Shown here one piece after another: positions 1 through 7,103 of a DNA stretch of 7,103 nucleotides (position 1 is its first letter; each line of letters starts with the position of its first letter). Where the stretch lies: the IMG/VR virus record IMGVR_UViG_2600254997_000006, positions 1 through 7,103 of that record. The stretch is one strand, 5' to 3'. Origin of the DNA: a virus (lineage: Duplodnaviria; Heunggongvirae; Uroviricota; Caudoviricetes). The notes beneath the pieces were generated by a model that worked only from the letters and a program-made list of their open reading frames with translations, made no database searches and was not told the origin of the DNA. The translations under genes and the position numbers were made by a program.

Positions 1-36
1 GGCGGCTTCCTTTCCATTAACAAACTTTCGCAGTAA
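1..36 (+). CDS. 3' end of the upstream tail gene (lambda L-like tail tip assembly protein), partial
   Basis: Frame 1 is open from the window edge and reads GGFLSINKLSQ before a TAA at 34-36, 4 nt ahead of the K start at 41. The assignment rests on lambda synteny (L-K-I-J), not on recognisable domain content in 11 residues. Confidence 0.4.
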   Translation, partial: GGFLSINKLSQ

Positions 37-40
37 TCCC

Positions 41-784
41 ATGACACAGACAGAATCAGAGATTCTGGCGCACGCCCGGCGATGTGCGCCAGCGGAGTCG
101 TGCGGCTTCGTGGTGAGAACGCCGGAAGGGGAAAGATATTTTCCCTGCGTGAATATCTCCGGTGAGCCGGAGGCGTATTTCCGGATGTCGCCGGAGGACT
201 GGCTGCGGGCAGAGATGCAGGGTGAGATTGTGGCGCTGGTCCACAGCCACCCCGGTGGTCTGCCCTGGCTGAGTGAGGCTGACAGGCGGCTGCAGGTGCA
301 GAGCGATTTGCCTTGGTGGCTGGTCTGCCGGGGTGAGATTCATAAATTCCGCTGTGTGCCGCATCTTACCGGGCGGCGCTTTGAGCACGGGGTGACGGAC
401 TGTTACACGCTGTTCCGGGATGCTTATCATCTGGCGGGGATTGAGATGCCGGACTTTCATCGTGAGGATGACTGGTGGTGTAACGGCCAGAATCTCTATC
501 TGGATAATCTGGAGGCCACAGGGCTGTATCAGGTGCCGTTGTCAGCGGCGCAGCCGGGCGATGTGCTGCTGTGCTGTTTTGGTTCATCGGTGCCGAATCA
601 CGCCGCAATTTACTGCGGCGACGGCGAGCTGCTGCACCATATTCCTGAACAACTGAGCAAACGAGAGAGGTACACCGACAAATGGCAGCGACGCACACAC
701 TCCCTCTGGCGTCACCGGGCATGGCACGCATCTGCCTTTACGGGGATTTACAACGATTTGGCCGCCGCATCGACCTTCGTGTAA
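41..784 (+). CDS. K: Tail tip assembly protein K, with an N-terminal JAMM/MPN metalloprotease-like domain and a C-terminal NlpC/P60 (C40) cysteine peptidase-like domain
   Basis: 247-aa ORF. HSHPGGLPWLSEAD fits the JAMM motif H-x-H-x7-S-x2-D, and AESCGFVV upstream supplies the expected conserved Glu. GVTDCYTLF followed by NHAAIY and LLHH looks like an NlpC/P60 Cys/His core. The sequence is near-identical to lambda K as I recall it. An alternative start at ATG 185 (MSPEDWL...) has a GGAGG ~13 nt upstream and gives the 199-aa length I recall for annotated lambda K; ATG 41 has no obvious Shine-Dalgarno and may be translationally coupled to the upstream gene. Confidence 0.9.
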   Translation: MTQTESEILAHARRCAPAESCGFVVRTPEGERYFPCVNISGEPEAYFRMSPEDWLRAEMQGEIVALVHSHPGGLPWLSEADRRLQVQSDLPWWLVCRGEIHKFRCVPHLTGRRFEHGVTDCYTLFRDAYHLAGIEMPDFHREDDWWCNGQNLYLDNLEATGLYQVPLSAAQPGDVLLCCFGSSVPNHAAIYCGDGELLHHIPEQLSKRERYTDKWQRRTHSLWRHRAWHASAFTGIYNDLAAASTFV

Positions 785-1329
785 AAACGGGGGCCGAAGC
801 TATCCGTGCGCTGGCCACACAGATCCCGGCGTTTCGTCAGAAACTGAATGACGGCTGGTATCAGGTGCGCATTGCCGGGCGTGATGCAGGCGAAACCGAA
901 TTATCTGCCCGTCTTAATGAGCCGCTGGCAAATGGTGCCGTGATCCACATCGTGCCGCATCTGGCGGGAGCTAAAAGTGGCGGTGTGTTTCAGGTGGTGC
1001 TGGGGGCGGCGCTGATTGCGGTGGCATGGTGGAACCCTGTGGGCTGGCTGGGTGCCGCGGCTGTATCGGGCATGTATGCGGCAGGGGCCAGTATGATCCT
1101 GGGTGGTGTGGCCCAGATGCTGGCACCGAAAGCCCGGACGTCCACAGCGACCAGCACGGATAACGGTAAGCAGAACACCTATTTCTCATCACTGGATAAC
1201 ATGGTTGCCCAGGGCAATGTTCTGCCTGTTCTGTACGGTGAAATGCGCGTGGGGTCTCGTGTGGTTTCTCAGGAGATCAGCACGGCAGATGAAGGGGACG
1301 GTGGTCAGGTTGTGGTGATTGGCCGCTGA
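682..1329 (+). CDS. I: Tail assembly protein I
   Basis: 215-aa ORF whose N-terminus MAATHTLPLASPGMARICLYGDLQRFGRRIDLRVKTGAEAIRALA and C-terminus TDNGKQNTYFSSLDNMVAQGNVLPVLYGEMRVGSRVVSQEISTADEGDGGQVVVIGR match lambda I as I recall it. It has a central hydrophobic Gly/Ala-rich segment. It overlaps the 3' end of K by 103 nt in a different frame, as in lambda. GAGAGG lies ~11 nt upstream of the ATG. Confidence 0.9.
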   Translation: MAATHTLPLASPGMARICLYGDLQRFGRRIDLRVKTGAEAIRALATQIPAFRQKLNDGWYQVRIAGRDAGETELSARLNEPLANGAVIHIVPHLAGAKSGGVFQVVLGAALIAVAWWNPVGWLGAAAVSGMYAAGASMILGGVAQMLAPKARTSTATSTDNGKQNTYFSSLDNMVAQGNVLPVLYGEMRVGSRVVSQEISTADEGDGGQVVVIGR

Positions 1330-1347
1330 TGCAAAATATTTCATGTG

Positions 1348-1378
1348 AAACCGCCTCCGGGCGGTTTTGTCGTTTATG
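1348..1378 (+). terminator. Intergenic stem-loop between I and J: 8-bp stem, 4-nt loop, T-rich tail; terminator- or attenuator-like
   Basis: AAACCGCC (1348-1355) pairs perfectly with GGCGGTTT (1360-1367) around loop TCCG, followed by TGTCGTTT. The T tract is interrupted, so this may be a weak terminator or RNA-stability element rather than an efficient terminator. It lies immediately upstream of the J Shine-Dalgarno GGAG (1378-1381). Confidence 0.35.
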
Positions 1379-1389
1379 GAGCATGACGA

Positions 1390-4300
1390 ATGGGCAAAGG
1401 AAGCAGTAAGGGGCATACCCCGCGCGAAGCGAAGGACAACCTGAAGTCCACGCAACTGCTGAGTGTGATTGATGCCATCAGCGAAGGGCCGATTGACGGT
1501 CCGGTGGATGGATTAAAAAGCGTGCTGCTGAACAGTACGCCGGTGCTGGACAGTGAGGGGAATACCAATATCTCCGGTGTCACGGTGGTGTTCCGGGCTG
1601 GTGAGCAGGAGCAGACTCCGCCGGAGGGATTTGAATCCTCCGGCTCCGAGACGGTGCTGGGTACGGAAGTGAAATACGACACGCCGATCACCCGGACCAT
1701 CACGTCGGCAAACATTGACCGACTGCGTTTTACCTTCGGTGTGCAGGCACTGGTGGAAACCACCTCAAAGGGGGACAGGAATCCGTCGGAAGTCCGCCTG
1801 CTGGTTCAGATACAACGTAACGGTGGCTGGGTGACGGAAAAAGACATCACCATTAAAGGCAAAACCACCTCACAGTATCTGGCATCGGTGGTGGTGGGTA
1901 ACCTGCCGCCGCGCCCGTTCAATATCCGGATGCGCAGGATGACGCCGGACAGCACCACAGACCAGCTGCAGAACAAAACGCTCTGGTCGTCATACACCGA
2001 AATCATCGATGTGAAACAGTGCTACCCGAACACGGCACTGGTCGGCGTACAGGTGGATTCGGAGCAGTTCGGCAGCCAGCAGGTGAGCCGTAATTATCAT
2101 CTTCGCGGGCGCATTCTGCAGGTGCCGTCGAACTATAACCCGCAGACGCGACAATACAGCGGTATCTGGGACGGAACGTTAAAACCGGCATACAGCAACA
2201 ACATGGCCTGGTGTCTGTGGGATATGCTTACCCATCCGCGCTACGGCATGGGGAAACGTCTTGGTGCGGCGGATGTGGATAAATGGGCGCTGTATGTCAT
2301 CGGCCAGTACTGCGACCAGTCAGTGCCGGACGGCTTTGGCGGCACGGAGCCGCGCATCACCTGTAATGCGTACCTGACCACACAGCGCAAGGCGTGGGAT
2401 GTGCTCAGTGATTTCTGCTCGGCGATGCGCTGTATGCCGGTATGGAACGGGCAAACGCTGACGTTCGTGCAGGACCGACCGTCGGATAAGGTGTGGACCT
2501 ATAACCGCAGTAATGTGGTGATGCCGGATGATGGCGCGCCGTTCCGCTACAGCTTCAGCGCCCTGAAGGACCGCCATAATGCCGTTGAGGTGAACTGGAT
2601 TGACCCGAACAACGGCTGGGAGACGGCAACAGAGCTTGTGGAGGACACGCAGGCCATTGCCCGTTACGGTCGTAACGTCACGAAGATGGATGCCTTTGGC
2701 TGTACCAGTCGGGGGCAGGCACACCGCGCCGGGCTGTGGCTGATTAAAACAGAACTGCTGGAAACGCAGACCGTGGACTTCAGCGTGGGTGCTGAAGGGC
2801 TTCGCCATGTACCGGGCGATGTCATTGAAATCTGCGATGATGACTATGCCGGTATCAGCACCGGCGGGCGCGTGCTGGCGGTGAACAGCCAGACCCGGAC
2901 GCTGACGCTCGACCGTGAAATCACGCTGCCATCCTCCGGCACCACGCTGATAAGCCTGGTTGACGGGCAGGGTAATCCGGTGAGCGTGGAGGTTCAGTCC
3001 GTCACCGACGGACTTAAGGTGAAAGTGAACCGGGTTCCTGACGGCGTTGCCGAATACAGCGTGTGGGGGCTGAAGTTGCCGACGTTGCGTCAGCGCCTGT
3101 TCCGCTGTGTGAGTATCCGTGAGAACGATGACGGCACGTATGCCATCACCGCTGTGCAGCATGTGCCGGAGAAAGAGGCCATCGTGGATAACGGGGCGCA
3201 CTTTGACGGCGACCAGAGCGGCACGGTGAATGGTGTCACGCCGCCAGCAGTGCAGCACCTGACCGCAGAAGTCACCGCAGACAGCGGGGAATACCAGGTG
3301 CTGGCGCGCTGGGACACGCCGAAGGTGGTGAAGGGGGGGAGCTTTATGCTTCGCCTGACCGTGGCAGCGGATGACGGCAGTGAGCGGCTGGTCAGCACGG
3401 CCCGGACGACGGAAACCACATACCGCTTCAGGCAGCTGGCGTTGGGGCGTTACACGCTGACAGTCCGGGCGGTAAATGCCCGGGGACAGCAGGGCGATCC
3501 GGCGTCGGTATCGTTCCGGATTGCCGCACCGGCAGCGCCGTCACAGATTGAGCTGACGCCGGGCTATTTTCAGATAACCGCCACGCCGCATCTTGCGGTT
3601 TATGATCCGACGGTACAGTTTGAATTCTGGTTTTCTGAAACGAAGATTTCAGATGTCTCACAGGTGGACAAATCTGCCCGCTATCTTGGTACGGCACTGT
3701 ACTGGGTAGCCTCCGGCCAGAATATTAAGCCGGGCCATGATTATTACTTTTATGTTCGCAGTGTGAATACCGTTGGCAAATCGGCATTCGTGGAGGCTGT
3801 CGGCCAGCCGGGTAATAATCCTGAAGAGTATCTCAATTTTTTTGAAGGGAAAATAAACAGCACCCTGCTGGGGCAGGAGCTGAATGATCGTATTAATGCC
3901 TCTGCATTGCGCAGTGAAGTTGAGCAACTGGAGGATGAGGTCAATCAGCGACTGGAGAGTGATATTGCCGGGGTGACCCAAAAAATCGGGGAAACTGAAA
4001 ACAGCCTCACGCAGCTGGTTGCTAAAAAAAATGATGAGCAGTCACTGGCCATATCCCAGGTGAGTCAGAAAGTGGACAACGTCAGTAGCGAACTCACGCA
4101 AACGGTCAGTCAGAGTAATGAGGAGAATGCACGCCAGATTGCGCAGGTTCGTCAGTATGTGGATGAAAAAAGCAGTGAAATCATCTCGACGACAGACAAA
4201 AAACTGGGCGAGCAGGAAGCAACAATCCAGCAGATACAAAAGGTTCAGACAGACACCAGTAATAACCTGAACAGTATGTGGGCCGTGAAACTGCAGCAGA

Positions 4301-5013
4301 TGCAGGATGGTCGCCTTTACATTGCGGGTATCGGTGCCGGTATTGAGAATACCCCTGACGGTATGCAGAGTCAGGTGCTGCTGGCGGCAGACAGGATTGC
4401 GTTCATTAATCCGGAGAACGGTAACACCACTCCAGCACTGGTCACGCAGGGGGGACAGACGTTTATCAATGAAGCGCTGATTAAGACCCTTATTGCTCCC
4501 ACAATTACCAGCGGTGGCAGTCCTCCGGTATTTTCCCTGACATCAGACGGAAAGCTGACTGCTAAAAATGCGGATATCAGTGGCAGTGTGAATGCGAACG
4601 CCGGGACGCTCAACAATGTCACGGTAAATGAAAACTGTACGATTAAGGGCATGCTGGAGGCGACCCAAGTCAGAGGGGATTTCGTTAAAGCTGTATCCAA
4701 ATCATTTCCGAAACAGGCTGGTACGTGGGGTAACACGGAAACACCAAACGGGACGGTTACAGTCACCATCAGCGATGATCATAACTTTGACCGTCAAATC
4801 ATTATTCCGCCCATTATCTTTAACGGAATAGCGTATAGCTATCCGGGAAGTGGTAATAACCCGGGAGGTACAAGTTACACGGGTTATGGTTTTGAAGTTC
4901 GCAAAAACGGTGTATTAATCGCATCCAGAGAAACTAAAGGGGCCATTCCCGGTAGCTACAGTGCGGTTATTGATATGCCGAGTGGCAGGGGGAAGCGTCA
5001 CTCTGGAGTTTAA
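1390..5013 (+). CDS. J: Host specificity protein J (central tail fibre / tail tip protein); frame as it stands ends prematurely at TAA 5011-5013
   Basis: 1207-aa ORF with GGAG 8 nt upstream of ATG 1390. The N-terminal ~800 residues ([47 protein letters not shown]...) are near-identical to lambda J as I recall it. It contains an FN3-like segment (...[24 protein letters not shown]...[27 protein letters not shown]) and a long heptad-like Gln/Glu/Ser-rich segment at ~3830-4300. The extreme C-terminus is displaced to another frame (next feature). Confidence 0.92.
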
Positions 5014-5107
5014 GATTTTCCAGAAAGGCAATCAGGGGGCAGGCAATATCACCGACTGTACGGTGATTGTGACCAAAAAAGCCGCTTCCGGCATCAGTAT
5101 TCGTTGA
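4994..5107 (+). other. J: Displaced C-terminal coding segment of J, in a frame offset by one nucleotide from the main J frame
   Basis: Read from 4994 in the shifted frame, the sequence gives [37 protein letters not shown] before a TGA at 5105-5107. This parallels the lambda J C-terminus as I recall it (...MPAGRGNVILTFTL...VMVIKKQALGISVV). The main frame reads ...[15 protein letters not shown] then stop. The junction is the GGGGGAA tract at 4988-4994. Confidence 0.7.
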
Positions 5108-5128
5108 AATTGTTATAACCCATATAAG

Positions 5129-5152
5129 GGCACCAGAAATGGCGCCTTTTTT
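5129..5152 (+). terminator. Weak terminator-like hairpin plus T6 tract downstream of J and upstream of lom
   Basis: GGCACC (5129-5134) and GGCGCC (5141-5146) form a 6-bp stem with one central A-C mismatch around loop AGAAAT, followed by TTTTTT (5147-5152). The imperfect stem keeps confidence low. Confidence 0.3.
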
Positions 5153-5177
5153 ATTGTCAGAAAAGCGAGAGGTAATT

Positions 5178-5780
5178 ATGCGTAAATTATGTGCTGTTAT
5201 TCTGTCCGCAGTAGTCTGGCTGGTTGCCGCTGGTACGCCAGCGAGCGCAGCAGAGCATCAGTCCACACTAAGCGCCGGGTATCTTCAGACCCATACTGAT
5301 ATGCCAGGCAGCGATGACCTGAAGGGCATTAACGTGAAATACCGTTATGAATTTACGGACACGCTGGGGCTGGTGACGTCATTCAGCTATGCAGGAGACA
5401 AGAATCGCCAGCTTACCCGTTACAGCGATACCCGCTGGCATGAAGATTCCGTGCGTAACCGCTGGTTCAGCGTGATGGCGGGGCCGTCTGTACGCGTGAA
5501 TGAATGGTTCAGCGCGTATGCGATGGCGGGTGTGGCTTACAGCCGTGTGTCGACTTTCTCCGGGGATTATCTTCGCGTAACTGACAACAAGGGGAAAACG
5601 CACGATGTGCTGACCGGAAGTGATGACGGTCGCCACAGTAACACGTCTCTGGCGGGGGGGCTGGCGTGCAGTTTAACCCGACCGAATCCGTGGCCATTGA
5701 TATTGCTTATGAAGGCTCCGGCAGTGGCGACTGGCGCACTGACGGTTTCATCGTGGGTGTCGGTTATAAATTCTGATTAG
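5178..5780 (+). CDS. lom: Lom outer-membrane protein (Ail/OmpX/PagC-family 8-stranded beta-barrel), a moron / lysogenic-conversion gene; reading frame disrupted near the 3' end
   Basis: Translation from ATG 5178 (GAGAGG ~7 nt upstream) gives [36 protein letters not shown]..., a signal peptide with an A-x-A cleavage motif followed by sequence near-identical to lambda Lom as I recall it. After the G7 tract at 5654-5660 the frame yields ...[18 protein letters not shown]...INSD, whereas the adjacent frame (5663-5776) yields [41 protein letters not shown], a canonical OMP C-terminal beta-strand ending in Phe. The ORF-track start at 5139 is an upstream in-frame ATG inside the hairpin/T tract with no Shine-Dalgarno. 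Confidence 0.85.
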
Positions 5781-5803
5781 CCAGGTAACACAGTGTTATG
5801 ACA

Positions 5804-5829
5804 GTCCGCCGGTTCAGGCGGGCTTTTTT
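5804..5829 (+). terminator. Rho-independent terminator downstream of lom
   Basis: GTCCGCC (5804-5810) pairs with GGCGGGC (5817-5823) as a 7-bp GC-rich stem with one G-U wobble around loop GGTTCA, followed by TTTTTT (5824-5829). It lies immediately upstream of the stf Shine-Dalgarno GAGG and ATG 5841. Confidence 0.7.
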
Positions 5830-5840
5830 GTGAGGTGAAT

Positions 5841-7103: not shown

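Follow-up and report, generated by a model that had tools for sequence, protein, structure and literature searches.

Assembly of the tail tip of bacteriophage lambda requires gpK, a protein that is absent from virions (PMC10721106, PMC12617516). The JAMM motif, EXnHS/THX7SXXD, whose Glu is the acid-base catalyst, was cited for lambda K already in 2003, and Ambroggio et al. described the Pro and the Cys beside this Glu as conserved and semi-conserved residues (PMC300881). In their passages on tail tip assembly proteins, Iyer, Burroughs and Aravind (2006; PMC1779556) assigned JAB and NlpC/P60 domains to protein K (TAPK), which adjoins TAPI, and described the N-terminus of TAPI as a ubiquitin-like (Ubl) beta-grasp domain with a conserved glycine at its end; in their proposal, TAPI is processed by TAPK at this C-terminal glycine of the Ubl domain. 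The lambda start codon and a frameshift in the lambda reference are not discussed in those passages. At least one recent structural review treats K as "199 residues", with a peptidase domain at residues 52-182 only (PMC7291167).

We analyzed a 7,103-nt stretch of phage DNA (hereafter, the window) that begins at the 3' end of L and carries the complete K gene. Nucleotides 1-800 of the window share 99.4% identity with phage cdtI and 96.3-96.4% with lambda; the window is the tail-tip region of a cdtI-like lambdoid phage, a relative of lambda rather than lambda itself. Sequence related to the window was found in 4375 of 5426 complete E. coli genomes. The gene order L (1-36)-K-I-J, which lambda shares, fits the position of lambda-type TAPK in the siphovirus tail operon, and both the domain architecture of K and its neighborhood, with K next to the Ubl-bearing I and then J, are those given for the TAPK family in the 2006 passages. 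Gene I overlaps the last 103 nt of K in a different frame, and its ATG, 103 nt before the K end, is kept in 126 of 139 loci. The features discussed below are collected in Table 1.

Table 1. Features in and around gene K (nucleotide positions in the window).
Feature	Position	Strand	Remarks and source
L (tail tip gene), 3' end	1-36	+	TAA stop 34-36; frame-1 translation GGFLSINKLSQ*; "minor tail protein L" in matching records
L-K spacer TCCC, 4 nt	37-40	+	without Shine-Dalgarno sequence ahead of the K start
Gene K, full CDS	41-784	+	247 aa, 28.4 kDa; TAA stop 782-784; ORF list
First 48 K codons	41-184	+	encode JAMM helix 3-15, strands 20-27 and 30-35; include P17, E19 (nt 95-97), C21, G22, N38
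JAMM/MPN+ (Prok-JAB) domain (putative metalloprotease), residues 3-105	47-355	+	Pfam PF14464, PDB sequence/profile matches, Foldseek
Internal GGAGG (169-173) and in-frame ATG 185-187 (codon 49, historical lambda K start)	169-187	+	
JAMM zinc-ligand segment (predicted) H68-S-H70-x7-S78-x2-D81	242-283	+	direct sequence reading
NlpC/P60 (C40) domain (predicted cysteine peptidase), residues 111-224	371-712	+	Pfam PF00877
Candidate NlpC/P60 triad	C121, 401-403; H187, 599-601; H199, 635-637	+	family alignment position
Gene I (ubiquitin-like tail assembly/tail tip protein)	682-1329	+	ORF list; Pfam PF06805; proposed substrate or partner of K
J	1390-5013		ORF list
lom-like ORF, then start of the side tail fibre region	downstream part of the 7.1-kb window		ORF list

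The protein read from ATG 41 is not new to the databases. RefSeq entries WP_000194814.1 and WP_000194780.1, named "C40 family peptidase" by PGAP, have the identical sequence with the ATG 41-equivalent start (247 aa, 744 nt), under a name that covers the C40 (NlpC/P60) domain only and hides the JAMM domain. The exact 247-aa protein occurs on at least 1000 contigs, its names including, besides "C40 family peptidase", [quoted passage not shown]. Lambda gpK (AAA96551/NP_040598), annotated with 199 aa, is the orthologue (96.3-96.4% DNA identity), and K translated from re-sequenced lambda DNA differs from K of the window at 7 of 247 positions.

The choice of start codon decides what K contains, since translation from ATG 41 gives 247 aa and translation from the in-frame ATG 185 gives 199 aa. 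The first-pass annotation had favored ATG 41; its statements about the sequence (the L stop, the 4-nt gap, the absence of a Shine-Dalgarno sequence at ATG 41, the GGAGG at ATG 185 and the motifs) are all correct. The segment HSHPGGLPWLSEAD, residues 68-81 (nt 242-283), fits H-x-H-x7-S-x2-D exactly and, read as H68-S69-H70-PGGLPWL-S78-EA-D81, corresponds to the H-S/T-H-x7-S-x2-D zinc-binding segment. The upstream AESCGFVV occupies residues 18-25, with E19 at nt 95-97 within P17-A-E19-S-C21-G22, and this conserved JAMM Glu is, as had been argued, encoded solely if translation begins upstream of nt 95. E19 aligns with the Glu of 2KKS (PNEACG) and of PfJAMM1 (VEVCG); phmmer and profile matches to the JAMM structures 2KKS, 2KCQ and 5LDA, with starts at query/profile positions 2-13, pair P17-x-E19-x-C21-G22 with P-x-E-x-C-G.

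The two products were compared against Pfam, as the first-pass annotation had suggested, and the outcome bore it out. The 247-aa product matches Prok-JAB (PF14464) over residues 3-105 (profile 3-113 of 114) with E = 2.7e-14 and 53.5 bits, the gathering score being 25 bits, and in addition matches NlpC/P60 over residues 111-224. The 199-aa product matches only the C-terminal half of Prok-JAB (profile 63-113) with 23.9 bits, below the cut-off, and retains the NLPC_P60 match; for database clusters of the 199-aa form, precomputed Pfam gives PF00877 alone. The 48-residue N-terminal peptide by itself matches profile positions 3-41 of Prok-JAB with E = 3.4e-5. Thus, K is a two-domain protein, as had been proposed and as already published in the 2006 passages on TAPK (PMC1779556).

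Structure prediction gave a similar picture. The AF2 model of K has a mean pLDDT of 73, with 88-93 for residues 1-30, 80 for residues 31-40 and mostly 80-93 over the N-terminal domain, so that residues 1-40 are among its best-predicted stretches; they form a helix (3-15) and two strands (20-27 and 30-35). A Foldseek search of the PDB returned JAMM/MPN proteins for all of the top 50 matches, PfJAMM1, Rpn11 and CSN5 being the best, and the first of these was 5LDA, PfJAMM1 with ubiquitin-like SAMP2 (E = 1.5e-5, 109 columns, rmsd 2.9, target-normalised TM 0.64). The N-terminal domain is a JAMM/MPN+ domain and a putative zinc metalloprotease, in whose predicted site E19 would be the general base, H68, H70 and D81 the zinc ligands, and S78 an oxyanion or bracing residue. 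In the product of ATG 185, the JAMM domain would be broken and unable to catalyze.

The predicted K domain shares its fold and the complete E...HxH...S..D motif with PfJAMM1 (5LDA), 2KKS, 2KCQ, AfJAMM (1R5X) and Rpn11/CSN5. PfJAMM1 and HvJAMM1 cleave ubiquitin-like SAMPs from conjugates. Unlike such stand-alone JAMM enzymes, the JAMM domain of K is fused to an NlpC/P60 domain and encoded in a phage tail operon, with no E1/E2-like partners.

The C-terminal domain is of the NlpC/P60 type, a predicted papain-like cysteine peptidase; its match to PF00877 spans the whole profile (1-105 of 105) with 49.2 bits against a cut-off of 23. Of 69 distant representatives, 68-69 retain each of D120-C121, H187 and H199 (68 in the case of C121, H187 and H199), and from their position in Pfam and PDB alignments, together with general knowledge of the family, C121, H187 and H199 are a candidate triad. 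Profile matches were also obtained to the structures of MepS/Spr, CwlO and LytE, and the peptidoglycan endopeptidases MepS/Spr, CwlO, LytE and RipC have in common with K a catalytic domain with conserved Cys and His. However, the sequence matches to these cell-wall enzymes are weak, and K scores far below the cut-offs of their NCBIfam equivalogs. A peptidoglycan substrate is doubtful for K, since, in contrast to those enzymes, K is cytoplasmic and not present in virions.

The first 48 codons of K are conserved at the protein level in close and in distant relatives, as expected if they are translated. Among 20 relatives at 68-97% identity, 14 positions are invariant (I8, L9, A12, A16, P17, E19, S20, C21, G22, V24, Y33, P35, N38 and F47), while conservation is poor over residues 1-7. 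In 1.84 billion representative proteins, a search found 2785 relatives. Among the best 150, the alignments of proteins of approximately full length (about 230-270 aa) start at query residue ~3-10 and at residue ~3-15 of the relative, these N-termini being gene-caller predictions themselves. Distant conservation was counted over 69 of the listed representatives, at 32-58% identity: G22 and N38 are present in all 69, E19 in 68, F47 in 67 and C21 in 65, and, further along, no change is seen at H68, H70 or D81, with S78 present in 64. Position 49 is Ile in 44 of them, Met in 11, Leu in 8 and Val in 4, so the Met at which the shorter product would begin is mostly not conserved.

At the DNA level, 211 loci from scans of viral contigs and genome contigs and from annotated records gave 139 unique K coding sequences. 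The first viral-contig scan had returned only loci that were 96-100% identical and too uniform for substitution analysis; Salmonella- and Yersinia-type K seeds were then added. About half of the genome-contig loci are lambda DNA contaminating unrelated assemblies. Pooled Nei-Gojobori dN/dS over the 139 unique sequences was 0.34 for codons 1-48, 0.25 for codons 49-110 and 0.21 for codons 111-247. Third-position diversity in codons 1-48 was 1.86 times that of positions 1 and 2, and gaps there comprised whole codons only, at codons 1-3 and, a single one, at codon 45. The synonymous-site analysis that the first-pass annotation had called for thus favors coding of these codons: they are under purifying selection, with dN/dS somewhat higher than downstream.

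No purine-rich Shine-Dalgarno sequence is seen in CAAACTTTCGCAGTAATCCC, the 20 nt that lead up to ATG 41. The position of the start next to the end of L is widely kept: in 139 of 142 non-redundant loci the nearest in-frame start is an ATG at codon 1 or within 3 codons of it, and the L stop lies -4 to +13 nt from the K start in 134 of the 142. The commonest spacings are 5 nt, 4 nt, or the overlaps TGATG and ATGA; the lambda-type spacer has 5 nt (ATCCC), compared with the 4 nt (TCCC) of the window. Since the L stop abuts the K start and no Shine-Dalgarno sequence is present, it is plausible that translation of K is coupled to that of L by termination-reinitiation. A scan of nt 1-1500 for promoters and terminators revealed nothing above shuffled expectation near the K start. 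Extension of K further upstream, into L, was also considered: the cdtI-type K frame is open for 25 codons above ATG 41 and has a TTG at -14. This candidate was rejected because the lambda type, in which the L and K frames stand in another relation, has an in-frame stop 7 codons upstream, so that the extension is not conserved. No published N-terminal peptide of gpK was found in the literature, since gpK has not been detected in virions by mass spectrometry (PMC10721106).

The first-pass annotation gave a length of 199 aa for annotated lambda K, and this is indeed the length in J02459 and NC_001416 (14276..14875). The lambda start does correspond to ATG 185, but a preference for a start with a Shine-Dalgarno sequence is not the whole reason for it. 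A single G is missing from the lambda reference (J02459/NC_001416), at a point between 14266 and 14267 that corresponds to G175 of the window. When the window and NC_001416 are aligned with an E. coli prophage and re-sequenced lambda imm21, the reference reads GGAGGC-TATTTCC against GGAGGCGTATTTCC. The reference ORF from ATG 14133 reads MTQTESAILAHARRCAPAESCGFVVSTPEGERYFPCVNISGEPEA and then shifts into nonsense; the frame that the reference uses further downstream has no start before ATG 14276. Without the G, the first 45 codons are out of frame, and ATG 14276 therefore becomes the first usable start.

The G-less sequence is rare. As a 48-mer it occurs in only four phage records (J02459, NC_001416 and two further lambda-named ones), and the 49-mer with the G occurs in 64, including independently sequenced lambda (KT232076, LC730321, PV340536), DE3, HK629/HK630 and lambda hybrids. 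In re-sequencing reports, "14266 +G" presumably appears among the differences from the reference, classed as "intergenic" between L and K. The historical 199-aa K is better accounted for by the missing base than by a choice between two starts, and this well-known length of lambda K is an artefact of annotating the 1982 reference sequence. The short annotation has since spread by homology, and gene callers that look for Shine-Dalgarno sequences give it too. As a result, records are inconsistent: K has 247 aa in PGAP-annotated E. coli prophages and in lambda PV340536 (744 nt), 199 aa in HK630, DE3 and lambda imm21 (where the G is present and the annotation was copied by similarity), 211 aa in KT232076 and 239 aa in cdtI (NC_009514). 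Our literature search turned up no paper that says outright that lambda K has been given the wrong start or that the reference is in error at 14266/7, and none that calls the missing G a sequencing error as opposed to a real mutation of the sequenced stock.

Taken together, these data make it very probable that K is translated from ATG 41 as a 247-residue, ~28.4-kDa, non-virion tail-tip assembly protein with two predicted peptidase domains, its initiation most likely coupled to L, and that the 199-aa lambda K is an artefact. The sequences show directly that the first 48 codons are coding, which domains K contains and that the reference lacks a base; use of the start, coupling and enzyme activity follow by inference. 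The opposite reading, in which ATG 185 is the sole start and nt 41-184 are an untranslated L-K intergenic region, has on its side the classical annotation in J02459, NC_001416, HK630, DE3 and lambda imm21 and the strong Shine-Dalgarno sequence upstream of ATG 185. However, the 144 nt in question, read in the K frame, are constrained in the way of coding sequence, contain the codons for the most conserved JAMM residues and are required for a JAB match that passes the threshold, and the classical annotation is accounted for by the missing reference base; this reading is already strongly disfavored and we regard it as very improbable. We give hardly any credence to an in-frame start between the two, such as CTG 65 (239 aa) or GTG 149 (211 aa), annotated in NC_009514 and KT232076, respectively. 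CTG is not a normal start codon, and initiation at GTG 149 would remove E19, C21, G22 and strands 1-2; conservation, moreover, already begins at I8/L9, and the start at codon 1 is conserved throughout the loci examined, abutting the L stop in 134 of 142.

Use of both starts deserves more attention, though we consider it unlikely. Full-length K would then be made from ATG 41 and, from ATG 185, a 199-aa isoform with an intact NlpC/P60 domain and a truncated, inactive JAMM domain, possibly with an assembly or regulatory role of its own. The GGAGG at 169-173 stands 11 nt ahead of ATG 185-187, and the combination of GGAGG and ATG is found in 79 of the 139 unique coding sequences (the E. coli-type lineage); the ATG 185 start is often chosen by gene callers, with 199-aa clusters of thousands of members. 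With a strong GGAGG before ATG 185 and no Shine-Dalgarno sequence before ATG 41, some initiation at the internal site might occur. Yet the GGAGG, seen in 84 of 139 unique coding sequences, is simply part of the codons for E43-P44-E45-A46 (GAG CCG GAG GCG), a conserved E-P segment, and Salmonella-type lineages have GAA CCG ACA ATG there, with no Shine-Dalgarno sequence. Codon 49 is a non-start codon (ATA, ATT, ATC, TTA or CTG) in 25 of the 139, and position 49 is Ile, Leu or Val in 56 of the 69 distant representatives. The internal Met49 and GGAGG site is thus lineage-specific, and the variation at codon 49, together with the lineages devoid of a Shine-Dalgarno sequence, indicates that an internal isoform is not a conserved feature. 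A fragment without JAMM helix 1 and strands 1-2 would, moreover, probably misfold according to the model.

Under translation from ATG 41, the following sequence of events seems most likely. Ribosomes that end L would reinitiate 4 nt downstream, at the ATG without a Shine-Dalgarno sequence, and the first 48 codons would supply the first helix and the first two strands of the JAMM domain, including the predicted catalytic E19. K would then serve assembly in the cytoplasm, as a protease or chaperone that acts through its JAMM site (E19, H68, H70, D81, S78) and/or its Cys-His site (C121, H187, H199) on gpI or another tip component while the J-I-L-K initiator is formed.

A more specific version of this scheme can be formulated for gpI. 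The Ubl domain of gpI (Pfam PF06805) covers residues 14-97, and its end, AGAKSGG, occupies residues 95-101 (A-G-A-K-S-G100-G101). In the cryo-EM structure of lambda tails, gpI is resolved from residue 101 onward only (PMC11101478), which fits cleavage and fits a flexible Ubl domain equally well. Lambda-type gpK may be a complete JAMM enzyme, its Glu hidden by the truncated annotation, that removes the Ubl domain from gpI as the tail tip is assembled, cutting after the conserved Gly100-Gly101; we offer this as a tentative possibility that is rather less than an even bet. The idea of gpI cleavage itself dates from the 2006 passages on TAPK; new, if it is true, would be its demonstration and the inactivity of lambda K constructs based on the 199-aa form.

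The 247-aa, two-domain K is correct but already known for this sequence, since RefSeq/PGAP annotates it and the architecture was published in those same 2006 passages; what is added here is the explanation of the lambda reference discrepancy. For the window, the 247-aa product is a settled and routine matter, and the practical value of the result lies in lambda itself. In J02459 and NC_001416, and in several records that took over their annotation by similarity, K is still a 199-aa protein without the JAMM Glu, and K cloned from this annotation would express a broken metalloprotease domain. Such truncated constructs could help explain why the role and the partners of K have stayed obscure; a two-hybrid screen found no interaction of K with other tail proteins, with a construct that may be of either K length. 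With the start corrected, the proposed processing of the ubiquitin-like gpI by K can be tested directly and, if the proposal is true, a bacterial virus would possess a deubiquitinase-like maturation step.

A single base accounts for the short form of K annotated in phage λ. G175 of the window has no counterpart in the λ reference (J02459/NC_001416), where it would lie between nucleotides 14266 and 14267 (about position 475 of locus L001, one of the collected K loci). Another 64 phage records, independently sequenced λ among them, do have the G; the version without it is confined to four records. Because of the missing G, the first 45 codons of K are frameshifted in the λ reference, and the 199-aa K annotation is due to this frameshift.

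The 199-aa product is also found in thousands of database entries (protein clusters P0056, P0061, P0064 and P0081) despite DNA that carries the intact 247-codon frame. These are mainly automatic calls from Logan and ENA assemblies, the gene caller apparently favoring the internal ATG, which has a Shine–Dalgarno (SD) sequence upstream. As a result, the annotation of the N-terminal JAMM metalloprotease (JAB) domain is lost from these entries.

Near-identical λ DNA was also encountered in genome assemblies of unrelated organisms, including Neobacillus, Pseudoxanthomonas, Shewanella, Bradyrhizobium, Leeuwenhoekiella, Kitasatospora and Vibrio, mostly as low-coverage contigs. The K proteins of these loci are 96–98% identical to that of the window, as is K of λ itself, and several of the contigs measure about 48.4–48.5 kb. 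They look like contaminating λ control or spike-in DNA.

Features downstream of the K start and loci with λ-like DNA
Feature	Window position	Remarks
K/I overlap	682-784	
Gene I codons G100-G101	979-984	
Strong hairpin	1347-1372	I–J intergenic region (stop of I, 1327-1329; start of J, 1390)
J-like central fibre protein	1390-5013	1207 aa
λ-like DNA in unrelated assemblies		loci L088-L101, L109, L111, L113, L114, L118, L121, L124, L127-L129, L133

The annotated start of gene I differs between records. In λ, cdtI and a matching E. coli prophage record (L005), it is an ATG inside K, 103 nt from the end of that gene, whereas in two λ-type prophage records (L006 and L007) PGAP places it at a GTG that overlaps with the stop codon of K. 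The ATG is kept in 126 of the 139 unique loci; the GTG is present in about 79 and is absent from the window (GTGTAA). Synonymous divergence of K is lower inside the overlap (pS 0.28 vs. 0.44), which is what translation in both frames would predict. The ubiquitin-like (Ubl) domain of the gene I product, as defined by Pfam, starts only at M14 (ATG 721).

The I–J hairpin, AAACCGCC-TCCG-GGCGGTTT followed by TTGTCGTTT, was not called by a simple terminator scan. Nucleotides 1335–1385 have an MFE of −17.4 kcal/mol (z = −2.8 vs. shuffles), and the SD sequence of J (GGAG, 1378–1381) is located 3′ of the hairpin, which could be an attenuating or stabilizing RNA structure ahead of J. The J-like protein of the window has 1207 aa and λ J 1132 aa, a difference that would imply a receptor-binding region at the C-terminus that is longer than that of λ or of another type.

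The Ubl domain ends with AGAKSGG (residues 95–101, also in λ gpI), and in the λ tail cryo-EM structure gpI is resolved from residue 101 onward (PMC11101478). This coincidence is compatible with K cutting off the Ubl domain, as proposed by Iyer et al. 2006 (PMC1779556), but equally with simple disorder.

Follow-up and report, generated by a model that had tools for sequence, protein, structure and literature searches.

The window, by which we mean the whole 7,103-nucleotide stretch of DNA analysed, carries gene J, which encodes a central tail fibre or tip attachment protein. Its open reading frames at 41-784, 682-1329, 1390-5013, 5178-5780 and 5841 onward correspond to annotated neighbours in lambda, cdtI, 434, and the E2348/69 prophage. 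The J reading frame (1390-5013, 1207 aa in the ORF list) matches the six Pfam domains Phage-tail_3, FNIII-A_GpJ, Ig_J, Ig_J_second, Phage_Tail_Tip, and Ig_GpJ_C, all above the cut-offs and in the expected order, and both this and the K-I-J-lom-stf gene context place the product in the lambda gpJ family. However, the frame does not stay open through the C-terminal receptor-binding domain, as it is closed by a stop at 5011-5013. Removal of one G yields a corrected translation of 1238 aa. The features of the locus are as follows.

1390-5107, plus strand: gene J, a probable pseudogene (open reading frame 1390-5013, then the +1 frame to the TGA at 5105-5107)
1390-3813, plus strand: lambda-like hub and FNIII/Ig domains, aa 1-808 (segment identities, Pfam domains)
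3814-4272, plus strand: expanded alpha-helical shaft, aa 809-961, corresponding to lambda gpJ residues 809-861 (AlphaFold2 helix, hydrophobic period)
3904-4218, plus strand: segment without a counterpart in lambda or 434, aa 839-943 (phmmer split, MAFFT gaps)
3874-3960, plus strand: degenerate flanking repeat unit, aa 829-857 (register layout)
3961-4221, plus strand: three clear tandem 29-residue repeats, aa 858-886, 887-915, and 916-944 (register layout, shift-29 score)
4222-4308, plus strand: degenerate flanking repeat unit, aa 945-973 (register layout)
4306-4641, plus strand: central straight fibre, beta-prism region, aa 973-1084 (Pfam Phage_Tail_Tip, match aa 945-1073)
4540-4650, plus strand: block conserved in most alleles, likely recombination junction (sliding identity table, BLASTN ends)
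4642-5107, plus strand: receptor-binding domain of the 434/cdtI class, aa 1085-1238 of the corrected protein (identities, record distribution)
4988-4992, plus strand: G5 run with a +1 frameshift, creating the stop at 5011-5013 (G4 in cdtI; four-way DNA alignment)
4994-5107, plus strand: 37 out-of-frame codons plus stop, the end of the receptor-binding domain (corrected translation)

Compared with the lambda J reference (NC_001416, 1132 aa), BLASTP gave 93% identity over aa 1-854 and 51% over aa 938-1201. Identity over the hub and FNIII/Ig part (aa 1-808) reaches 96% with lambda, 97% with both cdtI and 434, and 99% with the 2015C-4136CT1 allele, in agreement with the first-pass annotation, which had described the N-terminal ~800 residues as near-identical to lambda J. 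The pairwise alignment that it proposed also bears out its view of the distal domain, since aa 1085-1238 are only 41% identical to lambda and thus not essentially the same. The beta-prism region shares 68% identity with lambda, 84% with cdtI, and 96% with 2015C. The G+C content drops from 0.65 to 0.47 at about 3600-3750.

Between Ig_J_second (aa 716-818) and Phage_Tail_Tip (aa 945-1073), AlphaFold2 modelled aa 824-960 (query 25-161) as a single continuous helix with a pLDDT of 75-93 over most of it, in a monomer model whose confidence outside the helix is low (mean 59.5, below 50 across much of the prism and receptor-binding domain). In lambda, the shaft (residues 809-861) lies as a trimer of helices between FNIII-2 and the beta-prism (PMC11101478), and by analogy with the lambda gpJ structures the window's shaft would likewise form a trimeric bundle. 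In a phmmer comparison with the lambda gpJ chains of the PDB, query residues 1-39 matched lambda 800-838 and residues 145-221 matched lambda 843-919. About 101 extra residues are present at one point, where aa 839-943 of the window's J (105 residues) face 4 residues of lambda, and MAFFT placed 98 gap columns opposite this segment in lambda and 434 and 71 in cdtI. At 0.15 nm per residue, the 101 residues would make the preinfection fibre ~15 nm longer than that of lambda. The composition of aa 824-960 (Q 13%, S 12%, E 12%) is as Gln/Glu/Ser-rich as had been noted at first sight.

The self-shift score of the shaft is highest at 29 residues (z 6.7), a length equal to four heptads plus one. Hydrophobic power is greatest at a period of 3.625 residues (z 9.8), exceeding the 95th percentile of shuffle maxima, and no significant power of a canonical heptad coiled coil was present at 3.50 in the shaft. 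The heptad-like character reported earlier therefore reflects a real periodicity, but one of 29/8 rather than 7/2, to which the heptad is only an approximation. Each 29-residue repeat would span eight turns of helix, its hydrophobic positions lying 3.625 residues apart, and, given this spacing, the bundle should be nearly straight. Judging from register and pattern, the repeats may be homologous to that part of lambda J which changes its fold when LamB is bound; the repeat HMM found no significant match to the terminal shaft helix of lambda or to the window's own terminal unit. At the DNA level, Tandem Repeats Finder detected nothing in 3700-4400, and the five 87-nt units, once aligned, share just 3 invariant columns, so diverged are the copies. 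Recent slippage was rejected as the origin of the repeats, which are old and detectable at the protein level only.

The number of repeats differs among homologues. The repeat HMM found no copy in lambda or 434, one in cdtI, three in PhiR49_2 and 2015C, four in locus L043, and six or more in P0001, whose contig (L007) is full of frameshifts, making its exact repeat number uncertain. Hence, the J shaft is a copy-number-variable module in its family, with 0, 1, 3, 4, or at least 6 repeats. Across 116 loci, the spacer falls into length classes of 45, 73, 105, 131, 146, 182, and about 282 aa. A further class of 214 aa (L068) was rejected, as its contig duplicates a shaft-prism stretch of two alleles and holds no longer shaft. 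When the central 201 aa served as query in a large protein search, all hits were fragments, none longer than 352 aa and most of them partial E. coli J entries; P0001, with its six or more repeats, was spotted among them. In the literature searched, whose coverage is incomplete and leaves novelty unproven, no account was found of lambdoid J shafts that differ in their number of repeats.

Downstream of the shaft, the block at 4540-4650 shows 89-96% identity to lambda, cdtI, 434, and 2015C and 70% to PhiR49_2. The partner allele changes here from 2015C-type to cdtI/434-type, which is why we regard the block as a likely recombination junction, and BLASTN matches of 2015C-4136CT1 and of all the IMG/VR long-shaft alleles stop at about 4649. 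It looks like a natural splice point between the shaft/prism and receptor-binding modules. The frame-corrected receptor-binding domain that follows (154 aa) is 98% identical to cdtI, 93% to 434, and 41% to lambda. Identities to this domain among phage records are bimodal, with 74 records at ≥90%, 168 below 60%, and lambda at 38%, which sets the 434 (h434) class, to which the window's domain belongs, apart from the others. Since the J protein of 434 directs binding to OmpC (PMC11101478; PMC12502783), OmpC is the likely receptor for this domain type. By homology, the domain would dock on the OmpC trimer and not on LamB.

The end of the gene is displaced in this copy. DNA alignment with cdtI, 434, and E2348/69 indicates that the homologous J frame runs to the TGA at 5105-5107, and the 37 residues that are out of frame here are identical or nearly so to the C termini of cdtI and 434. 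In the uncorrected reading frame, Ig_GpJ_C matched only at positions 1-95 of its 135. The first-pass annotation had ended J at 5013; that stop is made by the extra G of the G-run and is not the natural gene end. In addition, lom is broken by a -1 frameshift (one T lost) and stf by a 13-bp tandem duplication (5872-5884 and 5885-5897). As these adjacent genes are frameshifted as well, the locus appears to be a decaying prophage tail module.

Taken together, we think it likely that J belongs to a lambda-like prophage and is a three-part recombinant, with a lambda-like body, a long shaft, and a 434-class tip, which a frameshift has inactivated in this copy. The intact product would be a trimer that seals the tip of the tail and continues outward as the central fibre. 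Its first part would comprise a hub and FNIII domains nearly identical to those of lambda, its second an alpha-helical shaft of ~150 residues as opposed to 53, and its third, after the block conserved in most alleles, the 434-class Ig-like receptor-binding domain. Because the frameshift removes 37 residues of that domain, this copy of J probably specifies no host range at all. The mosaic pattern and the unlambda-like receptor specificity proposed earlier are thus supported by the 434, cdtI, and lambda identities of the domain.

This reading has to be weighed against two others concerning the end of the gene. The frameshift in J affects a homopolymer, where a sequencing error is possible, and the gene could be intact and functional if the extra G at 4988-4992 were a homopolymer sequencing or assembly error. 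The product would then be the 1238-aa protein of the E. coli A25 type. The lesion is indeed a single base within a G-run, the corrected product has the length of A25 gpJ and after aa 777 differs from it only by R1200G, and the other J indels relative to E2348/69 (3333 and 4024) also fall in homopolymer runs. However, the two neighbouring genes are independently disrupted, through the lost T in lom and the duplication in stf, and a 13-bp tandem duplication is atypical of a base-calling error. Moreover, the closest relative, the prophage in E2348/69, is likewise degraded, its gpJ and tape-measure genes carrying frameshifts. We therefore consider an intact gene unlikely, although it deserves to be taken seriously. 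A similarly modest probability attaches to the idea that the domain is 434-class by sequence and yet recognizes another outer-membrane protein, or particular OmpC alleles only. Relative to 434 it has 11 substitutions in its 154 residues, and these are clustered, one cluster reading KGNQGAGN in place of KGNQRAGN in 434. Several change charge (DD to SY, R to S, R to G) and may lie in receptor-contacting loops, and a few point mutations in J are known to make lambda use OmpF instead of LamB (discussed in PMC11101478). On the other hand, the overall identity to 434 is 93%, the domain belongs to a tight class, and the J protein of an unrelated long-tailed EHEC phage also uses OmpC, making it a common target (PMC12502783).

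With regard to the shaft, the first-pass annotation had viewed the central segment as a divergent insertion relative to lambda. The ~101 extra residues are there, but they represent J's own shaft expanded by 29-residue repeats, three of them clear and two degenerate, and not a foreign module. A coiled-coil domain acquired from a gene unrelated to J, for example that of a side tail fibre, would fit the sharp fall in G+C and the missing lambda counterpart. It is nevertheless highly improbable, because the segment sits exactly within J's own helical shaft, is in 29-residue register with the terminal shaft unit common to all alleles, forms part of a gradation among J homologues, which carry 1, 3, 4, or at least 6 copies, and matches only J proteins. 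The long shaft could instead be a large fold-switching element like the central fibre of the F7 pyocin, changing from coil to beta-prism on receptor binding and powering membrane penetration. Lambda shaft residues 841-861 give up their helical form for a beta-sheet when LamB is bound (PMC11101478), a 163-residue coil converts in the F7 pyocin, and similar switches have been predicted for many siphophage fibres (PMC12874032). The window's shaft is comparable in length to the F7 coil, weakly resembles the F2 pyocin fibre (PDB 25vf, E 3.8e-5, query 92-234), and shows self-similarity at lag 11 (z 3.5). However, the SxSxxMxxLxS motif, which the pyocin switch is reported to need, shows no enrichment in the window's J. 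It has 1 full match where shuffles lead one to expect 1.22 (P = 0.71), and 9 matches at ≥4/5 positions where 11.9 are expected. The repeats also contain little Ala but much Gln, Ser, and Glu, the AlphaFold2 monomer with alignment is a helix without strands, and an extensive switch is absent in lambda according to He et al. We thus find such a switch improbable for the expanded lambda-type shaft.

Another possibility, speculative and rather improbable on present evidence, is that the repeat array is a tunable length module, in which lambdoid phages would gain or lose entire units of 29 or 58 residues (as in the series of 0, 1, 3, 4, and 6 or more repeats) and so set how far the tip projects beyond the tail. 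Cryo-EM has recently linked the J shaft to signal transmission and tip opening. If the array does tune length, a longer shaft could reach porins through the O-antigen or capsule of wild E. coli, or shaft length might set the conformational energy stored for tip opening. Length would then be a second axis of J host-range evolution, independent of the receptor-binding domain. The repeat units and the splice block offer ready designs for chimeric lambda/tailocin fibres and would allow the effect of fibre length on adsorption to smooth strains to be tested.

Among known systems, the fibres of F-type pyocins (F7, PMC12874032; F2, PMC13455828, PDB 25vf) also have a lambda-J-homologous hub, after which comes a trimeric alpha-helical shaft of exceptional length, and the weak similarity of F2 to the window's J spans the shaft/prism junction. 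Unlike J, they are without an Ig-like receptor-binding domain and bear side fibres on the shaft, and the window's J is not enriched in their strand motif. Lambda gpJ (NP_040600.1; PDB 8IYK, 8XCG, 8XCJ) has the same order of hub, FNIII, alpha-helical shaft, beta-prism fibre, and Ig-like receptor-binding domain. However, the HMM detects no full 29-residue repeat in its shaft of ~53 residues, its receptor-binding domain binds LamB, and its gene is intact. The central tail fibre of phage 434 (UMO75286.1, OL657226), which has the classical h434 specificity and uses OmpC (PMC11101478), carries the 93% identical receptor-binding domain on a short lambda-type shaft, with a spacer of 45 aa compared with 146 aa in the window.

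The best phage match for the whole window is cdtI (95.6%), an inducible lambdoid prophage of EPEC with the same K-I-J-lom-stf order. Its J (orf18, BAF63351.1, AB285204) differs in having one 29-residue repeat whereas the window has three, and at 1165 aa it is 73 residues shorter. The same three-part allele occurs intact in E. coli A25 gpJ (WP_201488479.1), with 1238 aa, 21 substitutions relative to the corrected J, and a G4 run that keeps its frame open. The closest locus, the E2348/69 prophage, is 98.1% identical over all 7103 bases. Its gpJ pseudogene (E2348C_RS28990) is again the same three-part allele but is broken by two other frameshifts, one within a G-run at window position 3333 and one within an A-run at 4024, and its gpJ and tape-measure genes are annotated as frameshifted.

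That J genes are mosaic and exchange their receptor-binding domains is textbook knowledge for lambdoid phages. The window's allele is an ordinary, already catalogued phage mosaic of this kind, with the intact A25 and frameshifted E2348/69 copies annotated in RefSeq, and the locus itself, a broken copy, matters little. The more useful by-product is that the shaft of natural J alleles varies in discrete 29-residue units.

The 7103-base window belongs to a lambda-like prophage and carries its distal tail module, with the following open reading frames:

41-784, K
682-1329, I
1390-5013, J
5178-5780, lom
5841 onward to the window end at 7103, stf (start of the gene)

The closest phage is the EPEC phage cdtI, with 95.6% identity across 95% of the window, followed by Evi, 2B8, and 434. 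A search of 5426 complete E. coli genomes gave as top match the prophage of O127:H6 strain E2348/69 (98.1%, full window length), which is annotated with frameshifted gpJ and tape-measure genes and with nleB2 and nleC downstream. No record identical to the window was found among phage records or these genomes.

BLASTP of window J against lambda J matched aa 1-854 at 93% identity and aa 938-1201 at 51%. When six proteins were aligned, identity to lambda was 96% for aa 1-808, in agreement with the first-pass annotation, which had called the N-terminal ~800 residues near-identical, and 41% for the last 154 residues, confirming its view that the distal domain is different. Residues 839-943 of the window lie opposite 98 gap columns. 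Using phmmer against the lambda gpJ PDB chains, window aa 800-838 matched lambda 800-838 and window aa 944-1020 matched lambda 843-919, which places ~101 extra residues at a single point (105 window residues facing 4 in lambda). The central insertion and its Gln/Glu/Ser-rich character, both described on first pass, are thus present (Gln 13%, Ser 12%, and Glu 12%). The G+C content drops from 0.65 to 0.47 around 3600-3750.

The solved structure of the lambda tail shows gpJ residues 809-861 as an alpha-helical trimeric shaft that runs from the second FNIII domain to the beta-prism "central straight fibre," with an upper helix at 809-840 and a lower helix at 841-861 (PMC11101478). The extra residues of window J are located exactly at the boundary of these two helices. 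Shifting the central segment against itself under BLOSUM scoring gives peaks at 29 (z 6.7) and 58 residues (z 4.0), and the 29-residue register reveals three clear units starting at aa 858, 887, and 916, with one weaker unit on each side. The units are highly diverged in DNA, so the duplications are old. Moreover, hydrophobicity varies along the segment with a sharp 3.625-residue period, or 29/8 (z 9.8), and the 3.5-residue period of a heptad coiled coil was not seen in this analysis; the segment described as heptad-like is therefore regular but not heptad. AlphaFold2 (monomer, 20-sequence alignment) predicted a single unbroken helix over aa 824-960, with pLDDT 75-93 for most of it and poor confidence elsewhere.

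Spacer length was taken as the distance from the end of FNIII-2 to the beginning of the prism, both conserved anchors, and was determined for 116 loci (phage records, IMG/VR, and species-representative genomes).

Table. Spacer length classes in J.
45 aa: lambda, 434
73 aa: cdtI, phage 21, many Stx phages
105 aa: Edwardsiella
131 aa: Xenorhabdus
146 aa: window, 2015C-4136CT1 (2015C), PhiR49_2
182 aa: one IMG/VR contig
~282 aa: one error-rich genome

An HMM made from the window's three 29-residue units found no copies in lambda and 434, one in cdtI, three each in PhiR49_2 and 2015C, four in the J locus L043, and at least six in P0001, a long-shaft protein fragment on the contig of locus L007. 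These length classes and graded copy numbers indicate that the "insertion" is one allele of a copy-number-variable shaft and not a foreign domain. Near-identical long shafts occur in 30 of the 5426 complete genomes, and the PhiR49_2-like long type, 66% identical, forms clusters of hundreds to >1000 partial entries.

Several other loci were recorded. The J homologue of L007 (GCA_045584695.1, contig JBIHAK010000001.1, ~5750-6600) has at least six 29-residue repeats arranged as three 58-residue units, an 11-residue duplication (MTQLENAINRE x2), and a different C terminus that is not Ig_GpJ_C, details that are unreliable because the assembly is full of frameshifts. In L068 (IMGVR_UViG_2695420746_000006, 784-2052), the shaft and prism start are tandemly duplicated from two different J alleles (...NGNTKPMFVGQPSDDASGYLDFFKGEIG...); this is a hybrid J or else a chimeric assembly. 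Thirteen loci, the lambda reference L001 among them, carry a shaft segment identical to lambda's (L097-L111, genome_contigs); L097-L099 come from species-representative assemblies of unrelated bacteria (Neobacillus, Kitasatospora, and Leeuwenhoekiella), and further lambda-type J loci occur in Bradyrhizobium, Shewanella, and others. Such loci in unrelated bacteria are mostly on short contigs with coverage ~1 and have the appearance of contaminating lambda DNA.

J does not naturally end at the 5011-5013 stop, a point that the first-pass annotation missed. The window reads GGC AGG GGG AAG where cdtI reads GGC AGG GGA AGC, giving G5 for G4 at 4988-4992, and the last 37 codons of J continue in the +1 frame to a TGA at 5105-5107. 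With one G removed, J has 1238 aa, equal in length to the intact gpJ of E. coli A25; the two proteins differ at 21 positions, of which a single one lies beyond aa 777. The Pfam match to the receptor-binding domain covers just positions 1-95 of 135 when the ORF is left uncorrected. The E2348/69 gpJ pseudogene has two frameshifts, at window positions 3333 (G-run) and 4024 (A8 run, GCT AAA AAA AAT, within the repeat shaft); unlike E2348/69, the window has in-frame run lengths at both, so these relatives broke J at different homopolymer tracts.

Downstream, lom (Ail/Lom outer-membrane protein) is frameshifted near 5654, where a T of E2348/69 (GCG TGG GGG GCT) is lost, putting the conserved C-terminal beta-strands in another frame. 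In stf, fifteen codons past the ATG, a 13-bp stretch is perfectly duplicated in tandem (acggcacaggaaa x2, 5872-5884 and 5885-5897), which shifts the frame; elsewhere the gene matches E2348/69 stf 1:1 and includes a long collagen-like Gly-X-Y run at ~6600-6950 (G+C 0.70). While the J lesion taken alone could be an error, three independent lesions, one of them non-homopolymer, point to a prophage in decay and not to sequencing noise.

With the frame corrected, the receptor-binding domain (aa 1085-1238) shows 98% identity with cdtI J and 93% with 434 J; against lambda the figure is 41%, and against the PhiR49_2 and 2015C types it is 42-45%. Its tblastn matches in phage records are bimodal, with 74 at ≥90% (434 included) and 168 at <60%. 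Since lambda carrying the 434 gene in place of its own J is redirected to OmpC (PMC11101478; also PMC12502783), this 434-class sequence suggests that OmpC is the most likely receptor of the intact version. Of the 11 differences from 434 in this domain, several alter charge in what are probably loops, and thus fine specificity could differ. Sliding identity and BLASTN show the window to be 2015C-like from at least 3460 to ~4649 and cdtI/434-like from ~4540 to the end; the overlap at 4540-4650, 89-96% identical across most alleles compared, is the likely crossover site. When IMG/VR long-shaft alleles were aligned as DNA, all seven broke at the same place (~4649), with a different receptor-binding domain. 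A long shaft and a 434-class tip occur together in only 5 of the 5426 complete genomes, namely A25 and four assemblies of E2348/69. Every element described on first pass is present, and the interpretation is supported in part: the mosaic pattern and, by homology, a receptor specificity other than lambda's stand, but the insertion is J's own expanded shaft and the ORF is frameshifted.

Within the second Ig/FNIII domain, a small additional mosaic patch precedes the shaft: at 3640-3730 (J aa ~751-777), identity is only ~70% to lambda, to cdtI, to 434, and even to A25, but 100% to 2015C and E2348/69. Among solved structures, the prism and receptor-binding domain are matched best, ahead of lambda, by PDB 9wca/9wcb ("A8 gpJ 713"), a chain whose receptor-binding domain resembles the 2015C type.

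The product of an intact allele would form a trimer with a shaft of ~20 nm (137 helical residues), compared with ~8 nm in lambda, and would hold its probable OmpC-binding tip ~15 nm further out from the tail tube. When lambda binds its receptor, the shaft flips and residues 841-861 refold to a beta-sheet atop the prism, releasing FNIII closure (PMC11101478). In F7 pyocin, the entire 163-residue shaft becomes beta-prism, a switch for which the motif SxSxxMxxLxS is reported to be necessary (PMC12874032). A full, pyocin-like fold switch of the window shaft is the minority reading; the shaft was searched for this motif and shows no enrichment of it, and we therefore favor a spacer and signal-transmitting shaft. 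One may speculate that the length of such a spacer is tuned to surface polysaccharide thickness.

Window J has the domains and gene context of the lambda gpJ family without its intact ORF, and its receptor-binding domain is of the 434 class by sequence. Its shaft differs from a canonical heptad coiled coil in periodicity and from F7 pyocin in the switch motif. Mosaicism of J is classical, as is h434 specificity, and the window's allele is already in RefSeq; the shaft repeat-number series, of which no description was found in the searchable literature, is a modest extension of known structural biology.

Follow-up and report, generated by a model that had tools for sequence, protein, structure and literature searches.

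A one-base insertion in the central tail fibre gene J of a lambdoid prophage in Escherichia coli E851/71 displaces the end of the receptor-binding domain

The J gene of a lambdoid prophage in Escherichia coli E851/71 carries one additional G in a short G run near its 3' end; the reading frame is displaced at this point and the last part of the C-terminal receptor-binding domain (RBD) is lost from the product, while relatives of the prophage have their J broken by other single-base changes. We consider it most likely, with a probability of about 0.55, that the extra G is genuine and arose recently by strand slippage, selection no longer acting on the tail genes of this prophage. The lesion is either ordinary prophage decay or a sequencing error, of the same kind as the frameshift that NCBI already flags in the orthologue of strain E2348/69, and there is nothing in it outside known biology and no new mechanism.

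The stretch of DNA analysed here (the window, 7,103 bp) comprises contig ALNX01000073.1 in full, from the assembly GCA_000754045.1 of E. coli E851/71, an enteropathogenic (EPEC) strain. The tail genes of a lambdoid prophage follow one another on this contig in the order K-I-J-lom-stf, and the I-like protein is identical to that of phage cdtI (BAF63350.1). ALNX00000000 is assigned to E. coli E851/71 in a published list of strains and accessions (PMC3897749). The following features were located in the window:

41-784, plus strand: K-like tail tip gene with C40 peptidase, 247 aa (open reading frame; orthologous CDS annotated in E2348/69, 434 and lambda)
682-1329, plus strand: I-like tail assembly gene, 215 aa (called gene with PF06805; overlap with K as in lambda)
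1390-5013, plus strand: main frame of J (tip attachment protein, central tail fibre), 1207 aa (open reading frame, Pfam, match to 8IYK)
3333-3339, plus strand: G7 tract within J, in frame in the window (alignments to relatives)
3811-4170, plus strand: extra helical-shaft segment of J (alignment gap against lambda J)
4024-4031, plus strand: A8 tract within J, in frame in the window (alignments to relatives)
4988-4992, plus strand: G5 tract, the frameshift site, one G more than the G4 of the otherwise identical allele (sequence and alignments)
4994-5107, plus strand: 3' end of J, displaced into the +1 frame, with 37 codons before the stop (translation; about PF12421 profile positions 96-135)
5157, plus strand: private extra T in the J-lom spacer (missing in all 8 relatives covering the site)
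5178-5780, plus strand: lom, Ail/Lom outer-membrane protein, 200 aa (called gene)
5803-5834, plus strand: terminator-like hairpin and T run 3' of lom (consensus scan; 434 has a terminator annotated at the same place)
5841-5939, plus strand: 5' end of stf (side tail fibre), stop after 32 codons (translation)
5872-5897, plus strand: 13-bp tandem duplication, ACGGCACAGGAAA twice, which frameshifts stf (sequence and relatives)
5965-7103, plus strand: rest of stf, running off the contig end (called gene and translation)

The break in J falls in the G run at 4988-4992, where the codons read GGC AGG GGG AAG CGT, and the product consists of 1201 native residues followed by the foreign KRHSGV. Where the window reads GGCAGGGGGAAGC with five G, cdtI, EC1515, F9792 and two further contigs (L013 and L023) read GGC AGG GGA AGC with four. 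The alignments revealed two allele types at this site among relatives, both of them in frame: GGT GGT GGT AGC (G-G-G-S) in E2348/69, A25, G749 and phage 434, and GGC AGG GGA AGC (G-R-G-S) in cdtI, EC1515 and F9792. The window allele belongs to the G-R-G-S type with one more G, and lambda J has its GRG motif on a CGGGGAA string (CGG GGA) at the equivalent place, as the window type does. The original prediction had placed the end of the main J frame at 5013 and the cause in a 1-nt length change of the G tract; both points were confirmed, the latter by the G4 of L013 and the other nearest alleles. Its estimate of about 38 residues lost or replaced was right as to the loss itself, the exact figures being 37 residues lost and six foreign ones gained. 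An extra A at 4987, the removal of which would restore GGC GGG GGA (G-G-G), was rejected as the inserted base, since the nearest alleles read GGC AGG GGA.

The closest J relative of the window is found on L013, a 5.05-Mb contig of the independent assembly GCA_901482685.1. Compared over window positions 892-5142 (the J part is 3.7 kb), the two differ by no substitution and in two places only, both of them lengths of G runs: G6 in L013 against G7 in the window at 3333-3339, and G4 against G5 at 4988-4992. Since L013 is identical save for these runs, the mosaic J allele of the window is genuine and the extra G is a private +1. The correspondence of G5 to G4 in otherwise identical alleles is far beyond chance, and the event is confirmed as the insertion of one G into a G4 run.

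This insertion was seen nowhere else. When the 211 bases surrounding the site were compared with 5,426 complete E. coli genomes, 2,829 places matched, the best of them being 99.1% identical and one base shorter; five G at the site were absent from the best matches of these places, so that a homologue ending naturally at the position of 5013, an outcome that would have spoken against a lesion, did not come to light. The exact G5 DNA pattern was present in none of the genome, metagenome and viral contig collections, and exact-protein look-up placed the 1207-aa J on a single contig, the window's own. After correction of the frame J has 1238 aa, the same length as the intact J of strain A25 (P0005), and this corrected protein had no exact match in a collection of 15 billion proteins.

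The part of J removed by the shift is well defined. The +1 frame from 4994 to 5107, which had been proposed to resemble the authentic J C-terminus, is identical in 37 of 37 residues to the C-terminus of the intact J of A25 and G749, and the expected continuation of C-terminal homology in the shifted frame was thereby borne out. Six Pfam families are found in J above their curated cut-offs (FNIII-A_GpJ, Phage-tail_3, Ig_J, Ig_J_second, Phage_Tail_Tip and Ig_GpJ_C). PF12421 (Tip attachment protein J, C-terminal receptor binding domain) is matched over positions 1-134 of 135 in the intact P0005 and over 1-95 of 135 in the window ORF; positions 96-135 of this domain are removed by the shift, and instead of a complete RBD in one reading frame the window has its remainder in the +1 frame. 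In a single-sequence AlphaFold model of the RBD, which is of low confidence (mean pLDDT 51.5), the last 37-40 residues or so form two long strands.

The gene was identified as gpJ by its domain series, by its homology to a solved gpJ (lambda gpJ, 8IYK, E = 0) and by its position between I and lom/stf. Additionally, its fibre and RBD region is homologous to the solved structures 8XCJ (E = 1e-143) and 9WCA (E = 3e-151). Lambda gpJ (NP_040600; PDB 8IYK, 8XCJ/8XCK) is nearly identical to the window J over the printed alignment 1-836 and has the same fibre and RBD architecture; it differs in that its RBD is only 36% identical, binds LamB, and is accompanied neither by the long shaft insert nor by a frameshift. 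Another close comparator is J of phage 434 (OL657226, CPT_434_21), the host-range determinant of a phage that uses OmpC: gene order K-I-J-lom-stf and domain series are shared, and the frame-corrected RBD of the window is 92% identical to it (126/137 residues, the lost segment included), whereas 434 J is an intact protein of 1137 aa and the window J has about 100 extra shaft residues and the frameshift. The lost end had been taken for the receptor-binding region as in lambda; the assignment to the receptor-binding region stood, but after frame correction the RBD is of the 434 type and not lambda's own.

The RBD of gpJ is the C-terminal Ig-like domain, of which four bottom loops enter the receptor, and the fibre gene of phage 434 swapped into lambda redirects the phage to OmpC (PMC11101478). 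Because the RBD is 92% identical to that of 434, OmpC rather than LamB is the likely receptor, and an intact J of the window would likely bind it.

The J of the window is about 100 aa longer than that of lambda, owing to the segment between residues 836 and 944, which coincides in position with lambda's alpha-helical shaft and appears as a gap in the alignment. Of the 5,426 complete E. coli genomes, 30 have this shaft insert, and among 50,697 phage records it gave only two matches, both 74% identical; a longer central fibre is to be expected from it. J was intact in all seven shaft-insert strains that were checked (A25, 2015C-4136CT1, 377323_2f, JNE23-011, FHI_NMBU_03, Z1323HEC0016 and Z1323HEC0300). 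Judged by its sequence, the window J belongs to the lambda family and combines an RBD of the 434 type with a long helical shaft that is rare.

According to the explanation that we propose, the extra G in the G4 run shifts the frame of J 37 codons upstream of its natural stop. The hub remains whole in the product, which also keeps its fibronectin-type domains, its long helical shaft and its beta-prism fibre and has KRHSGV in place of roughly the last 30% of the C-terminal Ig-like RBD. A trimeric Ig-like domain without its last strands should fail at folding or at receptor binding, since about 30% of it is lost and six foreign residues are gained; the truncated J should thus cost the phage its adsorption, and particles made from the E851/71 prophage would not adsorb.

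Decay of the same gene was observed in several relatives. Between window positions of about 1200 and 4600, only the changes G7 to G6 and A8 to A7 separate the J of E2348/69 from the window; this J is annotated as frameshifted in three assemblies. This pseudogene (E2348C_RS28990, in a prophage carrying nleB2/nleC) is an orthologue with the same flanking genes and was likewise inactivated by single-base changes in homopolymers, but it is broken at these two tracts and not at 4988, where its C-terminal patch reads GGT GGT GGT. The frameshifting G6 at the 3333 tract is shared by E2348/69, L013, L022, L023 and L024, and the second frameshift, A7 at the 4024 tract, by E2348/69, L022 and L023. G6 is also implied by J fragments of 586 aa in O55:H6 strains, as well as by six of six contigs with an identical 655-aa N-terminal fragment of the G6-broken J, which was confirmed at the DNA level in the four places that were fetched. 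In a further contig (AKYH01000095.1) J is split into 600 and 640 aa by an added C at the equivalent of window position 3174, GGAGAAA(C)GAGG, which is not a homopolymer. Furthermore, two E2348/69-like relatives have the tape-measure gene, which lies upstream of J, divided into two or three ORFs (L022, 555-3610; L023, 556-3610). From these breaks in J and in the tape-measure gene it follows that the prophage lineage is demonstrably decaying through single-base changes without accompanying substitutions.

Written as tract states at 3333 and 4024, E2348/69 and L023 have G6 with A7, L013 has G6 with A8 and the window has G7 with A8; near-identical J alleles of EPEC1-type strains vary almost solely in homopolymer length, and no copy of the exact J allele of the window other than its own is in frame at 3333. 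The way in which the C-terminal patch is distributed relative to A7 and A8 requires recombination or homoplasy among these prophages, hence the G7 of the window can simply be ancestral.

We infer that the extra base is real, as against a sequencing error; sister strains break J at other homopolymers, and real decay is plausible. The strongest competitor, which we rate somewhat below even odds, is an artefact of sequencing or assembly, in which a homopolymer was overcalled and the strain really has G4 (or G6 and G4, as its relatives do), J being then either intact or broken at 3333. The G5 allele is private to one 7.1-kb draft contig from a repeat-rich prophage region, it lies in a homopolymer, and the J frame downstream of it is perfectly preserved, all of which a homopolymer error would produce; the lack of sequence decay beyond the shift fits a recent mutation equally well. 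All that sets the contig apart from its closest relatives is a handful of single-base insertions (+G at 3333, +G at 4988, +T at 5157), and such an insertion-only pattern would be the expectation for an insertion-prone sequencing chemistry. G7 at 3333 occurs in this allele on the window's contig alone, against the G6 implied by the six contigs with the 655-aa fragment. Against an artefact, the longer runs of the contig's J (G7, A8, T7 and G6) are in frame and match the intact A25, the A8, T7, G6 at 4449 and four A6 agree with relatives, and a G4 run extended to G5 is short for a consensus error. The homopolymer frameshifts in the J of E2348/69 are documented and real, and they too came without accompanying substitutions. 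A 13-bp duplication in stf, seemingly as private as the extra G, is moreover present in an independent contig, NKAA01000142.1 (L012); owing to this second assembly at least that private-looking lesion is real.

A chimeric consensus of two resident J alleles was considered on account of the combination of patch and ATT in the window, which does not occur in complete E. coli genomes. It was rejected: L013 has the same combination, and because no allele has GGGGG at the site a chimeric path cannot create G5. The mosaic C-terminal patch is unchanged in L013 and L023. Between 4650 and 5400 the mosaic character of the contig was apparent, the sequence being identical to E2348/69 up to about 4600 and then continuing as a cdtI-like patch over the 3' end of J.

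Readings in which the broken frame serves a function fare far worse. Programmed frameshifting and a contingency switch, taken jointly, are very improbable; about as improbable is the composite view that the three tracts toggle tail-tip function in EPEC1 prophages, with E851/71 'on' at the site where all its closest relatives are 'off' and 'off' at a new one, or that G5 is read through by low-level +1 slippage to give native J. That the tracts of J (G7 at 3333, A8 at 4024, G4 at 4988) act as reversible on/off switches, or contingency loci, for the production of infectious particles is given scant credence on its own. Near-identical alleles without substitutions do differ in length at all three tracts, and the window is indeed 'on' at 3333, unlike its closest relatives with their 'off' state there, and 'off' at 4988. 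Phase-variable loci, however, typically have tracts of at least 7 with both lengths among close relatives; the upstream G7 and A8 tracts do vary in this way among relatives, but G4/G5 falls well short of the tract lengths known from phase-variable genes and G5 was encountered once only. The tract states are fixed within each assembly, no genome in the 15-billion-protein collection has the exact allele with all tracts in frame, a sign of return to function is thus lacking, and neutral decay accounts for the same tract pattern.

Least believable of all is the restoration of full-length J at a low level by +1 ribosomal slippage, for instance of tRNA-Gly, which would shift from GGG onto GGA once the rare AGG codon has been read and give ...GRGSVTLEF.... 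The local sequence AGG GGG A, in which one +1 slip yields the native peptide, is its sole support, apart from the fact that the insertion creates AGGGGG, a Shine-Dalgarno-like string of the type used at the prfB +1 site; no slow codon, rare codon or stop occupies the A site after the slip position, and the AGGGGG arrangement occurs on a single contig. Programmed frameshifting lacks support, as none of the homologues has a two-frame arrangement: every relative examined reads through the site in a single frame and none needs a shift.

Should the extra G be real, as the preferred reading of a slipped-strand mutation has it, a classic EPEC strain would carry a prophage incapable of producing particles that adsorb. 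Genes for type III effectors adjoin these tail genes in the orthologous prophage of sister strains, and a real base would thus add a further case in which the decay of tail genes has fixed an effector-carrying prophage in the chromosome. Should it be an error, the J of this contig needs a check at the level of reads before it is called a pseudogene. EPEC1 J alleles that differ almost only in homopolymer length illustrate how fast tracts inactivate phage genes that are not selected. It should be emphasized that the significance beyond annotation is small.

A fibre gene for host recognition broken by a small frameshifting lesion is also known from laboratory lambda (PaPa), in which stf is split into orf-401 and orf-314, reportedly by a 1-bp deletion. 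There the lesion lies in the dispensable side fibre, whereas in the window it affects J, the central fibre, which is essential, and stf is disrupted in addition by the 13-bp duplication. This duplication shifts stf after 15 native codons and leads to a stop at 5937-5939; with one of the two copies removed, an open stf frame extends from 5841 as far as the contig end. Lambda, 434, cdtI, E2348/69 and A25 lack the duplication, as do all 11,065 places compared in complete E. coli genomes. The contig L012 that shares it, of assembly GCA_002461505.1 and by lom and stf the closest relative, begins at window position 5066, 74 nt beyond the G5 site, and it is the only one besides the window with the exact Lom protein.

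In the spacer between J and lom the extra T at 5157 lies just 3' of a T6 run, and none of the 8 relatives covering the site, L012 among them, has it; it may point to insertion-type sequencing errors in the assembly and was counted above on the side of an artefact. The consensus scan gave no terminator in this spacer, where phage 434 has one annotated. The 5' region of lom on the contig is unlike that of most relatives, with 36 differences per 200 nt. The collagen-like Gly-X-Y part of stf contains two long ORFs on the minus strand (6077-6937, 286 aa; 6544-7080, 178 aa); lambda orf206b and cdtI orf22 are their analogues, and they are probably by-products of a repetitive GC-rich coding sequence.
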